Part shown: in pieces, positions 1 to 64,000 of the stretch
Numbering within the stretch: position 1 is the stretch's first letter
Layout: each line of letters starts with the position of its first letter
Assembly: GCA_017686895.1 (NCBI GenBank)
Contig: GCA_017686895.1_4521.1
Length of the DNA stretch: 64,000 nt
Direction: 5' to 3' (one strand)
From: a phage
Notes under the pieces: model-generated
Told to the model about the DNA's origin: nothing
The model's database searches: none
The model's input: the letters and a program-made list of their open reading frames with translations, nothing else
Program-made: the position numbers and the translations under genes

Positions 1-1
1 T

Positions 2-322
2 AAAGACCCTGATTGTCGTTTGATACGCAGACCATTTGATTCAGCAGCTCAAGCATGGGCTTGGATTAAATCTAAATCGCCTGGTTATATGTTCTTTGAA
101 GTAGTCGATGACAATGGTATACTGCATCCAGAACCTACAGAAACTATTAATTTCCTTCTGTTTGCTGGTTATGACTGTTATCCTCTTGGTGGTATTGATG
201 ATCTTGTTGCTACAGGAAAAACTGTTGAAGCTCTTCGCGAAATTTATAAAAACGCAGAAGAAAATTTTGACTGGTACCATATTGTTGATGCTCATACCTT
301 TGAAGTGGTGGAACATTCATGA
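2..322 (+). CDS. hypothetical protein, probably 5'-truncated by window edge
   Basis: Track ORF 20..322 begins with TTG; frame stays open to position 2, so the real start is probably upstream of the window. Confidence 0.4.
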   Translation, partial: KDPDCRLIRRPFDSAAQAWAWIKSKSPGYMFFEVVDDNGILHPEPTETINFLLFAGYDCYPLGGIDDLVATGKTVEALREIYKNAEENFDWYHIVDAHTFEVVEHS

Positions 323-609
323 TTCTTTATGCTAAGGTAAAATCCGTTGAGAATGGATATGAAAGCGACCAACGTGCAGCTAAAGCACTAGTCGATGACT
401 ACGGTATTCTGACTAACTTTGAGGTTGAAAAGGTTTATATCGACCGTTCATCTTCACAGGTTAAATTACTCTGTGAAGACAATAAATTTAACACAGTTAA
501 TTTTGATTTCTTTATTGAAACTGAATCAGGCCCTCTTGAATACGATATTTTCAAGAACACTTTGAAATTACGTTGCATTGAATATAATTACATTAATATG
601 GTACGGTGA
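319..609 (+). CDS. hypothetical protein
   Basis: ORF with ATG overlapping upstream stop (ATGA coupling); no recognisable motif. Confidence 0.45.
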   Translation: MILYAKVKSVENGYESDQRAAKALVDDYGILTNFEVEKVYIDRSSSQVKLLCEDNKFNTVNFDFFIETESGPLEYDIFKNTLKLRCIEYNYINMVR

Positions 610-613
610 GTAA

Positions 614-1129
614 ATGAATATTTGTTTAGGCAGTACAATCCCTAAAGGTTACGTAATTGATGTCACTACTTCGGAAAATGACGGCGACAACTATAAAACC
701 AAAACATTATTTGGTGTAGAAGAGCATGAGCTCCAACAGTTTAAATATCTCTTGAAGAAATTTAAGAGTCGTCATTCTAGCACTAAAGCTGAACGTTACT
801 GTGGTAATACACCATTCAGTGATTGCTCGCTTATTATCTACGAATATCTGGTTGAAGGACTGTTCTCAGACCATCTTTATCCAGAATTCATTAAAAAGGT
901 CTTTGATATTGAAGTTGACCTCGGTAATAAATCTGAAGAAGACGAATCACGTGTATTTGACCTGTTCCGTGAGAATGGATATTTAGTATCAGAAGGTCTC
1001 ATTGATATTCTTGGCCATGCTTCCGAATATTATGATTATGATTTCTTGCGTGTAGTTGAATGTGTTGAATTTGCTTATATTGAAGAAGAAATCGTTTTGC
1101 CGACTGTTAAAATGATTGATTTGCTTTAA
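614..1129 (+). CDS. hypothetical protein
   Basis: 171-aa ORF, ATG start 4 nt after upstream stop; acidic C-terminal half; no motif recognised. Confidence 0.5.
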   Translation: MNICLGSTIPKGYVIDVTTSENDGDNYKTKTLFGVEEHELQQFKYLLKKFKSRHSSTKAERYCGNTPFSDCSLIIYEYLVEGLFSDHLYPEFIKKVFDIEVDLGNKSEEDESRVFDLFRENGYLVSEGLIDILGHASEYYDYDFLRVVECVEFAYIEEEIVLPTVKMIDLL

Positions 1130-1208
1130 GAATTATGTGTTATTATTAATTCATACCCTCTATTACCAAAGGTGCTCTAAAGTGCCTTTCATAATAGAAA
1201 GTTATTTA

Positions 1209-1282
1209 GGCCCTGTAGCTCAATGGTTAGCAGCAGTCCCCTCATAAGGGAAAGGTTACCAGTTCGAATCTGGTCCGGGTCA
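1209..1282 (+). tRNA. tRNA with CAU anticodon (Met or lysidine-type Ile)
   Basis: Hand-folded cloverleaf: acceptor GGCCCTG/CCGGGTC (one mismatch), anticodon loop CTCATAA, T-arm ACCAG-TTCGAAT-CTGGT; T4 also has a CAU tRNA next to tRNA-Arg. Confidence 0.7.
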
Positions 1283-1288
1283 TATATT

Positions 1289-1365
<77 letters not shown>

Positions 1366-1383
1366 ATTATAAGTGAGGAAAAT

Positions 1384-1728
1384 ATGAAAGGCAATATTTA
1401 TTTGGTAGTTCATGATTTAACGTTTTATTTTAATGAATATGATACAGTTATTTCTCATCGATTGATTAATTCACTTTATCAGCATGCCGATTACATCTAT
1501 GTTCAAAATGAATTCGGACATTGGAAGTTCATTAAAAACCGTTCAGGGTTAACTAGTTTTGAATACTTTGATCGTAAAGACCTTTTAAACGAAATCCCAT
1601 TGCAACATCGGTTTCAGAAACGTGAATCATTATATTATTGCCGTCATATACCAAACGCCGAATGTGTTAATGAAGCGATTAATCTATGGCGTCGGCGTCG
1701 AGAGCAAATTGATGATATGCCAAAATAA
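1384..1728 (+). CDS. hypothetical protein
   Basis: Track ORF 1336..1728 starts at TTG inside the tRNA; internal ATG at 1384 follows RBS GTGAGGAA. Confidence 0.5.
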   Translation: MKGNIYLVVHDLTFYFNEYDTVISHRLINSLYQHADYIYVQNEFGHWKFIKNRSGLTSFEYFDRKDLLNEIPLQHRFQKRESLYYCRHIPNAECVNEAINLWRRRREQIDDMPK

Positions 1729-2039
1729 GAAGCCGGGTCGCTACCGGTAAGTCGTCGGACTGATGTTCCCTGAGTAAGGACTGGTCTTAATAAATCTTTA
1801 TGATTCGTTAATATCCCCTTACATCACAGCAGAAACGGCGCACAGAATTATCGATTCGAGGAAATATCTTTGCCGTAAGCCGAGTAGCGTTTTTGACGGA
1901 ACGTTCGGATATGGTCGAGATATGGCCTTTTAAAAATATTGAGTAGCGTCAACTGCTTAATAACCGGGTTCGAATCCCGGCGTTTCGTACAAACACTTGC
2001 CTTAGCAGGTGGAACCCCGACAAGGTTACCGCAAGGCTT

Positions 2040-2068
2040 AGCCCCTTCCGAAAGGTTGGGGCTTTTTT
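2040..2068 (+). terminator. intrinsic terminator (GC hairpin + T6)
   Basis: AGCCCCTTCC-GAAA-GGTTGGGGCT followed by TTTTTT. Confidence 0.6.
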
Positions 2069-2112
2069 GCATAATAATAAATAGATAAGTTAATTAACTT
2101 AGGAAAAGTAAC

Positions 2113-2577
2113 ATGAAATCATATGCAGAATTTTTGACTGAACAATCTAGTTCAGATGTAAAAGCCGCTGCGATTGCAGCAATTCAAGCAGGTAAATATT
2201 CTTACAAAGACGCCTCTGATGAAGAACGTTTCCGTTTTATTAGAGATTTTAAAGCCGAAGGTTTTACTAATGCTAATACTGTTAGCCGAGTTTTTAAAAG
2301 CCTAGCTGCATCAGGTGAATTGTTCCAGAAAGCTACAGGTAAAGCACCAGCACCAAAAGCGGGCCCTAAAGCAGCTCAAGAAAAAAATATCGCCAAAGGA
2401 ATTATTTCTAAGTATGAAGCAATTCTTAAAGAACTTTTGGTAATCAAAACTGAAGGCCAGAAACTGGCACGAGCACATAGCTTCAAAGATAATCCTCACG
2501 CTCATAGCCTTGAGTATGTTGAAGATATCCAAAAACTTATTAAAGATCGCATTTGGTCTGCTAAACAAATCAAATAA
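2113..2577 (+). CDS. internal head protein (IP-like) with capsid-targeting leader
   Basis: N-terminus MKSYAEFLTE matches the T4 IPII/IPIII leader MKTYQEF..E cleaved by the prohead protease; own RBS and downstream terminator. Confidence 0.65.
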   Translation: MKSYAEFLTEQSSSDVKAAAIAAIQAGKYSYKDASDEERFRFIRDFKAEGFTNANTVSRVFKSLAASGELFQKATGKAPAPKAGPKAAQEKNIAKGIISKYEAILKELLVIKTEGQKLARAHSFKDNPHAHSLEYVEDIQKLIKDRIWSAKQIK

Positions 2578-2584
2578 CATTCTT

Positions 2585-2612
2585 AGCCCTAGCCAAAAGG
2601 TTGGGGCTTTTT
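2585..2612 (+). terminator. intrinsic terminator
   Basis: AGCCCTAGCC-AAAA-GGTTGGGGCT then TTTTT. Confidence 0.55.
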
Positions 2613-2702
2613 AGTTTGAATCTCTCAGAGAATGCTGTTACTGATAATACCAAAGTAATAAATAATTAATAACCAACCGATAAATTATTTCAAGGATTTT
2701 AA

Positions 2703-3266
2703 ATGAAAACCTACGCCGAATTTTTAACCGAAGCAGCAAAATTACCATCTGAAGCAGATCTTACTAAAGTATTCTTCCACTTGGATCCAAAAGACCGCGG
2801 CGATTTTCTTAAGTGGAAAGCTAAAGCTATTGAAATGTATAACATCGATACTAGTTCTTTTACGATGAGTCAAGAAAATAGTTTCAATAAAGCATTTTTC
2901 AAAATTTCTAAGAAACTGGCATCTGGCACACCGGTTCCTAAATCCGCCTTAGCTACTCCTGAACGTGCACCTGTTAAAATTTCTAAGAATATGTTTGACA
3001 CTAAAAAATACGTCAATGCTTTGAATAAAGCTCTTGATGCATTGGATGATGCAAAGAAGGCAGCCCGTGATCTTCAAGACGTGTACACTGATTTTGATCG
3101 TAAAACTAAAGGTTCTATTTCAAATAGCGAACGCAATAGTGTAAGTGTTTATTCTGATAGCCTTGATGTTCTTGGCGATGCGTATACTGAAATTAAAAAT
3201 CGTATTAACACTGCATCTAAGCTAAAAGCTGCTGCCGAAGCTATAATAACTAAACTAGGTAAATAA
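2703..3266 (+). CDS. internal head protein (IP-like) with capsid-targeting leader
   Basis: N-terminus MKTYAEFLTE; 187 aa; followed by terminator. Confidence 0.65.
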   Translation: MKTYAEFLTEAAKLPSEADLTKVFFHLDPKDRGDFLKWKAKAIEMYNIDTSSFTMSQENSFNKAFFKISKKLASGTPVPKSALATPERAPVKISKNMFDTKKYVNALNKALDALDDAKKAARDLQDVYTDFDRKTKGSISNSERNSVSVYSDSLDVLGDAYTEIKNRINTASKLKAAAEAIITKLGK

Positions 3267-3272
3267 TTTTAA

Positions 3273-3299
3273 AGCCCTATCTAAATGATAGGGCTTTTT
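3273..3299 (+). terminator. intrinsic terminator
   Basis: AGCCCTATC-TAAAT-GATAGGGCT then TTTTT. Confidence 0.6.
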
Positions 3300-3431
3300 G
3301 GTATCTAGGCCTTTCCCGGCCTCTCTAGGCATCATTTAGTTTCTGCCCTTTATAATATATTATCATATCCTTTGATTTCCCCTCCCTGCCCTAGAATTCC
3401 ACAAAACTTTTTAATTTTTTTTCACAAAACT

Positions 3432-3461
3432 GTTTACATCCCTGTTCTTCCGTGGTACTAT
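3432..3461 (+). promoter_or_regulatory. sigma70-type early promoter (approximate coordinates)
   Basis: GTTTAC -35, about 18 bp spacer, TGnTACTAT extended -10. Confidence 0.5.
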
Positions 3462-3503
3462 AAAACTATCAACTACCGATACAGAAAAACCTTGGAGAAT
3501 GAA

Positions 3504-3767
3504 ATGGATAATTACGGTGAACTGTTCAACTTCTTTATGAAATGCGTTCCAGACGATTTCGGACGTACGGTGAATGATATTAAAGTTATTGGACCTGACC
3601 ATCCGATGTTTGAAACTTACGCAGTAATGGGTAATGAAGACGGACAATGGTATACTGTAAAGGTTGTGATTAATATGTTCGCAGCAGAAGGTTATGTTAA
3701 ACTGTCTTCTAAAGTTTACCATGATAATGTCGAAATCGCTGAAGAATATTTCGATAATATGAAATAA
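3504..3767 (+). CDS. hypothetical protein
   Basis: Track ORF 3372..3767; internal ATG at 3504 preceded by GGAGA RBS. Confidence 0.45.
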   Translation: MDNYGELFNFFMKCVPDDFGRTVNDIKVIGPDHPMFETYAVMGNEDGQWYTVKVVINMFAAEGYVKLSSKVYHDNVEIAEEYFDNMK

Positions 3768-3824
3768 ATGCGTACATGGGCTTATGATTGAGATATTATG
3801 AGCCCTATTAATGAGGAGAATATT

Positions 3825-4130
3825 ATGAGTCTTTATACTGAACTGAATAAAAAATCTGAAGAATCTGCTGAAACCATTTTTAAAAACGTGCAAAAGCGTA
3901 TTTTAGAAAAGATGTATAACGCTGCATCTAAAGGTGAAAAATCTTGCCAGTTTCCGATGAGGTGTTCTTCAGATTTATGCGCAAATACTGTTGAATGGCT
4001 GGAAAGTGAAGGTCTTACGGTAGAGAAAAACCCGGCGTCTTCTATTGATGGCGAATCATATATTAGTATTTCTTGGGATAAACCACGTATGAATGAAGGA
4101 CACTACAAGTTGTTAAGTTGGAAAAATTAA
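3825..4130 (+). CDS. hypothetical protein
   Basis: ATG at 3825 preceded by GAGGAG RBS within track ORF 3798..4130. Confidence 0.45.
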   Translation: MSLYTELNKKSEESAETIFKNVQKRILEKMYNAASKGEKSCQFPMRCSSDLCANTVEWLESEGLTVEKNPASSIDGESYISISWDKPRMNEGHYKLLSWKN

Positions 4131-4198
4131 AAATAATGATGTACAAACACCAATGATGGTGATACTATAGGACTTATCAACTACAGAGGAGAAACAAA

Positions 4199-4426
4199 AT
4201 GGCTAAAGTTAGTATTGATGTCGTTGATTATGAATACACCGAAGAAGTTATTCGCAACCGACACCCTGAAGTTCGTATCGATTCAGCCCAAGATTCCAAG
4301 TTTTGGACAACTGAGCTTAATCTGAGTGGTCCTTATGAAGCTGTTAAGAAGTTCATGGTTGAAGAATACTGCGAAGGCATGCACCCAGAAGACGCCGAGT
4401 TTTATGTCAATTTGATTAAAAAATAA
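4199..4426 (+). CDS. hypothetical protein
   Basis: 75-aa ORF with AGAGGAGAA RBS. Confidence 0.5.
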   Translation: MAKVSIDVVDYEYTEEVIRNRHPEVRIDSAQDSKFWTTELNLSGPYEAVKKFMVEEYCEGMHPEDAEFYVNLIKK

Positions 4427-4474
4427 TTTACAAACTCTTGAGAGCAGAGTATAATGCTCTCGTTGGATAATAAA
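4427..4474 (+). repeat. promoter cassette copy 1 (approximate coordinates)
   Basis: ACAAACTCTTGAGAGCAGAGTATAATGCTCTCGTTGGATAATAAA; near-identical copy at about 33837..33882; palindrome GAGAGCA/TGCTCTC flanks the TATAAT. Confidence 0.6.
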
Positions 4475-4496
4475 CCACCAATTGAAAGGTAATAAT

Positions 4497-5090
4497 ATGA
4501 ACACACTGAAGAAACTTGTTGAATTCATCCGCACTAAACTGGGTACTGCTATGGCTAAAAATCTGACTGTCGAAGAACAGTATAACGCAGCCGCAGATAA
4601 GTTGATTACCCAAATCAAAGAACTAAAAACGGCTTCTGTTAAATCTATTAATGAAGAAAAACGTATTCGCGAACTTGTTAATGAAAAGAACAAGCAAGCC
4701 GCTTCTAAGGAACGTGAAATTCGTAAGCTCCTGGCTGAAGGACAAGATGTTACCATGCATGCTAAGCTTGGTCTTCTGTATCGTCGAACTGCCGAACAAC
4801 TTAATACAAAAGCTGACGGTTATGCCGCTATGCGAATTGAAATTGCTCGTAAGGTGGTTGAACTTGATGATGCTCGTCAGAATCTGGCAATCAAACTCGA
4901 ATACATTCGTGAAACTCGAGCAGCCAATGCCCTTGGTATCTCTACGGCTGATGATGTGATTGAAATTGCTGCACTGACTAAGGTTGATATCGAAGACACT
5001 CTGACTCGTGTTGAAACGTTCAATGGCACTCCAGCCGGTGTCGAAACCACTTCTGCTGATGTACAAGAATATATTAACTCTTTGAAATAA
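4497..5090 (+). CDS. hypothetical coiled-coil protein
   Basis: ATG at 4497 within track ORF 4482..5090; heptad-rich, charged sequence. Confidence 0.5.
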
Positions 5091-5098
5091 AATAATAC

Positions 5099-5120
5099 GG
5101 AGGACTCCGGTCCTCCTTTT
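5099..5120 (+). terminator. intrinsic terminator
   Basis: GGAGGAC-TCCG-GTCCTCC then TTTT. Confidence 0.65.
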
Positions 5121-5139
5121 GGATAATAAAGGAGTTAAC

Positions 5140-5736
5140 ATGCGAAACCAAAATAATGATATTGACTCAATGTTCGAAGAGTTCCGAGATAAGGTAAATC
5201 CACCTACGTCTTTAGTTGATTCATTACGATATGTTGCAACCGGACGTAAATGGTACTGGTCATCTTCTTATGAGACAACTGAATATGCAAATAACCGAAA
5301 ATCTTTATTAGCCCCAGGTATCATGATTAATGATATCGGAGCTATTGCTAAACTAGTTGCAGACCATGATATTAGATTCACTGATTTCGTTGCTCCTACG
5401 TGGTCTGTTTGTTGTTTAAACACTGAATGGGAATATATCAGCGAACGCTCTGAAGATTATTATGGTTTTAGAGATAAGCTTCTGAGGTCTAATATGTTTT
5501 ATATCGATACAGAAGTTCTAGTCGATAATAAAAAATACTACTTTACGTTAATCGTCGATTCTGAAACTATGTATGAAGGCAAGCCTTTGCTTAAGAGAGT
5601 TGATGCTTTAAGTGCTATTGATGCGCTTTATGAAACTATGGTTGTTAGTCCTAATTTCACTAACAATTTAATCCTTGAGCAATTTATTATGGAATGTAGA
5701 GAATATGTCAAAGCCAACCCTATACATGCCAAGTAA
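5140..5736 (+). CDS. hypothetical protein with EQFIMECRE motif near C-terminus
   Basis: ATG at 5140 after AAAGGAG RBS; C-terminal region carries the ExF(I/V)xECR tail shared with four downstream genes. Confidence 0.5.
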   Translation: MRNQNNDIDSMFEEFRDKVNPPTSLVDSLRYVATGRKWYWSSSYETTEYANNRKSLLAPGIMINDIGAIAKLVADHDIRFTDFVAPTWSVCCLNTEWEYISERSEDYYGFRDKLLRSNMFYIDTEVLVDNKKYYFTLIVDSETMYEGKPLLKRVDALSAIDALYETMVVSPNFTNNLILEQFIMECREYVKANPIHAK

Positions 5737-6100
5737 GCCCTGGGCGTATGAATACAAGCGTAAATTAATCCCAAATGAAGTACTATTTGGCCCTATTTTA
5801 GCTTTAGCATTTTTAATCTTTATGATTATAGGAGCCGTTTTAGATTCTAGTGAAGTTATATCGTCTGATGCAGCATTTTCATTAATGTTCGTCGCACCAC
5901 TTATTGTACCGTTTTTATTAATGCCTATTAACTGGATGGGATATTGGTACCAAGGACGTCATCACAGGGCCCGATTAAGAGAATGGAAAGTTCAGTGCGC
6001 AAAAGCCCAAGCTCAGTATGATGAAGCTGTTAAAAAGTATGAATATGAAGAAGCTATGGAATTCGTTAAGGAAATAAGATGCAAAAGCCTTAACTCTTAA
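5705..6100 (+). CDS. small membrane protein with EFVKEIRCK tail
   Basis: Two predicted TM helices (LFGPILALAFLIFMIIGAVL, FSLMFVAPLIVPFLLMPINW); start chosen at ATG 5705 (track start 5675 is TTG). Confidence 0.4.
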   Translation: MSKPTLYMPSKPWAYEYKRKLIPNEVLFGPILALAFLIFMIIGAVLDSSEVISSDAAFSLMFVAPLIVPFLLMPINWMGYWYQGRHHRARLREWKVQCAKAQAQYDEAVKKYEYEEAMEFVKEIRCKSLNS

Positions 6101-6141
6101 CCGTATGGCCTTCTCTTGGTGAGAACATTCTAATTTTTATT

Positions 6142-6438
6142 ATGAGTATTGGCATGGGATTTGCCTTTGGATTAGTTGGATTTATTATTGACGGCGTTGT
6201 GTTAGGATTTATAGGGAACACTGGTGGATTCACAGATCAATGGCAGGACTTACGGTATACCCAAGCCTTTGCATCCATCGCATCATTTTGTACTGTAGTC
6301 TATTTTTACTACAATTTTATAAACCATAACAAGAAAAATAAAAAAGTTTACGCTTCTCAAATGATTAGTTATAATGAACTCCTAGCTAGACGTGAAAATG
6401 AAACAATCGAAAACTTTATTAAGGAATGTAGAAAATGA
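6142..6438 (+). CDS. small membrane protein with ENFIKECRK tail
   Basis: Hydrophobic N-terminal half; ends ENFIKECRK. Confidence 0.5.
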   Translation: MSIGMGFAFGLVGFIIDGVVLGFIGNTGGFTDQWQDLRYTQAFASIASFCTVVYFYYNFINHNKKNKKVYASQMISYNELLARRENETIENFIKECRK

Positions 6439-6740
6439 GTAAGATTATTGAAATTAAAGTACCAGAGTTTAATGATGCCAAATCCGCTTCAGATGCAATT
6501 TATAAACTTCTGAATCAAGCTGAACGTATCGAAGAAGAAGCTACAAAGATTGCAGACCAATATGCAGTATCGTTTTCTGTAGGTGATTATGGTAGCGGTC
6601 GTACTTATTATCCTAAGGGTGAAATCGTATCCCAGTGGATGAAAGATGAAATTGAAAATAATGGCGGCGATGTTAAGCGTGAAGGTAATGGATACGTTAT
6701 TACTGAAGGTGCTTGGGTTTCATCTTCTGCGTTGTGCTAA
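6435..6740 (+). CDS. small protein, WVSSS-C tail family member 1
   Basis: Ends GAWVSSSALC; ATGA overlap with upstream gene. Confidence 0.5.
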   Translation: MSKIIEIKVPEFNDAKSASDAIYKLLNQAERIEEEATKIADQYAVSFSVGDYGSGRTYYPKGEIVSQWMKDEIENNGGDVKREGNGYVITEGAWVSSSALC

Positions 6741-6749
6741 GGAATCATT

Positions 6750-7022
6750 ATGTCTAAAGAACAAACCGAACTGGCTGAAGCTGTAGCAAAAATCTATGCA
6801 GTTATTGAGGCTGCCAAAGAAATTGCTGATAAACAAAACACAACATTCGACTTGTATCCAGCTTATGGTATGGGTGGAACGTATTATTCTCCTGGATTCT
6901 TGAAAAAAGAACTTGAGCATTATACCGAACAAGGCAATCCGAATTGGGCCACTGTCAACCAACACTCATATTACACCAGCCTCGAATCAGGTGGTTGGGT
7001 TGCATCTTCTATGGAATGCTAA
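6750..7022 (+). CDS. small protein, WVSSS-C tail family member 2
   Basis: Ends GGWVASSMEC; preceded by TAAGGAATCATTATG junction. Confidence 0.5.
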   Translation: MSKEQTELAEAVAKIYAVIEAAKEIADKQNTTFDLYPAYGMGGTYYSPGFLKKELEHYTEQGNPNWATVNQHSYYTSLESGGWVASSMEC

Positions 7023-7031
7023 GGAAATCAT

Positions 7032-7229
7032 ATGTCTCGTGAATTAGATTGTGCTGTACGTACGGCAGTAGCTGCTCTGGAAAACCTGTTCCAAATTGCA
7101 ACAGAAGAACGCGAAGAAGTTACATTATGGATTGAAGATAACGCAGGTCTGAATCTCCAGGACGCGATCTCATTATCCCACAATAGTATCACTGTTCAAG
7201 GCTGGGTATCATCTAGTTATTCTTGCTAA
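7032..7229 (+). CDS. small protein, WVSSS-C tail family member 3
   Basis: Ends QGWVSSSYSC; preceded by TAAGGAAATCATATG junction. Confidence 0.5.
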   Translation: MSRELDCAVRTAVAALENLFQIATEEREEVTLWIEDNAGLNLQDAISLSHNSITVQGWVSSSYSC

Positions 7230-7233
7230 AACA

Positions 7234-7263
7234 GTTTACAACAAGATAGGGCTATGTTATAGT
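7234..7263 (+). promoter_or_regulatory. early promoter inside a palindrome (approximate coordinates)
   Basis: GTTTAC, 18 bp spacer, TGTTATAGT; -10 flanked by ATAGGGCTA / TAGTCCTAT inverted repeat. Confidence 0.55.
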
Positions 7264-7291
7264 AGTCCTATCAAATTAAATGGAGACAACA

Positions 7292-7532
7292 ATGGTTTAT
7301 TACGAAAGTATCGGAACCGAAGTAGTTGCTAAAACTATTACTCGTGAAAAGTTTGCAAAGATATTCGATATGCGTTATAAAAAAATCTGAACACAAAGGC
7401 ATCCGATTCGAAGATGCGCACTGTACAATTTGCCCTTATAATGAAGACATAAACGGCACAATCGTTCCATTGGTAGAGGCTTCACATGACGACCTCTGGG
7501 ATGAATATAATATCGCATGTCGCGAAATTTAA
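7292..7532 (+). pseudogene. small Cys/His-containing protein gene interrupted by a frameshift at an A7 tract
   Basis: ATG 7292 with good RBS reads 31 codons into A7 run (7379..7385) then stops at 7388..7390; the +1 frame continues as track ORF 7326..7532 (SEHKGIRFEDAHCTICPYNEDINGT...). Confidence 0.4.
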
Positions 7533-7557
7533 GTAATCTAAATTCGAGGAAAATATT

Positions 7558-8514
7558 ATGATGTTAGTTATTGGTTCTCGTGCACTTCACTATCACGGTC
7601 TTATTGATTCTAGCGCTATCAAAAATAGTGATTGGGACTTTATTGCGGACCAATGTTCTTGGAATGCATTCAAAAATCAAATGATGGGTGTATATGTTCA
7701 CCAAGATAACCCTGGTGTCCAAGTTTTCAAATGTTTCCATAATGGACGCGAAACTCATTTTGAAGCATACATCGTTCCGGCTATCACTAACGTTCGCGAA
7801 CTAGTCGGTGAACTCACTCCTGAAGATTTCACGTCTTCTTATGACCTTTTAAAATACGCCAAGAAAAATTTGACTAAAGACCGTTTGAACGGGTTTTACT
7901 GGGCAACTCCTGAGATATGTCTTGCAATTAAGATGTCTCATCGTTTCAAGAAAAATAATCCATTCTTTTTAAAGACTATGAACCATATTCAGTATCTTCG
8001 TGGTAAAGGTGTTACACTGGACGATGAACTTACTGAAATTATGCTGAAACGCCAGAAAGAAACCTTGAACTATGCTCACCCAGTTCTTGACACTTCTAAA
8101 AGCGCATTCTTTAAAGATGACATCTATACGTATGACCATGATACTATTCACGAAGCCATTGCACTAACAGACCGTCCAGCGTATACATTTTATATGAAAG
8201 ATGGTTCTGAAGTCATGACCTCACGCGAGAAGTTCGAATCATTACCAGAAATGGTCAAATTAGCCGGCGTATACGAAGAATCATGTGTACTAGCGTTAGA
8301 ACGTTCTCAGATTCCTAATAACTTTGAAATCCATCCACGTGATAGTTTTATGATGGCATTAGAAAAAGTCTGTACTTCAATCACGTCAGGCTGGTTCCGT
8401 GAATACGCTTGGGAAAACTACAGCAAAGTTGTAAGTATGTACCAAAGCTTAGGACATGACGATTATGTAAAACGTTTTAAACAAAATTTCCATATGGTAA
8501 AACCTTTCAAATAA
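7558..8514 (+). CDS. hypothetical protein
   Basis: 318-aa ORF, ATG-ATG start after GAGGAAAA RBS; N-terminal IGSRALHYHG...DWDF weakly resembles a nucleotidyltransferase motif. Confidence 0.55.
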   Translation: MMLVIGSRALHYHGLIDSSAIKNSDWDFIADQCSWNAFKNQMMGVYVHQDNPGVQVFKCFHNGRETHFEAYIVPAITNVRELVGELTPEDFTSSYDLLKYAKKNLTKDRLNGFYWATPEICLAIKMSHRFKKNNPFFLKTMNHIQYLRGKGVTLDDELTEIMLKRQKETLNYAHPVLDTSKSAFFKDDIYTYDHDTIHEAIALTDRPAYTFYMKDGSEVMTSREKFESLPEMVKLAGVYEESCVLALERSQIPNNFEIHPRDSFMMALEKVCTSITSGWFREYAWENYSKVVSMYQSLGHDDYVKRFKQNFHMVKPFK

Positions 8515-8526
8515 TTTCGCAAAACT

Positions 8527-8556
8527 GTTTACACAATTATAGGACTATGTTATAGT
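8527..8556 (+). promoter_or_regulatory. early promoter inside a palindrome (approximate coordinates)
   Basis: GTTTAC, 18 bp, TGTTATAGT; flanked by ATAGGACTA / TAGTCCTAT. Confidence 0.55.
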
Positions 8557-8584
8557 AGTCCTATTAAAACATGAGGAGAATATT

Positions 8585-8890
8585 ATGAAATTAGGCGAAA
8601 CCAACCGAATTGGTCTTTTAACTATATTTGTATCACTTTTTTACGTAGCTCTTTCTGTTGCAGTATTACAAAAGGCTTACGATATGGATGGTGTTCCTGG
8701 TTTTGTATTCTTATCACCATTTTTATTATTCGTCGGGGCTTTGTTATTATATGCCACGACTAGTTTTGACCATAACGTCTGGGTTAATTATAAATGTAAA
8801 TTGTCTGAAGAAGAACACGCAGAAGCTCGTAAAAAAGCTATTGAATCTACCAATCTAGAAAATTTCATTAAAGAATGTCGAGGAAAATAA
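8585..8890 (+). CDS. small membrane protein with ENFIKECRGK tail
   Basis: Two hydrophobic segments; C-terminal LENFIKECRGK. Confidence 0.5.
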   Translation: MKLGETNRIGLLTIFVSLFYVALSVAVLQKAYDMDGVPGFVFLSPFLLFVGALLLYATTSFDHNVWVNYKCKLSEEEHAEARKKAIESTNLENFIKECRGK

Positions 8891-8891
8891 T

Positions 8892-9578
8892 ATGAATAGT
8901 TCTAAAGTGTTTAATAGTCAAGCTCGTGCAGTAGGTGGTTTTGCTCATAACGTACAAAATGACCAAATCAAAAATGAACCAATGTTCTTTAACTGTGATT
9001 TGAGTTTTGCTTGGGATAACGGCGGTCCTATTACTCGTAGCTTTATTGCCAATCTCCCAATTGATTGGACTAATCAACATGTTGTATTTGATTCTCGGGT
9101 TCATATGCTGATGCCTGGTTGGTATCCTGCTATTCCTGGATATCACCATGACGATGTTCCTCGCCCTGATATTCCAGTCGGCCAACACTTTATTACTGCA
9201 GGACAACCTGACTATGATAACCCTCGTTACCATTCTGAACATATTCTTGGTCTTGTTAACGCTGACGTGTGTCCTACTCATTTTGCAACAGGAACTGCAG
9301 AGTTCAGTCAGATTCCTGATGGCGAACTTATCTATCGCCAATGGCACAAAGAAGTCCTCGAAAAAATTGAAAAAGGTGAACTAGAGAAATGGGAAGCTCC
9401 AGACCGTACTCTTCTTCAGTTTGATTGGCAAACATGGCACACTGGTTCTCGTGCAATTAGTAATGGATGGCGTTGGTTCGGACGTGTATCTCGTAATACA
9501 GACCGAGTTAAAAAGATTACCAATGAAATTCGTGTCAATGCCCAAGTTTATCTGGAATTCCCTATGGAAGGCTGGTAA
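8892..9578 (+). CDS. putative Fe(II)/2-oxoglutarate-dependent oxygenase-like protein
   Basis: Candidate HxD (GYHHDD), distal His (WHTG) and RxS (RVS) in the spacing typical of the 2OG oxygenase fold; motif-level only. Confidence 0.4.
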   Translation: MNSSKVFNSQARAVGGFAHNVQNDQIKNEPMFFNCDLSFAWDNGGPITRSFIANLPIDWTNQHVVFDSRVHMLMPGWYPAIPGYHHDDVPRPDIPVGQHFITAGQPDYDNPRYHSEHILGLVNADVCPTHFATGTAEFSQIPDGELIYRQWHKEVLEKIEKGELEKWEAPDRTLLQFDWQTWHTGSRAISNGWRWFGRVSRNTDRVKKITNEIRVNAQVYLEFPMEGW

Positions 9579-10069
9579 TGATTAACAAAATATATTGGTC
9601 TAATATTGACGACGGCAATGAAGGTATTTCATACTATTCAGTAGATTGGACAGGATGTCCATCCTACTTAGTGAAACGTATTTGTCAAGAATTTAAAATC
9701 GACCAGCCAGCAGGTATTATCGTGAACAGATACATTAATGGATATCAACCTATCGATGAAGTAATACGAACAACTCAAGCTGATCTTGAAAAGTTTTTCA
9801 ATAAGTGTCAATGGATAACAGGATGGATTATATTTGTACCGTCGGTATGGTTTTTTAGTACTAAAGTAAGTGCCTTTGCCATACCAGATATTATCGCTAT
9901 CTTATTAGCATCTACTATCGTAAGTATTATTGGTGGTATTATTGGTGGAGGTACTATAGGCATCATTATTAATCTTGTTAAAAGTAGTTTACAGGAACGT
10001 AAAGACAAGATAAAGGCCAAGAATAATGAAGTTGAACGTTTTATTACCGAATGCAGGAATTTGAGATGA
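9578..10069 (+). CDS. membrane protein with ERFITECRNLR tail
   Basis: TAATG overlap start; Gly/Ile-rich TM segments; conserved tail. Confidence 0.5.
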   Translation: MINKIYWSNIDDGNEGISYYSVDWTGCPSYLVKRICQEFKIDQPAGIIVNRYINGYQPIDEVIRTTQADLEKFFNKCQWITGWIIFVPSVWFFSTKVSAFAIPDIIAILLASTIVSIIGGIIGGGTIGIIINLVKSSLQERKDKIKAKNNEVERFITECRNLR

Positions 10070-10302
10070 GTATAGCAATTTACATTAAATCAGAATCATG
10101 TGATAGTTATCTGTACACATATGATAAAGATGTGTCAGAAGAAAAAATCAAAGACGATCTTAATATGGACCTTGATTTGTTCAGTCCTATTGCAGATTAC
10201 AAACTTGCTGTCTCTAATAGTGAAAGTCCATCTAAAGAAACGCGTATTGAAGAATTTATGTCCGAATTAATGGCCAAATCATGGGACCGAGATGATGAGT
10301 AA
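10066..10302 (+). CDS. hypothetical acidic protein
   Basis: ATG 10066 overlapping upstream stop (ATGA). Confidence 0.45.
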   Translation: MSIAIYIKSESCDSYLYTYDKDVSEEKIKDDLNMDLDLFSPIADYKLAVSNSESPSKETRIEEFMSELMAKSWDRDDE

Positions 10303-10750
10303 GAAAAATAAAGTGAAAGAACTATCAGCCGGTATTATCTTCATGACAAAAGATAAAGAATTATTCATGGGTCGTGTAACTGGTTCTCGTCCTAAAGGTG
10401 CATTAGCTCATCGGTGGGATATTCCTAAAGGCCGTGTCGAACCTGGCGAATCTCCTATCGAAGCCGCTATTCGTGAATGCGAAGAAGAAACTGGGTTTAC
10501 ACAATATGACCCTGCCTTCCTGAAAGACCTAGGTGAACATCATTACTCAGACAATAAGAATATTCATCTGTTCCTATATACCATCCCTGTAGAGCACGAG
10601 CAATTCAGAAACAGTGTTTGTAATTCATATCATACATTCCCGGACGGACGACAGATTCCTGAATTTGATGCATTCGCTCTAATTAAACCTTCTCAATGGG
10701 AATATGTAATGGGCAAATCGTTATATAAGGTGCTCACTACCCTCCTATAA
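10292..10750 (+). CDS. nudE: Nudix hydrolase
   Basis: Nudix box GRVEPGESPIEAAIRECEEETGF; sits immediately upstream of lysozyme e. Confidence 0.85.
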   Translation: MMSKKNKVKELSAGIIFMTKDKELFMGRVTGSRPKGALAHRWDIPKGRVEPGESPIEAAIRECEEETGFTQYDPAFLKDLGEHHYSDNKNIHLFLYTIPVEHEQFRNSVCNSYHTFPDGRQIPEFDAFALIKPSQWEYVMGKSLYKVLTTLL

Positions 10751-10784
10751 GTAATAAATACCTCCTATAAACGTGGGAGGTATT

Positions 10785-11273
10785 ATGAATATATTTGAAA
10801 TGCTTCGTAATGACGAAGGTCTTAGACTGACTTTATACAAAGACACTGAAGGCTTTTGGACGATTGGTATAGGCCATTTAGTAACAAAGAACCCGTCTTT
10901 AGCCGTAGCTAAAGCTGAACTTGACAGAATGATCGGTCGTAAATGCAACGGTACAATTACCCTTGATGAGGCTGAAAAGCTATTTAATGAAGACGTTGAT
11001 AAAGCCGTTCGCGGAATCTTGGGTAATGCTAAACTTAAACCGGTATATGATTCTTTAGATGCGGTTCGTCGATGTGCATTGGTCAATATGGTCTTCCAAA
11101 TGGGTGTAGCAGGCGTTGCTGGTTTTACTAATTCTCTTCGTATGCTTCAACAGAAACGTTGGGATGAAGCGGCAGTAAATCTAGCTCAATCTAAATGGTA
11201 TCGTCAGACACCTAATCGCGCGAAACGCGTAATCTCAACATTTAAAACAGGAACTTGGAAAGCGTATATATGA
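10785..11273 (+). CDS. e: lysozyme (endolysin)
   Basis: [31 protein letters not shown]... nearly colinear with T4 lysozyme as I recall it; start at ATG 10785 after GGGAGG RBS. Confidence 0.95.
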
Positions 11274-11551
11274 AAACATATAGTGAATTTTTATCAGAAT
11301 CTATTCTTAACGAAGCTACTGACACATTTGCAACTAAGCTAGGTGCAGCTTTGGTTGAAGCTGAAAGTCTATTAGCACGTATTTCTGAACTTGCTAGTAA
11401 GATAGATATTCGCAAATTTGAACGTACCAGCGATATCGCTAAGCTTGAAGCCTTGTTGCGTATGTGCGATAAACCAGAGGAAATCGCTAAGAACGGCTCG
11501 CTGATGAAACAACGTCTTGAAAAATATATTTCAGGCGCTTCAGAAAAATAG
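11270..11551 (+). CDS. internal head protein (IP-like) with capsid-targeting leader
   Basis: Starts [10 protein letters not shown]; ATG overlaps lysozyme stop. Confidence 0.6.
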
Positions 11552-11609
11552 TGTTTACTTCCTCCAAGGGTTTTGATACTATACATTCATCAACTACTTG
11601 GAGGAAATT

Positions 11610-12023
11610 ATGACTCGTATCAATTTAACACTTGTTTCTGAACTGTCCGACCAACATCTTATGGCTGAGTATCGTGAATTACCACGCGTATTTGGTGCAG
11701 TCCGTAAACATGTTCAAAACGGTAAACGTGTAAAGGATTTTAAAATCTCTCCAACATTTATCTTAGGCACAGGTCACGTAACATTCTTTTACGACAAACT
11801 CGAATTTTTACGTTTACGTCAAATCGAGCTAATCGCTGAATGTTTGAAACGTGGTTTCAAAATCAAGGACACGACAGTCCAGGATATTTCCGACATCCCT
11901 GCCGAATTTCGTAATAATTATGTCCCGTCCGAAGCGTCCATTGCGATAAGTCAAGCACGCTTAGATGAAAAAATTGCTCAACGTCCGACTTGGTACAAAT
12001 ACTATGGTAAATCAATTTACTAA
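11610..12023 (+). CDS. denV: endonuclease V (pyrimidine-dimer DNA glycosylase)
   Basis: [34 protein letters not shown]... matches T4 EndoV along its length. Confidence 0.95.
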
Positions 12024-12030
12024 GGAAAAA

Positions 12031-12360
12031 ATGAAAACATATCAAGAGTTTATCACTGAAGTTACATTATCTGCGGAACAGAAAGCTGCTATCGAAGAAA
12101 GTAAAAATCCCAAAGTAACATATAAAGTAAATAGTAAAGGCGTTTTTGATGGCTTGGTTCAAGACCCTGAATTGAAAAAAGCTCTTTCTAAAACTAATGC
12201 GTACTTTGCTCCTAAATTTAACACAGCAGGTGTACTTATTGGATTGGATGTATTCAACTCTAAAGGTGTTCTATCTAATGCCTTTGGCTATGCCGCTAAC
12301 AAAATTACCAAAGCCGCATGGGAATCCAATACCAAACAAGCTCAAAAGCCTAGAGTATAA
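12031..12360 (+). CDS. internal head protein (IP-like) with capsid-targeting leader
   Basis: Starts MKTYQEFITE, the same leader as T4 IPII/IPIII. Confidence 0.6.
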   Translation: MKTYQEFITEVTLSAEQKAAIEESKNPKVTYKVNSKGVFDGLVQDPELKKALSKTNAYFAPKFNTAGVLIGLDVFNSKGVLSNAFGYAANKITKAAWESNTKQAQKPRV

Positions 12361-12532
12361 TTCTTGTCTAATAAAGGGAAACGCAACCTCTCCTTATGAA
12401 CGTCGAGTCCTCTGAGTGATGTACCTTTTCCAACCTGTAATAAGGTCGAGCGCAATGCGGTAATGGGTTTACATAGCGAGTCGAAGGACCTAACATGTGC
12501 CACGGAATGGCCCAAACCTTAAGAGAAATAAT

Positions 12533-13072
12533 ATGAGAACATTTTTAACTGGACCTTATCTATCCCTGATGAATGCTTTTACACACCATTCTGATGCTAG
12601 AGTAGAAGAAATTTGTAAGAACGGTTATATCCCACCATTTGAAGACGTACTCAAGCAGTACTGTACACTTCGTTTAGACGGCGGCAGACAATCAGGTAAA
12701 TCAATTGCTGTGACTAACTTTGCTGCTAATTGGCTGTATGATGGTGGAACAGTTATTGTTCTTTCTAATACTTCAGCTTATGCTAAAATTTCTGCTGGTA
12801 ACATTGAAAAAGAATTTTCTCGTTATTCTAGCGATGATATTCGATTCCGTTTGTTTACTGATTCTGTTCGTAGTTTTATTGGCAATGAAGGTTATAAATT
12901 CCGTGGATTAACGCTTTCTCGTATTCTGTATATAATTGACGAGCCTATTAAAGCTCCTGATATGGATAAGATTTACGACATCCATATTAAAACAGTCCAA
13001 CACTGTTGCAAAAGCAAATATTGCATCGGCGGTAATGCTCGTCCTCAATTTTTTGTGATTGGAATGCAATGA
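12533..13072 (+). CDS. hypothetical P-loop protein
   Basis: Walker A-like DGGRQSGKS; start at ATG 12533 after AGAGAAATAAT. Confidence 0.45.
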   Translation: MRTFLTGPYLSLMNAFTHHSDARVEEICKNGYIPPFEDVLKQYCTLRLDGGRQSGKSIAVTNFAANWLYDGGTVIVLSNTSAYAKISAGNIEKEFSRYSSDDIRFRLFTDSVRSFIGNEGYKFRGLTLSRILYIIDEPIKAPDMDKIYDIHIKTVQHCCKSKYCIGGNARPQFFVIGMQ

Positions 13073-13377
13073 TGACCGATATTGAAGTTTTTGAGTATTG
13101 TTATAACAGCCCAGTATGCAATAAAAGGGCCCTTGTAGAAAATTACGAGATTTACCATTTTAAACCTAAACGATATCGTTTGACTAAAGGTCCGTTCGCA
13201 GGGCAGCAAGTTCTTTGTACTGCTCCTAATGCACGGTTGATGACTAGTATTCCGCATTTCAAAATGGAATTTATTGATGGGCCATTTAAGGGATTAATCA
13301 CTCAAAGTTTAATGGCGTTTAATTCCGACCCATTTTTGATTAAAGAACAATCCTGGATAAATTTATTTTCTAATTGA
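13069..13377 (+). CDS. hypothetical protein
   Basis: 102-aa ORF overlapping upstream stop. Confidence 0.45.
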   Translation: MMTDIEVFEYCYNSPVCNKRALVENYEIYHFKPKRYRLTKGPFAGQQVLCTAPNARLMTSIPHFKMEFIDGPFKGLITQSLMAFNSDPFLIKEQSWINLFSN

Positions 13378-13383
13378 GGTTAT

Positions 13384-13746
13384 ATGAAAGCATATCAAAT
13401 TCTTGAAGGCACACACAAAGGCACTATTTATTTTGAAGACGGTACTCAAGCCCGGATTATTGTCTCTAAGACTTTTAAAGAAGACGCTATTGTAGACCCG
13501 GAAATTTTCTACGGTTTGAATGCCCGTGAAATTGAAATTGAACATCAACCTAAAGTTAAAATTGAAGGTGGTCAACACCTGAACGTTAATGTTCTGCGTC
13601 GTGAAACTCTGGAAGATGCAGTTAAGCATCCAGAAAAATATCCGCAGTTGACCATCCGTGTATCCGGTTATGCAGTTCGCTTTAACTCTCTGACTCCGGA
13701 ACAACAGCGCGACGTTATCGCTCGTACCTTTACTGAGAGTCTATAA
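13384..13746 (+). CDS. grcA: autonomous glycyl-radical cofactor (GrcA/YfiD-like)
   Basis: C-terminal ~60 aa ([60 protein letters not shown]) carry the RVSGY glycyl-radical motif and look near-identical to E. coli GrcA as I recall it. Confidence 0.85.
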
Positions 13747-13970
13747 TGGCTAAATTGATTATAGAAGGGTCTGAAGATGTTTTAAAATGTTTTGCCGCCT
13801 GGTTTAGTTGCTCAGGCGAGCAATCATTCATTGAAGCATTTAGAATGGGTGATATTACTGGAAACTATCCGGCAACTGATATCACTGTACGTGGATATGG
13901 TATTAATGAGCCTATCCAATTGGTCGAATATGACCTTGCCACCGATGAGGAAATTCCTTATGTCGATTGA
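13746..13970 (+). CDS. hypothetical protein
   Basis: 74-aa ORF, TAATG overlap start. Confidence 0.4.
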   Translation: MAKLIIEGSEDVLKCFAAWFSCSGEQSFIEAFRMGDITGNYPATDITVRGYGINEPIQLVEYDLATDEEIPYVD

Positions 13971-14226
13971 AGATATTAAAGGCTACAAGCCACATACCGA
14001 CGATAAAATCGGTAAAGTGAACGCTATTAAAGATGCAGAAGTCCGTCTTGGATTGTTGTTTGATGCTCTGATTGAAGAAGCATATATCTTGAAAGAAAAT
14101 GAAACAGAGCAACAAACCAAAGAAGATATGGATGCAGTACAGGCTCTTAAGTATGCTAAGCAACATCTAAAAGAAGCCAGCATGTGGGCCTGTCGTGCAG
14201 TATTTCGACCTGAGGAAAAATACTAA
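13960..14226 (+). CDS. hypothetical protein
   Basis: Internal ATG (MSIEDIKGY...) of track ORF 13792..14226, overlapping upstream stop. Confidence 0.4.
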
Positions 14227-14525
14227 TGGCTCAAATCCTATCAGGCTTTGGAACTCATTATGAAGCATCTAGACGCATAACTGAAAGCAATCCTTTTGGC
14301 CTTGTTCCGAAGCACAAGAAAATTCAAAGCCTTGATGACTTTGAGAACCGCCTATGGGCCCTCTTTAATGAGTACAAGGCATATCTGAAAGAAGACGCTG
14401 ACGATTGTCTTGAAGAAGATGAGATTGCGTATTACGAACAACGCCTTGAACAGCTCAAGAACTTCCATCAGGTTCGTGACGAAGTATCTAAAGCAGTTAA
14501 AAAGTTAATTCCTTTCAAAGAGTAG
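14226..14525 (+). CDS. hypothetical protein
   Basis: 99-aa acidic ORF, TAATG overlap. Confidence 0.45.
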
Positions 14526-14553
14526 TTTACTTCTCCTCTAGTTGTGTTACTAT
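14525..14553 (+). promoter_or_regulatory. early promoter inside a 12-bp perfect palindrome (approximate coordinates)
   Basis: GTTTAC, 17 bp, TGTTACTAT; CTCCTCTAGTTG ... CAACTAGAGGAG inverted repeat whose right arm contains the regB RBS GAGGAG. Confidence 0.55.
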
Positions 14554-14581
14554 AGTCTTGTCAACTAGAGGAGAAATCAAA

Positions 14582-15040
14582 ATGACTATCAATTCGGAAG
14601 TTTTTATCCGCCGTAATAAACTCCGTCGAATCTTTGAAACGGAGTTCCGCAAAATAAATGCCGGTATAAAAGATGCTGCAAAGTCTCTTGGACTACCAGG
14701 CTTTCATATCAAGTATTCTCAACATCTCTTAGATCGTGCCATCCAGAGAGAAATAGATGAGAATTACGTTTTTGAATTATTTCGTAAAGTAAAAAATCAT
14801 GTTAAAGAAGTTGCAGAATTTTTATCAATGCCGGCACGTCCAGATGTTGATGAAGATTTTGTCGAAGGTGTCGAATATCGCCCAGGCCGTTTAGAAATAA
14901 CTGATGGAAATCTTTGGTTAGGACTTACAGTCTGTCGCGAAAATCCAGCATTCAAAATGAAGACTCTTCAATGCAGAATGGCTATTATTAACAGTAAACG
15001 ACTACCAGGAAAAGCTTCTAAAGCAGTGATTAAAATCTAG
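14582..15040 (+). CDS. regB: site-specific endoribonuclease RegB
   Basis: MTINSEVFIRRNKLRR...YSQHLLDRAIQREIDENYVFELF... matches T4 RegB along its length as I recall it. Confidence 0.9.
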   Translation: MTINSEVFIRRNKLRRIFETEFRKINAGIKDAAKSLGLPGFHIKYSQHLLDRAIQREIDENYVFELFRKVKNHVKEVAEFLSMPARPDVDEDFVEGVEYRPGRLEITDGNLWLGLTVCRENPAFKMKTLQCRMAIINSKRLPGKASKAVIKI

Positions 15041-15048
15041 AGGTAAAC

Positions 15049-15591
15049 ATGAGAAAAGCACTACTCGCTGGTCTATTTGCTCTTTCGTTATCAGCACATA
15101 GCTCCGAGCATACTTTTAGTAATGTCCAACTCGATAACTTGAATTATGCTTATCAGTTTGGGGAACAGTTTTCTAAGGACGGAAAATTTAAAACGCATGA
15201 AAATATGCATAAGAAAGGACTTGGATACATAATGGCCGCAATACTATGGCAAGAATCATCCGCAGGTATTAATCTTAAAGATAAGAAAGGTCACCATGCG
15301 TATGGAATGTTCCAAAACTATCTACCAACAATGAGGGCAAGAATTAACCAGCTTGGTTATAATATGACTGATGCCCAAATTAAGAAAATGCTATCTAAGC
15401 GGTCTAATTCAGCAAGATGGGCTTATATCGAATTTTCTTATTGGTTAAATATACATAACGGGGATATAAGAAAAGCTATATCCTCATATAATGCGGGGTG
15501 GAAGACAAGTGCTGGAAGTAAATATGCTTCTGAAGTCCTAGAAAAGGCTAATTACCTTAAATCAAATAAACTACTGGAAATAAAAGAATGA
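15049..15591 (+). CDS. secreted lytic transglycosylase-like protein
   Basis: Signal peptide MRKALLAGLFALSLSAHS; SLT-like ILWQESS and AYGMFQ motifs. Confidence 0.5.
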   Translation: MRKALLAGLFALSLSAHSSEHTFSNVQLDNLNYAYQFGEQFSKDGKFKTHENMHKKGLGYIMAAILWQESSAGINLKDKKGHHAYGMFQNYLPTMRARINQLGYNMTDAQIKKMLSKRSNSARWAYIEFSYWLNIHNGDIRKAISSYNAGWKTSAGSKYASEVLEKANYLKSNKLLEIKE

Positions 15592-15935
15592 CCAAAATGT
15601 TAGCTTTAATAGTTGGCTTGGTTTCATTTAACGCTCTTGCTAATACTACATATACTGATGTAACGGAGTATACAAACAGAACGGCGTCTGATTATTGTGG
15701 TAAAAGTCAAGAGTGTAAAGTAGATTTTTCACAAAAATTGTTATACGCGTATAAAGACGGAGAAAAAGATGGGGCGTCTAGTAGGTTCAAGGCGTCTACC
15801 TTAATTAAAAGATACTATAAAAAATGGCAAATATTAGAATGCTCGGTGGCGGAACCTAAAGATAAGGCAGCATGCAATTCTATGGTGGACCGTCTAGTTG
15901 ACTCTTATACTAGAGGACTTGTAGCAAGTGATTAA
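15588..15935 (+). CDS. secreted hypothetical protein
   Basis: Signal peptide MTKMLALIVGLVSFNALA; Cys-containing mature region. Confidence 0.45.
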   Translation: MTKMLALIVGLVSFNALANTTYTDVTEYTNRTASDYCGKSQECKVDFSQKLLYAYKDGEKDGASSRFKASTLIKRYYKKWQILECSVAEPKDKAACNSMVDRLVDSYTRGLVASD

Positions 15936-16395
15936 AAACTATATCAAGGGCGATATTGTCGCCCTGTTTTCTAAAGGTAATAATATTGCTCATGGGTGCA
16001 ATTGTTTTCATACAATGGGCGCCGGTGTAGCAGGTCAATTAGCAAAGGCTTATCCAAAAATTTTAGAAGCCGATAAACTTCAAACCGAATTCGGAGACGA
16101 GTCTAAACTTGGGACTTATTCGGTTTATGAAAAATATTTTAAGACCCATAAAGCTTATTGCTTTAATCTTTATACACAGTTTGAGCCGGGACCTAATTTT
16201 GAGTACTCTGCTTTAATGAATTGTATAATAGAATTAAATGAATTCGGAAAAAATAAGATAACAAAGCCTGTAATTTATATGCCAAGAATTGGTGCAGGTA
16301 TTGGTGGTGGAAACTGGGATGTCATCGAAGAGATTTTAGATACGTATTCCACTAAACTAGAAATTGTGATTGTTGATTGGGAACCATTGTTATGA
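15928..16395 (+). CDS. macro-domain-like protein (ADP-ribose binding/hydrolase family, tentative)
   Basis: HGCNCFHTMGAGVAGQLAKAYP resembles the TARG1/MacroD-type glycine-rich loop; GTG start. Confidence 0.45.
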   Translation: MIKNYIKGDIVALFSKGNNIAHGCNCFHTMGAGVAGQLAKAYPKILEADKLQTEFGDESKLGTYSVYEKYFKTHKAYCFNLYTQFEPGPNFEYSALMNCIIELNEFGKNKITKPVIYMPRIGAGIGGGNWDVIEEILDTYSTKLEIVIVDWEPLL

Positions 16396-16598
16396 GCCAA
16401 ACAAAAATTCTTACAGGTGCTAAATGCGAAAAATGCGAATGGCCTGTAGTATTTGCTCTATGCAATGACGAAATGGCCTGTGATTTTGATTATTGGTGTT
16501 ACTGTTCGAACAAAGGTTGTAGCAATCATAAAGGTGAAGGGTTTTACTCAGGATTTTACCCTTACCCAGATTTCGTTAAAGAAGGTGAACCTAAATGA
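16392..16598 (+). CDS. small Cys-rich (zinc-binding) protein
   Basis: CEKCEW and CYCSNKGC pairs; ATGA overlap. Confidence 0.45.
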   Translation: MSQTKILTGAKCEKCEWPVVFALCNDEMACDFDYWCYCSNKGCSNHKGEGFYSGFYPYPDFVKEGEPK

Positions 16599-16777
16599 AA
16601 TTGACTAAAGAAGAGAAAACTAAACTGTTCGAACTTATCCATGACCTATTGGATGAGCAAGCAGCCACTAATGCGTACGATGAATATGCTCCTTTAACAG
16701 ACGAAGAATATCAAGCATTGATGGAATCATTTGACAGGAAAGAACAAGAACTCATTGACTACGTGAATTCACTATAA
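16595..16777 (+). CDS. hypothetical acidic protein
   Basis: 60-aa ORF, ATGA overlap. Confidence 0.45.
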   Translation: MKLTKEEKTKLFELIHDLLDEQAATNAYDEYAPLTDEEYQALMESFDRKEQELIDYVNSL

Positions 16778-16786
16778 GGGACTCTT

Positions 16787-17368
16787 ATGGCTAGTTTAAT
16801 TTTTACCTATGCCGCTATGAACGCTGGTAAGTCTGCTTCATTACTTACTGCCGCACATAACTATAAAGAACGTGGCATGGGTGTATTAGTTCTTAAACCG
16901 GCTATTGATACTCGCGATTCAAAAGGTGAAATAGTCTCCCGTATTGGTATTCGTCAGGATGCCAATATAATTACAAAAGACATGGATATCTTTGAATTTT
17001 ATAAATGGGCTGCAGCACAAAAGGATATTCACTGTGTATTTGTTGACGAAGCTCAGTTCTTAACTACTGAAAAGGTGTATCAACTTAGTCGTATTGTTGA
17101 CATATACAATGTGCCGGTAATGGCATACGGACTACGAACAGATTTTAAAGGTAATCTATTTGAAGGTTCTCAAGCATTAATGGCTATTGCCGATAAGCTT
17201 GTTGAACTTAAAGGTGTCTGTCATTGTGGTAAAAAGGCCACTATGGTAGCTAGAGTCACGGAAGATGGACTTCCAATTACAGATGGTGGACAAATTGAAA
17301 TTGGTGATACCGATAGATATGTGTCGTTATGCCGGAAGCATTGGAATGATTTGACAGGGTTGTTATAA
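16787..17368 (+). CDS. tk: thymidine kinase
   Basis: MASLIFTYAAMNAGKSASLL P-loop, zinc ribbon CHCGKKA...LCRKH; 193 aa, colinear with T4 Tk. Confidence 0.95.
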   Translation: MASLIFTYAAMNAGKSASLLTAAHNYKERGMGVLVLKPAIDTRDSKGEIVSRIGIRQDANIITKDMDIFEFYKWAAAQKDIHCVFVDEAQFLTTEKVYQLSRIVDIYNVPVMAYGLRTDFKGNLFEGSQALMAIADKLVELKGVCHCGKKATMVARVTEDGLPITDGGQIEIGDTDRYVSLCRKHWNDLTGLL

Positions 17369-17371
17369 ATA
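17364..17371 (+). promoter_or_regulatory. late promoter core TATAAATA
   Basis: Exact T4 late-promoter octamer about 25 bp upstream of the ORF at 17396. Confidence 0.5.
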
Positions 17372-17395
17372 CTAATATCTAACCAAGAGGTATAT

Positions 17396-17608
17396 ATGCA
17401 GCAATTAAACGAAAGACAACTTCGTAATCTTACTGTAACCCAATTGGATGAAATCCGAAGAGAATTAGGACATTCTATTTCTCATTTAAACGAGGATATC
17501 CGTCAAACTGGTTCTAAAGCTGATTATACACGCAAGCGCAAGCTGGAAAAATACCTCGAAGATGTTAAGGCCGTCCAAAGGCGAAAAATAAATACTGGCC
17601 AAAATTAA
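17396..17608 (+). CDS. hypothetical basic protein
   Basis: 70-aa ORF with AAGAGG RBS directly upstream of rI. Confidence 0.5.
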
Positions 17609-17620
17609 CAGGAGGCCTAT

Positions 17621-17923
17621 ATGGCCTTAAGAGCGATAGCCATTGTGGCGATGCTGGGGTTTTTTGCAGCAACGACTCCTATTGTTGGCACTGCATATGT
17701 TGACCCATACTTTGATAACTTTATGGAATCAGGGATTAAAAACGTATATACTTTGTTCGAAATTCAAAATGTTGAGAATTCTGAAAAATTTTATAAGTAT
17801 ATGGCAAAGCATTACAAAAATAGCCCCTGTGATGATGCATTTGAATGCCAGGAACAAGGCATAAAAACTGCCAGACAATTTGCTGAGTTCATGAAAATAA
17901 AATTAGAGCCTACATCTATCTAA
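17621..17923 (+). CDS. rI: lysis-inhibition regulator rI
   Basis: MALRAIAIVAMLGFFAA... then DPYFDNFMESGIKNVYTLFE...; resembles T4 RI in length and sequence. Confidence 0.9.
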   Translation: MALRAIAIVAMLGFFAATTPIVGTAYVDPYFDNFMESGIKNVYTLFEIQNVENSEKFYKYMAKHYKNSPCDDAFECQEQGIKTARQFAEFMKIKLEPTSI

Positions 17924-17929
17924 TTTACT

Positions 17930-17958
17930 AGCCCCTTCCTTATGGTTGGGGCTTTTTT
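17930..17958 (+). terminator. intrinsic terminator
   Basis: AGCCCCTTCC-TTAT-GGTTGGGGCT then TTTTTT. Confidence 0.6.
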
Positions 17959-17968
17959 GTATCTATCA

Positions 17969-17997
17969 GTTTACTTCTCCGCAGGTTGTGTTATAGT
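17969..17997 (+). promoter_or_regulatory. early promoter (approximate coordinates)
   Basis: GTTTAC, 17 bp, TGTTATAGT. Confidence 0.5.
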
Positions 17998-18024
17998 AGC
18001 CCTTACTTACTAGAGGAGAACGTT

Positions 18025-18204
18025 ATGACACGTAAAGAAAAGATTTCTAAGTTAATGTTTTTAATTGAAGAGTACGCTAATGCGGTATCTGATTGGGAAA
18101 ATGCTCATGGTTGCGAAGATGGAGACATCGACATTAACAGAGCTATGAAAAAGATGGCTGACGCCCACACCGAATTGCAAATGTATGTTAACGAGATTAT
18201 GTGA
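18025..18204 (+). CDS. hypothetical protein
   Basis: ATG 18025 after AGAGGAGAA RBS. Confidence 0.45.
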   Translation: MTRKEKISKLMFLIEEYANAVSDWENAHGCEDGDIDINRAMKKMADAHTELQMYVNEIM

Positions 18205-18211
18205 GGACATT

Positions 18212-18418
18212 ATGCTTTACGATTATACTGGAAAATCTGAAGACGGTGTACTTGAACTTTTACCTGAAAGCGCTGAAGATGATGATATGGTGGTGATGTT
18301 TTGTAAAAATGGCCCTGGGGATAAGGGATGGATTTATCTTCGTCAAGAAAATGACCTAATTGTTTTGGACCCTAAACAAGTTGAAGAACTTTATCAACAT
18401 TTAAAACACAATCGGTAG
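18212..18418 (+). CDS. hypothetical protein
   Basis: ATG 18212 after GTGAGGA RBS. Confidence 0.45.
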   Translation: MLYDYTGKSEDGVLELLPESAEDDDMVVMFCKNGPGDKGWIYLRQENDLIVLDPKQVEELYQHLKHNR

Positions 18419-18447
18419 TTTACATCTTGGTAGGACTATGATATAGT
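18418..18447 (+). promoter_or_regulatory. early promoter inside a palindrome (approximate coordinates)
   Basis: GTTTAC, 18 bp, TGATATAGT; TAGGACTA / TAGTCCTA inverted repeat. Confidence 0.5.
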
Positions 18448-18475
18448 AGTCCTATCAAAACGAACGGAGAACAAA

Positions 18476-18586
18476 ATGAAACTTTTGCTTATCGCTTATG
18501 TTGTAGTACAATACAATTATCCGATGTTTACTTATAACGTGGTAAACGGCATAGTGAATCTTATTGAAACGAGTATGGTAAAATGA
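18476..18586 (+). CDS. small hydrophobic ORF (36 aa)
   Basis: ATG after ACGGAGAA RBS; below the 60-aa track cut-off; hand-counted. Confidence 0.3.
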   Translation: MKLLLIAYVVVQYNYPMFTYNVVNGIVNLIETSMVK

Positions 18587-18762
18587 CCCGTGAACAAGCT
18601 AATAAATTGATGGACCTTATCCGTGATTTACGTGAAGCCGATTCAGATTTGAATGATGTAGCTTATCATGCAGTAAATGATAACGAAGACTTTTATGAAA
18701 AACAGGTTGATGCTTGTCTGAATGATTTGGTGAATTTTGTTGAAACTTTAATTGGTGAATAA
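18583..18762 (+). CDS. small acidic ORF (59 aa)
   Basis: ATGA overlap with preceding small ORF; ends 1 nt before next gene; hand-counted. Confidence 0.35.
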   Translation: MTREQANKLMDLIRDLREADSDLNDVAYHAVNDNEDFYEKQVDACLNDLVNFVETLIGE

Positions 18763-18763
18763 T

Positions 18764-19294
18764 ATGAAAATTGTAATTGAAACAACCGAGTTGTTTGGTG
18801 ATTTATGTATCGAAAAACGTGGTTATGTGTATGTTCTGACACAAGAAGATGATTCTGTTACTATTCTTCCTATGGAACTGGACAAGATTTTGAAACTCAA
18901 TCCGCCCGGCCATGCATCTGTAATTAACATCGATGAAGACCTTCAAGTTCGTTTTTATCACGGTCTTTATAGCGGGGTTAATATCGAAACAGAAGATGAA
19001 TGCCTTTCTATTAATAATTGGAAAACATTCGTCACTAAGGTGAAAGAATTAATGGAATCTGAAACAGCCAAAAAGGCCAAACTTCAATGGGCTAAATGCC
19101 GTAATGCTTTTATTACAAATCAGGACCGCCCTGACTATACAACAGTCCTAGGCGTTAATCCTTCTTATGAAGACGGTGATGTCGTAGTTATTCGCCAAAT
19201 TGATGACCTTCGTCAACATATCGTTACATTAGACAAAGATGAAGCAGTTGCTCTTAAAGCTTATCTTGATTCTATTATCCCAACTTTGAAATAA
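18764..19294 (+). CDS. hypothetical protein
   Basis: ATG 18764 within track ORF 18752..19294. Confidence 0.5.
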   Translation: MKIVIETTELFGDLCIEKRGYVYVLTQEDDSVTILPMELDKILKLNPPGHASVINIDEDLQVRFYHGLYSGVNIETEDECLSINNWKTFVTKVKELMESETAKKAKLQWAKCRNAFITNQDRPDYTTVLGVNPSYEDGDVVVIRQIDDLRQHIVTLDKDEAVALKAYLDSIIPTLK

Positions 19295-19303
19295 GGAATT
19301 ATT

Positions 19304-19777
19304 ATGATTATCAATGAAAACTCTTGGCACTTTAAAATTTATGCCGCGTTTAATAGTACATGGAATCGTCCGAAAACGTTGTGTGCTTATTTTTGGAAAA
19401 CGTTTCTCCCGGTATTGTTTGTTTCGATTATTGGATTTGCGATTTTAGCAGCGGCCACAATCGTTGGCCATGAAATTTTAACTAAATTCTTTGTCTTTAG
19501 TAGTTTATGGTCATTGGTTCCGGCCTCAATTGGTGTAGGTGTTTTATTCATTGCATTATGTGTTGGTATTTCTATAGTTTTAGTATTAGGCATACCGTGG
19601 CTAATCGACTTATATAGAGAGCGGAAGTATTATAAAGAAATTGAGCTCATTGCGCAAAACCAAGAACGAATTAAAAATGGACTTGAGCCTATTGAACGTA
19701 AGAAATCATTAATAGGTGAATACCTTAAAGCTCGTAAAGAAAAAGTCTGTCCTACTCTTGAATATAAGGCTAAATAA
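19304..19777 (+). CDS. membrane protein
   Basis: Three hydrophobic helices followed by a charged C-terminal tail. Confidence 0.5.
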   Translation: MIINENSWHFKIYAAFNSTWNRPKTLCAYFWKTFLPVLFVSIIGFAILAAATIVGHEILTKFFVFSSLWSLVPASIGVGVLFIALCVGISIVLVLGIPWLIDLYRERKYYKEIELIAQNQERIKNGLEPIERKKSLIGEYLKARKEKVCPTLEYKAK

Positions 19778-20763
19778 TGAAAACGATTGTTAAGGCTTAC
19801 TTTGGTAGCCACCTTTATGGAACGTCTACTCCTGAATCTGACGTTGATTTTAAAGAAATTTATGTCCCTCATGCTCGTGATATTTTGACCGGTAACGTTA
19901 AAGAACATATGAGCAAGAACACGAATAACACATCTTCTAAGAACACAAAAGACGACGTAGACCATGAGTTGTATAGTCTCAAATATTTCTTTAAACTAGC
20001 TGCAGATGGTGAAACCGTCGCATTAGATATGCTTCACACTCCACCGAGTCTAGTAGTTAAATCTGATTTGCCTGATGTATGGAAGTATATTCAAGATAAC
20101 AGATCTCGTTTCTATACCACTAACATGAAATCTTATTTAGGGTATGTCCGTAAGCAAGCTTCTAAATATGGCGTCAAGGGTTCTCGTCTGGCTGTTCTCC
20201 GCCAAGCCCTTAAACGTTCTAATGAATGGGGACAATACTTTGACAACGGTGCAGTAATTCGTTTATCACATATGAAGAATGTTCTGCCTATAGGTGAATT
20301 TGCTTCGTGGATTGAAACCGAAAACGAGAAAACAGGTAAGCAAACATTCTATAATCTGTTAGACCGTAAATTCCAAGACACGTTAACCAATAAAGAGTTC
20401 AATGCCATCCTGGTTAAACTGGAAGAGAACTATGGTGAACGTGCTCGTAAGGCAGAAGCTAACGAAGGTATTGATTGGAAAGCATTGAGTCATGCATGCC
20501 GTGGTGGACTTCAGCTCTTAGAAATTTACAAAACCGGCGACCTGGTTTACCCGCTTCAGGATGCTCCATTTATTCTCGATGTTAAGCTTGGTAAACATAC
20601 GTTTAAAACCGTACAGGAATTCTTAGAAGATATCGTTGACCAAGTTGAACATGCCGCAGAACAAGCCGCTAAGAACGGTATGCAGCAAAAAGTAGATATG
20701 AGTTTCTGGGATGACTTCCTTGAGCAAGTCTACTTAGAAAACCACAATTCATACTATAAATGA
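19777..20763 (+). CDS. nucleotidyltransferase-fold protein (pol-beta superfamily motif)
   Basis: GSHLYGTSTPESDVDF fits hG[GS]x9-13DhD; 328 aa. Confidence 0.5.
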   Translation: MKTIVKAYFGSHLYGTSTPESDVDFKEIYVPHARDILTGNVKEHMSKNTNNTSSKNTKDDVDHELYSLKYFFKLAADGETVALDMLHTPPSLVVKSDLPDVWKYIQDNRSRFYTTNMKSYLGYVRKQASKYGVKGSRLAVLRQALKRSNEWGQYFDNGAVIRLSHMKNVLPIGEFASWIETENEKTGKQTFYNLLDRKFQDTLTNKEFNAILVKLEENYGERARKAEANEGIDWKALSHACRGGLQLLEIYKTGDLVYPLQDAPFILDVKLGKHTFKTVQEFLEDIVDQVEHAAEQAAKNGMQQKVDMSFWDDFLEQVYLENHNSYYK

Positions 20764-20765
20764 TA

Positions 20766-20783
20766 AGGGCCTTCGGGCCCTTT
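20766..20783 (+). terminator. intrinsic terminator
   Basis: AGGGCC-TTCG-GGCCCT then TT. Confidence 0.6.
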
Positions 20784-20870
20784 AGGGGGTCAAAATATTT
20801 TTAAAAAGTAGTGTACATGCTTTTAGGATATGTTATTATAGGACCTATCAAAACAAGAGGAGAAAACAAA

Positions 20871-21089
20871 ATGAAAACCAAAATGTTAGAAATGATTCGT
20901 GAAGCTGGTGATAAAGGTCTTATGGTTAACACTCGTAATGCAGACCAACGTCAAGCATTCGGTGAACTGAAATCTAAAGGTCTGGTTAAAGCATCCTTGG
21001 GAATCGGTAATGCATTACGAGTCACTTTGACTCCTGCCGGTAAAGCAGTGTTCTTTCAACCTCTTACCAAAAAATCTCGTCGCAAATAA
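20871..21089 (+). CDS. hypothetical small basic protein
   Basis: ATG 20871 after AAGAGGAGAA RBS. Confidence 0.45.
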   Translation: MKTKMLEMIREAGDKGLMVNTRNADQRQAFGELKSKGLVKASLGIGNALRVTLTPAGKAVFFQPLTKKSRRK

Positions 21090-21159
21090 TTGTTTACTTT
21101 TGCTTTAAACATGTTATTATAGACCTATCGAAACGAAATGAGTAAATTTGGAGAATAAA

Positions 21160-22140
21160 ATGTTCAACGTTCAAATCAAAAAAGGTATCTATCGTAATAA
21201 CGAAATCTCTGGTTCTTATGTTGCCACAAAGACATGGTTCCCGGCAAAGCTTAATCCTGAATGTTCCCACTTAGGTGACGGTAAAATTTTCGTTATGATT
21301 GATGGTTCTGAACGTGGAGTATGGGTCTTCAAATCAGACATCGTAATGGAAGGAGTTGAGACGTCACCAGTTGCAGTTGTTGAAAGCACTGAAGATATGA
21401 AAACTCGTATCAACAAACGCTTTAAAGTAATGAACATGATGACGAATGGCATTATTGATGGCAAAATTCGTTCACTCATTATTTCAGGTGCAGCTGGTAT
21501 TGGTAAGACGTATTCTCTGGATAAAGCACTTAATAATGCTAATGATAATGGTTTCATCAAATACAAAAGCATTAATGGTAAAATCTCCAGTATTGGCCTT
21601 TACGAACAACTTTGGCTCAACCGTGATGAAGACAGCGTTCTCTTAATCGATGACGTTGACGTATTCTCAGATATGGACATCCTGAACCTTCTTAAAGCAG
21701 CATTAGATACCGGAGATAAACGCAAAGTTTGTTGGAGCACTGCGTCATCTTATCTCGAGGATAAGGGTATTGATAAAGAATTTGAGTTTGAAGGTACTAT
21801 CGTTTTCATTACAAACGTTGATATCGATAAAGAGTTAGAACGGGGTTCGAAACTTGCTCCACACCTTCAAGCTTTAGTATCTCGTTCAGTGTATCTCGAC
21901 CTTGGAGTACACTCTAATGAAGAGATTATGGTTCGAGTTGAAGATGTAATATTATCTACTGATATGATGCAGAAACGTGGCTTGACTGATGCTGAAACGT
22001 ATAAAGCATTGTCCTGGATGAAGGCTAATGTATCTCGTCTTCGCAATGTATCATTACGTACGGCTCTTTATGTAGCAGATTTTATTTCAACTGATAAAGA
22101 TGGTTGGGAGGAAATCTCTGAAGTAACTTTATTGAAATAA
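21160..22140 (+). CDS. P-loop ATPase
   Basis: Walker A GAAGIGKT and Walker B LLIDDVD. Confidence 0.5.
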   Translation: MFNVQIKKGIYRNNEISGSYVATKTWFPAKLNPECSHLGDGKIFVMIDGSERGVWVFKSDIVMEGVETSPVAVVESTEDMKTRINKRFKVMNMMTNGIIDGKIRSLIISGAAGIGKTYSLDKALNNANDNGFIKYKSINGKISSIGLYEQLWLNRDEDSVLLIDDVDVFSDMDILNLLKAALDTGDKRKVCWSTASSYLEDKGIDKEFEFEGTIVFITNVDIDKELERGSKLAPHLQALVSRSVYLDLGVHSNEEIMVRVEDVILSTDMMQKRGLTDAETYKALSWMKANVSRLRNVSLRTALYVADFISTDKDGWEEISEVTLLK

Positions 22141-22278
22141 GCTTACAGGAAGTTCTGAGGTAACAAAAGCCATAAAGATGAATAATCATATGGCTTACCT
22201 CAAAGAAGGACACCAGGAACCTACTGAGGGCATAGAAATATTTAAAAATAATGATGTACAAATCAAAGAGGATATGTT

Positions 22279-22566
22279 ATGGATTTTATGCAAAAAATTA
22301 AAGCCGCAGTCGAACTCTATGCCCATCGTATGGTTAGTTCTACAATGCAATATAGCGAGGAGGTTCGCCAGGACTCTTCCTTGAAAGGAAAAACTAAAGC
22401 CTTAATTACCTTAGATCATTTGCAAAAGAGTGCCATAGAGATGCTCCAGTACGACAAGGATGCGTATAAGAAAGAACAGGAAGAGAAACTTAAATCTGAA
22501 AAATTACAAAAAATCCCGAAGTCGGTTTGGTTCAGTGGAAAAAATACCGAAAAAAGTTTCTTTTAG
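22279..22566 (+). CDS. hypothetical protein
   Basis: 95-aa ORF; weak RBS. Confidence 0.4.
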   Translation: MDFMQKIKAAVELYAHRMVSSTMQYSEEVRQDSSLKGKTKALITLDHLQKSAIEMLQYDKDAYKKEQEEKLKSEKLQKIPKSVWFSGKNTEKSFF

Positions 22567-22568
22567 TT

Positions 22569-22597
22569 GTTTACAAGGTCTATGATTATGTTATTAT
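22569..22597 (+). promoter_or_regulatory. early promoter inside a palindrome (approximate coordinates)
   Basis: GTTTAC, 17 bp, TGTTATTAT; AGGTCTAT / ATAGACCT inverted repeat. Confidence 0.55.
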
Positions 22598-22624
22598 AGA
22601 CCTATCAACTACTGGAGGTAAAAC

Positions 22625-23152
22625 ATGAACGCTAAAGATATTTTCAACCTGGTAAATTATAACGACGGTAAATTTAAATCTGAAGCACAAAGCAAGTTCT
22701 TTAATGACGTTGCTTATGGTAACGAGATTACCGTAGACGGAGGTCAGATTTTCAAATCTCGCTGGAATTGGATTGTTATCATCGATTCAGTTGGAATTGT
22801 GGAAGTCTACAAAAACACTAACAAAAAACGTACATTATTCTGGTCTCGTGAAACTAACGAGCAGTACAAAAAGGATAAAGCATCTCGTTTATCCAAAGTA
22901 ACCCAGGAAGATATCGACTTCATTAAGAAAGATATCGAGATGTACGAAAATTTAATCGCTGAAGACCAGGCAGTACTCGATAAGTTTGATGAAATTAAAG
23001 CTTCTCGTGAAATCCCTGACTTCATGAAAGAAACAGTAAACGAACGATACGCTCTCACTTCAGAACGTATTGCAAACTATACAAAACAGAAAGCAGAACG
23101 TATTAGTACTCTTCGGAAATTTGAAGAACGTTTAAAGACGGTTCACGCATAA
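22625..23152 (+). CDS. hypothetical protein
   Basis: 175-aa ORF after CTGGAGG RBS. Confidence 0.5.
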   Translation: MNAKDIFNLVNYNDGKFKSEAQSKFFNDVAYGNEITVDGGQIFKSRWNWIVIIDSVGIVEVYKNTNKKRTLFWSRETNEQYKKDKASRLSKVTQEDIDFIKKDIEMYENLIAEDQAVLDKFDEIKASREIPDFMKETVNERYALTSERIANYTKQKAERISTLRKFEERLKTVHA

Positions 23153-23154
23153 AC

Positions 23155-23179
23155 GCTTTACCCAAGGACGGGTTATAAT
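23155..23179 (+). promoter_or_regulatory. candidate MotA-type middle promoter (approximate coordinates)
   Basis: GCTTTA box, 12-13 bp, TATAAT. Confidence 0.4.
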
Positions 23180-23214
23180 GGTTTTGAGTTCCAATTCAAT
23201 CTGAGGAAATAGTT

Positions 23215-24210
23215 ATGAGCATTACATCTGATGCGGTAAAACATGAAATTAACGGTTTATGTGCTTCACAGATTAAAGTGTGGTTTAAAGACCATAACGA
23301 TCGCAGAGCACTTAATTATGAGCAAATTGCTATCCAAGTTCATCAATTACTGACTAGTAAATTTGATTTTCATATGCCGTCTGAAATCTATACTAATCTG
23401 CCGCGAGCACTTATTAAAGCGTGTAAAGGTTATGGAAAATCAATGGCTGACGGAATCTTCAGCGCGCTGAATAAACTTAACGTTCTGTCAATGATTAACT
23501 CTAACAACATCCTGCGTAATCTAGGACGTACTGATTTGTTCGGTCGTGAACAGTGTAAAATGCCTTTGAAATGGATTGTTGCTCATCTTAACGAGAACCA
23601 AACACGTTTTATGGCCGTAACAGCACGTTTACAAATGGGCCTAGATCGTCAGATGAACTTTAAAACTCATCCACGTTATTCAGGTTCAACTGACTTTTAT
23701 AAATGTGAGCTTCAAAAGGTCGGTGGCAAAACCGTCTTAGTAGTTCGTGTAACGTTTGAAGGACGACGTCAAGGATATTTTGACATAATCGGCTCCGGTC
23801 TTAAACATTGTGGATTTATCGACGAAGTTAATATCAAGCGAGACGGCATTGGATACCGTATTGGGTATGTTTGTACTCTTAAAGAAGAGATTTCAGGACC
23901 AGCACCAGGACTAAAAGACGTTAGATATAAAGACGAGCTCGTTGAAGAAATAAAAGAAGTTGAATATGATATCAACCAAGAAGATGCTCTTAAAGACCTT
24001 ATTGACGAACTAAACCAAGACGTTATTCCGGTTCAGAAATTTGAATCAAAACATGCTGAGCAAATCAAATACTTTGAAGCTTTGATTAATGAACTTAATG
24101 TAACTATTCAACAGACTGACGATGAAATCTCACGATTAGCAGGCTTAAATGGTAAAAATAAAACAGAACGAGCTAATCTTATTCAGGTAGTAAAACTTCT
24201 TAAGGAATGA
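23215..24210 (+). CDS. hypothetical protein with C-terminal coiled coil
   Basis: 331-aa ORF. Confidence 0.5.
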   Translation: MSITSDAVKHEINGLCASQIKVWFKDHNDRRALNYEQIAIQVHQLLTSKFDFHMPSEIYTNLPRALIKACKGYGKSMADGIFSALNKLNVLSMINSNNILRNLGRTDLFGREQCKMPLKWIVAHLNENQTRFMAVTARLQMGLDRQMNFKTHPRYSGSTDFYKCELQKVGGKTVLVVRVTFEGRRQGYFDIIGSGLKHCGFIDEVNIKRDGIGYRIGYVCTLKEEISGPAPGLKDVRYKDELVEEIKEVEYDINQEDALKDLIDELNQDVIPVQKFESKHAEQIKYFEALINELNVTIQQTDDEISRLAGLNGKNKTERANLIQVVKLLKE

Positions 24211-24239
24211 TGTACAACCAAGGATGGTTGGAGTATAAT
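24211..24239 (+). repeat. promoter cassette TACAACCAAGGATGGTTGGAGTATAAT, copy 1 (approximate coordinates)
   Basis: Identical copy at about 25231..25259; hairpin CAACCA-AGGA-TGGTTG directly upstream of TATAAT. Confidence 0.6.
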
Positions 24240-24265
24240 AAATTTTTCAACATGAGGAATATAAA

Positions 24266-25225
24266 ATGGCTTTTATTACACGTAGAGAACTTATCAAAGA
24301 ATTTACCTCGAACGCATATACTCCAGGACCTAATCCTATCCGTATGCCTGTAAAGACTCCTGAAGAGATTGAGGAAATCTGTTCATATTATGGGATTACT
24401 TCTCGTATGTTTACCCAATTTGAATGCGTTACTAACACACCCGTTAAAGAGTTCATTAAAAATGGTGAGTTCAGCCGTTTATTGGCCAAACAGAAACTTC
24501 GTAATTTTTGTATTGGCGGTGAAGGTCAATATTTCGCTAAGCAGTTCCGGAATAACCTTAACAATCTGATGGCCATTGCTTCTCGTATTCGTCCTCAAGC
24601 AATTAACATGAAACATTTGAAATATACTTACGATAAGTTAGAAATCATGGTTATCAGTGAGAATGAGTTCACTCTTACGTATAAACCTAAGAATGATAAC
24701 GTTGCTCGTGTATTCCACCAAGCGTTGGAAGTGTTAGGTGATAATATCCACCAGATTAAAGCAATTTATTCTCGTGAGCTTAATATTATCGACCCTATCA
24801 AGAATAAGGGCCATATCGCTATCCAGGCTCGTGTATCTATTGGTAAAAAGGTTCCTGCGCCATGGTGGCACAAAGACTCCGAATATTATCAAAATCTTAA
24901 AAAGGAAAATGCATTGTTTGAAGCATCGCTTACTGGGACCCCAATTGAACAGGCCGAAGTCCTAAGTGCTTATTCTACTTCGGGTAAATCAATGTTTAAA
25001 GGTTTGCCAAATGTGTGCAAACTGTCTGCAGTAAAACTAAATGTTTCTAATGACCTTCTTCCGGTCGAAGATTACCATTACAATCAAATCAAGGCCACTA
25101 TGGACCAACTGTCTGTTGAACTTGACAAAGCACAAGCTAAGCTTCGTGATGCTCAAAGTGTTGTAACGAATCTCCAGTTGCAGTATTCTAAACTTTTTAA
25201 CGCAATGAATGCATTAAAATCATAA
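24266..25225 (+). CDS. hypothetical protein with C-terminal coiled coil
   Basis: 319-aa ORF. Confidence 0.5.
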   Translation: MAFITRRELIKEFTSNAYTPGPNPIRMPVKTPEEIEEICSYYGITSRMFTQFECVTNTPVKEFIKNGEFSRLLAKQKLRNFCIGGEGQYFAKQFRNNLNNLMAIASRIRPQAINMKHLKYTYDKLEIMVISENEFTLTYKPKNDNVARVFHQALEVLGDNIHQIKAIYSRELNIIDPIKNKGHIAIQARVSIGKKVPAPWWHKDSEYYQNLKKENALFEASLTGTPIEQAEVLSAYSTSGKSMFKGLPNVCKLSAVKLNVSNDLLPVEDYHYNQIKATMDQLSVELDKAQAKLRDAQSVVTNLQLQYSKLFNAMNALKS

Positions 25226-25230
25226 AATAG

Positions 25231-25259
25231 TTTACAACCAAGGATGGTTGGAGTATAAT
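25231..25259 (+). repeat. promoter cassette TACAACCAAGGATGGTTGGAGTATAAT, copy 2 (approximate coordinates)
   Basis: Same 27-bp sequence as at about 24211..24239. Confidence 0.6.
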
Positions 25260-25287
25260 GAATCTATCTTAACGAGAGGAAAATATT

Positions 25288-26238
25288 ATGACACGTTCAC
25301 ATTACATTGAATACTTTGCAGGTCTTATCGCTAACGTTCATGCCCAACGTGCTTCTGGTGCACTAGGATTTGATGTTCCACACCGAGATGTAGTAAGTGG
25401 TATTCTTCGCGATTTTGGTACATACATAGGCCAAGAAAATCATATCTGTAAAGATACTCAGAATGCGTATTCTCATTCATTAGGGACACTGCTTCAATGG
25501 TTCAAACGTTCTCGTTTATTATCTTCTACTGTAGCTCGCGATAACATTAAAAACTTTATGAAACCGAGCTTTATTAAATCTGTGACATCTAAAACTGATT
25601 TGGTTGAATTCACTATTGTTAATGATGTTAAAAAGACTCATTTGGCTGATTGGTTATCTACCATTCCTGAAACTAAATTCGCTGATAAATTTGCTTGTGA
25701 ATTCAATAACCAAGTGAATATGCTTTTTAAACATTCTCGTAAATTATTCACGGGCGGTGATGGTCGTACAAATAAAGTTCATGTTAAAGATTGGGTTACT
25801 GCAGTATTCAAACCGACCGGTAATGGTAACGCATCATTATCAATTGATATCCAGGTTCCTTATTACTACTCACGTAATCTCGGTACCATGAAAGCTGAAG
25901 AAATTAATAAGCATAACAAAACCGTTCGTTCATTGTCTTATAAACTTATTACATTGTTAGAGACTATGGATGTTGTTGAAACGTTCGACGAATCCGAAGA
26001 TAACGGTTCAATGTTATACAGTTCTCGCACCCGAATTAAGCTGAAGAACCCTAACGAGTATAAACTTAAGACTATTAAAGAACCTAAAGTAGAAAAAGTT
26101 GACAACTTGAGCGAAGAACGTGAATATCTCAAATCTCGTCTGAAAGAAGTCGAAGCCCAGATTAAAGAACAGACTAAATCGTTAAAAGCTCTGAATGCGA
26201 AAGCGGACGGTTTACGAAATGCCATTGAGTTGTTATAA
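25288..26238 (+). CDS. hypothetical protein with C-terminal coiled coil
   Basis: 316-aa ORF. Confidence 0.5.
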   Translation: MTRSHYIEYFAGLIANVHAQRASGALGFDVPHRDVVSGILRDFGTYIGQENHICKDTQNAYSHSLGTLLQWFKRSRLLSSTVARDNIKNFMKPSFIKSVTSKTDLVEFTIVNDVKKTHLADWLSTIPETKFADKFACEFNNQVNMLFKHSRKLFTGGDGRTNKVHVKDWVTAVFKPTGNGNASLSIDIQVPYYYSRNLGTMKAEEINKHNKTVRSLSYKLITLLETMDVVETFDESEDNGSMLYSSRTRIKLKNPNEYKLKTIKEPKVEKVDNLSEEREYLKSRLKEVEAQIKEQTKSLKALNAKADGLRNAIELL

Positions 26239-26543
26239 TGAAACTACGTCTTTTAGAGGATATTGATATGAGCACTAATCATGGCTTGGTTAAGTTTATT
26301 GACGATAGTTCAAAGATTGAATTTGTTCAGCGAGATAAAATCCACGGTGAAGAAGAGTTCGTTCCTCCAGCATGGAACGAAATAATGAAAATGGTTGAAC
26401 GACGTGAAAATGCTGCCAAATCGGCAGCAAAACATCCATGTCCGGAATGTGGAACTATCCAAGTCCAACTGGTTAACTGGACCACTGATAACTTGAAATT
26501 GAAATGCCGTAAATGCTTCCACAAATTTGAGAGAATATTATAA
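26238..26543 (+). CDS. zinc-ribbon protein
   Basis: CPECG ... CRKC pairs; TAATG overlap. Confidence 0.45.
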   Translation: MKLRLLEDIDMSTNHGLVKFIDDSSKIEFVQRDKIHGEEEFVPPAWNEIMKMVERRENAAKSAAKHPCPECGTIQVQLVNWTTDNLKLKCRKCFHKFERIL

Positions 26544-26956
26544 TGAGATATAGCCTTCGTTGTTTTATCGCAGCTTTAGTTTTTTCCGTTATTCCATTCA
26601 TTTGGAACAGTCAGAATACTTACATGGAAACTAAAGTAATTCCTGTGGAGGTAGTGGAATTAATCTCAGGCCAATCTACAGGAAAATATTCTAAATTAGA
26701 ATTTATTGCAGTCTATAAAGATGAGCAAGGACGAGTTTTTGACAGGCGTGTATCACCGTCGTTTTATACGCTTCTGAATAAAGGTGATACGATAGCTATA
26801 GAAATTCGTGAGATGGATATCAAACAAACTACTAAAGATAACTTGATTTGGTTCTTTGGTACAGTGTTGTTGGTTTCTATCTGTATCACAGGTTTTATTA
26901 CATGTATTGTATTTGGCATTGCATATTTAATCGATGAAAGGAAAAATAATGTTTAA
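26543..26956 (+). CDS. membrane protein
   Basis: N-terminal and C-terminal hydrophobic helices. Confidence 0.45.
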   Translation: MRYSLRCFIAALVFSVIPFIWNSQNTYMETKVIPVEVVELISGQSTGKYSKLEFIAVYKDEQGRVFDRRVSPSFYTLLNKGDTIAIEIREMDIKQTTKDNLIWFFGTVLLVSICITGFITCIVFGIAYLIDERKNNV

Positions 26957-27212
26957 AGTGTACGGGTATGACTCTACTATTCATAAATGCATTTATTGTG
27001 ATAATGCGAAACGATTGCTGACTGTTAAGAAACAGCCATTCGAATTCATTAATGTTATGCCAGAGAAAGGTGTATTTGATGAAGAAAAAATTGACGAGCT
27101 TCTGAATAAACTAGGACGTGAATCACAAGTTGGATTGACTATGCCTCAAGTATTTGCTCCTGATGGAAGTCATATTGGTGGATTTGACCAACTGCGAGAA
27201 TATTTTAAATGA
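26949..27212 (+). CDS. nrdC: glutaredoxin/thioredoxin NrdC
   Basis: MFKVYGYDSTIHKCIYCDNAKRLL ... CxxC redox motif; colinear with T4 NrdC as I recall it. Confidence 0.9.
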   Translation: MFKVYGYDSTIHKCIYCDNAKRLLTVKKQPFEFINVMPEKGVFDEEKIDELLNKLGRESQVGLTMPQVFAPDGSHIGGFDQLREYFK

Positions 27213-27505
27213 GTATTGATTTAATTTTCCCGGGCCCTTATGATCAGGGCGAATTAGAAGCTTTGTTATATCAAGAAATGTGTTCTAGTGCTAAGAACGA
27301 TATCCAATATGCTATCGATAATCCATGGGGTGAATTTCGTATATTAATGGGTAATCGAATCATAGGTGTTCAATGGCGATTCGTTGGTCTTGAACCTGAA
27401 GACTACGAAGAAAACGAGCACGGTGACTGGATTCCTGTTGGTGAATATCACTGGGAATACGGTGGTCCTGATTTCGAAGTTTCCTGTGCCTGGGTAGAAC
27501 AATAA
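27209..27505 (+). CDS. hypothetical protein
   Basis: 98-aa ORF, ATGA overlap. Confidence 0.45.
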   Translation: MSIDLIFPGPYDQGELEALLYQEMCSSAKNDIQYAIDNPWGEFRILMGNRIIGVQWRFVGLEPEDYEENEHGDWIPVGEYHWEYGGPDFEVSCAWVEQ

Positions 27506-27523
27506 ACTGCGAGAATATTTTAA

Positions 27524-27859
27524 ATGAACGATATTGATTTCGCCAAAGCATATAAATTTGTAGCAACTCTTCTCGGTCCTGACGCTCCTACTAAGCTTGA
27601 AGTTTTAAATTCTATTCCGACTTCATTGGTTCGAGATGCTGAAATATGGACATGGGACGACCCGGCTGTTTGTGAAGATCTGTACATTCTGATGAATGAC
27701 ATGATGGTTAAAAAGCCTGAAACAATGGTTACTATTACTGTTGAAGAATATAATCGCCTGCAAGCCATTGAAGAGCTTCTGTGGAACATTGAATGTGACC
27801 TGCCGTCAGGGCTAGAATCCTGGATTGATTATGAAGAGCTCAATAAACTCCGGGGTTAA
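27524..27859 (+). CDS. hypothetical protein
   Basis: 111-aa ORF. Confidence 0.45.
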   Translation: MNDIDFAKAYKFVATLLGPDAPTKLEVLNSIPTSLVRDAEIWTWDDPAVCEDLYILMNDMMVKKPETMVTITVEEYNRLQAIEELLWNIECDLPSGLESWIDYEELNKLRG

Positions 27860-27987
27860 ACCGTGGTATTCTGCTCGATGGGAGACTGTCGAGCCAGACG
27901 TCGAAACAGTTTACAACGACGAAGAAACATGTTATGATGAACCTACAGTAAACGATATGATTGATTTAGAAATGGGAAGAGATTATT

Positions 27988-28158
27988 ATGCAAGTTAAAT
28001 TATTGTACCGTTTATTAAAAAATGGCAAGCACGATTGGTATTTGCTTATTAAAACCGATCCAAATTTTTTCTCCGGACAACCATTTACGGTTCGTCCTAC
28101 TAAACGTCAGCTTCGCAAAGCTAAACGTTCTCATCGTAACTTTTATAGAGAATATTGA
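27988..28158 (+). CDS. small basic protein with VRPTKRQLR tail (56 aa)
   Basis: Hand-identified below track cut-off; tail shared with the ORF at 57032. Confidence 0.3.
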   Translation: MQVKLLYRLLKNGKHDWYLLIKTDPNFFSGQPFTVRPTKRQLRKAKRSHRNFYREY

Positions 28159-28159
28159 T

Positions 28160-28573
28160 ATGAATATTTCTGAAACTCGCGGTAAATGGTTCAAGATTGT
28201 TAAAGAAGACGAAGAACTACAAGTCAAGTTTCCTGAATTAAAGAAAGGAACAATCCTCAAGGTAATTGGTACTACTACCGAAGATGGTTATGGCGACCAT
28301 GGCATTATCGAAGTGATGTTGAACACAGGTGAGAAACTTTGCATCTATGACCGTGATACTTCTCTTTGGTGCTTCTGGGAATCCCATTCAATAGATGAAC
28401 TCGAAGAAATTGACCAAGTAGTTTGTGATGGTGGACTTGGTGAATTCGAAGGTGAACGTATTTCTTATGCTTTAGCTAAATTAGCTGGTCAAGAAAATAA
28501 TGACGGTTATGAAGGTAATCTGATGCAAGCCGCCGCGGAATACATTGAATATTTAGAACGACGTTTAAGTTAA
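28160..28573 (+). CDS. hypothetical protein
   Basis: ATG 28160 (MNISETRGKW...) inside track ORF 28022..28573, whose N-terminal extension looks non-protein-like. Confidence 0.45.
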   Translation: MNISETRGKWFKIVKEDEELQVKFPELKKGTILKVIGTTTEDGYGDHGIIEVMLNTGEKLCIYDRDTSLWCFWESHSIDELEEIDQVVCDGGLGEFEGERISYALAKLAGQENNDGYEGNLMQAAAEYIEYLERRLS

Positions 28574-28608
28574 TAAATACCCTTATCTATTTAAGGTAAG
28601 GGTTTATT

Positions 28609-29082
28609 ATGTTATTATCTGGCAAATTATACAAAGAAGAAAAACAAAAATTTTATGATGCACAGAACGGTAAGTGTCCTATTTGCCACCGTGAATTAGA
28701 CCCTGATGTTCAAGGTAACCATCTTGACCACAACCACGAGTTAAACGGGCCAAAAGCCGGTAGAGTTCGTGGATTACTCTGTAATCTGTGCAACGCAGCA
28801 GAAGGCCAAATGAAGCATAAGTTCAACCGTTCTGGTCTTAAAGGTCAAAACGTTGATTACCTCGAATGGCTTGAAGCTCTTCTTGCTTATTTGAAACAAG
28901 ATTATTCTGATAATAATATCCATCCTAATTTTGTTCCAGACAAAACTAAAGAGTTCTCAAGACTAGGTAAAGAGGAAATGATGGCTGAGATGCTTCAAAG
29001 AGGATTTGAATATACTGAATCTGATACTAAAACACAATTAATAGCTTCATTCAAAAAGCAGCTTAGAAAGAGTTTAAAATGA
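28609..29082 (+). CDS. 49: endonuclease VII (Holliday junction resolvase)
   Basis: GKCPICHRELDPDVQGNHLDHNHELNGPKAGRVRGLLCNLCN ... colinear with T4 gp49, 157 aa. Confidence 0.95.
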   Translation: MLLSGKLYKEEKQKFYDAQNGKCPICHRELDPDVQGNHLDHNHELNGPKAGRVRGLLCNLCNAAEGQMKHKFNRSGLKGQNVDYLEWLEALLAYLKQDYSDNNIHPNFVPDKTKEFSRLGKEEMMAEMLQRGFEYTESDTKTQLIASFKKQLRKSLK

Positions 29083-30896
29083 AAATTGAAAAAGAAATTG
29101 AAGGATTAATTTATAAAACTAATAAAGATCTTTTGAACGAGAATGCTAATAAAGATTCTCGTGTTTTTCCAACTCAACGGGACCTTATGGCTGGTATTGT
29201 GTCTAAGCACATTGCCAAAAATATGGTCCCGTCTTTTATTATGAATGCGCATGAAAGTGGAATTATCCACATGCATGATATTGATTATTCTCCTGCTCTT
29301 CCGTTTACTAATTGTTGTTTAGTCGATTTAAAGGGGATGCTTGAGAACGGATTTAAATTAGGCAATGCTCAAATTGAAACGCCTAAATCGATTGGTGTTG
29401 CTACTGCAATTATGGCACAAATTACTGCACAAGTTGCTTCACATCAGTATGGCGGAACTACATTTGCGAATGTCGATAAAGTTCTTTCTCCTTATGTTAA
29501 ACGTACATACGCTAAACATGTTGAAGATGCAGAAAAATGGCAAATCGCTGATGCGTTGAATTATGCTCAATCCAAAACAGAAAAAGATGTATACGATGCA
29601 TTCCAAGCTTATGAATATGAAGTAAATACTCTCTTTAGTTCAAACGGACAAACGCCTTTTGTAACAATTACATTTGGTACGGGAACCGATTGGACTGAAC
29701 GAATGATTCAGAAAGCAATTCTTAAAAATCGTATTAAAGGTCTCGGTCGTGACGGAATAACTCCTATTTTTCCTAAACTTGTTATGTTTGTTGAAGAAGG
29801 TGTTAATCTTTATAAAGATGATCCAAACTATGATATTAAACAACTTGCGTTAGAATGTGCAAGCAAAAGAATGTATCCTGACATTATTTCGGTTAAGAAT
29901 AATAAAGCTATTACTGGTTCTTCAGTTCCGGTTTCTCCAATGGGCTGCCGTAGTTTCTTGAGCGTATGGAAAGATTCGACTGGTAATGAAATTCTTGATG
30001 GACGTAATAATCTCGGTGTTGTAACACTGAATCTTCCTCGCATCGCATTAGATTCTTATATTGGAACACAGTTCAATGAACAGAAATTTGTTGAATTATT
30101 CAATGAACGAATGGATTTATGTTTTGAAGCTTTGATGTGTAGAATTAGTTCCTTAAAAGGAGTTAAAGCGACTGTTGCTCCTATTCTTTACCAAGAAGGT
30201 GCATTCGGGGTTCGTCTTAAACCTGATGACGATATAATTGAGTTATTTAAAAACGGTAGAAGTTCAGTGTCTTTAGGATACATCGGTATTCATGAATTGA
30301 ATATTCTTGTTGGTCGTGATATTGGACAAGAAATTTTAACTAAAATGAATGCTCATCTTAAACAGTGGACCGAAAGAACTGGATTTGCTTTTAGTTTATA
30401 TTCTACTCCTGCTGAAAACTTGTGTTATCGTTTCTGTAAACTTGATACAGAAAAATATGGAAGCGTAAAAGATGTTACCGATAAAGGCTGGTACACTAAT
30501 AGTTTCCACGTTTCAGTAGAAGAAAATATTACTCCGTTTGAAAAGATTTCTCGTGAAGCGCCATATCATTTCATTGCGACAGGTGGTCACATTTCTTATG
30601 TTGAACTTCCTGATATGAAAAATAACCTAAAAGGTCTTGAGGCCGTGTGGGATTATGCTGCACAACATTTAGATTATTTTGGTGTTAATATGCCAGTAGA
30701 TAAATGTTTTACATGCGGAAGTACTCATGAAATGACTCCTACTGAAAACGGATTTGTTTGTTCAGTTTGTGGAGAAACTGATCCTAAAAAGATGAACACT
30801 ATAAGAAGGACATGCGGTTATTTGGGAAATCCGAACGAACGCGGATTTAATCTCGGTAAAAATAAAGAAATCATGCATAGGGTTAAACACCAATGA
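29079..30896 (+). CDS. nrdD: anaerobic ribonucleoside-triphosphate reductase
   Basis: 605 aa; C-terminal zinc ribbon CFTCGSTHE..CSVCGE and glycyl-radical motif RTCGYLG; uninterrupted, no intron. Confidence 0.95.
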   Translation: MKIEKEIEGLIYKTNKDLLNENANKDSRVFPTQRDLMAGIVSKHIAKNMVPSFIMNAHESGIIHMHDIDYSPALPFTNCCLVDLKGMLENGFKLGNAQIETPKSIGVATAIMAQITAQVASHQYGGTTFANVDKVLSPYVKRTYAKHVEDAEKWQIADALNYAQSKTEKDVYDAFQAYEYEVNTLFSSNGQTPFVTITFGTGTDWTERMIQKAILKNRIKGLGRDGITPIFPKLVMFVEEGVNLYKDDPNYDIKQLALECASKRMYPDIISVKNNKAITGSSVPVSPMGCRSFLSVWKDSTGNEILDGRNNLGVVTLNLPRIALDSYIGTQFNEQKFVELFNERMDLCFEALMCRISSLKGVKATVAPILYQEGAFGVRLKPDDDIIELFKNGRSSVSLGYIGIHELNILVGRDIGQEILTKMNAHLKQWTERTGFAFSLYSTPAENLCYRFCKLDTEKYGSVKDVTDKGWYTNSFHVSVEENITPFEKISREAPYHFIATGGHISYVELPDMKNNLKGLEAVWDYAAQHLDYFGVNMPVDKCFTCGSTHEMTPTENGFVCSVCGETDPKKMNTIRRTCGYLGNPNERGFNLGKNKEIMHRVKHQ

Positions 30897-31363
30897 ATTA
30901 TGATAGATTTTATCCTTGCGATTTTGTTAATGGCCCTGGTTGCAGGGTCGTTCTTTTCGTTACAGGTTGTTTGCATAAATGCGAAGGGTGTTATAATAAA
31001 TCAACATGGAACGCTAGAAATGGTGCTCCATTCACTGGAGAGACACTAGAACAATTAATTGAATGTTTGAATAATGATTATATAGAAGGATTAACTATAA
31101 CCGGAGGAGACCCTCTCTATCCTGATAACCGAGATGTTATTCACTCTGTAGTTCAAACTATTAAAAATCTTTATCCCAATAAAAGCATTTGGTTGTGGAC
31201 AGGATATAAGTTTGAAGATATTAAACAGCTAGAAATGCTTAAATATGTTGATGTTATTATTGATGGGAAGTATGAGAAAAATCTTCCGACCAAAAAGTTG
31301 TGGCGAGGATCAGATAATCAGCGACTTTGGTCAAATACCGATGGGGTGTGGAAACATGATTAA
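30893..31363 (+). CDS. nrdG: anaerobic RNR activating enzyme (radical SAM)
   Basis: CLHKCEGC radical SAM cysteine motif; ATGA overlap with nrdD. Confidence 0.9.
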   Translation: MNYDRFYPCDFVNGPGCRVVLFVTGCLHKCEGCYNKSTWNARNGAPFTGETLEQLIECLNNDYIEGLTITGGDPLYPDNRDVIHSVVQTIKNLYPNKSIWLWTGYKFEDIKQLEMLKYVDVIIDGKYEKNLPTKKLWRGSDNQRLWSNTDGVWKHD

Positions 31364-31474
31364 ATTGAATTACATTATGGATACTATAAATGATATGATT
31401 TTTCATTTTGGTCCAGAATTTTATTCGCAATATGGTTTGCTTATCAACGCTTGGTTAATTAATTAAGGGTAAAT

Positions 31475-31690
31475 ATGTATAAATTTCGTAAAGGTTTAGC
31501 TGATTTTCTTACAACTGTAACATTCTTTCTGTTTATGGCAGTTGGAGCTATTTTTCTTATTCCTTTTACTGGTGTATTTTTCGTGATTAGTTTAATTTCT
31601 CCAGAAAAGGGCTTATCTTCTAATGAGTTCAATGAGCGTCTGGATAAAATTACTAACAAACTGAATTCTGTTCTTGATAAAAAGGCTTAA
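31475..31690 (+). CDS. small membrane protein
   Basis: Two hydrophobic helices. Confidence 0.4.
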   Translation: MYKFRKGLADFLTTVTFFLFMAVGAIFLIPFTGVFFVISLISPEKGLSSNEFNERLDKITNKLNSVLDKKA

Positions 31691-31692
31691 TT

Positions 31693-32010
31693 ATGATTAG
31701 TTTTGAGCGGTATGTGGTAGAGAGTTGGAAGGGGTTTGATATGTTCGGTAATGACTATTATTTTTACGAATGTAATCTAAATCCTAGTTTTTGGGCTGGA
31801 CGTGAACGAGATCTCGAAGAAATTAATGCTCGTGCCGAATTGTTAGGTGAACTGCCTACAGTTTATTTTACATTTGATGAATCCGGCTTCGTTATCCAGG
31901 TTTATTTTCCTGAAGAAAACTCGGGTGAGGATTCGGTTAATCCTCCTTATTGGGCTTACCAAGGAATTATTTCTCGTGGAACAAAACTCGAACTTAAAGA
32001 ACAAGATTGA
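31693..32010 (+). CDS. hypothetical protein
   Basis: 105-aa ORF. Confidence 0.45.
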   Translation: MISFERYVVESWKGFDMFGNDYYFYECNLNPSFWAGRERDLEEINARAELLGELPTVYFTFDESGFVIQVYFPEENSGEDSVNPPYWAYQGIISRGTKLELKEQD

Positions 32011-32299
32011 AATTTATGGCATCCCTGAAGAAGTTGGACGTTGTCCAGGATGTTATACTGTTACAAAACTTTTAAAGGAGCTCAATGCTCCTTATACATT
32101 TTATAAAGTCCTCACTAATAATGGTAAGATTGAATATGACCGTCCTTTAATCGTATCTCTTGCTAAACGTGCAGGATTCACTTCACTTAATATTCGTTAT
32201 CCTGTCATATTTTTAAATGATAAGAAACAAAAGAATATTGCAGAGTTTAAAAAGTCCTTGATTTCATTAGGATACGACTCTGATATCATAGAAGATTGA
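31976..32299 (+). CDS. nrdH: glutaredoxin-like protein (NrdH-like), start uncertain
   Basis: IEIYGIPEEVGRCPGCYTVTKLL thioredoxin-fold CxxC; by T4 synteny nrdH lies next to nrdG; no in-frame ATG near the domain, GTG at 31976 assumed. Confidence 0.5.
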   Translation: MEQNSNLKNKIEIYGIPEEVGRCPGCYTVTKLLKELNAPYTFYKVLTNNGKIEYDRPLIVSLAKRAGFTSLNIRYPVIFLNDKKQKNIAEFKKSLISLGYDSDIIED

Positions 32300-32322
32300 C
32301 CAGGTGCCGCCTGGTCTTCTTT
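32298..32322 (+). terminator. candidate intrinsic terminator
   Basis: GACCAGG-TGCCG-CCTGGTC then T-rich tract. Confidence 0.5.
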
Positions 32323-32464
32323 ATCCTATTTCTAATATAATCCATTAGAATCTTCACTTCACTATCTCCTTGTGCCCCTCTCAAATCAAAAATATTTTCA
32401 TAAACCAGTTTACATCCTCGATAGATATGTTAAGATTAAACCATCTGCTATAGAGGAAAACAAA

Positions 32465-32647
32465 ATGACAATTGAAGATAAAGAAATTAAGGTTGACCAG
32501 TATTATTCTGTCAATGGTAATGCAGTACGGATAACCAGAGTTTCAAGCCTGGATGTTTGGTACCGTTCAATCAAATATCCAGAAATTGGTGAAATGCTTT
32601 GTGACCGTAGTATCTTCTGTTCAATTGCGAAGGAAATTAAGCCATGA
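32465..32647 (+). CDS. hypothetical protein
   Basis: ATG 32465 after GAGGAAAA RBS. Confidence 0.4.
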   Translation: MTIEDKEIKVDQYYSVNGNAVRITRVSSLDVWYRSIKYPEIGEMLCDRSIFCSIAKEIKP

Positions 32648-32892
32648 TTAGTTTAGATTCAAAGAAGGTTGTTCTAACCCTTAAAGTTAATGACGAGCAT
32701 CCGGTATTCATTACCATTTCAGATTTGCATGTTGAAATTGCTAATGGCGTTCGTACTTATCAAGCAAATAAAACTCATTGGGATTATATCCCGATGTTGA
32801 CGCTTACTCAGCGTTTAGAATCAATCGGTCTTAAAGACCTTTCAGTAAGTGAAGTGAATTTTATCAAACGTGTCGTATCAATCAACCTCTGA
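32644..32892 (+). CDS. hypothetical protein
   Basis: 82-aa ORF, ATGA overlap. Confidence 0.45.
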   Translation: MISLDSKKVVLTLKVNDEHPVFITISDLHVEIANGVRTYQANKTHWDYIPMLTLTQRLESIGLKDLSVSEVNFIKRVVSINL

Positions 32893-32899
32893 GGTACTT

Positions 32900-33193
32900 A
32901 TGGGTAAAACATATCGTCGTAAAGATTTGAAAGTTCGCGATTATGACTATTTTGGTAAGCGTAAAGCTCCTGACGGTGTTAGCCACAAAGACATGGTTGA
33001 AAACATTTTCCGCTCAGATAAATGGAAACGTATGAAAGGAGTTGATTCTGAAGTCAAGAATGAAATGAATCGACAACTCCGCAAAGAGGTTCGTAAGTTG
33101 AAAAAAGATGTTTACAGTAAAGAAGAGTATGATTATAATACTTCTCATACTGAAGCCAAACGTAAAGCTAACGAATGTTATCGTTACAGTTGA
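32900..33193 (+). CDS. hypothetical basic protein
   Basis: ATG 32900 within track ORF 32870..33193. Confidence 0.45.
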   Translation: MGKTYRRKDLKVRDYDYFGKRKAPDGVSHKDMVENIFRSDKWKRMKGVDSEVKNEMNRQLRKEVRKLKKDVYSKEEYDYNTSHTEAKRKANECYRYS

Positions 33194-33200
33194 GGAAATT

Positions 33201-33335
33201 ATGAATATTAAACGAATGCTTTTTAAGCAAGGATTATATACTTTAAATGTTAATCCAAAGGGTGATACAACTAAATGGTCTGTAAATGACTGGATTAAGT
33301 TCATCGATGAAAATGGGGCGTGGAATACAAAATGA
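33201..33335 (+). CDS. small hypothetical protein (44 aa)
   Basis: ATG 33201 after GAGGAAATT RBS. Confidence 0.35.
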   Translation: MNIKRMLFKQGLYTLNVNPKGDTTKWSVNDWIKFIDENGAWNTK

Positions 33336-33532
33336 ATCCTGAATCTATGTTATCGCAAAAGCTTCGTGAAGAACGTGCCGAATTCTTTGCCAATATGAAA
33401 CTCAACGGCGTTGAGGATGAAGACTTCTTACGCTGGTTCTGGATTTACAAATACAAAGAATGCCAGCACGCTGTACTATTGACTTGTGCAGCTATGTACG
33501 AAGGCTGGAAAGGCGCTAAAAAGTTCGGTTAA
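33332..33532 (+). CDS. hypothetical protein
   Basis: ATGA overlap start. Confidence 0.45.
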   Translation: MNPESMLSQKLREERAEFFANMKLNGVEDEDFLRWFWIYKYKECQHAVLLTCAAMYEGWKGAKKFG

Positions 33533-33595
33533 TAATGTACAACGATAGGACGACATGTTATTATCTTCCTATCGTCTTAAAATGAGGAAAATATC

Positions 33596-33835
33596 ATGGC
33601 CCAAGAATTAGATTTTATCAAATTCAAAAAACACCTCGACGTTAAAATTGGGGATTCAATTGTTAGGATTGAGTATGACATTTTAACAGATGCTATTACT
33701 GTTAGTTGTGATGGAAATAGTTTCAGCTTCGATACAACCGAAAACAAATACCCAATCTATAAAGGCATCTTTGATATGGGTGTTGATATTACTCCACGTG
33801 ATACAAATTACTTACTTTTCATGCTTAAAAAATAA
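33596..33835 (+). CDS. hypothetical protein
   Basis: 79-aa ORF after GAGGAAAA RBS. Confidence 0.45.
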   Translation: MAQELDFIKFKKHLDVKIGDSIVRIEYDILTDAITVSCDGNSFSFDTTENKYPIYKGIFDMGVDITPRDTNYLLFMLKK

Positions 33836-33836
33836 T

Positions 33837-33882
33837 ATACAACTCTTGAGAGATGAGTATAATTCTCTCGTTGGATAATAAA
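33837..33882 (+). repeat. promoter cassette copy 2 (approximate coordinates)
   Basis: ATACAACTCTTGAGAGATGAGTATAATTCTCTCGTTGGATAATAAA; palindrome GAGAGA/TCTCTC flanks TATAAT; copy of the element at about 4427..4474. Confidence 0.6.
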
Positions 33883-33900
33883 ATAACCGAGGAAAATAAT

Positions 33901-34233
33901 ATGTCTACTAAAATCAAAAACGTAGTTAATTCTTTCGCTTTCGATAAAGTTGTTGCTCTTCTGGAATCCGGCAATATTGTTACTCCTCAAGTTCTTGACG
34001 CGTGGGAATTCCGTCTTTATGAAATCATGCAAAAACACGACCAGAAAATTGGACGTAATTCTATTCGCGAAATTCTAGTGCAATATATTCTTTCTGAATT
34101 TGACGTTGCTGCATTTGGTGTTGAATCTAAAGCTTATCAGAAACATGAAATCTCTGAAAAGACTATCCGTCGTATGAAAAATCAACGTAAGAAAAAATTC
34201 GTTGACCTTAAAATTGTTAAGGCGGTAAAATGA
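33901..34233 (+). CDS. hypothetical protein
   Basis: ATG 33901 after CCGAGGAAAA RBS. Confidence 0.5.
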   Translation: MSTKIKNVVNSFAFDKVVALLESGNIVTPQVLDAWEFRLYEIMQKHDQKIGRNSIREILVQYILSEFDVAAFGVESKAYQKHEISEKTIRRMKNQRKKKFVDLKIVKAVK

Positions 34234-34457
34234 GCGTATTAACAGAAACTTTGATTAATGACCTGCGTCTAGCTGGTTACGAAGTTGGTACAAATAGCCT
34301 AGGTCTTCCTCAGATTGAAGGTCCTGGATTTATTCTAGAATACGAATTCAAACAATGGTGGTTATATGCTACGGTTGATGATGCATTGAATATTGATTTC
34401 GTCGACCAATTTGATTCATTGGATGCTGCTTTATTTGCCGCAAAGGAAATAGAATGA
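34230..34457 (+). CDS. hypothetical acidic protein
   Basis: 75-aa ORF, ATGA overlap. Confidence 0.45.
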   Translation: MSVLTETLINDLRLAGYEVGTNSLGLPQIEGPGFILEYEFKQWWLYATVDDALNIDFVDQFDSLDAALFAAKEIE

Positions 34458-34546
34458 AACTATCTCGAATCGCTATAACCGAAGAAAAGTATGGTGAATT
34501 TTAAGTCGACAACTTTATGAAAGTTACGTATCTTTGATAGTATCTC

Positions 34547-34581
34547 GTGCTTTAAGATAGGTCTCTAAATATTATGATATA
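34547..34581 (+). promoter_or_regulatory. promoter upstream of gene 55: MotA-like box plus extended -10 in a palindrome (approximate coordinates)
   Basis: TGCTTTA box, then TGATATAAT flanked by ATAGGTCT / AGACCTAT. Confidence 0.4.
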
Positions 34582-34612
34582 ATAGACCTATGAATTGAGC
34601 TAAGAGGTACTT

Positions 34613-35170
34613 ATGACTGAACAAAAACCTAAAAATAACTATGTGAATAATAAAGAGCTTCTCGCCGCTATAATCGAGTGGAAAAAGGAGCTCTTAAATA
34701 ATAAAGACCCAAACAAAATTATTCGTCAGAATGATACCATCGGTTTAGCAATTATGCTTATCGCCGAAGGCCTGTCCAAACGTTTCAACTTTTCAGGATA
34801 TACCCAGTCTTGGAAGCAGGAGATGATTGCAGATGGGATTGAAGCCTCTATTAAGGGACTTCATAATTTCGACGAAACTAAGTACAATAACCCACATGCA
34901 TACATAACTCGAGCTTGTTTTAATGCTTTTGTCCAACGTATCAAAAAAGAACGTAAGGAAGTTGCAAAGAAATATAGTTACTTCGTTCATAATGTCTACG
35001 ACAGTCATGACGATGATATGGTAGCGTTGGTAGATGAAACGTTTATTCAAGACATCTACGATAAAATGACGCATTATGAAGAATCCGCTTATAAAGCTCC
35101 TGGGGCTGAAAAGAAGGAAGTTGTTAGCGATTCGCCTAGTTTGGATTTTTTATATGAGGATGACAATTGA
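34613..35170 (+). CDS. 55: late-transcription sigma factor gp55
   Basis: 185 aa; [28 protein letters not shown] ... matches T4 gp55 nearly throughout as I recall it. Confidence 0.95.
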
Positions 35171-35369
35171 CATCTCTAACTACTTAGAAGAACCTTTTGA
35201 CGAAGCAATCCCTTATTTGGTAAAACTGTTGGGTCGTGAATTTAAAATTAATTTTGACATCGACCCTTTGAACCCACATGACGTGTCATTTTCAATAAAT
35301 GGGACTCCAGTTGAGTACGAGTTCTGTATTGAAGAGGATGGACGTTTTTATTTTAATTTAATGAGATAA
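35160..35369 (+). CDS. hypothetical protein
   Basis: Internal ATG of track ORF 35076..35369, overlapping the end of gene 55. Confidence 0.35.
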
Positions 35370-35370
35370 T

Positions 35371-35694
35371 ATGACTACCGATATTATTGAAAATAAAGAA
35401 GCAGAAGATGCAGTAGCTAAAATGCTACAAGAAATCCAAAAGAAAAATGAAGCTGAAGCACGTAAAAAATCCGAAAAGATTCTTAAAAAGAATCGTTTTG
35501 AACTAAACCGTCTTTATGCACATGCTCAAGAAGCAGCAATTCAAAACAACTTCGAAGCTTACGAATATGCTATTAAGAAATCTCGGGATATTCTACGACA
35601 ACCATATAATGACAAGTTAATTAAAATCCAGTGGATTACTACTCGTCAGGCTATTGAGGACATCATTAATGGCGCTAGTTCAAACAAAGTTTAA
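35371..35694 (+). CDS. hypothetical protein
   Basis: 107-aa ORF. Confidence 0.45.
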   Translation: MTTDIIENKEAEDAVAKMLQEIQKKNEAEARKKSEKILKKNRFELNRLYAHAQEAAIQNNFEAYEYAIKKSRDILRQPYNDKLIKIQWITTRQAIEDIINGASSNKV

Positions 35695-35875
35695 ACGTCT
35701 GAAGCTGAACGCAGGGTTCACCCTTAAATTGGGAGGTCCTCTTTGTGTTAAAATTTCTGAAAAGGAATATCACGACGGTTCTATTACAGAAATTTGTCCG
35801 CCTATTGTAAAGGCGGACCCAAAACAACTCGTGTGGGTCGATTCATTTCAAGTTAAGAAATGGTGGAAACGATGA
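35669..35875 (+). CDS. hypothetical protein
   Basis: ATG 35669 after GAGGA RBS within track ORF 35654..35875. Confidence 0.4.
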   Translation: MALVQTKFKRLKLNAGFTLKLGGPLCVKISEKEYHDGSITEICPPIVKADPKQLVWVDSFQVKKWWKR

Positions 35876-35914
35876 GAGAAATCGATTTAGGTATTTTCTG
35901 AGAGGTGCTTATGC

Positions 35915-36088
35915 GTGACGAACATCCCGACTTCTGAAAATTTCGATAAAATCCGTAAAGGCAAAGCAGAAAGAACGAGACGTTTTAAAGAGTCTTATGA
36001 TAAAGCTAAAGCCGAAGGAACTATTACATACAAGCCCATTCGATTTAAAAGTTCAAATGAGCCTCTGTACGGTGTACTATGTGGATAG
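35915..36088 (+). CDS. possible small basic ORF (57 aa, GTG start)
   Basis: Hand-identified; ends at the hairpin terminator; weak support. Confidence 0.25.
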   Translation: MTNIPTSENFDKIRKGKAERTRRFKESYDKAKAEGTITYKPIRFKSSNEPLYGVLCG

Positions 36089-36111
36089 GAACTCTTCGGA
36101 GTTCCTTTTTT
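36088..36111 (+). terminator. intrinsic terminator
   Basis: GGAACTC-TTCG-GAGTTCC then TTTTTT. Confidence 0.65.
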
Positions 36112-36157
36112 GCTTTATAAACGGATGATAGAATGAATTAACTAATGAGGAAATAAT

Positions 36158-37177
36158 ATGAAAATTTTGCACTTAGGCGACTTCCATATCGGAGTCAAAC
36201 AAGACGACCCATGGGTTCAAGATATTCAACGTGATGGTATTCGACAAGCAATTGAATACTCTAAGAAACACGGGATTAAAACTTGGATTCAGTACGGTGA
36301 TTGGTTTGACGTCCGTAAAGCAATAACACATCGTACAATGGAATTCAATCGTGAAATCGTTGATATGATTTCTAAAGCAGGCATTCACGTTCATGTCACG
36401 ATAGGAAACCATGACATGGCGTTTAAGAATACAATAACACCTAACACTGTTTCTGAATTGTTAACTCAATTTGAAAACTTTACTATTTACGAGCATCCAA
36501 CTACTGTAGATTTTGACGGATGTCTGATTGATATCGTTCCATGGATGTGTGAAGAAAATACAGGTGAAATCTTAGAGCACATCAAGACTTCTTCTGCTGC
36601 GTATTGTGTTGGTCACTGGGAACTGAACGGCTTTTATTTCTATAAAGGAATGAAGTCCCATGGGCTTGAACCTGATTTCTTAAAGACTTATAAACAAGTC
36701 TGGTCCGGCCACTTCCACACAATCTCTGAAGCTGCTAACGTCAAATATATTGGGACACCATGGACCCTTACTGCAGGTGATGAGAATGATCCTCGCGGAT
36801 TCTGGGTATTTGACACTGACGTTGAACGTATGGAATTTATTCCTAATGAAACAACATGGCATCGACGAATCACTTATCCATTTAAAGGCAAAATCAATTA
36901 TTCTGATTATACTAATCTAGCCGTACGTGTTATAGTATCAGAAATTGATTCAGAGTTGACTAAGTTTGAATCTGAACTTGAAAAAGTAGTTCACTCTCTT
37001 CGTATGGTTTCTAAAGTTGATAACAGTGTTGAATCTGATGACGACCAGGAAATCGAGATTAAATCACTTCAAGATATCATTAAAGAATATATTGACGCGA
37101 TTCCAGATATCTCAGACGAAGACAGAGAAGCGCTGGTCAAATATTCCAACGAACTTTATATTGAGGCAACACAATGA
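36158..37177 (+). CDS. 47: recombination nuclease subunit gp47 (Mre11/SbcD-like)
   Basis: MKILHLGDFHIG phosphoesterase motif I, GNHD motif; 339 aa as in T4. Confidence 0.95.
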   Translation: MKILHLGDFHIGVKQDDPWVQDIQRDGIRQAIEYSKKHGIKTWIQYGDWFDVRKAITHRTMEFNREIVDMISKAGIHVHVTIGNHDMAFKNTITPNTVSELLTQFENFTIYEHPTTVDFDGCLIDIVPWMCEENTGEILEHIKTSSAAYCVGHWELNGFYFYKGMKSHGLEPDFLKTYKQVWSGHFHTISEAANVKYIGTPWTLTAGDENDPRGFWVFDTDVERMEFIPNETTWHRRITYPFKGKINYSDYTNLAVRVIVSEIDSELTKFESELEKVVHSLRMVSKVDNSVESDDDQEIEIKSLQDIIKEYIDAIPDISDEDREALVKYSNELYIEATQ

Positions 37178-37431
37178 CTTTAGATGAATTTAATAATGCT
37201 GGGCTCGGGCTTGAAGTTGAAATAGACGTTAAAGATGATGATGGATTCGAGAACACTATCAAGTATTGGATTGAGCCATTACGCGTTGAAGGCAATGAAG
37301 TTAAAGCAGTTCATGTCTGCACCGACTGGGCTATTGAATTTAGCTTTAATATAATGGACAACGATACTCCTGGCTCTATTCTTAAAATGGCTGAAGCGTG
37401 TATTGAGGATGCGTATAATGACGAAGACTGA
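37174..37431 (+). CDS. hypothetical acidic protein
   Basis: ATGA overlap with gene 47. Confidence 0.5.
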   Translation: MTLDEFNNAGLGLEVEIDVKDDDGFENTIKYWIEPLRVEGNEVKAVHVCTDWAIEFSFNIMDNDTPGSILKMAEACIEDAYNDED

Positions 37432-37657
37432 CTATGAAATCCATCGTCACGAATTTAGTATTGGTGACGGTTATATTGGTATCGTTGAATGGACTGAGAA
37501 TTACGAGGAATCAACTCCTCGTTTCTTTGGAACAATGTATGTTACCTGTGAGTACGCACCAGGTGTTGTTATGTATGCAGAACTAGATGAATATTTTGCT
37601 GATAGGGATGACATGTTAAAATATGTAGAGGACTTCACTCGAAGAGAATACATATGA
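37418..37657 (+). CDS. hypothetical protein
   Basis: ATG 37418 after GAGGA RBS. Confidence 0.45.
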   Translation: MTKTDYEIHRHEFSIGDGYIGIVEWTENYEESTPRFFGTMYVTCEYAPGVVMYAELDEYFADRDDMLKYVEDFTRREYI

Positions 37658-39342
37658 AATCATTTAAATTAAATCGTGTTCGTTATCAAAACATCATGTC
37701 GGTAGGTGGGAATCCTATTGATATCCAATTAGATAAAGTCCAAAAGACATTAATCACTGGTAAAAATGGTGGTGGTAAATCTACGATGTTAGAAGCCATT
37801 ACTTTCGGACTTTTCGGTAAACCATTTCGTGATGTTAAGAAAGGACAAATCATTAATAGCACGAACAAGAAAGAGCTCTTAGTTGAGCTTTGGATGGAAT
37901 TCGATGATAAAAAATACTTCATTAAACGAGGCCAAAAGCCCAATATTTTCGAAATCTCCGTTGACGGTGTTCGTCTTGATGAATCTGCCAGCAGTCGTGA
38001 CTTCCAAGAAGAATTTGAACGTAGCATCGGAATGTCATACGCGTCTTTTAAACAGATCGTTGTGCTTGGGACGGCAGGGTATACCCCTTTCATGGCTCTT
38101 AGCACCCCTGCTCGCAGAAAGCTTGTTGAAGACTTATTAGAAGTTGGAACACTAGCTGAAATGGATAAAATCAATAAGTCTCAAGTTCGAGAACTTAATT
38201 CCCAGGGACAAGTTCTCGATGCCAAGAAAGATGGTATTATCCAACAAATTAAGATTTATAACGAGAATATCGAGCGTCAAAAGAAATTATCTGGCGATAA
38301 TGTAGCGCGTCTACAGAATATGTATGACGACCTAGCCAAAGAAGCTCGTTCATTAAAGGCTGAAATCGAAGAAGCTAATGAGCGTCTACTTAATATCGTT
38401 CTTGACGAAGACCCTACTGAGGCATTCAACAAGATCGGACAAGAAGCATTCTTGATTAAATCTAAAATTGACTCATATAACAAAGTTATTAAGATGTATC
38501 ATGATGGCGGTACATGTCCTACTTGTGCATCACAGTTGCACCAGGGTGATCCTATTGTCTCTAAGATTACCGATAAGCTTCATGAATGTAATCACTCATT
38601 CGAGCAACTTACCTGCCACAGAGATAATCTGAGTGTCCTAGTGGACGAATATAGAGCTAATGTTAAGACTAAGCAGGACCTTGCATCTGATATTCGTACC
38701 AAGAAACAAGCAATGATTGCCACTATTGATAAAGCTAAGAAAGTTAAAGCTGCAATAGAACAAGCCTCGGCGGAATTTATCGACCATGCCGATGAGATAG
38801 CTTTGCTTCAAAAAGAACTTGATAAAATCATTAAAACAAAATCGGATATCGTTCTTGAAAAATACCATCGTGGTATTATCACAGATATGTTAAAAGATTC
38901 TGGTATTAAAGGTGCTATCATTAAAAAATATGTGCCTCTGTTCAACAAGCAGATTAACCATTACCTTAAAATCATGGAAGCTGATTACGTGTTTTCTATT
39001 GACGAAGAATTCAATGAATCTATAAAATCACGTGGCCGTGAAGAGTTCAGTTATGCTTCATTTAGTCAAGGCGAAAAAGCGCGTATCGATATCGCATTGT
39101 TGTTTACATGGCGAGATATTGCTGAAAAGGTCTCTGGTGTTAGAATCAATACATTAATTATGGACGAAGTCATGGATTCCGCGACTGATTCTGAAGGTAT
39201 TAAAGCTATTTCAACAATTCTTAACTCTCTAACCGATGCAAACGTGTTTATAATTAGTCACAGAGACCATGACCCACAAGCTTATGGACAACATCTTCAA
39301 ATGAGCAAAGTTGGACGATTTACTGTAATGACTGTTTCATAA
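37654..39342 (+). CDS. 46: recombination nuclease subunit gp46 (Rad50/SbcC-like ATPase)
   Basis: Walker A GKNGGGKST, zinc hook CPTCAS, C-terminal signature and D-loop region; 562 aa. Confidence 0.95.
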   Translation: MKSFKLNRVRYQNIMSVGGNPIDIQLDKVQKTLITGKNGGGKSTMLEAITFGLFGKPFRDVKKGQIINSTNKKELLVELWMEFDDKKYFIKRGQKPNIFEISVDGVRLDESASSRDFQEEFERSIGMSYASFKQIVVLGTAGYTPFMALSTPARRKLVEDLLEVGTLAEMDKINKSQVRELNSQGQVLDAKKDGIIQQIKIYNENIERQKKLSGDNVARLQNMYDDLAKEARSLKAEIEEANERLLNIVLDEDPTEAFNKIGQEAFLIKSKIDSYNKVIKMYHDGGTCPTCASQLHQGDPIVSKITDKLHECNHSFEQLTCHRDNLSVLVDEYRANVKTKQDLASDIRTKKQAMIATIDKAKKVKAAIEQASAEFIDHADEIALLQKELDKIIKTKSDIVLEKYHRGIITDMLKDSGIKGAIIKKYVPLFNKQINHYLKIMEADYVFSIDEEFNESIKSRGREEFSYASFSQGEKARIDIALLFTWRDIAEKVSGVRINTLIMDEVMDSATDSEGIKAISTILNSLTDANVFIISHRDHDPQAYGQHLQMSKVGRFTVMTVS

Positions 39343-39344
39343 AC

Positions 39345-39368
39345 GCTTTAACATGATGTGGTTATAAT
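39345..39368 (+). promoter_or_regulatory. promoter with GCTTTA box and TATAAT inside a palindrome (approximate coordinates)
   Basis: GCTTTA, 12 bp, TATAAT flanked by GATGTGGT / ACCACATC. Confidence 0.4.
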
Positions 39369-39396
39369 GACCACATCAAATTAAATGGAGAACAAC

Positions 39397-39585
39397 ATGG
39401 AGTATTCAACCGGACAACATCTTCTTGTTGTCCCTGAAATTAAAAAATATGTTTTGACCAATATGTTTTCAGGTGAAGAACATATTGTTACTGAACAAAT
39501 GCTCAAATCTGCTTTTAAAGATGAGTATAATAAAATAATGTCTAATCGCAATTCCGCATGGACAGTTACCGACTTCTACGAATAA
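39397..39585 (+). CDS. hypothetical small protein
   Basis: ATG 39397 after ATGGAGAA RBS. Confidence 0.45.
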   Translation: MEYSTGQHLLVVPEIKKYVLTNMFSGEEHIVTEQMLKSAFKDEYNKIMSNRNSAWTVTDFYE

Positions 39586-39597
39586 GAGAGAAATAAT

Positions 39598-40014
39598 ATG
39601 TTTACTACTGCTAAAGGTTTTACCGCTGCTGATCTGAAAGTTACTTCTATCCGTACTGACGCTAACCCGCATAACCATAATCGTGTTCGTAAAGCATGGG
39701 TCCTGCATTGTGATGACGCAAGTGCTAAAAAGCTTCAATCTTTGCCACAAGAAACTCGTTTTATGATTTATGGTTTTATTGATAACGATGTATCTGATAT
39801 GTGGATTCATCTGATGCGTAAGCACTATAAAGATTCTATTGAAGCAGGTGGAAAAATCGTTCTTGATAAAGATGGTTCTGAGCGCCTGGAAGATTTCTAC
39901 TGTGTTGATGCCGACGAACAATTAATTGCAGCTGGCGAAATTGTTGCTTCTAAAATTCCAGAATATATTGAATCACTGCCTGAAGCTATTAAAAAGCAGA
40001 TGGTCGCTGCTTGA
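39598..40014 (+). CDS. rpbA: RNA polymerase-binding protein (assigned by position)
   Basis: 138-aa ORF between 46 and 45, where T4 has rpbA; sequence identity not verified. Confidence 0.5.
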   Translation: MFTTAKGFTAADLKVTSIRTDANPHNHNRVRKAWVLHCDDASAKKLQSLPQETRFMIYGFIDNDVSDMWIHLMRKHYKDSIEAGGKIVLDKDGSERLEDFYCVDADEQLIAAGEIVASKIPEYIESLPEAIKKQMVAA

Positions 40015-40019
40015 TAATT

Positions 40020-40910
40020 ATGAATTTAATATATCTTATAACCTTTTATAATCGTGAGATTAAAAATGAATACCCGTGTTATTATATAGGTTCTAAAGTT
40101 TCGTGTCATTTTAATGGAAAGGATATTATTGAAGATTCTACCGGTAAAATATATACCGGTAGTGTTAATTCCTCGTATTCTCCTTTATATAACAGATTAA
40201 TAGACCAAGGCGAATATTCTGTAAAAATTTTAGGCGAAACCACATTAGACCCTAGAAGAATAGAAAGACTATTCCAACTCAATGTTAAAGCCGTTTCAAA
40301 TGAAAAATATTTTAATAAGGCTTATGCTAACGAGAAGTCTAGAATATCAGCTAAAGGATATGCACCGTATAAAAATTTAAAAACAGGCAAAATAGTAAAA
40401 CTTTCTAAAAACGAAATAAACGAAGATTACGTCGGTGTTAGAAAAAATTGCAAATTGTCGGAGAATCATTTAAACGCAATTAGAGAATTTCAAAAAACAT
40501 ATTGGACCAAAGAACGAAGAGAGAAAGTTTCTATTCGTTCTAAAAAAATGTTTAACGATAGAGATTTTGCTTTAAAATTTAAAGATATAATGAATTCTCC
40601 TAATGTTAAAGATAAAATAAAAATATCTAAAACATTGTATTGGTCTAAACCTGAAAATAGAGCAAAGGCCTCTATCGCAGCTTCGAAAAGAAATGCAACC
40701 AAAGAATTTAAGGATAAATTCAGAAAATCTAAAGCTAGAGGTACATGGATATTTCATGAACAAAAATTAAAGGAATTGTGGATTGCTTTAGGAAAACCAA
40801 GTTATATTACATTTAGAAAACATGCAATTCAGCATGGTTTTAATGATGAATCATACCAAGGTGCTATCCGGTCTTGGACAAATTATTATGCTAATAGGAA
40901 ACCTAAATGA
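40020..40910 (+). mobile_element. free-standing GIY-YIG homing endonuclease gene (seg-like)
   Basis: N-terminus MNLIYLITFYNREIKNEYPCYYIGS gives the GIY-(10 aa)-YIG spacing; Lys-rich C-terminal DNA-binding region; markedly AT-rich; inserted between rpbA and 45. Confidence 0.6.
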
Positions 40911-41593
40911 AACTTAGCCGTGAAACCGTAAATATTCTGAAAAACTTCGCTTCTATTAACTCTGGCATTCTGCTGAGTCAAGGTAAATTTATTATGACTC
41001 GTGCAGTTAATGGCACCACTTATGCGGAAGCAAATATCTCTGATGAAATTGATTTTGACGTAGCACTTTATGATTTGAATAGCTTCTTAAGCATTTTGAG
41101 TCTAGTGTCTGACGATGCTGAAATTTCAATGCACACTGATGGTAATATTAAAATTGCAGACACACGTTCCACAGTTTATTGGCCTGCCGCTGACAAGAGC
41201 ACCATTGTTTTTCCTAATAAGCCAATTCAATTCCCAGTGGCTTCTGTGATTACTGAAATTAAAGCCGAAGACCTTCAACAATTGCTTCGAGTTTCACGTG
41301 GTCTTCAAATTGATACAATTGCTATTACAAATAAAGATGGTAAAATTGTTATCAATGGCTATAATAAAGTTGAAGATTCTGGACTAACTCGTCCTAAGTA
41401 TTCTTTGACTCTTACCGATTATGATGGTTCTAACAACTTTAACTTCGTAATCAATATGGCTAATATGAAAATCCAGCCAGGTAACTATAAAGTAATGTTG
41501 TGGGGAGCTGGTGATAAAGTTGCAGCCAAGTTTGAAAGCTCTCAAGTAAGTTATGTTATTGCAATGGAAGCCGATTCTACTCACGACTTCTAA
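40907..41593 (+). CDS. 45: sliding clamp gp45
   Basis: 228 aa; MKLSRETVNILKNFASINSGILL ... matches T4 gp45. Confidence 0.95.
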   Translation: MKLSRETVNILKNFASINSGILLSQGKFIMTRAVNGTTYAEANISDEIDFDVALYDLNSFLSILSLVSDDAEISMHTDGNIKIADTRSTVYWPAADKSTIVFPNKPIQFPVASVITEIKAEDLQQLLRVSRGLQIDTIAITNKDGKIVINGYNKVEDSGLTRPKYSLTLTDYDGSNNFNFVINMANMKIQPGNYKVMLWGAGDKVAAKFESSQVSYVIAMEADSTHDF

Positions 41594-41668
41594 GTCAAAG
41601 CTTTACGTTTAATGTAGTACGATTATGGAGGAGAAATCCTCCAGATTAATGATAATGAGGAAAATTAC

Positions 41669-42631
41669 ATGATTACTATCAATTCCAAAGAACACATTCT
41701 AGAACAGAAATATCGTCCTTCTTCCATTGACGAATGTATTCTGCCTGCGTATGACCATGAAACATTCAAGTCTTTAGTATCTAAAGGAAAACTTCCTCAT
41801 ATTATTTTGCACTCTCCTTCTCCTGGTACCGGTAAAACAACCGTAGCAAAAGCATTATGTAATGATATCAATGCCGAAATGATGTTCGTCAACGGCTCTG
41901 ATTGTAAGATTGATTTTGTGCGTGGTCCGTTAACTGCATTCGCTCGTTCAGTCTCAATGGAAGGCAAGCCTAAAGTTATTGTTATTGATGAATTCGACCG
42001 TAGTGGTCTCGCCGAATCACAACGTCACCTTCGTACGTTTATGGAAGAATTCTCTAGTAACTGCTCTATTGTTATTACTGCTAACAACATCGATGGAATT
42101 ATTGAACCATTACGTAGTCGTTGTCGAGTTATCGAATTCGGACGTCCAACCGAAGAAGATAAAATCTCGATGATGAAGAAAATGATTCATCGTATGGTTG
42201 AAATCTGTAAGAACGAAAATATCGAAATCGCTGATATGAAAGTTGTTGCAGCTCTGGTTAAAAAGAACTTCCCGGACTTTCGTCGCACAATCGGCCAATT
42301 AGACCAGTACTCGTCTAAAGGTGTTCTTGATGCAGGTATTCTGTCTATCGTAACTAATGATCGTGGCACAGTCTCTGATGTTATTGAAGCAATGAAGAAC
42401 AAAGATATCAAACAACTTCGTGCATTAGCTCCAAAATATGCTGCAGATTATTCATGGTTCATCGATAAATTAGTTTCAGAATGTTACGACCAAGTTGCAC
42501 CTGGTAAAAGTATTATTTCGCTTTACGAAATTGCAGGCGAAAATAATAAGTTTCATGGACTAGCAAGTAATATTGAATTACATGTTATGTATATGCTTCT
42601 TCAACTGACCTGTGAACTGACTTGGAAATAA
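41669..42631 (+). CDS. 44: clamp loader large subunit gp44
   Basis: Walker [11 protein letters not shown], Walker [12 protein letters not shown] motif LRSRC. Confidence 0.95.
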
Positions 42632-42632
42632 T

Positions 42633-43196
42633 ATGAACTTATTCGATGATGACGTCCAGCTTAACGAGCACCAAATTGCATGGAAGTCTAATGACGCTGA
42701 TGCGATTCAAAAATGTGCTGATATGTTTAAAGAAAAACCTGAGAATGAATTCTTTAAAATCATTAATGCTATTAATGAAAAGAAATCTATGTCAATTGCT
42801 CAGGTCGACTACTCAAAATTTATGGTTGAGAACTCATTATCCCAGTTTCCAGAATGTATGCCAGCTGTTTACATGATGAACTTAGTCGGTTCTGAATTAA
42901 GCGATGAAGCGCACTTCAACTATATGATGGCGGCAATTCCGCGTGGTCGTCGATTCTCTAAATGGGCTAAACTAGTCGAAGACACTTCAGAGTTACTAGT
43001 TATCAAACTGTTGATGAAACATTACACAATCAACATGAATGACGCCACTGAGTATAAGCGGCTCCTTGAAAAAAATAACAAGTTGCCAATAGTCCTTAAA
43101 GAACTGAAGGCCATGGTCACTGATGAATTTCTCAAAGAAGTTACCAAAAACGTGAAAGAACAAAAACAATTTAAAAAATTAGCATTGGAATGGTAA
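42633..43196 (+). CDS. 62: clamp loader small subunit gp62
   Basis: 187 aa; [19 protein letters not shown]... resembles T4 gp62. Confidence 0.9.
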
Positions 43197-43198
43197 AA

Positions 43199-43567
43199 AT
43201 GATTGAAATTAAATTGAAGAACCCCGAAGATTTTCTGAAAGTCAAAGAGACTTTGACCCGTATGGGCATCGCTAATAACAAGGATAAAGTCCTTTACCAG
43301 TCTTGTCATATCCTCCAAAAGCAAGGTAAATATTACATCGTCCACTTTAAAGAAATGCTGCGTATGGACGGACGTCAGGTTGATATTGATGGTGAAGACT
43401 ATCAGCGACGTGATTCGATTGCTCAGTTGCTTGAAGACTGGGGCTTGATTGTTATTGAAGACTCTGCTCGTGAAGATCTATTTAGCCTGACTAATAACTT
43501 CCGAGTTATCTCTTTTAAACAGAAAGATGACTGGACTTTGAAAGCAAAATATACAATTGGTAATTAA
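43199..43567 (+). CDS. regA: translational repressor RegA
   Basis: MIEIKLKNPEDFLKVKETLTRMGIANNKDKVLYQSCHILQK...; 122 aa; start at ATG 43199 (track start 43190 is GTG). Confidence 0.9.
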   Translation: MIEIKLKNPEDFLKVKETLTRMGIANNKDKVLYQSCHILQKQGKYYIVHFKEMLRMDGRQVDIDGEDYQRRDSIAQLLEDWGLIVIEDSAREDLFSLTNNFRVISFKQKDDWTLKAKYTIGN

Positions 43568-43572
43568 AGCAA

Positions 43573-43591
43573 TGGGACTTCGGTCCCATTT
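43573..43591 (+). terminator. intrinsic terminator
   Basis: TGGGAC-TTCG-GTCCCA then TTT; a TATAAT follows at about 43596. Confidence 0.65.
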
Positions 43592-43648
43592 GGAGTATAA
43601 TGAGTTCATCAACAAACAAAAGACAATAACTCGTCTAAAGGAAATTAA

Positions 43649-46360
43649 ATGAAAGAATTTTACTTAACGGTTGAACAGATTGGTGATTCAATTTTTGAAC
43701 GTTACATCGATTCTAATGGCCGTGAACGTACTCGTGAAGTAGAATATAAACCATCACTGTTTGCTCATTGTCCAGAAAGTCAGGCTACGAAATATTTCGA
43801 TATCTACGGTAAGCCGTGTACTCGTAAGTTGTTCGCTAATATGCGTGATGCCTCCCAATGGATTAAACGCATGGAAGATATCGGACTTGAAGCACTTGGC
43901 ATGGACGATTTCAAATTGGCGTATTTGTCTGACACTTATAACTATGAAATCAAATACGACCATACAAAAATTCGTGTGGCTAACTTCGACATCGAAGTAA
44001 CATCTCCGGATGGGTTCCCTGAGCCGTCACAAGCAAAACATCCAATTGATGCTATCACCCATTATGACTCAATTGATGACAGGTTCTACGTATTTGATCT
44101 ATTGAATTCTCCATATGGTAATGTAGAAGAATGGTCTATTGAAATCGCTGCTAAGCTTCAAGAACAAGGTGGTGATGAAGTTCCATCTGAAATTATCGAT
44201 AAAATCATTTATATGCCATTCGATAATGAAAAAGAATTGTTGATGGAATATCTCAACTTCTGGCAACAGAAAACTCCTGTCATTTTGACTGGATGGAACG
44301 TTGAGTCATTTGATATTCCATATGTGTATAACCGAATCAAGAATATTTTTGGCGAATCTACTGCGAAACGTTTATCACCACATCGTAAAACTCGTGTTAA
44401 AGTTATCGAAAACATGTATGGTTCTCGTGAAATCATTACATTGTTCGGTATCTCTGTTCTTGATTATATCGACCTTTACAAAAAATTCTCTTTCACAAAC
44501 CAACCGTCGTATTCTCTGGATTACATTTCAGAATTTGAATTGAATGTCGGTAAACTGAAATATGACGGTCCTATTTCTAAACTTCGTGAAAGTAATCACC
44601 AACGATATATTTCTTATAACATTATCGACGTGTATCGTGTATTGCAAATTGATGCTAAACGCCAGTTCATCAACTTGAGTTTGGACATGGGTTATTATGC
44701 TAAGATACAGATTCAATCTGTGTTTAGCCCAATTAAAACATGGGATGCTATTATTTTTAATAGCCTTAAAGAGCAGAACAAGGTGATTCCACAAGGTCGT
44801 TCTCACCCGGTTCAACCTTATCCTGGCGCTTTTGTTAAGGAACCTATTCCAAATCGATACAAATATGTAATGAGTTTCGACCTTACATCTCTGTATCCAA
44901 GTATTATTCGCCAAGTGAATATTAGCCCAGAAACAATAGCAGGAACGTTTAAAGTAGCTCCATTGCATGATTATATTAACGCAATCGCTGAACGTCCTTC
45001 AGATGTGTACAGTTGCTCTCCTAACGGCATGATGTATTATAAAGACCGTGACGGTGTAGTTCCAACCGAAATCACCAAGGTCTTTAATCAACGTAAAGAA
45101 CATAAAGGTTATATGCTTGCTGCTCAACGTAACGGTGAAATAATTAAAGAGGCATTGCATAATCCTAATCTTTCTGTTGATGAACCATTAGATGTTGATT
45201 ATCGTTTCGACTTCACTGACGAGATTAAAGAAAAGATTAAAAAGTTGTCTGCTAAATCTCTTAATGAAATGTTGTTTAGAGCTCAACGTACTGAAGTTGC
45301 AGGTATGACTGCCCAAATTAACCGTAAATTGCTCATCAACTCGCTTTATGGTGCACTTGGCAACGTTTGGTTCCGTTATTACGATTTGCGTAATGCTACT
45401 GCAATCACAACATTTGGTCAAATGGCTTTACAATGGATTGAACGTAAAGTTAATGAATATCTGAATGAAGTTTGTGGTACAGAAGGTGAAGCTTTCGTTC
45501 TTTATGGTGATACAGACTCTATTTACGTATCTGCTGATAAAATTATCGATAAGGTTGGTGAATCTAAATTCCGTGATACCAACCATTGGGTAGACTTCTT
45601 AGATAAGTTCGCACGTGAACGTATGGAACCAGCTATTGATAAAGGTTTCCGTGAAATGTGTGAATACATGAACAATAAACAACACTTAATGTTCATGGAC
45701 CGAGAAGCTATCGCTGGTCCTCCGCTTGGTTCTAAAGGTATTGGTGGATTCTGGACTGGTAAGAAACGTTATGCATTAAACGTGTGGGATATGGAAGGAA
45801 CTAGATACGCTGAGCCTAAACTCAAAATCATGGGTCTAGAGACTCAGAAATCTTCGACCCCTAAAGCAGTACAGAAAGCTCTTAAAGAATGTATTCGTCG
45901 TATGCTTCAAGAAGGTGAAGAATCATTACAAGAATATTTTAAAGAGTTTGAAAAAGAATTCCGTCAATTGAATTATATTAGCATCGCGTCGGTATCTTCT
46001 GCGAATAACATTGCTAAATATGATGTAGGTGGATTCCCTGGTCCTAAATGTCCGTTCCATATTCGTGGAATTCTGACATATAACCGAGCTATCAAAGGTA
46101 ATATTGATGCTCCACAAGTTGTAGAAGGTGAAAAAGTATATGTTCTGCCTTTACGTGAAGGAAACCCATTCGGTGATAAATGTATCGCATGGCCTTCTGG
46201 TACTGAAATCACAGATTTAATTAAAGACGACGTACTTCATTGGATGGACTACACTGTTCTCCTTGAGAAGACATTTATTAAACCACTTGAAGGATTCACA
46301 TCAGCAGCGAAACTCGATTACGAGAAGAAAGCATCTCTGTTCGATATGTTCGATTTTTGA
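43649..46360 (+). CDS. 43: DNA polymerase gp43 (family B, 3'-5' exonuclease)
   Basis: 903 aa; exo motifs FDIE and YNIIDV, polymerase motifs DxxSLYPS, KILINSLYG, YGDTDS. Confidence 0.97.
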   Translation: MKEFYLTVEQIGDSIFERYIDSNGRERTREVEYKPSLFAHCPESQATKYFDIYGKPCTRKLFANMRDASQWIKRMEDIGLEALGMDDFKLAYLSDTYNYEIKYDHTKIRVANFDIEVTSPDGFPEPSQAKHPIDAITHYDSIDDRFYVFDLLNSPYGNVEEWSIEIAAKLQEQGGDEVPSEIIDKIIYMPFDNEKELLMEYLNFWQQKTPVILTGWNVESFDIPYVYNRIKNIFGESTAKRLSPHRKTRVKVIENMYGSREIITLFGISVLDYIDLYKKFSFTNQPSYSLDYISEFELNVGKLKYDGPISKLRESNHQRYISYNIIDVYRVLQIDAKRQFINLSLDMGYYAKIQIQSVFSPIKTWDAIIFNSLKEQNKVIPQGRSHPVQPYPGAFVKEPIPNRYKYVMSFDLTSLYPSIIRQVNISPETIAGTFKVAPLHDYINAIAERPSDVYSCSPNGMMYYKDRDGVVPTEITKVFNQRKEHKGYMLAAQRNGEIIKEALHNPNLSVDEPLDVDYRFDFTDEIKEKIKKLSAKSLNEMLFRAQRTEVAGMTAQINRKLLINSLYGALGNVWFRYYDLRNATAITTFGQMALQWIERKVNEYLNEVCGTEGEAFVLYGDTDSIYVSADKIIDKVGESKFRDTNHWVDFLDKFARERMEPAIDKGFREMCEYMNNKQHLMFMDREAIAGPPLGSKGIGGFWTGKKRYALNVWDMEGTRYAEPKLKIMGLETQKSSTPKAVQKALKECIRRMLQEGEESLQEYFKEFEKEFRQLNYISIASVSSANNIAKYDVGGFPGPKCPFHIRGILTYNRAIKGNIDAPQVVEGEKVYVLPLREGNPFGDKCIAWPSGTEITDLIKDDVLHWMDYTVLLEKTFIKPLEGFTSAAKLDYEKKASLFDMFDF

Positions 46361-46400
46361 TATAATACCATGGACGGTAAACTAATTAAATGAGAGAAAT

Positions 46401-47036
46401 ATGAAAACTACACCAATCACTATCGCTATTGACGCAATCGTAAAACAAGCTTCTTCTTTGGCTACTATGGCCAAAGTAATTAGTCAAAACCCTGCTCGTT
46501 ATAATGCTATTCTAGAAACTCTTCGACGCCCTGGACTGAGTAATTATGAAAGCCGAGTAATTATTACAGGTGTTGGTAAGAACGCTAATATCGCAACTAA
46601 AGCTTCCGAGACTTTTGCTTCACTAGGTATTCCTAGCATGTATTTGAACACCGGGCATTATTCTCATGGCGACGCAGGGTTTATTGCACCTAATGATGTA
46701 TTAGTTCACATCAGTCGTTCTGGTAAGACTGAAGAAATGATAGGTGTTGCTAAACATCTTCGTATGATTCGTCCTCAGGTTAAACAGATTCTGTTACATT
46801 GTAACCCTGACATTCCGCAAGAATACGAAGCTCTTTTTGATTATACGTTCTGTACAGGCATCGCGGTAGAGGTTGATGAGAATTCTCTGGCTCCGACCAT
46901 GTCCACTACATTGTTGTTAGCGCTTATCGATACGTTTGCTATCAACCTTTCGTCTGAACGTGGATTTACCTCTAATGACTTCCTTAAGTTCCACCCTGGT
47001 GGTGCACTAGGTGCCATGTTACGAGGCGAACAATGA
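46401..47036 (+). CDS. SIS-domain phosphosugar isomerase (KdsD/GutQ-like arabinose-5-phosphate isomerase without CBS domains)
   Basis: RVIITGVGKNANIATK, HISRSGKTEE and C-terminal FLKFHPGGALGAMLRG match the KdsD-type SIS domain as I recall it; 211 aa. Confidence 0.8.
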   Translation: MKTTPITIAIDAIVKQASSLATMAKVISQNPARYNAILETLRRPGLSNYESRVIITGVGKNANIATKASETFASLGIPSMYLNTGHYSHGDAGFIAPNDVLVHISRSGKTEEMIGVAKHLRMIRPQVKQILLHCNPDIPQEYEALFDYTFCTGIAVEVDENSLAPTMSTTLLLALIDTFAINLSSERGFTSNDFLKFHPGGALGAMLRGEQ

Positions 47037-47176
47037 AAGCAATAACAATAGGACTTTTACTATTGATGCTTGTCATGACTATCTACTGGAGCTTAACGGC
47101 TCCAGTAATGATTCCGACTCTTATAATCGGATGGATTATGATTGGACTACAAACAAAGTATGAATGCTTTAACTAG
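47033..47176 (+). CDS. small two-helix membrane protein (47 aa)
   Basis: MKAITIGLLLLMLVMTIYWSLTAPVMIPTLIIGWIMIGLQTKYECFN; ATGA overlap with SIS gene; hand-identified. Confidence 0.35.
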   Translation: MKAITIGLLLLMLVMTIYWSLTAPVMIPTLIIGWIMIGLQTKYECFN

Positions 47177-47189
47177 AATAGTGTACAAT
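47165..47189 (+). promoter_or_regulatory. candidate MotA-type middle promoter
   Basis: TGCTTTA box, 12 bp, TACAAT, about 28 bp upstream of ATG 47218. Confidence 0.45.
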
Positions 47190-47217
47190 ACACCTACTTA
47201 CCAATGAGGACCACAAC

Positions 47218-48903
47218 ATGAAAAAAGCTGTTATTCTTGGTGCTGGACTGGCAACTCGTTTGTATCCAATAACGCACCATATTCCTAAGGTGCTTGTTAA
47301 CTATAAACAAGACACTATTCTGAGCAATTTGTATACAATTTATTCTGACCTTGGTGCAGATGAAATTATTGTAGTAGTTCATTCAAAATTTGTTGAAACT
47401 GTTCGAGCTTATTGTGAGCAAGAAGGGTTCAATGTGACTATTCGTACAGTTGATGAAGCGTATGGTTCTGCTTATGCTCTTGCTAAATTATACAAAGATT
47501 TAGATGGCCATAACGTAATTGTTAACTGGTGTGATATTATTCCTGATTTTGGTTCATGGTCTTGGAATGTTAACGCAATCTATGTTAAGGGTGATGAATG
47601 TCGATATAATTTCGATGGTGAAAATATCACTAACGTAGGTTCAACAGGCGGTAATGTTGTAGGAATTTATCAGTTCAAAGACTGGGAATTCTATATGGGT
47701 TCTACTGATGAGGAAATTCATGAATACTGCAAAGGGCGTGATTTCGTAGAATTCCTTTACGGCAGTGCATTCAATAAATCAGAGCTTATGAATCTAATTG
47801 ATTTAGGTGATATGCCTAAACTTGAAAAAGCTCATGAAGTTCGTGAACTTAATCGTAGTTTTAATGCAGTTGAAATTGGTGAAGAAACTGTAACTAAATT
47901 CGCATTAACCGAACAGGGACGAGCTCTTCAGAAAGATGAGATTTCGTGGTATCTTAAAGTGAAATCAGATTCAGTTCCTCAGTTAGTTTCTGTTAATGAA
48001 AATAACTTTGAAATGGAACGCATTAAAGGTAAGCCAGCATTTGAATATATTAAATCCAAATCAAGTCTTGCTCGTCCACAAATTGTTGATGCAATTTTAG
48101 ATGCACTGAAATTCAGCACAGACACTTATTTTGTAAGTCCTGAAACTGTTCGTCGTGATTTCACTAAAGAATTCTATACGAAAGTTATTGATCGTTGTGA
48201 AAGCATTCAACCATTGATTGATTCATTTGGTAAAATCACACATGTGAACTACACTAAGATTGGACGTCTGAAGCCAATGCTGAAACAAGCTTTAGAACAC
48301 CTTATTCGTTATCATAACCGTTCTCAGGGACAGTACTCTGTTATTCATGGTGACCCGAACTTCAGTAATACTATGATTACTGATAACGGCGAAGTCAAGT
48401 TTATCGACCCTCGTGGATATTTTGGCGAAACCAAGATTTACGGGCCAAAATTGTACGATGAAGCTAAAGTGCTTTATGCTGTTTCAGGTTATGATGAATT
48501 CAATGCTAATCCGACCTGGGGACAGTTTACTATTGATGAAACAACTTGTAATGTGACTATTAACATCAATCCATTAATTTACAAATATGGAAAGATGAGT
48601 TCGTTTAACGAGTATCATCATTTGGCGGTGGCAATTATCTGGATTGCATTAGGTGGTTATTTCAAGAATAATCCACTTAAAGCGGTAGCCGCATATTATA
48701 AAGGTATGGAACTTCTGACTAAGCAATTACGCAACATGGGCCGTGTACTTCAAGACGGCTCTATTAGTTATGACGTAGCAGAACCTGTAACGGCTACTCT
48801 GATTACAAAAAATCCTGGTAAATGGGTACTAACTGATAAAGAAACTGGTGTTTCCTATCGTCCAATCGGTGGCGATATCACTCATCAATGGGAACGAATC
48901 TAA
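47218..48903 (+). CDS. bifunctional sugar-phosphate nucleotidyltransferase / APH-ChoK-fold kinase
   Basis: N-terminal AVILGAGLATRLYPITHHIPKVLV (sugar nucleotidyltransferase G-x-G-x-R-L-x-P-x-T motif); C-terminal VIHGDPNFSNTMI and FIDPRGYFG (aminoglycoside/choline kinase Brenner and DxE-like motifs). Confidence 0.75.
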   Translation: MKKAVILGAGLATRLYPITHHIPKVLVNYKQDTILSNLYTIYSDLGADEIIVVVHSKFVETVRAYCEQEGFNVTIRTVDEAYGSAYALAKLYKDLDGHNVIVNWCDIIPDFGSWSWNVNAIYVKGDECRYNFDGENITNVGSTGGNVVGIYQFKDWEFYMGSTDEEIHEYCKGRDFVEFLYGSAFNKSELMNLIDLGDMPKLEKAHEVRELNRSFNAVEIGEETVTKFALTEQGRALQKDEISWYLKVKSDSVPQLVSVNENNFEMERIKGKPAFEYIKSKSSLARPQIVDAILDALKFSTDTYFVSPETVRRDFTKEFYTKVIDRCESIQPLIDSFGKITHVNYTKIGRLKPMLKQALEHLIRYHNRSQGQYSVIHGDPNFSNTMITDNGEVKFIDPRGYFGETKIYGPKLYDEAKVLYAVSGYDEFNANPTWGQFTIDETTCNVTININPLIYKYGKMSSFNEYHHLAVAIIWIALGGYFKNNPLKAVAAYYKGMELLTKQLRNMGRVLQDGSISYDVAEPVTATLITKNPGKWVLTDKETGVSYRPIGGDITHQWERI

Positions 48904-49289
48904 TGCACCGTGTAGAAAACATGCTTAATCTTTGTTTTGATGTCGATGATTGTATAACAGAGTGGAATAACAATCGTGATTACGTGAACTTCAAACCAGA
49001 CGTCGAAATGGTGTCTGCCATTAATGCCCTGTATGATGCAGGGCATACCATAACGCTTTACACTGCTCGTGGTATGAAGTCAGTAGGTCCTGGTCGTATA
49101 GCAATTGACATTCTCCCAAGTCTGATTCAGAACTTGGCAAACATTGGCTTGAAGTACCATAATTTGCTAACACATAAACCAGTATATGATTGGATTATCG
49201 ACGACAAAGCTATGCGTCCTGACGAATTCAAAGCTCTTATGAATAAAGGCGAATTCGAAACATTTAAATCATATAAACCGAATCTATAA
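48903..49289 (+). CDS. HAD-superfamily phosphatase
   Basis: Motif I FDVDDCIT (DxDxT), motif III-like K-x-DWIIDDK; TAATG overlap with upstream gene. Confidence 0.65.
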   Translation: MHRVENMLNLCFDVDDCITEWNNNRDYVNFKPDVEMVSAINALYDAGHTITLYTARGMKSVGPGRIAIDILPSLIQNLANIGLKYHNLLTHKPVYDWIIDDKAMRPDEFKALMNKGEFETFKSYKPNL

Positions 49290-49335
49290 TAATTTAAGTA
49301 AGACCTGCAAAAACCATCGCATCAATTAACGCGAG

Positions 49336-50505
49336 ATGCAAAAAATGAATACTTTTAAAATCGGAACGAATTTTGATTTAGCTCTTCTTGATAAAATCGT
49401 AGAGCTCAATAAAACCTATCCTAATAGCTTGATAAACGAAGTATATGGCTCTACAAGAGAAATGGCTTTTGTAGCAGCCAGACCTGATTTTAGGCTTCCT
49501 GACGTTGACAAAAAGATGTTAGAAGATTACGTTAAACGTTGTAACGAATTAGGTATTTGCTTTAACTATACACTCAACACGATAAATCCTGGTTCAAAAA
49601 GAGAACTAGTTGAGTGGAAGAAGAAAGCTATTCAGGATTATGTTCAGTATCTTTGGTCAATAGGCGTATGGCGTATTACTATCGCTAACCCTGTTGTTAT
49701 GGAAATTGTTCGTGAAGTCAATAAAGATATTGAGATTGAAGTTTCAACAATTCTACATGTCGATGCGGTAACTCAAATCAAATACTTACATGACCAATAT
49801 AACATCAAAAAGGTCTGTTGCGGAATTCATAAGAACCGTTCAGTTTCTTTCCTGAAGCGTGCAGCAGAGTTTTGCAATAAGAACAATATAATATTTGAAG
49901 TTCTTGTAAATGAGTTCTGTTCTAATGCTGGTAAAGGGTATACAACACATTGTAGTTATCGTGACTCTTGCTATATTTTCCATAGTACTGATGTTACAGC
50001 TGATGATGCTAAATCCTTAAATGGATATCCAATGCAACACTGCATTAAAGCTCGTGATACAGACCCATTTAACTGGTTGAGAACTCGTTTTGTTCGTCCT
50101 CAAGATTTGAAACTTTATAATGATATTGGTATCACTCAATTCAAAGTTTCAGGACGTACAGGTAGCACAGACTACATTTTGAAAGTTCTTGAAGCATACG
50201 CTTCTGAAAAGTTTGAAGGTAATTTGTTAGAACTGTGGAAGCCTTTAGAGACTATTTTCACTCTTGAAAATGAGACTGAGTTTTCACATACAGTAAATAT
50301 TGAAACCTCTTTGTTAGATGGCTTTTTAGAAAAAAGGTGGTTCAGACATCCAGATTTTGATTGTGCTAATGAAATCTGTGGGTCAACGTGTACATATTGT
50401 GAAAGGTATTATAAACGTCAATTATCTAAAAACGGGTTAGCAGAAAACTCCATATCTATTATTGATATAACTAACTCTGATGACGCTTTGAGGTACCCGG
50501 AATGA
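49336..50505 (+). CDS. Cys-rich protein with peptidase-U32-like features (tentative)
   Basis: EVLVNEFCSNAGKGYTTHCSYRDSC resembles the U32 signature region; many cysteines including C-terminal CGSTCTYC (Cx3Cx2C); family not confirmed. Confidence 0.3.
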   Translation: MQKMNTFKIGTNFDLALLDKIVELNKTYPNSLINEVYGSTREMAFVAARPDFRLPDVDKKMLEDYVKRCNELGICFNYTLNTINPGSKRELVEWKKKAIQDYVQYLWSIGVWRITIANPVVMEIVREVNKDIEIEVSTILHVDAVTQIKYLHDQYNIKKVCCGIHKNRSVSFLKRAAEFCNKNNIIFEVLVNEFCSNAGKGYTTHCSYRDSCYIFHSTDVTADDAKSLNGYPMQHCIKARDTDPFNWLRTRFVRPQDLKLYNDIGITQFKVSGRTGSTDYILKVLEAYASEKFEGNLLELWKPLETIFTLENETEFSHTVNIETSLLDGFLEKRWFRHPDFDCANEICGSTCTYCERYYKRQLSKNGLAENSISIIDITNSDDALRYPE

Positions 50506-50741
50506 TTTCTAGAAAAAGTTTTAATTATAAACTTAACGAAGAGATTTTGACTATGAAACTGAACACTAACGAACAAATTCTTAAAAAGGCCCTTATGGGC
50601 CTGTTTGAAACCAAAGCGGCTAAAGTGATTAAAGAACCTGTTCAATTGGAATACTACACTGATGCATTCCTTCATAGTGTTCTTGGAAGTATAGATTCTG
50701 AAGCTTTACGTTATATCAACATTGTCAAGAAATTCAAATAA
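50502..50741 (+). CDS. hypothetical protein
   Basis: 79-aa ORF, ATGA overlap. Confidence 0.4.
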   Translation: MISRKSFNYKLNEEILTMKLNTNEQILKKALMGLFETKAAKVIKEPVQLEYYTDAFLHSVLGSIDSEALRYINIVKKFK

Positions 50742-50764
50742 GCTTTATGAATTGAGTATATAAT
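50742..50764 (+). promoter_or_regulatory. candidate middle promoter (approximate coordinates)
   Basis: GCTTTA box, 11 bp, TATAAT, about 20 bp upstream of ATG 50784. Confidence 0.4.
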
Positions 50765-50783
50765 AAATTGTATTGAGGTAAAT

Positions 50784-51500
50784 ATGGGAAAACATAACAC
50801 AATGAAATATATCAAAGCCGCAGATTTTCAAACCGCATTTAAAGCAGTCAATCGTGAAATTTTAGAAAACCCCGAATTCGTAACTGATTCTCGTATTGGA
50901 CGTTGTAATGAAATTGGGTCTATGACAGTAGTTGTTGACACTCCATCATCATTCAAAATGACCGACCCACGTATTAACCGCATCTCTTATGAATATGCCG
51001 AAGACTTCTGGAAGTTTATGATTTCTGGTGGTACCAACGCAGAAGAAGCGTTTAAGGCATATCCTAATGTCGCTAAATTTATTTCTAAACCAAAATCAGA
51101 TGTTTTGCCGGCGAACTTCAACACTTTCTATGGTCCTCGCATTGCGGCCCAATTACCAACTCTTCTAAAAGAACTTAAAGAAAAACCTAACTCTCGAAGA
51201 GTTGTGTTCCAAATTCTAGAAAGTTCTGATCAGGCTTTGCTTGATTCGGACGAAACACTTGAATATCCATGTACTGACTCAGTAACTTATTATATTCGTG
51301 ATGGTAAGCTTTATACCCACTGTCATATGCGTTCTCAGAACTGTGCTGTTGTTATGCAGTTGGATTTTTATCTCCAAGGAAAATTACTTCATTATATCGC
51401 TAACGAATGCGGTGTAGAAGTTGGTGATTATACTCATACCATGGTAAGTGCCCATGTGTTTGAACGTGATTTTGATTATGTTAAAGGATTCCTTGACTAA
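50784..51500 (+). CDS. 42: thymidylate-synthase-fold pyrimidine hydroxymethylase (dCMP hydroxymethylase-like, divergent)
   Basis: PNSRRVVFQI, catalytic-Cys region YPCTDSVTYYIRDGKLYTHCHMRSQN and VSAHVFERDF align to the PDSRRGIMIY / MCTNTVQYLIRD..NMRSND / GSLHVYSRHF blocks of T4 gp42 as I recall them. Confidence 0.65.
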   Translation: MGKHNTMKYIKAADFQTAFKAVNREILENPEFVTDSRIGRCNEIGSMTVVVDTPSSFKMTDPRINRISYEYAEDFWKFMISGGTNAEEAFKAYPNVAKFISKPKSDVLPANFNTFYGPRIAAQLPTLLKELKEKPNSRRVVFQILESSDQALLDSDETLEYPCTDSVTYYIRDGKLYTHCHMRSQNCAVVMQLDFYLQGKLLHYIANECGVEVGDYTHTMVSAHVFERDFDYVKGFLD

Positions 51501-52399
51501 TGGCTATTTTCCGCGTACCAATCTTGAGTATGCGGTCTTATGAAACTGGACAGTATGCTATCCTTAAGGATGGCAACTTCCAACTTCATTTGCACCGTGC
51601 TAATCCAGGTGATGTGATTACATATCCACGTAATGCATCTGATATTAAAGAATGCGAACGTCTTTTCCCAGAATTTAAGTTTGTTCCATTATGGTATAAA
51701 GATAACGCGTATAACACTCGTAAATATTTCTGGTCTGAAAATGAATTTGTGGTTGATTCATTAATTGCTTATTATGATTGTGATTTTCTAATCACAGATA
51801 TCACCGGATATGACGGCGCTTTTGATGTGGAATTCAATTTCAATATCACTGCAGACCCTAATAAACCACGTTTTTATATTGACGAATTCTTAAAAACTGA
51901 TATGTTGTCGGTTAATCGTTCACTTCAAACTACTGTGTTGAATGAACGTCAAAAAGAAGTGCTGGTTAACGCAGGTGCAGATGGTAATAAGATTATCGTA
52001 ACGCAGAAAGTTATACGTCCTTCCATCATGCAGCGTCTTGTAGGTGATTTGGCTCCTATTCATCTAGATGGTATTTTTCATCCATTTCGAATTAGTGACC
52101 CGTGCTATCGTTTTGAACAAGTGGTTGAATGTGCAATTCAATTAGGCCAACCGCTTTATATAACCGATCCAAATAATAGCTTCGACAGAAATAAGTATCC
52201 TGAAGAAGCATTGATTCGAATTTTTAAACCAACTAAAACTGAGTACTATCAAATTCTTAAAGGACGTCCGAAGATTCAATATTTCGAAAATCCTGAAGAA
52301 GTATTCCATCCAGGTCTTGGTGAGTTCATCTACTTTAATGCTTTAATTTCTTCGCCGTATAATATACCTAAATATGAAGATGTCGTAATCGAGGAATAA
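51500..52399 (+). CDS. hypothetical protein at the beta-gt position
   Basis: 299-aa ORF with no recognised motif; TAATG overlap with hydroxymethylase; occupies the slot of T4 beta-glucosyltransferase. Confidence 0.3.
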   Translation: MAIFRVPILSMRSYETGQYAILKDGNFQLHLHRANPGDVITYPRNASDIKECERLFPEFKFVPLWYKDNAYNTRKYFWSENEFVVDSLIAYYDCDFLITDITGYDGAFDVEFNFNITADPNKPRFYIDEFLKTDMLSVNRSLQTTVLNERQKEVLVNAGADGNKIIVTQKVIRPSIMQRLVGDLAPIHLDGIFHPFRISDPCYRFEQVVECAIQLGQPLYITDPNNSFDRNKYPEEALIRIFKPTKTEYYQILKGRPKIQYFENPEEVFHPGLGEFIYFNALISSPYNIPKYEDVVIEE

Positions 52400-52400
52400 A

Positions 52401-52949
52401 ATGGCTAAAATTATTTTAGTAGATGGCCCGGATAATGCTGGTAAAACAACTTTCATTAATGACATAATGGAAATTAGTGAAAGATATGTAAAGATTGATT
52501 TCCCTAAACGAACAGTTGATGGACGTTTCGATGTTAAGTCTCGAAATGAAGTTGGCTGTTTCGAAACTATGTTGAATTATTTAGACCCTACTAAGATTTA
52601 TCTATTAGACCGTGGATATATTAGTAACTGGGTTTATGGACGTATTCGACAAGATGCGGACTCGGTTCTTGACGTTTATGAACAGGATTATGTTCGTCTT
52701 TGCCAAAACCATGATGTGTTCACAATTATTTTAACACGTAACGAAATGACTGAAAGTTTTGAAGACGACCTTATTACTTTGTCTTCATTCGGTTTTAATA
52801 CAGTAATTTCACATTTTGAAGAGTTTGCAATTCATAACGAAATCCAAACGTATCAATTACTTAATCATGATGGTGCTAACAAAGTTATAGGATTTAATGC
52901 AAGCGAACGTAATAATTTGATTACAGAAATCATCAAATGGGCTCGTTAA
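52401..52949 (+). CDS. thymidylate-kinase-like P-loop nucleotide kinase
   Basis: Walker A ILVDGPDNAGKTT and DRGYISNWVYG (Tmk DR-Y-like motif). Confidence 0.6.
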   Translation: MAKIILVDGPDNAGKTTFINDIMEISERYVKIDFPKRTVDGRFDVKSRNEVGCFETMLNYLDPTKIYLLDRGYISNWVYGRIRQDADSVLDVYEQDYVRLCQNHDVFTIILTRNEMTESFEDDLITLSSFGFNTVISHFEEFAIHNEIQTYQLLNHDGANKVIGFNASERNNLITEIIKWAR

Positions 52950-53047
52950 GAGCCATTTAAAGTTTTAAATGCTGTATAACCCTTAGTATATAATCATCTT
53001 ATCTTTTAAACATGAGTAAAATATAATGATGCCTATGGAAAAATACA

Positions 53048-54220
53048 ATGTCTGATTTAAAATCTCGTCTGATTAAAGCTTCTACTTCTAAAATGACTGC
53101 AGACTTGACTAAGTCTAAGCTGTTTAATAATCGTGATGAAGTCCCTACTCGTATTCCAATGTTGAATATTGCACTAGGTGGTGCACTGAATGCAGGGTTG
53201 CAATCAGGCTTAACTATTTTTGCTGCTCCTTCTAAACATTTTAAAACGTTGTTTGGGCTGACCATGGTTGCAGCATATATGAAGAAATATAAAGATGCAA
53301 TCTGTTTGTTTTATGACTCAGAATTCGGTGCTTCAGAATCTTACTTCCGTTCGATGGGTGTTGATTTAGACCGTGTAGTTCATACTCCGATTCAATCCGT
53401 CGAACAACTTAAAGTTGATATGACTAATCAGCTTGACGCGATTGAACGCGGCGATAAAGTTATTATCTTTATCGATTCAATCGGTAATACTGCATCTAAG
53501 AAAGAAACCGAAGATGCGTTGAACGAGAAAGTTGTAGGTGATATGTCTCGTGCTAAGGCACTTAAATCTCTTTTCCGTATTGTGACTCCTTATCTGACTA
53601 TTAAAGATATTCCGTGTGTTGCAATTAACCATACTGCAATGGAAATTGGCGGATTGTATCCTAAAGAGATTATGGGCGGTGGTACAGGTATTCTTTATTC
53701 CGCCAACACGGTATTTTTTATCTCTAAACGTCAGGTTAAAGAAGGTACAGAATTGACCGGTTATGACTTCACGTTGAAAGCAGAAAAATCTCGTACAGTT
53801 AAAGAGAAATCTACTTTCCCGATCACGGTTAATTTCGACGGTGGTATCGACCCATTCAGTGGCTTGTTAGAAATGGCAACTGAAATCGGTTTTGTGGTTA
53901 AGCCTAAAGCTGGTTGGTATGCTCGCGAATTCCTTGACGAAGAAACAGGTGAAATGATTCGTGAAGAAAAATCATGGCGTGCTAAAGCTACTGATTGTGT
54001 AGAATTCTGGGGACCTTTGTTTAAACATAAGCCTTTCCGTGACGCAATTGAAACTAAATATAAACTAGGTGCTATCTCTTCTATTAAAGAAGTTGATGAC
54101 GCTGTTAACGACCTTATTAATTGCAAAGCAACAACTAAAGTTCCGGTTAAAACTTCTAATGCTCCGTCTGCAGCAGATATAGAAAACGACCTTGACGAAA
54201 TGGAAGATTTCGATGAATAA
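53048..54220 (+). CDS. uvsX: RecA-like recombinase UvsX
   Basis: MSDLKSRLIKASTSKMTADLTKSKLFNN ... Walker A and L1/L2 regions; 390 aa, colinear with T4 UvsX. Confidence 0.97.
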   Translation: MSDLKSRLIKASTSKMTADLTKSKLFNNRDEVPTRIPMLNIALGGALNAGLQSGLTIFAAPSKHFKTLFGLTMVAAYMKKYKDAICLFYDSEFGASESYFRSMGVDLDRVVHTPIQSVEQLKVDMTNQLDAIERGDKVIIFIDSIGNTASKKETEDALNEKVVGDMSRAKALKSLFRIVTPYLTIKDIPCVAINHTAMEIGGLYPKEIMGGGTGILYSANTVFFISKRQVKEGTELTGYDFTLKAEKSRTVKEKSTFPITVNFDGGIDPFSGLLEMATEIGFVVKPKAGWYAREFLDEETGEMIREEKSWRAKATDCVEFWGPLFKHKPFRDAIETKYKLGAISSIKEVDDAVNDLINCKATTKVPVKTSNAPSAADIENDLDEMEDFDE

Positions 54221-54554
54221 TCTCGATGATTTAAATCTAGAAATCGTTGATGAATCCCCTTCTTCGGAAGGGGAGGACATTCGCAAAGAACGAGTGTTTA
54301 ATGAATCTCTTAAAATTATCCGTTCAGCAATGGAAAATGTCATTCAAGAGATTCTGATTACACTTGAAGACGGTTCCCATCATATAGTCTATATTACAAA
54401 ACTAGACTGGGTTGATGGTAAAATCGTAATGGACTTTGCAGTTCTTGACCAGGACAGAAAAGCAGAACTTGCACCACACGTTGAAAAATGTGTTACAATG
54501 CAAGTACAACAAGCTTTTAATGAACGAACCAAGAAAAAATTTAAATTCTTTTAA
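54213..54554 (+). CDS. 40: head vertex assembly chaperone gp40 (by synteny)
   Basis: ATG 54213 overlapping uvsX end; lies between uvsX and 41 as in T4. Confidence 0.7.
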   Translation: MNNLDDLNLEIVDESPSSEGEDIRKERVFNESLKIIRSAMENVIQEILITLEDGSHHIVYITKLDWVDGKIVMDFAVLDQDRKAELAPHVEKCVTMQVQQAFNERTKKKFKFF

Positions 54555-54563
54555 GGAGTTATC

Positions 54564-56006
54564 GTGGTAGAAATTATTTTGTCTCATCTAGTATACGACC
54601 AGGCTTATTTTTCTAAGGTCTGGCCTTATATGGATTCTGACTATTTTGAGCGTGGACCGGCAAAAAATGTCTTTAAAATTATAAAGAGCCACGTTAACGA
54701 ATATAATGCAATGCCATCTATCAATGCGTTAAAGGTGGCTTTAGATAACAGTTCTTTAACTGAAGCCGAATATAAAGGAACTTCAGACCTAATTGAAAAA
54801 TTGGCTGATACTCCTGAAGACCATGAATGGTTGGTTAAAGAAACTGAGAAATATATCCAGCAAAAAGCGATGTATAATGCTACATCCAAAATCATTGAGA
54901 TTCAGTCTAATGCTGAACTACCTCCGGAACAACGTAACAAGAAAATGCCTGACGTAGGAGCTATTCCTGATATTATGCGTCAAGCACTTTCAATTTCGTT
55001 CGATAGTTATGTTGGGCATGACTGGATGGAAGACTATGAAGCACGTTGGCTTTCTTATCTAAATAAAGCACGTAAGGTCCCGTTCAAATTAAACATTTTG
55101 AATAAAATCACCAAAGGCGGCGCAGAAACAGGTACACTAAACGTTTTAATGGCTGGTGTTAACGTCGGTAAATCTTTAGGCCTTTGTTCACTTGCTGCAG
55201 ATTATCTTCAAACAGGTCATAATGTTCTTTATATTTCCATGGAAATGGCTGAAGAAGTTTGTGCTAAGCGTATAGATGCAAACATGCTTGACGTATCACT
55301 CGATGATATCGATGATGGTAACATATCTTATGCTGAATATAAAGCCAAGATGGAAAAATGGCGTTCAAAAACAACATTAGGACGTTTAGTAGTTAAACAG
55401 TATCCTACTGGCGGAGCTAATGCTAATACATTCCGTGCATTGCTTAATGAGTTAAAACTTAAGAAGAACTTTGTGCCATCTGTAATCATGGTTGATTACT
55501 TAGGTATTTGTGGGTCTTGTCGTATCAGAGTTTACACTGAAAATAGCTACACATTAGTTAAAGCTATCGCAGAAGAACTTCGTGCATTAGCAGTAGAATC
55601 TGAAACAGTTCTATGGACTGCAGCTCAAGTAGGACGTGCAGCATGGGATGCTTCAGACATGAACATGAGTGATATCGCAGAATCAGCAGGTTTACCAGCA
55701 ACGGCAGATTTCATGTTGGCTGTAATTGAAACCGAAGAACTTGCACAAGCTGAACAACAACTTATCAAACAAATCAAATCACGATACGGCGATAAGAATA
55801 AGTGGAATAAATTCCTGATGGGTGTACGTAAAGGCAATCAGAAATGGGTTGAGATTGAGCAAGAAGGCATGAACACACCTAACACAGTAAATGAAAACGC
55901 AGGTGCTCAGATGCGTCAGGCAGAGGTGAATCGTACGGAACGCGTAGGTAAAGCCAAAGCAACACGTGCTGACCTAGATAGCTTAGCCAATGAGTTAAAA
56001 TTTTAA
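54564..56006 (+). CDS. 41: replicative DNA helicase gp41
   Basis: GTG start after AAGGAG RBS; VEIILSHLVYDQAYFSKVWPYMDS ... Walker A GVNVGKS; 480 aa. Confidence 0.95.
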   Translation: MVEIILSHLVYDQAYFSKVWPYMDSDYFERGPAKNVFKIIKSHVNEYNAMPSINALKVALDNSSLTEAEYKGTSDLIEKLADTPEDHEWLVKETEKYIQQKAMYNATSKIIEIQSNAELPPEQRNKKMPDVGAIPDIMRQALSISFDSYVGHDWMEDYEARWLSYLNKARKVPFKLNILNKITKGGAETGTLNVLMAGVNVGKSLGLCSLAADYLQTGHNVLYISMEMAEEVCAKRIDANMLDVSLDDIDDGNISYAEYKAKMEKWRSKTTLGRLVVKQYPTGGANANTFRALLNELKLKKNFVPSVIMVDYLGICGSCRIRVYTENSYTLVKAIAEELRALAVESETVLWTAAQVGRAAWDASDMNMSDIAESAGLPATADFMLAVIETEELAQAEQQLIKQIKSRYGDKNKWNKFLMGVRKGNQKWVEIEQEGMNTPNTVNENAGAQMRQAEVNRTERVGKAKATRADLDSLANELKF

Positions 56007-56012
56007 TAAAAA

Positions 56013-56031
56013 GGAGACTTCGGTCTCCTTT
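56013..56031 (+). terminator. intrinsic terminator
   Basis: GGAGAC-TTCG-GTCTCC then TTT. Confidence 0.65.
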
Positions 56032-56035
56032 CGGG

Positions 56036-56065
56036 GTTTACATCTTCCTCTAGGCATGATATGAT
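56036..56065 (+). promoter_or_regulatory. early promoter (approximate coordinates)
   Basis: GTTTAC, 18 bp, TGATATGAT. Confidence 0.5.
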
Positions 56066-56094
56066 GTACTTACACAAACCAAGAGGAAAACATT

Positions 56095-56469
56095 ATGAAT
56101 ATGTCTCAAGCAATTTTTACTGCAATCACCGAAAACACAACTGTTGAAGTAGTTTCTCCGCTGGCAACCTACGTTATTCTTGCTCCTAAAACTATTGTAT
56201 CTCGTATGGAAAACACAGGCAAACGTATCGTACAAATAGTTGGAGCTGGAAATCAAAAACTTGATTATCTACGAACCATCAAAGCTTACGAACATTTCCA
56301 ACTCGAAAAAGGTTCTCCTATCCAGGTAGAACTCGTAAATGGTGATATCGTTCGAGCAATGTTCCATCATTTCTATGCATTGAATGACCCATCTAAAGCG
56401 GTTCGTTTAATTGCATATGACGCAAACCAAAACGAAATCAACGCAGATATATCTAAATTACATTTTTAA
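56095..56469 (+). CDS. hypothetical protein
   Basis: 124-aa ORF after AGAGGAAAA RBS. Confidence 0.5.
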   Translation: MNMSQAIFTAITENTTVEVVSPLATYVILAPKTIVSRMENTGKRIVQIVGAGNQKLDYLRTIKAYEHFQLEKGSPIQVELVNGDIVRAMFHHFYALNDPSKAVRLIAYDANQNEINADISKLHF

Positions 56470-56498
56470 GTTTACTTCTCCAGTAGTTGTGTTATTAT
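56470..56498 (+). promoter_or_regulatory. early promoter inside a 12-bp perfect palindrome (approximate coordinates)
   Basis: GTTTAC, 17 bp, TGTTATTAT; CTCCAGTAGTTG ... CAACTACTGGAG inverted repeat with RBS in the right arm. Confidence 0.55.
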
Positions 56499-56524
56499 AG
56501 ACCTATCAACTACTGGAGAACAAA

Positions 56525-56842
56525 ATGAAAACCATCGATTGTAAAGCAGAATTTAAGATTTTTTATCACGGTTCAAGTAGTTCAGCTAACATCGAAAACA
56601 TGCTTTGTCCTCCTGAAGAAACAGGAGTTCTGTCTGAAACTGGACGTAAGAAAAACTTGGATCGTGTATTCTTTACTGAAGATATCGGTTTAGCAAAGAT
56701 TTATGCAGGACGAGCAGCACGCTCTTATGGAGGTGAACCACGTCTCTATCGAGTAATTTCTCCGGTAGATGTAGTTCAAATGAATGATACTAAAGGCGCT
56801 ACAGTTTATCACGCTGAATGGGCATTTTGCGAGGAAATATGA
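56525..56842 (+). CDS. hypothetical protein
   Basis: 105-aa ORF. Confidence 0.5.
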   Translation: MKTIDCKAEFKIFYHGSSSSANIENMLCPPEETGVLSETGRKKNLDRVFFTEDIGLAKIYAGRAARSYGGEPRLYRVISPVDVVQMNDTKGATVYHAEWAFCEEI

Positions 56843-57030
56843 GCAAATTAACTAAAGTTACTTTTATCGGTTGGTTTAAAAGCGGTGAGATGTTCACTAA
56901 AGATATCATGTTATCAGGTGATCGCGAAGAAATCGAGTGGGTTACGGTACAACTTGCTGAAGTGAACAATGCATTAGTTAAAGCATTTATTAATGACGAG
57001 AAAGTTTTTGAAGCTGATTTCAGAGGATAA
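56839..57030 (+). CDS. hypothetical protein
   Basis: ATGA overlap start within track ORF 56818..57030. Confidence 0.45.
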   Translation: MSKLTKVTFIGWFKSGEMFTKDIMLSGDREEIEWVTVQLAEVNNALVKAFINDEKVFEADFRG

Positions 57031-57031
57031 T

Positions 57032-57244
57032 ATGTATTCAACTGTGTTTAAACCATCAACATACGAATTTGCATCAACTACACAATGGAAAGCTCTTATT
57101 CTGGAAGGATGGGAACTAATGATGGACTGCGAAGCATCTGAAAAGTTTCCACACGGCAAAGTGGACTTCGTTAAATTTGCTGTACGTCCGACTAAACGAC
57201 AGATTCGTCAAGAAAAACGCAAATTTCGAAAAAGTTTAAAATAG
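57032..57244 (+). CDS. small basic protein with VRPTKRQIR tail
   Basis: ATG 57032 within track ORF 56993..57244; tail resembles the ORF at 27988. Confidence 0.45.
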   Translation: MYSTVFKPSTYEFASTTQWKALILEGWELMMDCEASEKFPHGKVDFVKFAVRPTKRQIRQEKRKFRKSLK

Positions 57245-57246
57245 CT

Positions 57247-57276
57247 GTTTACAAGCACCACATACTGTGTTACTAT
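57247..57276 (+). promoter_or_regulatory. early promoter (approximate coordinates)
   Basis: GTTTAC, 18 bp, TGTTACTAT. Confidence 0.5.
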
Positions 57277-57304
57277 CTTTCTATCAACTACAGAGGAAAT
57301 TGAA

Positions 57305-57673
57305 ATGAAAAAATTAATCGCTTTAGCAATGGTATTTGGATTAACCGGATGTGGTGCCCATGGCTTTATCCCTAATAACGTCGGCCAATTGATTTACAAT
57401 CCGAATGTTAAACAGTACGACCAACCTAAAGTTGAAGTGGAAGACCCGGTTACTGTAGGTAATCGAATGATTCAAGCTGATGCCCATGCTCAACGTTATC
57501 GTGACTCTGATACCGTAGCATTGTCAAAAGAACAACGCGTTAAAGAACATTGTCTACAGGCTACTGAAATCGCATTCATTCGCTATGTTGAAACAACTGG
57601 TAAAGAGCCTACCCAGAAACAAATCGCGAATAACTACGTCCAGTGTATTGAACGTTTAAACAAATTTAATTAA
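57305..57673 (+). CDS. lipoprotein
   Basis: Signal peptide with lipobox LTGC (MKKLIALAMVFGLTGCGA). Confidence 0.55.
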   Translation: MKKLIALAMVFGLTGCGAHGFIPNNVGQLIYNPNVKQYDQPKVEVEDPVTVGNRMIQADAHAQRYRDSDTVALSKEQRVKEHCLQATEIAFIRYVETTGKEPTQKQIANNYVQCIERLNKFN

Positions 57674-57676
57674 TTG

Positions 57677-57706
57677 GTTTACACCAAAGTTAAAATAAGA
57701 TACTAT
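57677..57706 (+). promoter_or_regulatory. early promoter (approximate coordinates)
   Basis: GTTTAC, 18 bp, TACTAT. Confidence 0.5.
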
Positions 57707-57734
57707 AAACATAACAAATCAAGAGGAAATTAAC

Positions 57735-57983
57735 ATGGAATTATTCGTAGCTAGTTCAGTAGCAGTTTTAATCGCAGGTATTGGTTCAATCATCATTTAC
57801 ATGTTGCCTTGGGTAATCGCACTTATTCGTGGCACAAAAAGCACAACAGCAATCTTCTTTGTATCTTTACTCTTTAACTGGACGATGGTTGGTTGGATTG
57901 GAACTTTAATTTGGTCTATCGTTGCCGAAAAGAAATCTGCTCAGCAGCCTCAACAAGTAATTATTATTCGCGAAAAAGAATAA
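57735..57983 (+). CDS. superinfection immunity (Imm)-family membrane protein
   Basis: YMLPWVIALIRG ... FNWTMVGWIGTLIWSIV resembles the Imm family pattern as I recall it; two TM helices. Confidence 0.5.
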   Translation: MELFVASSVAVLIAGIGSIIIYMLPWVIALIRGTKSTTAIFFVSLLFNWTMVGWIGTLIWSIVAEKKSAQQPQQVIIIREKE

Positions 57984-58046
57984 ACTTGTTTACATTATAG
58001 ATGGACTATAGTATAGTAGTCCTATCAAATTAACTAAGGAGTTAAA

Positions 58047-58340
58047 ATGAAAAAGTTATCATTGGCAGCAATCTTACTTGCAGTATCATGTGCACCGGCT
58101 CCAGTTACGGCAGGTTATGATAAAGACCTCTGTGAGTGGTCAATGACTGCAAATCAAGAAGATGTTGAACAACAAATCTTCTCTGATATCATGAACATCA
58201 CTAAACGAGACCGTCCTAATATGGTTAATAAAGTTGTTGAACAACTTAAGTCTGGCGGTATCATGCAGTACAATTATGTTTTGTATTGTGACCCTAATTT
58301 CGATAACAAAGATATCGTAACCGAAATCACAGGTGAATAA
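58047..58340 (+). CDS. sp: spackle periplasmic protein
   Basis: Signal peptide then AGYDKDLCEWSMTANQEDVEQQI ... SGGIMQYNYVLYCD, matching T4 Sp as I recall it. Confidence 0.85.
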   Translation: MKKLSLAAILLAVSCAPAPVTAGYDKDLCEWSMTANQEDVEQQIFSDIMNITKRDRPNMVNKVVEQLKSGGIMQYNYVLYCDPNFDNKDIVTEITGE

Positions 58341-58341
58341 T

Positions 58342-58992
58342 ATGATTTATTACATGCACAAAAACGCACCATTTAAATATGGTAAATTTCCTAATGCACA
58401 ATGTTATAATATAACGCCGAACGAAAATAATAACGGATATCATATTGGTGTAATTTTTGTAATTGTTAAAGATAACGAAATCGTTGCCTGGGCCGATTTT
58501 AAAGGTACAACATATGATGTTAATCCTGTGCCTTTCACATATTACAATATAATGGATTTGGCATATGATTATAATTGGTTTAATCATGACGCGTTGGCTC
58601 ATATTGAAGGTGTAGGATTTGACATCTCTTATTCTAGCTATTCATTATGTCCTATGAGCAGGGCTCATGGTAAAGATGCATCATATCTTTCATTTCGGAA
58701 ACGTGTAAACTTCAAACGTAGTACAGAGTATGTTGGCGGACTCTTTGTTAAAGATAATAAAATAACCCGTATTAGTTATCCTTTAAGTGTAGGTCAAAAA
58801 GATGTTGATGTTGATTTAGACTTAACTGAAAATAACATTAATCGTATTGCTTCTGTATATTTTGATATCGATGAAAAAATTGTAGTGTGTGGATACGAAT
58901 TACCACCTGAAGAAAAGGCTGAAGCAGTTGAAGTCGAATTAGAAATTTCTGTTGATGACCAAATATTTAATGCATTTATGAATCGAGGTTAA
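58342..58992 (+). CDS. hypothetical protein
   Basis: ATG 58342 two nt after sp stop. Confidence 0.5.
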   Translation: MIYYMHKNAPFKYGKFPNAQCYNITPNENNNGYHIGVIFVIVKDNEIVAWADFKGTTYDVNPVPFTYYNIMDLAYDYNWFNHDALAHIEGVGFDISYSSYSLCPMSRAHGKDASYLSFRKRVNFKRSTEYVGGLFVKDNKITRISYPLSVGQKDVDVDLDLTENNINRIASVYFDIDEKIVVCGYELPPEEKAEAVEVELEISVDDQIFNAFMNRG

Positions 58993-58993
58993 A

Positions 58994-59191
58994 ATGACTA
59001 CTGCAATTTGCACTGGTTCTAAAATTAGTGTTTTTACAAGTTTTGAAGATTATGAAGTTGTTTCAAAACACCAACGCCATATTAGCGTAAAAGCTAATGA
59101 CGGTGTAATTTGGAATATTCCACAGTATGAAGGCACTACATATGAAGTCACAGATATAAATGGTGACAAAGCAATCTTTGTAATTGATTAA
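58994..59191 (+). CDS. hypothetical protein
   Basis: 65-aa ORF. Confidence 0.45.
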   Translation: MTTAICTGSKISVFTSFEDYEVVSKHQRHISVKANDGVIWNIPQYEGTTYEVTDINGDKAIFVID

Positions 59192-59210
59192 ATATACTCA
59201 GGAGGTACCT

Positions 59211-59678
59211 ATGGGTATTATTAACACTGCAATAGATTCTGTTTACGCATATAAGTTTATTCGACTAATGCAAAAACCTTTTACTGAATGGAAAGCGTAT
59301 GAAGCCAAAATCATCGATGAACGTGGGAGTGTTCTTAAACGCCCTTCCACTCCTGAAGAGAAAGCGGCTTATACACCTTTTCATGCTTCAGTTCGTTCAA
59401 TGAAGCGAATGATGAGCACTGTTCCAGGTCTTAATGGAATGGCCTCAATGATGTCTGCCTGGAGTGCTGTAGCTTCACGCTATAACATTACGGAAGAACA
59501 ACAGAAAGAAATATTTAAAGAACTCCCTTTATTTGAGGATATGGTTGCTGGTGATTCAGGTGGCAGCCCTCAAGCTATTGCATCAGGAACAACTACAGGT
59601 GCAGTAGTAAATAAAGGTCCAGAACAAATTCCTTCCAAGAAAAGAAAGCGAATTAAAGTAAATATTAATAAGTTGTGA
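59211..59678 (+). CDS. hypothetical protein
   Basis: ATG 59211 after CAGGAGG RBS. Confidence 0.45.
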   Translation: MGIINTAIDSVYAYKFIRLMQKPFTEWKAYEAKIIDERGSVLKRPSTPEEKAAYTPFHASVRSMKRMMSTVPGLNGMASMMSAWSAVASRYNITEEQQKEIFKELPLFEDMVAGDSGGSPQAIASGTTTGAVVNKGPEQIPSKKRKRIKVNINKL

Positions 59679-59717
59679 TATGATGGCCTTATTAATTTAA
59701 GGCCTCTGGAGAATACT

Positions 59718-60740
59718 ATGGCTGAATGGATAGATAATGAATTTGCTTATCGTGCGTTTTCTCACCTACCTCGTTTTAGACAAATCAATAATTCAAGCAC
59801 ATTTAAATTAACATTTCGATGTCCAGTTTGTGGCGACTCCCAGACAGATGCAATGAAAGCTCGCGGATGGTATTATGGTGGAACTCCAGGTAATGTGCAT
59901 TGCTATAACTGTCAATATCATAATACAATTTCCGGATACTTAAAAGAGTATGATGAAGAGCTTTATCGCGAATATCTAATGGAAGTTCGTAAAGAAAAAG
60001 CTAGAATGGAACCAAAGATTGAAAAGGTTCCTGAAGCTAAGCCGGAACCAGAGAAAAAGACTATAAATTCTTTGCCGTCTTGTTCTCGTCTGGACAAGCT
60101 GCCCGAAGAGCATCCTATTGTGAAATATGTTAAGTCTCGGTGTATTCCTAAAGAATCATGGAACAGATTATGGTTCACATTAGAATGGCCTAAATTGGTC
60201 AACAAGATTCAACCTGGTACGTATAAGAAAGAGATTCCCGAACCACGTTTAGTGATTCCTATTTTTAATAAAGATGGGAAGGCCGAGTCATTCCAAGGAC
60301 GTGCACTTCGTAAAGATGCTCCTCAGAAATATATCACTATTAAAGCGTTTGAGTCTGCAACAAAAATTTATGGTGTTGAACGTGTTAAGGAAGGGGACGT
60401 CTGGGTAATGGAAGGCCCTATTGATAGTTTATTCATACCCAATGCAATCGCTATTACAGGCGGCTCGATAGATTTAGATGTGGTACCATTTAAAGAACGT
60501 CGGGTATGGGTAATGGATAATGAACCTAGGCATCCGGATACTATAGCTCGTATGAAGCGATTAGTTGATGCAGGCGAACGTGTCATGTTCTGGGACCGAG
60601 CTCCATGGAGATCAAAGGATGTGAATGATATGGTAATGAAAGAAAATGCAACACCACAAGAAATTTTAGAATATATGAAACAGAATATTTCAAGTGGGTT
60701 GCATGCTAAAATGAGATTATCTCGTTATTCGAAGATTTAA
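59718..60740 (+). CDS. 61: DNA primase gp61
   Basis: Zinc ribbon CPVCGDS..CYNC, TOPRIM-like VMEGPIDSLF; 340 aa. Confidence 0.93.
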   Translation: MAEWIDNEFAYRAFSHLPRFRQINNSSTFKLTFRCPVCGDSQTDAMKARGWYYGGTPGNVHCYNCQYHNTISGYLKEYDEELYREYLMEVRKEKARMEPKIEKVPEAKPEPEKKTINSLPSCSRLDKLPEEHPIVKYVKSRCIPKESWNRLWFTLEWPKLVNKIQPGTYKKEIPEPRLVIPIFNKDGKAESFQGRALRKDAPQKYITIKAFESATKIYGVERVKEGDVWVMEGPIDSLFIPNAIAITGGSIDLDVVPFKERRVWVMDNEPRHPDTIARMKRLVDAGERVMFWDRAPWRSKDVNDMVMKENATPQEILEYMKQNISSGLHAKMRLSRYSKI

Positions 60741-60934
60741 ACAAGCCCTATAATAGCAAAGGCCAAATCAACTACAGTATCCAATGGAACAGAAGGAACT
60801 ATAATACCATGGGCAACTAACAATGGTGCAATCCCGAAGTTCCATGAAATAATGCCACCTACAACTATTGCAGCGATGGCAGTTTTCTTTTTATTGCCTT
60901 TAATAGCGTTGATTAACGACGGAAGTTTAAACAT
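60737..60934 (-). CDS. small membrane protein encoded on the minus strand
   Basis: Minus-strand ORF with strong RBS (AAGGAG 6 nt before ATG on the reverse complement); two hydrophobic segments; convergent with gene 61. Confidence 0.45.
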   Translation of the reverse strand: MFKLPSLINAIKGNKKKTAIAAIVVGGIISWNFGIAPLLVAHGIIVPSVPLDTVVDLAFAIIGLV

Positions 60935-61022
60935 AATATCTCCTTAGTTACCTATTATTTATTACGCTTTATAAAATTAATGTTAGAATTAACTCTCTTA
61001 TACTGAATTGAAAGGAAAAATA

Positions 61023-61544
61023 ATGGCGCACTTTAATGAATGTTCACAACTTATTTCTGGTGTTGATAAAGCAGAAGAAGTTTATTTTAATGCTCTGATT
61101 CACGAAGATAAAGACCCACTTCAGGTAATGCTTGATATGCAGAAATCTTTACAGGTTCGTCTGGCAAATGACAAGCCTGAACATAACAAACATCCTGATG
61201 AATTGGCTACTGCTGGTGATGTTGTTGATTGGCTGCGTAATCAGAAAGATTATATTGATGATGAATTCCGTGAACTGTTGACTTCACTTGGTGGTATGAG
61301 CAATGGTGAAAAAGCCGCCAGCAGTGTATGGAAGCCTTGGAAAGCACAACATGCTGAATATCGAAATCGTCGTATCGATGAACTGTCTCCTGAAGACCAG
61401 CTTGAAATTAAATTTGAGATGATTGATATTCTTCATTTCGTTCTGAATATGTTCCAAGGTCTGGGTCTTTCTGCTGAAGAAATCTTTAAACTTTACTACT
61501 TGAAAAACCAACACAACTTTGAACGTCAGGATAATGGTTACTAA
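61023..61544 (+). CDS. 56: dCTP pyrophosphatase gp56 (MazG-like)
   Basis: MAHFNECSQLISGVDKAEE ... ETAGDVVDWLRNQKDYIDDEFRELLTSLG resembles T4 gp56 throughout. Confidence 0.9.
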   Translation: MAHFNECSQLISGVDKAEEVYFNALIHEDKDPLQVMLDMQKSLQVRLANDKPEHNKHPDELATAGDVVDWLRNQKDYIDDEFRELLTSLGGMSNGEKAASSVWKPWKAQHAEYRNRRIDELSPEDQLEIKFEMIDILHFVLNMFQGLGLSAEEIFKLYYLKNQHNFERQDNGY

Positions 61545-61550
61545 TTAAGT

Positions 61551-61558
61551 TATAAATA
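61551..61558 (+). promoter_or_regulatory. late promoter core TATAAATA upstream of soc
   Basis: Exact octamer about 32 bp before the soc ATG; soc is a late gene in T4. Confidence 0.55.
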
Positions 61559-61589
61559 CACCTGTAATTAAACAACAAAGGAGTTAATT

Positions 61590-61826
61590 ATGGGTGGTTA
61601 TGTAAACATCAAAACCTTTACGCATCCTGCTGGTGAAGGCAAAGAAGTTAAAGGTATGGAAGTTTCTGTTCCGTTTGAGATTTATTCAAACGAACATCGG
61701 ATTGCAGATTCTCATTACCAAATCTTTCCATCAGAAAAGGCAGCTTATTCTACTGTAGTTTCTAATGCAGCTGACTGGAAAACTAAGAACGCTGAAATGT
61801 TTACCCCTACACCAGTAAGTGGTTAA
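61590..61826 (+). CDS. soc: small outer capsid protein Soc
   Basis: GYVNIKTF ... HYQIFPSEKAAYSTV resembles T4 Soc; 78 aa. Confidence 0.85.
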   Translation: MGGYVNIKTFTHPAGEGKEVKGMEVSVPFEIYSNEHRIADSHYQIFPSEKAAYSTVVSNAADWKTKNAEMFTPTPVSG

Positions 61827-61835
61827 ATAATTTAA

Positions 61836-61859
61836 GGAATCCTTCGGGATTCCTTTTTT
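61836..61859 (+). terminator. intrinsic terminator
   Basis: GGAATCC-TTCG-GGATTCC then TTTTTT. Confidence 0.65.
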
Positions 61860-61869
61860 CGTTTCTAGA

Positions 61870-61899
61870 GTTTACATCCACTAAAAACTATGTTAAGAT
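61870..61899 (+). promoter_or_regulatory. early promoter (approximate coordinates)
   Basis: GTTTAC, 18 bp, TGTTAAGAT. Confidence 0.5.
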
Positions 61900-61927
61900 A
61901 TTCTTACTTACTCAAGAGGAGAACATT

Positions 61928-62155
61928 ATGTTAAATCGTTGGATTAAACCTAATAACACATTAGGTGCTTTGATTGCTCAAGAAGTTTCGTTGAAATACG
62001 GCCTTGGATATTATGATGACGTAGTCGTACACTCATTCATGATGGATGGTGAAGACGTCAAATTTAATGCCGAAATCCGTTGGGATGATGGTGGTGTTCG
62101 TTTTGTTCGAGGAACAATTAATGCTTACGATGCTGAAGAAGTTATTTGTTGTTAA
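61928..62155 (+). CDS. hypothetical protein
   Basis: 75-aa ORF after CAAGAGGAGAA RBS. Confidence 0.45.
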   Translation: MLNRWIKPNNTLGALIAQEVSLKYGLGYYDDVVVHSFMMDGEDVKFNAEIRWDDGGVRFVRGTINAYDAEEVICC

Positions 62156-62168
62156 ACCAGGCGAAGGT

Positions 62169-62357
62169 ATGATGCCTATTCCTGATACACATGAAAAAAG
62201 TTGGGAATATATTGGTGACGGCATGATGGAAGAAGTTATTCGTCCTAAGTCTGCTTCAAGCTCTTCAAGTTATAATCATTCTTACGTATCATCCTGGTCT
62301 GGAGATTCTGGTTCAAGTTATTCTGATTGTAGTTCGGACTCAGGGAGCTGCGAATGA
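62169..62357 (+). CDS. small protein with Ser/Cys-rich low-complexity tail
   Basis: ATG-ATG start; tail SASSSSSYNHSYVSSWSGDSGSSYSDCSSDSGSCE. Confidence 0.4.
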   Translation: MMPIPDTHEKSWEYIGDGMMEEVIRPKSASSSSSYNHSYVSSWSGDSGSSYSDCSSDSGSCE

Positions 62358-62533
62358 ACAGAATAGTAAAATGGTTTAAAAGCTGGAATGATGGAGTCGG
62401 ACCAGAAGATTGGTTAGATGCTCTTGAAGAGAATATGGCTAAAGAATTCCAGAAACATGAAGAAAAACTCGTCGAAGATGAAGGCGAACGTATTGTAAAA
62501 CTTTATATGGGTGAACCATCGAGGAAATTATAA
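62354..62533 (+). CDS. small acidic ORF (59 aa)
   Basis: ATGA overlap upstream and TAATG overlap downstream; hand-identified below track cut-off. Confidence 0.3.
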   Translation: MNRIVKWFKSWNDGVGPEDWLDALEENMAKEFQKHEEKLVEDEGERIVKLYMGEPSRKL

Positions 62534-62997
62534 TGGATGCTATGTTATTTAAAATGTATTTGCTTGAAGCCAAGTCATTTAAACATATACCAGTAGAAGA
62601 TAAGACTCCACTAGAAATAGCTATTCTCATTAACAAAAGTCTAAATAATCCGCAATATATCGTAGAAGAATTCTGCAAATTGCAGATTCCTAAAGGTTAC
62701 AAAATTCGTGTAGAGCGAGTTGGAGCTATTACTCATTCTAAAAATTCTCCGTTTAGTCTTGAAGAAGGCATAAAGGACTTAGGGTATGAATCTACAGAAA
62801 ATGCTGTTTATGTGAATCCTGAAAAGCGTTTAGACCTGTTTGAAAAGCGAGACCATACGTATTTTGCCAAAAAATACTTTATTACATCATTAGCAGATTT
62901 AATCCATTTGCAACGAGCTATTTGGAAATTTTTTAAGACAAAAGGTGTAGCACTAGAAACATTCTCTGAACCTGCTAGTTTTTATTTAGGTGAATAA
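62533..62997 (+). CDS. hypothetical protein
   Basis: 154-aa ORF. Confidence 0.5.
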   Translation: MDAMLFKMYLLEAKSFKHIPVEDKTPLEIAILINKSLNNPQYIVEEFCKLQIPKGYKIRVERVGAITHSKNSPFSLEEGIKDLGYESTENAVYVNPEKRLDLFEKRDHTYFAKKYFITSLADLIHLQRAIWKFFKTKGVALETFSEPASFYLGE

Positions 62998-62998
62998 T

Positions 62999-63178
62999 AT
63001 GGACCTTATGAGTATGTTTGACGAGCCTGAAGTTGAGGCTCCTAAAGTGCATCGTAGTGAACTTGTTGATGAACTAGATAGTATTATACAACGACACGGC
63101 TTTAGTTTACCATTAGATGTCCTGAAAGACCTCGCCTCTTATTATGATGACCCTCCACCATGGAGTCCTTGGAAATGA
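62999..63178 (+). CDS. hypothetical acidic protein
   Basis: ATG 62999 within track ORF 62990..63178. Confidence 0.45.
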   Translation: MDLMSMFDEPEVEAPKVHRSELVDELDSIIQRHGFSLPLDVLKDLASYYDDPPPWSPWK

Positions 63179-63339
63179 AAGAGAAATTGAAAGAGAAATT
63201 CTTACTAGAAATCAAGGAAAAAGACTTTGAGACATGGTATCGAATGGTGAAAGGGTTGACATTGCTTTTTAAAGCATCGTTATTCGTGTTAGAACAACCT
63301 GGCCCTGATGGACCTTTAGTAGGAAAGCTTAAAAAGTAG
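63175..63339 (+). CDS. small ORF (54 aa)
   Basis: ATGA overlap; hand-identified below track cut-off. Confidence 0.3.
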   Translation: MKEKLKEKFLLEIKEKDFETWYRMVKGLTLLFKASLFVLEQPGPDGPLVGKLKK

Positions 63340-63367
63340 TTTACATTCCCTCCTCTCGTGTTATGAT
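63339..63367 (+). promoter_or_regulatory. early promoter (approximate coordinates)
   Basis: GTTTAC, 17 bp, TGTTATGAT. Confidence 0.5.
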
Positions 63368-63394
63368 AGGCTTATCTTTAAATGGAGGTCTATC

Positions 63395-63976
63395 ATGACA
63401 TGTCAATCTGAACTTCAAGAACGCGAATATCTCGCAGCACTAATTGATGATAAATTCACTAAACAAGAACAAAACATTCTCTGGGCTTGCACTGATTATA
63501 AGGAAGACCCGGATTTCCACTATGAATTAGACCATCTTGTTCGTAAGCATATGACTTCTACAGTACCAGTAGAACTCTACCGTGGTGTAACTCCAGAAGA
63601 AGTAGAACGTCTTTCCCTTCTTTCTGTTGGATGTCATTGGTCTCCCGGACGAGTAACATCGTTTACAACAGACTTTGGTACGGCCAGACAGTTCTCTGGG
63701 AGTTGGGAATATCAAACGTACACTATTCTTAGTCTCAGGAATGCTCCGTTCATTTTCGATTACTACCAAAACATGGTTAACATTGTACTCGCCGGAAAGA
63801 ACCCTAAGCATGTTATGGAAGAAAAACGTGTTGACGTCCTAGATATGATTGAATCTGAACAAGAATACATGGTCTCAGGTATCTCTAGATTTGAGATTGT
63901 AGAAATTGAAGACTTAGAATATGACCCTTTATCTCGGTTATACAAAATCATTCATTTGAAAATGTTGAATTTTTAG
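63395..63976 (+). CDS. ADP-ribosyltransferase (ModA/ModB-like)
   Basis: Candidate R-S-E triad: LYRG, SFTTD, EQEYMVSG; 193 aa; sits where T4 has modA/modB relative to soc and 56. Confidence 0.55.
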   Translation: MTCQSELQEREYLAALIDDKFTKQEQNILWACTDYKEDPDFHYELDHLVRKHMTSTVPVELYRGVTPEEVERLSLLSVGCHWSPGRVTSFTTDFGTARQFSGSWEYQTYTILSLRNAPFIFDYYQNMVNIVLAGKNPKHVMEEKRVDVLDMIESEQEYMVSGISRFEIVEIEDLEYDPLSRLYKIIHLKMLNF

Positions 63977-64000
63977 TGTACAAACTCTTCCGATGATGAT

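What the first reader, a model, noticed from the sequence alone, without database searches (positions are those of the whole stretch)
47218..48903. Nucleotidyltransferase-kinase fusion: candidate one-polypeptide sugar-1-kinase / NDP-sugar pyrophosphorylase
The N-terminal ~230 aa carry the sugar nucleotidyltransferase Gly-rich motif (GAGLATRLYPIT...PKVLV); the C-terminal ~250 aa carry kinase motifs of the aminoglycoside/choline-kinase fold (HGDPNFSN, IDPRGYFG). Such a fusion would turn a free sugar into an NDP-sugar in two steps on one protein. In a phage it would make the DNA-modification donor independent of host UDP-glucose.
Basis: partly seen in the sequence, partly recalled or inferred. 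Interest (0 to 1): 0.75.

Follow-up and report, generated by a model that had tools for sequence, protein, structure and literature searches.

The report
Known phage UDP-arabinose synthesis fusion enzyme
This gene is a real two-domain enzyme (sugar kinase plus nucleotidyltransferase) that RB69-like phages use to make the activated arabinose that decorates their DNA, but it has been predicted since 2018 and, as reported second-hand in a 2026 paper, assayed in a related phage, so it is not new.

Summary
Window 47218-48903 (+) is one intact 561-aa ORF. Its N-terminal domain (aa 1-~208) is a sugar-1-phosphate nucleotidyltransferase. Its C-terminal domain (aa ~211-517) is a choline-kinase/aminoglycoside-phosphotransferase-fold kinase. 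All quoted motifs are present and invariant in 48 homologues.

The window is an RB69-like (Mosigvirus) T4-type coliphage, and the protein is 99.5% identical to RB69 ORF053c+052c (gp52:53). That gene was proposed as a UDP-arabinose biosynthesis enzyme in 2018. A 2026 NAR paper equates it with phage HY126 AfhE, which it reports (citing He et al. 2026) to be a bifunctional D-arabinose-5-phosphate kinase / UDP-D-arabinose pyrophosphorylase.

The kinase acts on arabinose-5-phosphate, not free sugar. That substrate comes from the upstream isomerase or the host. The downstream HAD phosphatase must remove the 5-phosphate before the transferase domain acts. The logic matches the ADP-heptose pathway.

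Verdict: already known, low interest.

By-products worth more attention:
- A highly conserved U32-family gene in the same cluster, paired with chorismate mutase in five phage genera. This suggests an oxygen-independent route to 5-hydroxycytosine.
- Homologous fusions next to arabinose-5-phosphate isomerase in many bacterial and archaeal genomes, and four-domain fusions on a giant-virus-like contig.

The parts
47218..48903 (+). Bifunctional enzyme (RB69 gp52:53 / AfhE-type), 561 aa: arabinose-5-phosphate 1-kinase plus UDP-arabinofuranose pyrophosphorylase
   Evidence: ORF. 99.5% identical to RB69 ORF053c+052c. PHROG 4098 full length, E 5e-294. Model pLDDT 94.
47218..47841 (+). N-terminal sugar-1-phosphate nucleotidyltransferase domain (aa 1-~208), with GxGxxR (aa 8-14), K24, D106 and D195/D198
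   Evidence: Pfam PF00483 E 3.7e-9. PDB sequence hit to LicC 1jyk, E 2.6e-5. Foldseek hits to RmlA/MurU/LicC/HddC, E ~1e-8. Invariant residues.
47848..48768 (+). C-terminal kinase domain of the choline-kinase/APH fold (aa ~211-517), with K227, E241, HGDxxxxN (aa 377-384) and IDPRG (aa 396-400)
48769..48900 (+). C-terminal tail (aa ~518-561) of short beta strands with lower model confidence; role unknown
   Evidence: pLDDT 79-88 and DSSP strands at 546-549 and 558-560. Distant homologues cover only ~89% of the query and lack this tail.
46401..47036 (+). Arabinose-5-phosphate isomerase (SIS domain; RB69 gp55). It supplies the kinase substrate from ribulose-5-phosphate.
   Evidence: Pfam SIS E 8e-10. 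NCBIfam KpsF/GutQ E 9e-32 and KdsD E 4e-30. PHROG 5670.
47033..47176 (+). 47-aa hydrophobic small ORF between the isomerase and the fusion. Its start overlaps the isomerase stop (ATGA). Function unknown.
   Evidence: Translation. PHROG 3610 E 2e-26. Annotated in CAU_ECP01 and in LC53 ('Transmembrane segment(s)').
47165..47189 (+). T4-type middle-promoter-like site (MotA box TGCTTTA, 12-nt spacer, TACAAT), 28 nt upstream of the fusion start codon
   Evidence: The pattern occurs 19 times in the window against 3.8 expected, and 0 of 100 shuffles reach 19. Assigning it as a middle promoter is inference from the known T4 consensus.
48903..49289 (+). Small HAD-type phosphatase (RB69 gp51 / AfhF-type), 128 aa. 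Its start overlaps the fusion's stop (TAATG). It removes the 5-phosphate from arabinose-1,5-bisphosphate.
   Evidence: NCBIfam TIGR01689 capsule biosynthesis phosphatase, E 3.8e-13, below its cutoff. HAD motifs DVD (aa 13-15), T53, K92 and DD (aa 100-101) in the sequence. Function taken from PMC13326640.
50784..51500 (+). Thymidylate-synthase homologue (RB69 gp48 type 5-hydroxy-dCMP synthase). It makes the acceptor base.
   Evidence: Pfam Thymidylat_synt E 1.9e-15. RSQN at 51330-51341, which I read as the D169N signature that PMC13326640 describes, by aligning to E. coli ThyA from memory.
51500..52399 (+). Candidate first DNA arabinosyltransferase (RB69 gp46:47 type). It would consume the UDP-arabinofuranose.
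   Evidence: PHROG 3891 E 3e-156. Position and assignment follow PMC13326640 Table 1. No Pfam hit.

Best explanation
The gene encodes the RB69 gp52:53 / AfhE-type bifunctional enzyme of the phage UDP-D-arabinofuranose pathway. The proposed steps are:
1. Ribulose-5-phosphate is converted to D-arabinose-5-phosphate by the phage isomerase (46401-47036), or by host KdsD/GutQ.
2. The C-terminal choline-kinase/APH-fold domain uses ATP to phosphorylate the anomeric C1 hydroxyl, giving arabinofuranose-1,5-bisphosphate.
3. The HAD phosphatase encoded immediately downstream (48903-49289, start overlapping the fusion's stop) removes the 5-phosphate.
4. The N-terminal RmlA/MurU/LicC-type domain condenses arabinofuranose-1-phosphate with UTP to give UDP-arabinofuranose.
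5. Phage glycosyltransferases transfer the sugar to 5-hydroxycytosine in DNA. That base is made by the thymidylate-synthase homologue at 50784-51500.

Shown here: the ORF, both folds, the catalytic residues, the gene context and the near-identity to RB69.

Taken from the literature or inferred: the substrates, the order of the steps and the nucleotide.
For: - ORF and motifs.
- Transferase domain.
- Kinase fold, including anomeric sugar kinases and methylthioribose kinase.
- Catalytic residues invariant in 48 homologues.
- 99.5% identity to RB69 ORF053c+052c.
- RB69 ORF53_52c was resequenced as a single 561-aa protein and proposed for UDP-arabinose synthesis (PMC6024577).
- PMC13326640 equates RB69 gp52:53 with HY126 AfhE. 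It reports, citing He et al., D-arabinose-5-phosphate kinase plus UDP-D-arabinose pyrophosphorylase activity for AfhE, and phosphatase activity for AfhF.
- UDP-Araf is used by DLP3 transferases in vitro.
- Isomerase, fusion and phosphatase are adjacent in the window and in Serratia, Proteus and Yersinia phages.
- Klebsiella phage kv_tblp8 keeps the fusion and phosphatase but shows no isomerase in the fetched cluster. This fits a substrate the host already makes.
- Four-domain HAD-SIS-transferase-kinase fusions exist.
- 41 of 80 bacterial or archaeal homologues have an arabinose-5-phosphate isomerase gene within 1 kb.
- The Thanatos homologue is essential for phage growth (PMC12838424).
Against: - No enzyme assay exists for this exact protein.
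- The primary biochemical paper (He et al. 2026, Nat Chem Biol) is not in the library, so the AfhE activities are known here only second-hand.
It could be about 99%, 72% or 42%, judging by the coliphage groups.
- Table 1 of PMC13326640 still lists the older order (phosphatase first, then kinase on free arabinose).
- The kinase domain gets only sub-threshold Pfam hits.
- Nothing computed here determines nucleotide or sugar specificity.
Confidence: 0.8

Rival explanations
1. Free-sugar route, as the first reader proposed and as Table 1 of PMC13326640 still lists. The HAD phosphatase first removes the phosphate from arabinose-5-phosphate. The kinase domain then phosphorylates free arabinose at C1, and the transferase domain makes the NDP-sugar.
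For: Table 1 of PMC13326640 reads 'Phosphorylates Ara to Araf1p' and 'dephosphorylates Araf5p to Ara'. The nearest kinase folds (NahK, glucosamine kinase, maltokinase) act on unphosphorylated sugars.
Against: The text of the same paper, citing He et al., states that AfhE phosphorylates arabinose-5-phosphate and that AfhF acts on the 1,5-bisphosphate. The isomerase, bifunctional kinase/transferase and small HAD phosphatase layout mirrors the ADP-heptose pathway (GmhA, HldE, GmhB), where the bisphosphate is the intermediate (established knowledge). A free pentose would be less likely to remain in the furanose form found in the DNA adduct (inference).
Confidence: 0.12
2. Same architecture but a different substrate pair, for example another pentose such as xylose or a deoxypentose, or a nucleotide other than UTP.
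For: Specificity cannot be read from the sequence. The Thanatos study first reported a deoxypentose. Bacterial homologues sit beside a ribulose-phosphate-3-epimerase-like gene instead of the isomerase in Dakarella.
Against: RB69 DNA carries arabinose (PMC6024577; PMC13326640). The protein is 99.5% identical to that of RB69. An arabinose-5-phosphate isomerase lies immediately upstream. The Thanatos homologue made no NDP-xylose from xylose-1-phosphate with any of five NTPs. UDP-Araf is the donor that works in vitro.
Confidence: 0.04
3. A LicCA-type enzyme: choline or another amino-alcohol kinase plus a cytidylyltransferase, activating a non-sugar head group.
Against: The neighbours are a sugar-phosphate isomerase, a phosphatase, the base hydroxylase and glycosyltransferases. 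The phage DNA adduct is arabinose. Identities to LicC and LicA are only 12-20%.
Confidence: 0.02
4. A DNA glycosyltransferase with an attached phosphotransferase, as suggested for Thanatos TH1_060 and as implied by the 'glycosyltransferase family A' domain label.
For: CDD labels the N-terminus as GT-A superfamily. The Thanatos authors kept this option open.
Against: The N-terminal domain carries the nucleotidyltransferase GxGxxR/K signature and matches RmlA, MurU and LicC rather than transferases that act on acceptors. TH1_060 transferred no sugar to DNA, dCMP or dCTP. Separate GT-B-type transferases are encoded nearby.
Confidence: 0.02

Closest known systems
RB69 ORF53_52c (gp52:53) and phage HY126 AfhE: bifunctional D-arabinose-5-phosphate kinase / UDP-D-arabinose pyrophosphorylase
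   Same: Same length (561 aa), 99.5% identity to the RB69 protein, same domain order, and the same neighbours: isomerase, HAD phosphatase, 5-hydroxy-dCMP synthase and glycosyltransferase.
   Different: No difference of substance from RB69.
ADP-heptose pathway: GmhA isomerase, HldE bifunctional kinase/adenylyltransferase, GmhB phosphatase
   Same: Identical logic: sugar-phosphate isomerase, anomeric kinase giving a bisphosphate, HAD phosphatase removing the distal phosphate, then nucleotidyl transfer, with kinase and transferase fused on one polypeptide (established knowledge). PMC13326640 reports a structural match of the phage phosphatase to a heptose-1,7-bisphosphate 7-phosphatase.
   Different: To my knowledge HldE uses a ribokinase (PfkB) fold kinase at the N-terminus and a cytidylyltransferase-fold domain at the C-terminus. 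The phage enzyme has an RmlA-type transferase at the N-terminus and a protein-kinase-like kinase at the C-terminus. No PfkB or CTP_transf_like hit was found. This is an analogous fusion, not a homologous one.
AmgK/MurU (MurNAc anomeric kinase plus MurNAc-1-phosphate uridylyltransferase) and LicA/LicC (choline kinase plus cytidylyltransferase; fused as LicCA in some bacteria)
   Same: The same two folds are paired to turn a hydroxyl compound into an NDP derivative. MurU and LicC are among the best structural matches of the N-terminal domain, and LicA among those of the C-terminal domain.
   Different: Those enzymes act on unphosphorylated substrates in two consecutive steps with no intervening phosphatase. 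Sequence identity is only 12-20%.
Bacteroides FKP and Leishmania AFKP80 (bifunctional L-fucose or D-arabinopyranose 1-kinase / GDP-sugar pyrophosphorylase)
   Same: One polypeptide that yields an NDP-sugar, including a D-arabinose nucleotide in Leishmania (my own knowledge, not checked here).
   Different: To my knowledge those use a GHMP-family kinase, GTP, the pyranose form and free sugar. No GHMP hit was found here.
GlmU, which is how many GenBank records label this gene
   Same: Only the N-terminal nucleotidyltransferase fold (NCBIfam hits far below cutoff).
   Different: To my knowledge GlmU's second domain is a hexapeptide-repeat acetyltransferase. Here the second domain is a kinase. The 'bifunctional protein GlmU' label is a misannotation.

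Membership tests
AfhE / RB69 gp52:53-type bifunctional arabinose-5-phosphate kinase / UDP-arabinose pyrophosphorylase | N-terminal sugar-1-phosphate nucleotidyltransferase domain with the GxGxxR...K signature | tested here: met
   Pfam PF00483, 37 bits against a cutoff of 21.2. G10, R14 and K24 are invariant. Foldseek matches RmlA, MurU and LicC.
AfhE / RB69 gp52:53-type bifunctional arabinose-5-phosphate kinase / UDP-arabinose pyrophosphorylase | C-terminal protein-kinase-like (APH/choline kinase) domain with a catalytic HxDxxxxN loop and a metal-binding Asp | tested here: met
AfhE / RB69 gp52:53-type bifunctional arabinose-5-phosphate kinase / UDP-arabinose pyrophosphorylase | Full-length homology to the described RB69 protein | tested here: met
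   tblastn gives 99.5% identity over residues 1-561, aligned as two pieces across the RB69 ORF052c/053c split annotation. The 2018 paper traces that split to a one-base sequencing error.
AfhE / RB69 gp52:53-type bifunctional arabinose-5-phosphate kinase / UDP-arabinose pyrophosphorylase | Homology to the biochemically assayed HY126 AfhE itself | not testable with these tools
   HY126 was not seen among the listed phage records. The He et al. paper is not held. The equivalence rests on the statement in PMC13326640.
AfhE / RB69 gp52:53-type bifunctional arabinose-5-phosphate kinase / UDP-arabinose pyrophosphorylase | Gene cluster with arabinose-5-phosphate isomerase, small HAD phosphatase, 5-hydroxy-dCMP synthase and DNA glycosyltransferase | tested here: met
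   The genes lie at 46401-47036, 48903-49289, 50784-51500 and 51500-52399.
AfhE / RB69 gp52:53-type bifunctional arabinose-5-phosphate kinase / UDP-arabinose pyrophosphorylase | Kinase activity on arabinose-5-phosphate and UTP-dependent formation of UDP-arabinofuranose | not testable with these tools
   This needs enzyme assays. It is known only second-hand, for the HY126 homologue.
Pfam APH (PF01636) / choline kinase sequence family | Profile score above the Pfam gathering threshold | tested here: inconclusive
   The window protein gets only sub-threshold hits: Fructosamin_kin 16.9 bits against 22.4, and EcKL 16.1 against 22. Several homologues carry a precomputed PF01636 hit. The fold match is clear.
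HldE (bifunctional heptose kinase/adenylyltransferase) | PfkB ribokinase-fold kinase domain plus cytidylyltransferase-fold domain | tested here: not met
   No PfkB or CTP_transf_like hits in Pfam or NCBIfam. The folds found are RmlA-type and APH-type. It works like HldE but is not a member.
GlmU (database label on many homologues) | C-terminal left-handed beta-helix acetyltransferase domain | tested here: not met
   No hexapeptide-repeat hit. GlmU models match only aa 3-106, at about 20 bits against cutoffs of 367-505. The C-terminal domain is a kinase.

The most novel reading that the evidence does not exclude
The phage enzyme may be one branch of a much larger, essentially unannotated family of sugar-phosphate 1-kinase / nucleotidyltransferase fusions.
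- Homologues at 24-35% identity occur in 80 loci from bacterial and archaeal genome assemblies, including Trichodesmium, Prochlorococcus, Polynucleobacter, Sutterellaceae, Clostridia, Thermotogota, Micrarchaeota and Thermoplasmata. A few of these loci look like phage contigs.
- 41 of the 80 have an arabinose-5-phosphate isomerase gene within 1 kb.
- On a giant-virus-like contig and in a slime-mould transcriptome, all four activities (HAD, SIS, transferase, kinase) are fused into one ~920-955-aa protein.

If these make NDP-D-arabinofuranose or related NDP-pentofuranoses, such donors would be a widespread glycan building block in cells and giant viruses, not a phage peculiarity. I could not check whether He et al. 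2026 already report this.
Probability: 0.45. Interest if true: 0.5.

Novelty: already known. Interest (0 to 1): 0.15.

Why it matters
The enzyme lets RB69-like phages build their own activated pentose donor. To my knowledge enterobacteria do not make that donor. The phage can therefore cover every cytosine with arabinose and escape restriction and CRISPR nucleases. This is already in the literature, so the finding itself adds nothing new.

The value of this second look lies in three things:
- It corrects the mechanism: a sugar-5-phosphate is the substrate, and a phosphatase step intervenes.
- It flags that the common GenBank labels are wrong ('GlmU' for the fusion, 'phosphoheptose isomerase' for the phosphatase).
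- It raises two leads. The first is a U32-family gene paired with chorismate mutase, which may give an oxygen-independent route to 5-hydroxycytosine in phages of facultative anaerobes. The second is the wide cellular and giant-virus distribution of the isomerase and kinase-transferase module.

Tried and rejected
- He et al. 2026 (Nat Chem Biol) and Mahler et al. 2025 (Cell Host Microbe) are not in the library. Full-text searches for 'AfhE' and 'HY126' found only the NAR paper.
- I looked for phage HY126 among the 85 tblastn rows shown and did not see it. Identity to AfhE itself therefore stays unmeasured.
- A PDB sequence search found no solved close relative; the best hit was LicC at E 2.6e-5.
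- The sigma-70 promoter and terminator scan of 43000-53200 was not above chance: 32 promoter-like sites against 38 expected, and 7 terminator-like sites against 5. I discarded it in favour of the T4 middle-promoter pattern.
- jackhmmer with the 128-aa phosphatase did not detect the ~125-aa ORFs that follow the fusion in cellular loci. NCBIfam gave only weak HAD hints, E ~0.007. Conservation of the phosphatase outside phages remains unproven.
- The 79-aa ORF at 50502-50741 was tested as a chorismate mutase. BLASTP gave no alignment, Pfam gave no hit, and identity to the phage chorismate mutases was 15-24%. Rejected for this phage.
- The readings as GlmU, HldE, LicCA or a DNA glycosyltransferase were rejected or ranked low, as set out in the rivals and membership tests.
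Full report
**What the window is.** The 6.2-kb stretch around the finding is 97-99% identical to many RB69-like (Mosigvirus) T4-type coliphages such as TH12, CCU7 and p000v. All large ORFs lie on the + strand. The finding sits directly downstream of the gp43 DNA polymerase gene (43649-46360).

**The observation.**
- Coordinates 47218-48903 (+) hold one intact ORF of 561 aa. It starts at ATG, GAGGA lies at 47206-47210, and the stop is TAA at 48901-48903.
- The four quoted motifs lie at aa 8-19, 23-27, 377-384 and 396-403.
- Pfam places NTP_transferase on aa 3-99 (E 3.7e-9, above the gathering score). It gives only sub-threshold kinase hits around aa 354-409.
- I aligned 48 homologues down to 29% identity. 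The transferase residues G10, R14, K24, D106, D195 and D198 are invariant. So are the kinase residues K227, E241, H377, D379, N384, D397 and R399.
- An AlphaFold2 model of the whole protein has mean pLDDT 94. Foldseek against the PDB matches the N-terminal domain to RmlA, MurU, LicC, HddC and GDP-mannose pyrophosphorylases at E ~1e-8.
The domains are about 208 aa and about 300 aa, followed by a ~45-aa tail of lower confidence.

**The surroundings.** The genes on the + strand, in order:

| Coordinates | Product | Evidence |
|---|---|---|
| 46401-47036 | KpsF/GutQ/KdsD-type arabinose-5-phosphate isomerase | |
| 47033-47176 | 47-aa hydrophobic ORF | |
| 47218-48903 | the fusion | |
| 48903-49289 | 128-aa HAD-type phosphatase; its ATG overlaps the fusion's TAA (TAATG); the four HAD motifs are visible | |
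| 49336-50505 | U32-family protein | |
| 50502-50741 | 79-aa ORF | |
| 50784-51500 | thymidylate-synthase homologue carrying RSQN, which I read as the D169N signature of 5-hydroxy-dCMP synthases | |
| 51500-52399 | candidate arabinosyltransferase | |
| 52401-52949 | putative nucleotide (thymidylate-type) kinase, by homology to RB69 gp45 | |

A T4 middle-promoter-like site (TGCTTTA, 12 nt, TACAAT) lies at 47165-47189. The pattern is five-fold enriched in the window, 19 occurrences against 3.8 expected. A generic sigma-70 and terminator scan was not above chance.

**What is already known.**
- The protein is 99.5% identical to RB69 ORF053c plus ORF052c.
- Thomas et al. 2018 showed that these two ORFs are one 561-residue gene split by a sequencing error. 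They proposed it, together with the neighbouring isomerase, as a UDP-arabinose biosynthesis enzyme (PMC6024577).
- Lee et al. 2026 showed that RB69 DNA carries mono- and di-arabinosylated 5-hydroxycytosine. They modelled gp52:53 as an N-terminal nucleotidyltransferase plus a C-terminal kinase.
- They also equate it with AfhE of phage HY126. Citing He et al. [quoted passage not shown] The HAD protein AfhF dephosphorylates the 1,5-bisphosphate in between (PMC13326640).
- UDP-arabinofuranose is the donor that works with DLP3 transferases in vitro.
- In Shewanella phage Thanatos the homologue TH1_060 (54% identical) is essential. It made no NDP-xylose from xylose-1-phosphate (PMC12838424).
- I could not read He et al. 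or Mahler et al. 2025 directly.

**Mechanism.** The best-supported sequence is:
1. Ribulose-5-phosphate is isomerised to arabinose-5-phosphate.
2. The C-terminal kinase domain phosphorylates it to arabinofuranose-1,5-bisphosphate.
3. The HAD phosphatase converts that to arabinofuranose-1-phosphate.
4. The N-terminal domain, with UTP, forms UDP-arabinofuranose.
5. Glycosyltransferases add the sugar to 5-hydroxycytosine.

The folds, catalytic residues and gene order are shown here. The substrates and the order of steps come from the literature and from analogy with the ADP-heptose pathway (GmhA, HldE, GmhB).

- Isomerase, fusion and phosphatase are adjacent in Serratia, Proteus and Yersinia phages.
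- Klebsiella phage kv_tblp8 keeps the fusion and phosphatase but shows no isomerase in the fetched cluster. This fits a substrate that the host already makes for Kdo synthesis.
- Distant homologues exist as HAD-SIS-transferase-kinase four-domain proteins.

I give it about 0.12.

**Comparison with known systems.**
- The gene is a member of the RB69 gp52:53 / AfhE family by every feature I could test.
- It works like HldE but is not homologous to it.
- It shares both folds with the AmgK/MurU and LicA/LicC pairs, but differs in substrate class and in needing a phosphatase between the two steps.
- The GenBank labels 'bifunctional protein GlmU' (fusion) and 'phosphoheptose isomerase' (phosphatase) seen are wrong.

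**Wider distribution, a by-product.**
- A scan of one genome per GTDB species found 80 loci encoding homologues of the whole fusion at 24-55% identity. The two best (L012, L013) are clearly phage-like contigs binned as bacteria.
- Most of the others lie on bacterial or archaeal contigs. Examples are the Trichodesmium erythraeum IMS101 chromosome, Dakarella massiliensis, Polynucleobacter, Prochlorococcus, Thermoplasmata and Micrarchaeota.
- In 41 of the 80 loci a homologue of the phage isomerase lies within 1 kb, usually abutting the fusion.
- In five loci inspected in detail, an ORF of 123-153 aa follows the fusion. These ORFs show only weak HAD signals.
- In Dakarella the upstream gene is a ribulose-phosphate-3-epimerase homologue instead of the isomerase.
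- The four-domain fusion P0084 lies on a 103-kb contig between MutS-HNH, RNA polymerase Rpb2 and RNA_pol_N genes, which is a giant-virus-like context. P0091 comes from a Ceratiomyxa transcriptome.

**U32 lead, a by-product outside the finding.**
- The U32-family protein at 49336-50505 is listed in PMC13326640 only as 'sugar or heterocycle reductase' and is not discussed in the text.
- tblastn finds it in 222 phage records. The ten commonest genus names and every host shown are Enterobacterales or Shewanella. Acinetobacter is not among the ten, and only about 12 records fall under seven further unlisted names. Yet 57 Acinetobacter phages carry the fusion.
- It is 82-89% identical across genera in which the fusion is only 42-55% identical.
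- In Serratia LC53, Klebsiella kv_tblp8, Shewanella Thanatos-2, Proteus phiP4-3 and Yersinia phiR1-RT, a Pfam CM_2 chorismate mutase scoring above threshold lies just downstream of U32. It is the very next gene in three of them, and one or two small ORFs intervene in phiP4-3 and phiR1-RT.
- In this window the 79-aa ORF in that position is not detectably a chorismate mutase.
- Ten cysteines, including a C-terminal CX4CX3CX2C motif, are invariant in 21 homologues down to 47% identity.
- Homologues at about 55% identity occur on very large phage-like contigs. One lies next to dCMP deaminase, thymidylate kinase, UDG and a DnaE-type polymerase. Another lies next to a DAHP/KDO8P-synthase-family gene.
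- The abstracts found identify a U32-family gene (renamed RlhA, to my knowledge) as required for 5-hydroxycytidine at position 2501 of 23S rRNA (PMC5727448). They also identify prephenate as the oxygen donor for anaerobic ubiquinone biosynthesis (PMC10990095). To my knowledge the U32 enzymes TrhP (tRNA 5-hydroxyuridine, PMC6599085) and UbiU/UbiV belong to the same prephenate-dependent class.
- The thymidylate-synthase-type 5-hydroxy-dCMP synthase uses flavin and molecular oxygen.
- I therefore propose that the phage U32 protein is a prephenate-dependent, oxygen-independent cytosine-5-hydroxylating enzyme. It would keep the modification pathway running in anoxic hosts.
- No held paper contains the three terms 'chorismate mutase', 'phage' and 'hydroxycytosine' together. 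The two key subscription papers could not be checked.

**Verdict.** Novelty is 'already known' and interest is low (0.15). The by-products deserve separate follow-up.

Noticed in passing
window 49336-50505 (+) and 50502-50741 (+); L005:5992-7502, L006:5001-6403, L007:5001-6391, L008:4995-6904, L009:5031-6668: A U32-family protein (RB69 gp50) lies between the phosphatase and the 5-hydroxy-dCMP synthase. Every phage host shown is Enterobacterales or Shewanella, and Acinetobacter is not among the ten commonest genera. It is 82-89% identical across genera in which the fusion is 42-55%. It has 10 invariant cysteines. In five genera a Pfam CM_2 chorismate mutase lies just downstream. Known U32 enzymes (to my knowledge RlhA, TrhP and UbiU/V) hydroxylate without O2, using prephenate. 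This suggests an anaerobic route to 5-hydroxycytosine. In this window the 79-aa ORF in the chorismate-mutase slot shows no detectable similarity to one.
   Followed up: partly
L002:8001-10781 (GCA_013558355.1 JACCDH010973257.1); proteins P0084, P0088, P0091, P0092, P0103: Distant homologues of the fusion occur as ~890-955-aa four-domain proteins (HAD, SIS, nucleotidyltransferase, kinase). One sits on a 103-kb contig between MutS-HNH, RNA polymerase Rpb2 and RNA_pol_N genes, a giant-virus-like context. Another comes from a Ceratiomyxa fruticulosa transcriptome. Versions of ~786-790 aa also exist; one of the two scanned has a weak (sub-threshold) mannose-6-phosphate-isomerase-like (cupin) hit in its C-terminal part.
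   Followed up: partly
L014-L091 (genome-contig scan), e.g. L073:4798-7853 (Trichodesmium erythraeum IMS101), L044, L071, L040, L029: The transferase-kinase fusion is widespread in bacterial and archaeal genomes at 24-35% identity. In 41 of 80 loci a KpsF/GutQ-type arabinose-5-phosphate isomerase lies within 1 kb, and an ORF of 123-153 aa follows the fusion in the five loci inspected. In Dakarella the upstream gene is a ribulose-phosphate-3-epimerase homologue instead. This suggests an unannotated NDP-pentose pathway in cells.
   Followed up: partly
window 47033-47176 (+): A 47-aa strongly hydrophobic ORF (MKAITIGLLLLMLVMTIYWSLTAPVMIPTLIIGWIMIGLQTKYECFN) lies between the isomerase and the fusion, and its start overlaps the isomerase stop (ATGA). 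It matches PHROG 3610 (E 2e-26), and a similar-sized ORF annotated with transmembrane segment(s) lies at the same position in Serratia phage LC53. Its function is unknown.
   Followed up: no
window, 19 sites, e.g. 47165-47189, 52339-52363, 40568-40591 (+): The T4 middle-promoter-like pattern TGCTTNA-N11-13-TANNNT occurs 19 times against 3.8 expected by chance (0 of 100 shuffles reach 19), and 14 of the 19 are on the coding (+) strand. One lies 28 nt upstream of the fusion gene's start codon.
   Followed up: partly
window 48888-49289 versus 48903-49289 (+): The mechanical ORF list starts the phosphatase gene at ATG 48888, inside the fusion. Annotated relatives start it at ATG 48903, which overlaps the fusion's TAA by one base (TAATG) and suggests translational coupling.
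   Followed up: yes
GenBank records of relatives (e.g. PQ572755.1, locus L001): Annotation errors are propagating: the fusion is labelled 'bifunctional protein GlmU', the HAD phosphatase 'phosphoheptose isomerase', the candidate arabinosyltransferase 'RNA polymerase binding protein', and the 79-aa ORF 'P-loop containing nucleoside triphosphate hydrolase'. The U32 protein is labelled 'peptidase'.
   Followed up: yes
L006 (Klebsiella phage kv_tblp8) and L007 (Shewanella phage Thanatos-2): The cluster is rearranged between genera. kv_tblp8 shows no isomerase gene in the fetched cluster. In Thanatos-2 the U32 and chorismate mutase genes lie after the glycosyltransferase and kinase genes rather than before the thymidylate-synthase homologue.
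   Followed up: no

Follow-up and report, generated by a model that had tools for sequence, protein, structure and literature searches.

We propose that gp50, a U32-family protein encoded inside the DNA-modification cassette of an RB69-like coliphage, is an Fe–S-containing, O2-independent and prephenate-dependent hydroxylase that likely makes 5-hydroxy-dCMP, a reading which we hold to be somewhat better than even. The gene lies in a window of 64,000 nucleotides (the whole stretch of DNA that was analysed) which belongs to a Mosigvirus, and the DNA base of the RB69 type is arabinosyl-5-hydroxycytosine and not arabinosyl-hmC (PMC13326640). The evidence points to gp50 as a second, O2-independent way to the C5 hydroxylation that is also done by a ThyA-type enzyme of the same cassette. 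An earlier note on this DNA had already thought of an Fe–S-dependent, oxygen-independent hydroxylase rather than a peptidase, and this idea is supported by the family, the putative metal ligands and the gene context, from which we infer the hydroxylase activity, the use of prephenate, the substrate and the anaerobic role of gp50.

The U32 gene and its family

The open reading frame at 49336–50505 (+ strand), orthologous to RB69 gp50 (ORF050c) and described in the earlier note as encoding 389 aa, is real. Its true start is likely not the ATG at 49336 and rather the second ATG at 49345, which gives 386 aa and is favoured because a GAG is located about 9 nt upstream of it, it is the annotated start in phage Bas46 and most homologues start at the same position. 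gp50 matches phrog_5757 with an E value of 3.6e-267 and is 99–100% identical among RB69-like phages, and it is under strong purifying selection, with a dN/dS of 0.03–0.07 against relatives at saturated dS. In the literature, of which our coverage is incomplete for recent work, we found gp50 tested neither biochemically nor genetically.

The assignment to the U32 family, made tentatively before and with a profile search suggested as its check, has held: such a search matched Peptidase_U32 (PF01136) to gp50 with 42.2 bits (E 7.4e-11, GA 22.4). The domain spans aa 97–289 (49624–50202, + strand) with a predicted TIM-barrel-like fold, and nearly all gp50 homologues among the matches listed have a precomputed PF01136 match. 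The AlphaFold2 model (mean pLDDT 89.8, pTM 0.89) is predicted to form a (beta/alpha) barrel and its top Foldseek match in the PDB is 5d88 (Mk0906; E 2e-6, TM 0.70 target-normalised), the sole solved U32 member, while a phmmer search with the single gp50 sequence gave no meaningful match among the PDB sequences. Judged by profile and predicted fold, gp50 is a true Peptidase_U32 protein. It represents a large and distinct U32 subfamily of about 1,670 clusters which, going by the equivalog scores, is outside every characterised one: the cutoffs of the NCBIfam equivalogs for UbiU, UbiV, TrhP and RlhA are not reached by gp50, the best being UbiU with 18.4 bits where 440 are required, and 29 members of the gp50 family gave only weak matches, to UbiU (11) and TrhP (4). 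When the family profile was aligned with four E. coli U32 proteins using hhalign, RlhA came out best (E 3e-5 over 203 columns), a marginal similarity with a probability of 73%, and the single UbiU, UbiV and TrhP sequences gave weak or partial alignments. The weak similarity of gp50 to RlhA, TrhP and UbiU speaks against our main reading, as does its departure from the canonical cysteine motif, described next.

A region of gp50 had previously been likened to the U32 signature. The family resemblance of this region (aa 187–212, EVLVNEFCSNAGKGYTTHCSYRDSC) is real, but its motif is a variant: the spacing is C195-X10-C206-X5-C212-X23-C236, whereas RlhA and TrhP have the canonical CX6CX15CX3C, with which the first cysteine pair alone aligns. 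UbiU and UbiV likewise deviate from the canonical cysteine spacing. Together with E193 the four cysteines make up putative metal site 1 (aa 187–236; 49894–50043, + strand), and in the hhalign alignment E193, C206 and C212 fall on E161, C169 and C176 of RlhA, all required, or nearly so, for the formation of ho5C (PMC5727448). In 127 diverse representatives with 23–49% identity to gp50, C195 is conserved in 99% and both C206 and C236 in 100%, and position 212 is occupied by Cys (60%) or His (39%). The C-terminal Cx3Cx2C pointed out in the earlier note is present as part of a larger CX4CX3CX2C cluster (C343-x4-C348-x3-C352-x2-C355; 50362–50400, + strand), which we regard as putative metal site 2; each of its cysteines is 94–95% conserved in the same representatives, and C-terminal cysteines are also needed by RlhA (PMC5727448). 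gp50 therewith appears to possess conserved four-ligand sets able to hold [4Fe-4S] clusters at two putative sites. A radical SAM identity, which might be suspected from the C-terminal CX3CX2C and the aromatic residue preceding its last cysteine, was rejected, as there is no PF04055 match, the motif is located in the tail after the barrel and not in the loop behind beta-1, and a fourth conserved cysteine precedes it.

Gene neighbourhood, chorismate mutase and distribution

All genes of the cassette discussed here are on the + strand. Upstream of the U32 gene are those for a SIS-domain arabinose-5-phosphate isomerase (RB69 gp55 orthologue, 46401–47036; Bas46 annotation and literature), an AfhE-like bifunctional nucleotidyltransferase/kinase (RB69 gp52:53 orthologue, 47218–48903) and, directly adjoining, an AfhF-like HAD-type phosphatase (RB69 gp51 orthologue, 48888–49289; Bas46 annotation, PMC13326640). 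Downstream follows the small orf79 (RB69 ORF049c, 50502–50741), which by its ATGA overlap with the U32 gene and a GAGG upstream is translationally coupled to it and has homologues, often truncated, in Mosigvirus-like phages only. Behind it are located a ThyA homologue (RB69 gp48 orthologue, 50784–51500), DNA arabinosyltransferase 1 (RB69 gp46:47 orthologue, 51500–52399; Bas46 annotation and literature) and a thymidylate-kinase-like nucleotide kinase (RB69 gp45 orthologue, 52401–52949), whose family, c19, is also found in kinase–glycosyltransferase (GT)–U32 cassettes of uncultivated phages. The ThyA homologue had been taken for a pyrimidine hydroxymethylase; it is 98.7% identical to RB69 ORF048c and carries instead the E143/N169/D177 signature of a 5-hydroxy-dCMP (5hodCMP) synthase, a type whose dependence on O2 and flavin was shown experimentally and whose product receives its oxygen atom from O2 (PMC13326640). 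The same paper, citing He et al., accounts for the synthesis of UDP-arabinose (arabinofuranose) with AfhE and AfhF. RB69-like phages also have a gene for an anaerobic ribonucleotide reductase, nrdD (PMC13390438). A literature search for the Afh gene names or for a link between U32, prephenate and phages returned nothing relevant.

Prephenate is the oxygen donor for UbiU/V (PMC10990095) and is required by RlhA (PMC5727448) and TrhP (PMC6599085). A chorismate mutase (CM) gene adjoins or overlaps the U32 gene, or lies within 2.2 kb of it, in 10 of 39 dereplicated lineages, and in 13 of 16 T-even relatives it is located between the U32 gene and the ThyA homologue. Stand-alone CM_2 genes overlap or abut the U32 stop codon at eight loci (Pfam 36–68 bits, GA 27), fusions of DAHP synthase and chorismate mutase adjoin U32 at six loci and DAHP synthase alone is found near it at two; at least 51 records of isolated phages contain this CM, every time in the cassette. 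That the DAHP-synthase-like neighbour could be a Kdo8P synthase partnering the SIS isomerase was dismissed on the NCBIfam scores (DAHPS 237 against KDO8PS 63 bits), and the fusion of five members of its family to a CM_2 domain counts against this as well. In the window itself orf79 was considered as a CM and rejected, since the CM profile gave an E value of 0.55, hhalign showed no similarity and Pfam returned no match at all, PF01817 included, while the genes at its position in relatives do match CM (36–68 bits, GA 27). No CM open reading frame was found anywhere in the 64-kb window, and Mosigviruses generally are also without one, so the strongest contextual clue, that to prephenate use by gp50, is borrowed from the genomic linkage in its relatives.

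In uncultivated phages a cassette is found which comprises a glycosyltransferase, sugar-activation genes, a HAD phosphatase and U32 and is without an enzyme of the 5hodCMP-synthase type. Its GT, sugar-activation, HAD and dNMP-kinase genes follow the RB69 order, the HAD-then-U32 order is kept, SIS homologues are present and nucleotidyltransferase/kinase homologues with 25–31% identity are found beside U32 in many viral contigs. U32 travelling with sugar-activation genes leaves room for a sugar-related role. Altogether three architectures of U32 cassettes were observed, two of which, kinase–GT–U32 and GP88–kinase/methyltransferase–U32, are free of sugar-activation genes.

Within 10 kb on either side of U32 no ThyA-fold gene was found in the non-T-even loci except L023, which was discarded as an exception, its ThyA having the canonical residues of a thymidylate synthase, and none was found in the 89% examined of a 44-kb U32 contig. 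Most of the genome-collection loci with U32 only stem from MAGs labelled as anaerobic gut taxa. Records with the O2-dependent synthase include 57 of Acinetobacter phages, in which U32 was not found, and 20 of Rhizobium phages; the U32 tally names neither of these genera. This aerobe/anaerobe contrast is drawn from a small number of independent phage lineages. The O2-dependent synthase is also present without U32 in about 40 records of E. coli phages (e.g. Dhakavirus) and in some Enterobacter phages, and therefore U32 is dispensable for infecting facultative anaerobes. Between the HAD phosphatase and 5hodCMP synthase genes U32 is present or absent as a clean module; the cluster of Acinetobacter phage DLP3 is without it, yet according to the literature the tri-arabinosylated base is made, and other U32-less phages retain the remainder of the cassette.

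Proposed role of gp50 and its alternatives

According to our main reading, gp50 would take an oxygen atom from prephenate and hydroxylate a cytosine deoxynucleotide at C5 to give 5-hydroxy-dCMP, the same product as that of the adjacent ThyA-like enzyme. C195/C206/C212/C236 and C343/C348/C352/C355 would hold Fe–S clusters for electron transfer, and the 5-hydroxylated nucleotide would, after phosphorylation and incorporation into DNA, receive arabinose on its new hydroxyl group, giving the phage an aerobic and an anaerobic route for one essential step, the latter of use in the anoxic gut, where the O2-dependent enzyme is expected to fail. In the relatives their own CM beside U32 would turn host chorismate into prephenate, and the phage of the window, having no CM, would draw prephenate from the host PheA/TyrA. 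A role confined to some conditions fits because the remaining pathway is accounted for without gp50. The suggestion in the earlier note that gp50 adds a further chemical step to the base is most likely wrong, as the pathway contains no hydroxylation other than that of cytosine at C5. None of the characterised U32 enzymes acts on mononucleotides, their substrates being RNA polymers or, in one case, a prenylated precursor of quinone, which counts against the main reading, and for no U32 protein has direct hydroxylase activity been reconstituted in vitro (PMC10990095). More tentatively, and with a little less than even confidence, we suggest that CM and a dedicated U32 protein might form a two-gene phage module that would be the first known O2-independent hydroxylation pathway for a DNA base precursor. 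Where the hosts are strict anaerobes, it might be the only hydroxylase that supplies the phage with 5-hydroxypyrimidines for glycosylated, and possibly O-methylated, DNA, and in enterobacterial T-even phages it might work alongside the later-evolved ThyA-type enzyme.

Instead of dCMP, the U32 protein could hydroxylate dCTP or cytosine within DNA after replication, for example residual unmodified cytosines. RlhA and TrhP, which hydroxylate nucleobases, work on polymers, and the cassette glycosyltransferases act on DNA according to PMC13326640; however, the full replacement of C in virion DNA described there is easier to achieve via the nucleotide pool. U32 is moreover found recurrently near genes of the dNMP-kinase type (TMK-like c19, guanylate-kinase fusions), dUTPase and dCMP-deaminase genes also recur beside it and no DNA-binding domain was detected in gp50, all of which makes this alternative unlikely. 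Quite unlikely is also an action on the sugar branch, as a redox or rearrangement enzyme for arabinose phosphate or UDP-arabinose, as which it would provide the step on the sugar that had been considered earlier. The order SIS–nucleotidyltransferase/kinase–HAD–U32 is conserved in RB69-like and many uncultivated phages, and the labels ‘sugar or heterocycle reductase’ (Lee et al.) and, in Bas46, ‘putative enzyme involved in UDP-arabinose biosynthesis’ point in the same direction, but both were guessed computationally. In PMC13326640, AfhE and AfhF are said to complete the synthesis of UDP-arabinofuranose, DLP3 and the other U32-less phages do without the protein, two of the three U32 cassette types have no sugar-activation genes and it is not obvious what a chorismate mutase partner would do in pentose chemistry.

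T-even phages encode tRNAs and the nearest characterised relatives of gp50 are RNA hydroxylases, so that it could also hydroxylate RNA (of the tRNA U34 or rRNA C2501 type) and tune translation during infection, unconnected to DNA modification. We regard this as very unlikely: in all three architectures the gene is an integral and translationally coupled part of a DNA-modification cassette, it is a clean module, present or missing, that is flanked by the HAD phosphatase and 5hodCMP synthase genes, and E. coli already possesses RlhA and TrhP. Hardly any credence can be given to a peptidase or collagenase-like protease, as the family name and the ‘peptidase’ labels in GenBank and PHROG would have it. 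This label is inherited, the characterised U32 members are tied to O2-independent hydroxylation, and eight conserved putative metal ligands and a chorismate mutase partner are ill-suited to a protease.

If hydroxylation of the nucleotide by gp50 is true, it would explain the ability of RB69-like phages to replicate in the anoxic gut although all their cytosines are replaced via an enzyme that requires O2. DNA precursors would join RNA and ubiquinone as targets of prephenate-dependent U32 hydroxylation, which would thereby also reach into viruses, and the puzzling presence of chorismate mutase and DAHP synthase genes in phages would be accounted for. With a compact protein, a small soluble nucleotide as substrate and a defined co-substrate, the first in vitro reconstitution of prephenate-dependent U32 hydroxylation could become possible. 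With its about 1,670 clusters the subfamily points to candidate cassettes for DNA hypermodification in uncultivated phages, several of them on contigs of MAGs labelled as gut anaerobes, and one type of U32 cassette suggests O-methylated hydroxypyrimidines. It might also be that therapy phages of the Mosigvirus type differ from U32-less relatives in DNA modification under anoxic conditions and hence in the evasion of restriction.

Comparison with known systems

The closest parallel in chemistry is RlhA (YdcP), the 5-hydroxycytidine synthase for C2501 of E. coli 23S rRNA, which shares PF01136 with gp50 and acts on cytosine at the atom proposed here, C5. One Glu and two Cys that RlhA needs align with the invariant E193 and C206 and with C212, both proteins have conserved C-terminal cysteines, and RlhA depends on prephenate and on Fe–S biogenesis (PMC5727448). 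They differ in that RlhA has 653 aa, the canonical motif and a ribosomal RNA precursor as substrate, whereas gp50 has about 386 aa, a variant motif and presumably a deoxynucleotide as substrate. The structurally best match to the gp50 model, Mk0906 (5d88) from Methanopyrus kandleri, was also reported by Lee et al.; its sequence identity to gp50 is 10% and the alignment is limited to 247 aa of the barrel core. The 5-hydroxy-dCMP synthases RB69 gp48, DLP3 gp80 and that of HY126 share the proposed product and pathway with gp50, and the gene in the window is located about 280 bp downstream of U32. In contrast to gp50 they are O2-dependent, with an unrelated fold and unrelated cofactors, and phages of Acinetobacter and Rhizobium, as well as some of E. 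coli, encode such a synthase but no U32. Pairs of a U32 protein and an O2-dependent hydroxylase for one step, as proposed here, are known from E. coli with UbiU/UbiV and UbiI/H/F as well as with TrhP and TrhO, and the logic of an organism exposed to both oxic and anoxic conditions would be the same. The phage pair differs from these in being viral, in being encoded in one operon-like cassette with no UbiT-like protein seen, and in having an O2-dependent partner with a ThyA fold.

The U32 gene and its setting

A 6-kb stretch of the window is 98–99% identical to many RB69-like phages, and the window comes from a T-even coliphage of the RB69 type (Mosigvirus) with the gene order DNA polymerase, A5P isomerase, nucleotidyltransferase/kinase, HAD phosphatase, U32, a 79-aa ORF, ThyA homologue, glycosyltransferase, kinase and UvsX. 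The U32 protein gp50 matches RB69 ORF050c and its orthologues at 99–100% identity. Its ORF at 49336–50505 on the plus strand (389 aa from the first ATG) agrees with the earlier note, and both the U32-like peptide quoted there and the C-terminal Cx3Cx2C cluster were found in the protein. Two in-frame ATGs lie within 49336–49347, and the second (49345), which has a better-spaced GAG and opens the gene in the Bas46 annotation, is probably the likelier start, giving 386 aa and not 389 aa. The family assignment, tentative in that note, is confirmed: gp50 does belong to Pfam Peptidase_U32 (42.2 bits, gathering score 22.4, aa 97–289), and the best match among solved structures for its AlphaFold2 model (29 homologues, pLDDT 89.8, pTM 0.89) is the U32 protein Mk0906 (5d88). 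A word-index search with gp50 gave 282 homologues, the RB69-like ones at 76–88% identity and, below them, a large group from metagenomes at 48–58%. An exhaustive profile search gave 1,672 clusters (50% identity) at E ≤ 1e-3, of which 454 reach E ≤ 1e-30. As nearly all matched clusters are ~360 aa long and align to the profile end to end, and as the NCBIfam equivalogs UbiU and TrhP match only marginally, we regard the gp50 family as a separate U32 subfamily.

RB69 DNA contains arabinosylated 5-hydroxycytosine and not hydroxymethylcytosine (Lee et al., NAR 2026, PMC13326640). In the same work the RB69 ThyA homologue gp48 binds flavin and makes 5-hydroxy-dCMP with an oxygen atom derived from O2, as seen by 18O2 labelling, and UDP-arabinose synthesis is credited to AfhE-like and AfhF-like enzymes (PMC13326640). 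The ThyA homologue of the window (50784–51500) possesses the diagnostic E143/N169/D177 (E. coli numbering) of 5-hydroxy-dCMP synthases, so that this neighbour is of the hydroxylase type and not the pyrimidine hydroxymethylase it had been taken for. Public records name it ‘dCMP hydroxymethylase’ or ‘thymidylate synthase’, labels which are outdated since these three residues are the published synthase signature. The spacer between the 79-aa ORF and this gene (~50745–50783) holds GTATATAATAAATTG. As this resembles a promoter -10 or a late-promoter element, transcription of the ThyA homologue may start from a promoter separate from that of U32 and the 79-aa ORF.

Prephenate-forming enzymes and other neighbours of U32

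After calling ORFs around U32 homologues in 49 viral loci, 12 genome-collection loci and two metagenomic contigs (loci numbered with the prefix L), we grouped the neighbouring genes into clusters and annotated those that recurred. Of the 16 T-even relatives, 13 have a type II chorismate mutase (CM) of 78–132 aa between U32 and the ThyA homologue/5-hydroxy-dCMP synthase (L009–L020 and L022, e.g. L010:11170–11409, L022:11394–11630), and in L039, L041, L043, L044, L048, L049, L060 and L061 a CM of 107–151 aa either overlaps the U32 stop or directly adjoins it. Elsewhere U32 adjoins a fusion of DAHP synthase with a type II CM (L032:8411–9433, L035:7302–8357, L037:8332–9387, L046:11085–12203, L059:8940–9968; also L034) or a DAHP synthase alone (L004:11145–11891, L021:9384–10130). 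For the latter an identity as Kdo8P synthase was rejected (NCBIfam, 63 bits versus 237 for DAHP synthase). The fusion, carried by uncultivated phages, joins the first shikimate step to the prephenate-forming step. Every CM tested beside U32 passes the Pfam CM_2 gathering score of 27 with 36–68 bits. A CM occurs within 2.2 kb of U32 in 10 of 39 dereplicated lineages, with DAHP synthase alone in two more, and the mini-CM is present in at least 51 of 50,697 isolated-phage records, always within the U32 cassette; a few GenBank records already show chorismate mutase, U32 family peptidase and thymidylate synthase adjoining. The product of chorismate mutase is prephenate, and we know of no reason other than prephenate supply for a phage to place such an enzyme beside a U32 gene. 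Among the E. coli U32 proteins, prephenate is the demonstrated oxygen donor in the UbiU/V-dependent pathway (PMC10990095), and RlhA and TrhP need it by genetics (PMC5727448, PMC6599085).

The Mosigvirus lineage is without CM, and none was found across the 64 kb of the window, so that this phage would depend on prephenate from its host, formed in E. coli by PheA and TyrA (PMC10990095, PMC5727448). Despite this absence the U32 gene is under strong purifying selection (dN/dS 0.03–0.07), and gp50 of the window retains all conserved ligands. The 79-aa ORF (orf79, RB69 ORF049c; 50502–50741, plus strand) has its own GAGG and is translationally coupled to U32 via an ATGA overlap with the U32 stop. It occupies the position of the CM in relatives, yet shows no CM similarity and was rejected as such. 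It has no cysteine and no Pfam match, and its homologues, confined to Mosigvirus-like phages, accumulate differences faster than U32 does and are frequently shortened to 47–58 aa; an orf79-like ORF and a CM coexist in L009, L016, L018 and L022.

Outside T-even phages three U32 cassette types recur: glycosyltransferase-like, SIS isomerase, nucleotidyltransferase/kinase, HAD phosphatase and U32 in RB69 order; TMK-like kinase, glycosyltransferase-like, U32 and DNA polymerase III alpha; and a GP88-family protein (PF17338), a guanylate-kinase/SAM-methyltransferase fusion (~430 aa), an unknown ~270-aa protein and U32 (L047, L062–L067, e.g. L062:7192–11083, L066:3044–7125). By analogy with ho5U to mo5U in tRNA, the third type suggests that a hydroxylated nucleotide may subsequently be O-methylated; we know of no DNA base of this kind. 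In L003 (944–11086; a jumbo-phage-like 466-kb JGI contig) MazG/dUTPase-like, radical SAM/SPASM, unknown 402-aa, thymidylate kinase, UDG-family, DNA polymerase III alpha and dCMP deaminase genes precede U32, and sugar genes are absent nearby. Large phage contigs of 190–295 kb (L039, L041, L043, L044, L046, L048, L049, L060, L061; ~5000–9900) carry two divergently oriented RimK-like ATP-grasp genes and the small conserved ORFs c20, c21 and c14 before U32, c14 (82 aa) being immediately upstream. L075–L080 are close relatives of the 44-kb U32 phage (L029/L072/L073), their 676-aa marker protein being 66–68% identical. Within ±10 kb of this marker they showed no kinase-glycosyltransferase-U32 cassette, which may thus be an accessory element in this group too.

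Distribution and proposed role of gp50

At the non-T-even loci no ThyA-fold protein was found within ±10 kb of U32 except in L023, whose ThyA has canonical thymidylate-synthase residues, and none was found on the 44-kb U32 contig at 89% coverage with a profile that recovered all positive controls. There are thus phages with the ThyA-type hydroxylase only, with U32 only and with both, as would be expected if two unrelated enzymes did the same job. The 5-hydroxy-dCMP-synthase-type ThyA occurs in ~341 phage records, including 57 from Acinetobacter and 20 from Rhizobium, and U32 in 222, all at ≥80% identity and, among the matches listed, with Enterobacterales or Shewanella as hosts. In the Acinetobacter cassette (e.g. 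DLP3) the HAD phosphatase is directly followed by the ThyA homologue, with no U32. The U32-bearing hosts are facultative anaerobes, whereas Acinetobacter and Rhizobium are aerobes. The rule holds in one direction only, with U32 missing from ~40 records of E. coli phages (Dhakavirus) as well as from some phages of Enterobacter (Kanagawavirus), and because few lineages are independent we take the pattern as supporting evidence and not as proof. About 9 of the 12 genome-collection matches are MAGs that bear the name of an anaerobic gut group (Oscillospiraceae, Romboutsia, Tannerella, Phocaeicola, Gastranaerophilaceae, Erysipelotrichales, a deer-colon Clostridia bin, Angelakisella), labels to be read knowing that binning of phage contigs can err.

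The most economical reading, towards which we lean slightly, makes gp50 an Fe-S hydroxylase that needs prephenate but no O2 and gives the modified cytosine its 5-hydroxyl. It would most likely act on a mononucleotide, as kinase, dUTPase and deaminase neighbours recur; the same hydroxylation on DNA or dCTP is unlikely. In the window phage gp50 would duplicate, under anoxia, the step of the O2-dependent ThyA-type enzyme. On this reading the kind of chemistry put forward earlier is right; the ‘further chemical step’ proposed with it is probably instead a parallel route to the 5-hydroxyl.

A role in the sugar branch, a shade less likely than action on DNA or dCTP, would agree with the Bas46 GenBank label of the gp50 orthologue (‘putative enzyme involved in UDP-arabinose biosynthesis’) and with the entry ‘Sugar or heterocycle reductase’, derived from the 5d88 fold match and given in a table without further discussion (PMC13326640). 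That paper mentions RNA pyrimidine hydroxylation pathways separately with no tie to gp50, and RNA as the substrate appears improbable. The label ‘peptidase’ of phrog_5757, which covers gp50 over almost its entire length (E 3.6e-267), would fit a real peptidase, a reading we consider highly implausible. The U32 gene and its U32 label are already known; the hydroxylase mechanism and the CM partnership are absent from the literature accessible to search, and text searches of it found no paper joining U32, prephenate and phage DNA. Probably these proteins form a viral U32 hydroxylase subfamily, likely directed at nucleotides, that has a ligand pattern of its own and a prephenate supply dedicated to it.

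Putative metal sites and comparison with E. coli U32 proteins

Among 127 full-length representatives (23–49% identity) C195, C206 and C236 are conserved at 99–100%, position 212 holds Cys in 60% of them and His in 39%, an exchange characteristic of metal ligands, and C343, C348, C352 and C355 are each conserved at 94–95%. K270 and R274 are invariant; C161 and C180 show no conservation in this set. As expected for an Fe-S protein, positions 195/206/212/236 and 343/348/352/355 would make up two putative four-ligand sites. When the family profile was aligned to four characterised E. coli U32 proteins, RlhA matched best (E 3e-5, 203 columns), with E193, C206 and C212 of gp50 aligned to its E161, C169 and C176. 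RlhA is the rRNA cytidine-C5 hydroxylase, in which both aligned cysteines are essential and the glutamate nearly so (PMC5727448). In place of the canonical CX6CX15CX3C motif, present in RlhA and TrhP, gp50 has C195-X10-C206-X5-C212-X23-C236, and UbiU and UbiV likewise depart from the canonical U32 cysteine spacing.

Follow-up and report, generated by a model that had tools for sequence, protein, structure and literature searches.

A ThyA-fold gene of an RB69-like phage, mostly annotated as dCMP hydroxymethylase or thymidylate synthase, is predicted to encode a flavin- and O2-dependent 5-hydroxy-dCMP synthase

Comparative analysis of the gene at positions 50784–51500 (+ strand) of a 64,000-nt stretch of phage DNA (hereafter the window) indicates, with a probability of about 0.93, that it encodes a flavin- and O2-dependent dCMP 5-hydroxylase (5-hydroxy-dCMP synthase). 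This enzyme belongs to the thymidylate synthase (ThyA) superfamily and is predicted to have switched cofactor. The identity and chemistry of this enzyme are already known and were published in 2025–2026, and the gene is mis-annotated in most database records. The present analysis adds a corrected annotation and confirms the D169N signature independently, on 121 sequences from each of two families (242 in total).

Gene locus and genomic context

The window belongs to a T4-type phage of the RB69-like group (Mosigvirus). The 7.3-kb neighbourhood of the gene shares 98–99% nucleotide identity with more than 150 Mosigvirus (RB69-like) coliphages, and the gene order around 50784–51500 is that of RB69. 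The open reading frame encodes 238 amino acids and is the orthologue of RB69 gp48. A Shine-Dalgarno motif GAGG could be read from the sequence at 50775..50778 (+ strand), 5 nt ahead of the ATG at 50784. At the other end, the stop codon overlaps the start of the gene at 51500 in a TAATG motif (51498–51502), so the ThyA-like gene and the glycosyltransferase gene that follows it (51500..52399) are probably translationally coupled.

The product has the ThyA fold, and the Pfam Thymidylat_synt model covers residues 122–235 only, i.e. its C-terminal half (E 1.9e-15), while all NCBIfam ThyA models score far below their cut-offs. Near-identical proteins are found in more than 150 database records, most of which name the gene dCMP hydroxymethylase or thymidylate synthase.

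Identification of the gene product

The product is identical to RB69 gp48 (ORF048c) at 235 of 238 positions (98.7%), and the three substitutions (N85D, V107A and T126A in RB69) look conservative and all lie outside the signature positions. It also matches the chains of PDB 9IQC and 9IR2 at 232 of 238 positions (97.5%), 9IQU being a shorter construct. Entry 9IQC, released on 2025-07-16, bears the title "Monooxygenase dependent on riboflavin with dCMP and FAD", and from this title and remarks of Lee et al. we infer that it represents the enzyme of phage HY126. The window protein resembles RB69 gp48, DLP3 gp80 and the HY126 enzyme (PDB 9IQC, 9IR2, 9IQU) in its equal length, in its four signature residues, in the accompanying sugar island and in gene order. 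According to He et al. (Nat Chem Biol 2026), as cited by Lee et al., the HY126 homologue has reportedly been crystallised with flavin and its reaction reconstituted in vitro.

The ranking of structural matches is in line with this assignment. The riboflavin-dependent monooxygenase with dCMP and FAD (9iqc_A) came first with a score of 32.2, followed by the CMP hydroxymethylase MilA (5jnh_A; 24.1), by three bacterial thymidylate synthases at ranks 3–5 (3ix6_B, 3v8h_A and 6auj_A; 19.5–20.3) and, at rank 6, by T4 dCMP hydroxymethylase (6l18_A; 17.7). The product did not cluster with gp42 by sequence and structure. MilA, the CMP 5-hydroxymethylase of mildiomycin biosynthesis (PDB 5JNH/5B6D), differs from the RB69-type enzyme in being folate-dependent, in acting on a ribonucleotide and in yielding a hydroxymethyl product, and it is about 100 residues longer than the window protein.

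The chemistry itself has been worked out on the close relatives. In the DNA of RB69 and of Acinetobacter phage DLP3, cytosine is mono- or poly-arabinosylated with the sugar ether-linked to a 5-hydroxyl (Lee et al., NAR 2026, PMC13326640), and cytidine is fully replaced in RB69 DNA. Expression of RB69 gp48 or DLP3 gp80 in E. coli leads to 5hodC in DNA, the oxygen of the RB69 gp48 product derives from 18O2, and an FMN-like flavin co-purifies with the enzyme (PMC13326640). Flavin binding and O2-dependent formation of 5-hydroxy-dCMP, as known from the published RB69 gp48 and HY126 enzymes, can be presumed for the window protein by transfer across 97.5–98.7% identity. The first-pass annotation of this DNA had spoken of a hydroxymethylase, and this label has to be given up because the near-identical RB69 gp48 makes 5-hydroxy-dCMP and not 5-hydroxymethyl-dCMP (PMC13326640).

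The protein shares several features with T4 gp42 (PDB 1B5E/6L18). Both have the ThyA fold, the catalytic Cys, the Asp that selects dCMP (Asp179 in T4) and an acidic residue where E. coli ThyA has L143; they are similar in size, and the gene lies, like gene 42, between gene 43 and uvsX with a DNA glycosyltransferase gene just downstream. It could on these grounds be taken for a fast-evolving gp42 orthologue that hydroxymethylates dCMP with methylene-THF, arabinosylation of the product then giving arabinosyl-hydroxymethyl-C, in agreement with the many records naming dCMP hydroxymethylase or thymidylate synthase and with the older report of this base in RB69 DNA (Thomas et al. 2018, PMC6024577). 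We regard such an orthologue as very improbable, since it is contradicted by the published RB69 gp48 data (PMC13326640) and since a further study, which places the arabinose of Mosigvirus DNA directly at C5, calls the earlier assignment in RB69 erroneous (PMC13390438). A preference for dUMP instead of dCMP (a thymidylate synthase, or a dUMP hydroxymethylase or hydroxylase), suggested by the "thymidylate synthase" annotation of many records and by the best NCBIfam and Pfam names, which with the exception of Pfam all fall below curated cut-offs, has a negligible probability, given that 121 of 121 relatives have Asp194 where pyrimidine specificity is set (Asn177 in E. coli), matching the Asp of dCMP-specific T4 gp42, that the RB69 enzyme yields 5hodC with cytidine fully replaced in the DNA, and that 9IQC was crystallised with dCMP.

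Conserved residues of the active site

The signature proposed for these enzymes, in E. coli ThyA numbering, comprises a retained C146, N177D, L143D/E and, as the diagnostic change, D169N; formation of 5hodC was likewise seen with nine other homologues that have D169N (PMC13326640). Residues were mapped by profile alignments, the E. coli ThyA query having been checked against the PDB (264 of 264 positions matching). The key residues of the 238-residue protein are Glu160, Cys163, Asn186, Asp194, Arg183/Ser184, Arg138/Arg139 and His224. Glu160 corresponds to Asp145 of T4 gp42 and Leu143 of E. coli ThyA, Cys163 to Cys148 and Cys146, Arg183/Ser184 to Arg168/Ser169 and Arg166/Ser167, Asn186 (in the motif HMRSQN) to Asp171 and Asp169, Asp194 to Asp179 and Asn177, and His224 to His216 and His207. 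The short blocks that the first-pass annotation had quoted from around the catalytic cysteine are indeed present, YPCTDSV holding Cys163 and RSQN being R183–N186.

Conservation was assessed in two sets, namely 121 relatives of the window protein (53–99% identical) and 121 relatives of T4 gp42 (58–96% identical). Glu160, Cys163, Asn186 and Asp194 each occur in 121/121 of the former, and Glu60, Asp145, Cys148, Asp171 and Asp179 each in 121/121 of the latter. Since every window-type sequence has Asn and every T4-type sequence has Asp at the E. coli 169 position, Asn versus Asp is a fixed difference between the two families. The window protein thus has Asn186 in place of the Asp171 (E. coli Asp169) of T4-type enzymes, and Asp194 and Glu160 in place of the Asn177 that confers dUMP specificity and the Leu143 of ThyA.

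The residue aligned with T4 Asp179, singled out for inspection in the first-pass annotation, is Asp194, and its invariance in 121/121 relatives argues that dCMP is still the substrate, as for gp42. The same annotation had raised the possibility that substrate or product specificity differs from gp42. As for the product this appears correct, with O2 and flavin instead of methylene-THF; as for the substrate it does not hold, Asp194 being kept throughout.

The family-to-family alignment (hhalign) of the window family with the gp42 family gave a probability of 98.9% and E 2.6e-17 over 215 columns. An invariant Phe75 stands opposite T4 Glu60 / E. coli Glu58, where the confidence of the alignment is moderate, and there is no invariant Glu nearby. 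This glutamate of T4 and E. coli is needed for folate-dependent chemistry, and its apparent loss from the window family could be read from the alignment. An invariant block KPKSxxLPxNFNTFYGPRI (residues 102–120), of low model confidence and without a gp42 counterpart, may be a cofactor loop.

Divergence from T4 gp42 and origin of the gene

Bases 1–90000 of T4 were compared with every open reading frame of the window by tblastn. The expectation of the first-pass annotation that the hydroxymethylase-like gene is far more diverged from T4 than UvsX, gp41, gp43, gp55 and lysozyme was borne out, with 25% against 61.6–93.8% identity. In BLASTP, the ThyA-like protein is identical to T4 gp42 at 54 of 218 positions (24.8%, E 3e-13), far below the identity of about 70% or more that would have spoken against such a divergence. 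The surrounding genes retain much higher identity to their T4 counterparts: 61.6% for gp43, 67.7% for UvsX, 71.7% for gp56, 73.8% for gp62, 74% for gp61, 75.8% for gp47, 77.2% for gp44, 77.6% for gp45, 78.9% for RegA, 82.3% for gp46, 82.6% for lysozyme e, 83% for gp40, 85.2% for gp41 and 93.8% for gp55. A set of 77 non-nested ORFs on the + strand, each with a syntenic T4 counterpart that spans 70% or more of its length, has a median identity to T4 of 67%. The ThyA-like ORF ranks second lowest in this set and lowest among the ORFs with an assigned enzymatic function; only an NrdC.5-like protein without known function ranks below it.

Between gene 43 and uvsX, the T4 genes imm.1-imm-42-beta-gt-segA are replaced by eight genes (46401–52949), and homologues of imm and imm.1 are found elsewhere in the window, at 57305–57983. 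Relatives at least 68% identical to the ThyA-like protein occur in Mosigvirus, Dhakavirus, Marfavirus and Karamvirus-like Enterobacter phages and in Yersinia, Serratia and Acinetobacter phages, and relatives 33–38% identical occur outside the family, in non-Straboviridae phages of Tenacibaculum and Rhizobium. Dhakavirus IME08 and Acinetobacter phage DLP1 retain the order sugar-activating enzyme, phosphatase, ThyA-like protein, glycosyltransferase, and Tenacibaculum phage PTm5 retains part of it.

From these distributions we favour the view that the ThyA-like gene represents a lineage separate from gp42 and is carried along with the sugar island. This would explain why it is unlike gp42 while the surrounding replication genes resemble their T4 counterparts. 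The suggestion of the first-pass annotation that a distant homologue had replaced the enzyme together with the sugar island gains support in this respect from the recurrence of the island gene order across phages, and it has one competitor. The hydroxylase could instead have arisen in situ, by neofunctionalisation of an ancestral Straboviridae gp42, and later have been exported to other phages. It does occupy the position of gene 42, the profile alignment between the two families spans the full length, and both families share Asp at N177 and an acidic side chain at L143. Such an origin is nevertheless rather unlikely in our judgement, as MilA and bacterial ThyA are closer structural matches to the hydroxylase than T4 gp42 is, as the relatives at 33–38% identity sit in unrelated Tenacibaculum and Rhizobium phages, and as imm and imm.1, the flanking genes of 42 in T4, lie at another site in the window, implying that the whole 43–uvsX interval was rebuilt. 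A nucleotide relic of the T4 42-imm intergenic region, hinted at by the RB69 record, was sought beside gene 43, and only chance matches of 12–20 nt were obtained. 

Proposed pathway and the sugar island

Genes for a linked DNA glycosyltransferase and for NDP-sugar synthesis are present beside 50784–51500. The island at 46401–52949 matches RB69 gp45–gp55 gene for gene with 96.5–100% identity, except for ORF049c (88.6%); two of its genes are split in the RB69 reference record and intact in the window. Roles were assigned from family matches, from identity to RB69 gp45–gp55 and from the proposals in PMC13326640.

All genes of the island lie on the + strand. The first encodes an arabinose-5-phosphate isomerase (46401..47036; KdsD/GutQ-like, RB69 gp55; TIGR00393 8.8e-32, KdsD 3.8e-30; 96.7% identical to RB69 gp55). 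A bifunctional sugar-1-phosphate nucleotidylyltransferase and kinase follows at 47218..48903 (RB69 gp52:53, AfhE-like), with an N-terminal NTP_transferase match, C-terminal kinase-like matches and 99.4–99.5% identity to RB69 ORF053c/052c, and its proposed role, as in PMC13326640, is to make UDP-arabinofuranose. Next come a HAD-type sugar phosphatase at 48888..49289 (RB69 gp51, AfhF-like; TIGR01689 capsule biosynthesis phosphatase, 4e-13; 99% identical to RB69 gp51; PMC13326640), the Peptidase_U32-family gene discussed below, and a 79-aa ORF of the RB69 ORF049c family at 50502..50741, of unknown function, whose start overlaps the U32 stop and which has no Pfam match. Downstream of the ThyA-like gene lie a putative DNA arabinosyltransferase 1 (RB69 gp46:47; 51500..52399), 99–100% identical to RB69 ORF047c and ORF046c and with its function predicted in PMC13326640 Table 1, and a thymidylate-kinase-like nucleotide kinase (RB69 gp45; 52401..52949), 99.5% identical to RB69 gp45 with a weak dTMP kinase P-loop match (PMC13326640 Table 1). 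The gp56 dCTPase is encoded at 61023..61544 (+ strand; 71.7% identical to T4 gp56 and 96.5% to RB69 gp56).

The order of the chemical steps is modelled here on ThyA-family chemistry. Asp194 would select cytosine, as Asp179 does in T4 gp42, and Cys163 would add to dCMP at C6, a step common to all enzymes with the ThyA fold, rendering C5 nucleophilic. Instead of taking a methylene from methylene-THF, C5 would then be hydroxylated by O2-derived oxygen via a loosely bound flavin, and elimination would free 5-hydroxy-dCMP. A phage dNMP kinase encoded outside the window would phosphorylate this product, which the phage polymerase would incorporate instead of dCMP. Arabinosylation at the 5-OH would take place in DNA through the glycosyltransferase of the coupled next gene, using UDP-arabinofuranose supplied by the isomerase, the bifunctional kinase/nucleotidylyltransferase and the HAD phosphatase of the island, while the gp56 dCTPase would supply dCMP and exclude dCTP from phage DNA.

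If so, the linkage in the DNA would be 5-O-arabinosyl-cytosine, an ether at C5, and not arabinosyl-hydroxymethyl-cytosine, and it would be the ThyA-like gene that decides the make-up of the DNA. This C5-ether chemistry bears on which restriction, CRISPR and type IV systems are escaped or triggered, on the behaviour of the DNA in sequencing and on the description of therapeutic Mosigvirus phages. Owing to the mis-annotation in most records, annotation or analogy with T4 predicts the wrong pathway and the wrong assay. The comparison of dCMP with dUMP in the presence of methylene-THF, as suggested in the first-pass annotation, would be expected to give no activity and would mislead. The re-use of a folate enzyme fold for flavin monooxygenase chemistry is striking and has already been published.

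A Peptidase_U32 gene as a candidate second route to 5-hydroxycytosine

Two genes upstream of the ThyA-like gene, a Peptidase_U32-family Fe-S-type protein of 389 residues (RB69 gp50) is encoded at 49336..50505 (+ strand), matching Pfam PF01136 with E 7.4e-11 (42 bits against a cut-off of 22). To our knowledge, the U32 family has been shown to catalyse only hydroxylations that depend on prephenate and need no O2. RlhA forms 5-hydroxycytidine in 23S rRNA (PMC5727448), TrhP forms 5-hydroxyuridine in tRNA (PMC6599085), and UbiU/UbiV act in anaerobic ubiquinone synthesis (PMC6747719; PMC10990095). The phage protein is likely a prephenate-dependent hydroxylase. It could, by analogy, also be an O2-independent cytosine C5 hydroxylase that offers a second route to 5-hydroxycytosine beside the ThyA-fold enzyme, a more tentative idea to which we give somewhat less than even odds.

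Among the E. coli paralogues, RlhA is the best match in profile alignments (probability 96.7% over 201 columns, E 3.4e-10), followed by TrhP (89.7%, E 1.9e-6) and UbiU (57%, E 1.1e-4), whereas UbiV gave no significant match (E 0.067). The search of the PDB returned no sequence match, and the NCBIfam match to UbiU was marginal. RlhA, the 23S rRNA ho5C2501 synthase, shares the Peptidase_U32 domain and makes the same base, 5-hydroxycytosine. Cys206, Cys212 and Cys236 of the phage protein fall on the first three of the four Cys of RlhA (CX6CX15CX3C), though the spacing differs from CX6CX15CX3/4C, the fourth Cys is unmatched, and a different conserved residue, Cys195, lies upstream in the phage protein. 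Across 120 U32 relatives (27–50% identity), Cys195, Cys206 and Cys236 are 99–100% conserved and Cys212 only 61%, and an extra C-terminal cluster, C343x4C348x3C352x2C355, is 93–95% conserved. The phage protein further differs from RlhA in being single-domain, without the DUF3656 region, and its candidate substrate would be a deoxynucleotide or DNA.

Gene neighbourhoods in other phages point in the same direction. The small ORF between the U32 and hydroxylase genes of Klebsiella phage PWKp16 encodes a chorismate mutase, with a PF01817 score of 39.5 bits (cut-off 27), and this type of gene was found in 54 phage records from at least 12 host genera, lying, among the records listed, at or beside genes named "peptidase" (U32) and "thymidylate synthase" (5hodCMP synthase). 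Chorismate mutase makes prephenate. On an unrelated 80-kb metagenomic contig, a U32 homologue of 54% identity has no ThyA-like gene within 8 kb; the cluster there runs glycosyltransferase, A5P isomerase, AfhE and U32 homologues, then a DAHP synthase (237 bits; as KDO8P synthase it scores 63) and an epimerase-like gene. At 80–100% identity, the U32 gene is present in 222 phage records, all with Enterobacterales or Shewanella hosts, and it is absent from the hydroxylase-bearing clusters of the Acinetobacter phages examined. Acinetobacter is strictly aerobic.

The idea of a second route draws on RlhA as best paralogue and on the neighbouring chorismate mutase in 54 phages, as well as on the DAHP synthase contig without a nearby ThyA-like gene, the absence of U32 from phages of aerobic Acinetobacter hosts, and nrdD and nrdG. 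Against it stand the absence of the U32 gene from E. coli Dhakavirus IME08, where it was not found, the want of any chorismate mutase anywhere in the 64-kb window, and the listing of RB69 gp50 in PMC13326640 only as 'sugar or heterocycle reductase', without discussion. A literature search for links of U32, chorismate mutase or prephenate to phage cytosine modification found none, and the connection appears new as far as could be seen; He 2026 and Mahler 2025 may already address it. If true, the U32 route would constitute an anaerobic branch of the pathway, letting gut phages hypermodify their DNA in anoxic conditions, and would give the family of prephenate-dependent hydroxylases its first role connected with DNA.

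The genes nrdD and nrdG of the anaerobic ribonucleotide reductase are also located in the window. A strict rule by which U32 occurs only with facultatively anaerobic hosts was rejected on account of E. coli Dhakavirus IME08, and the correlation is one-sided only. The 79-aa ORF (50502–50741) sits between the U32 and ThyA-like genes, where 54 related phages have chorismate mutase. It was considered as a diverged form of that enzyme and discarded, as Pfam gave no match up to E 10 and the ORF does not resemble the enzyme of PWKp16; nor are the two families equivalents, as Yersinia phage TG1 and Serratia phage 92A1 carry both side by side.

U32 gene of the arabinose island

The island carries a gene annotated as a U32 "peptidase" (49336-50505, + strand), and among the Escherichia coli U32 paralogues its product best matches RlhA, the enzyme that synthesizes 5-hydroxycytidine in 23S rRNA (PMC5727448). 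Clusters of cysteine residues are conserved in the protein, a true chorismate mutase gene follows the U32 gene in 54 related phages, and on one metagenomic contig the U32 homologue is followed by a DAHP synthase gene. Taken together, the likeness to RlhA, the cysteine clusters and the chorismate mutase and DAHP synthase neighbours suggest, from sequence and gene context, that the U32 protein is a putative prephenate-dependent, O2-independent hydroxylase.

The related loci are 5620-7022 of L015 and 8001-9891 of L011, the 80-kb metagenomic contig with the DAHP synthase gene. Further homologues (55–56% identity) lie at 7447-9086 of L008, a 466-kb metagenomic contig, and at 7504-9083 of L009, a 60-kb metagenomic contig, and no ThyA-fold gene was found within 8 kb of either. 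Both of these large, phage-like contigs place the U32 homologue directly downstream of a dCMP-deaminase-like gene, within replication modules of DnaE polymerase, UDG, thymidylate kinase and SSB.

Other island genes

Between the U32 and ThyA-fold genes lies a 79-aa ORF of the RB69 ORF049c family (50502-50741, + strand), whose start codon overlaps the stop of the U32 gene. Conservation within the island is lowest for this ORF, with 88.6% identity to RB69 as against 96.5–100% for the rest, and a Pfam search detected no family for it. An ORF of this family and chorismate mutase are both present in Yersinia TG1 and Serratia 92A1.

Two island genes that the RB69 reference record gives in two pieces each are intact single ORFs in the window, namely ORF046c/047c (51500-52399, + strand, 299 aa) and ORF052c/053c (47218-48903, + strand, 561 aa). 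As the RB69 pieces are 99–100% identical to these intact ORFs, the sequencing error in RB69 reported by Lee et al. (PMC13326640) is supported.

Regions outside the island

The longest tract of high identity to T4 in the window (29617-30913) is the part of nrdD (29079-30896) that begins exactly where the intron is inserted in T4 and continues downstream; here the DNA is 94.6% identical to T4 exon 2 and the protein 99.3% identical over 425 aa. By comparison with T4, the intron itself is absent from this nrdD. Identity in the flanks is 88% upstream and 83.6% on the nrdG side, and the tract may be a footprint of recombination or of intron homing.

A 296-aa ORF (40020-40910, + strand) between rpbA and gene 45 may be a foreign insertion; it falls in the kilobase with the lowest GC content in the window (30% versus about 37%) and has no counterpart within T4 bases 1-90000 and no Pfam match.

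Homologues of imm.1 and imm (57305-57983, + strand; 32% and 64% identical to T4, respectively) are located past gene 41, close to dmd/61.4 and sp. Their T4 counterparts occupy the interval from gene 43 to gene 42; the arrangement in RB69 is the same as in the window.
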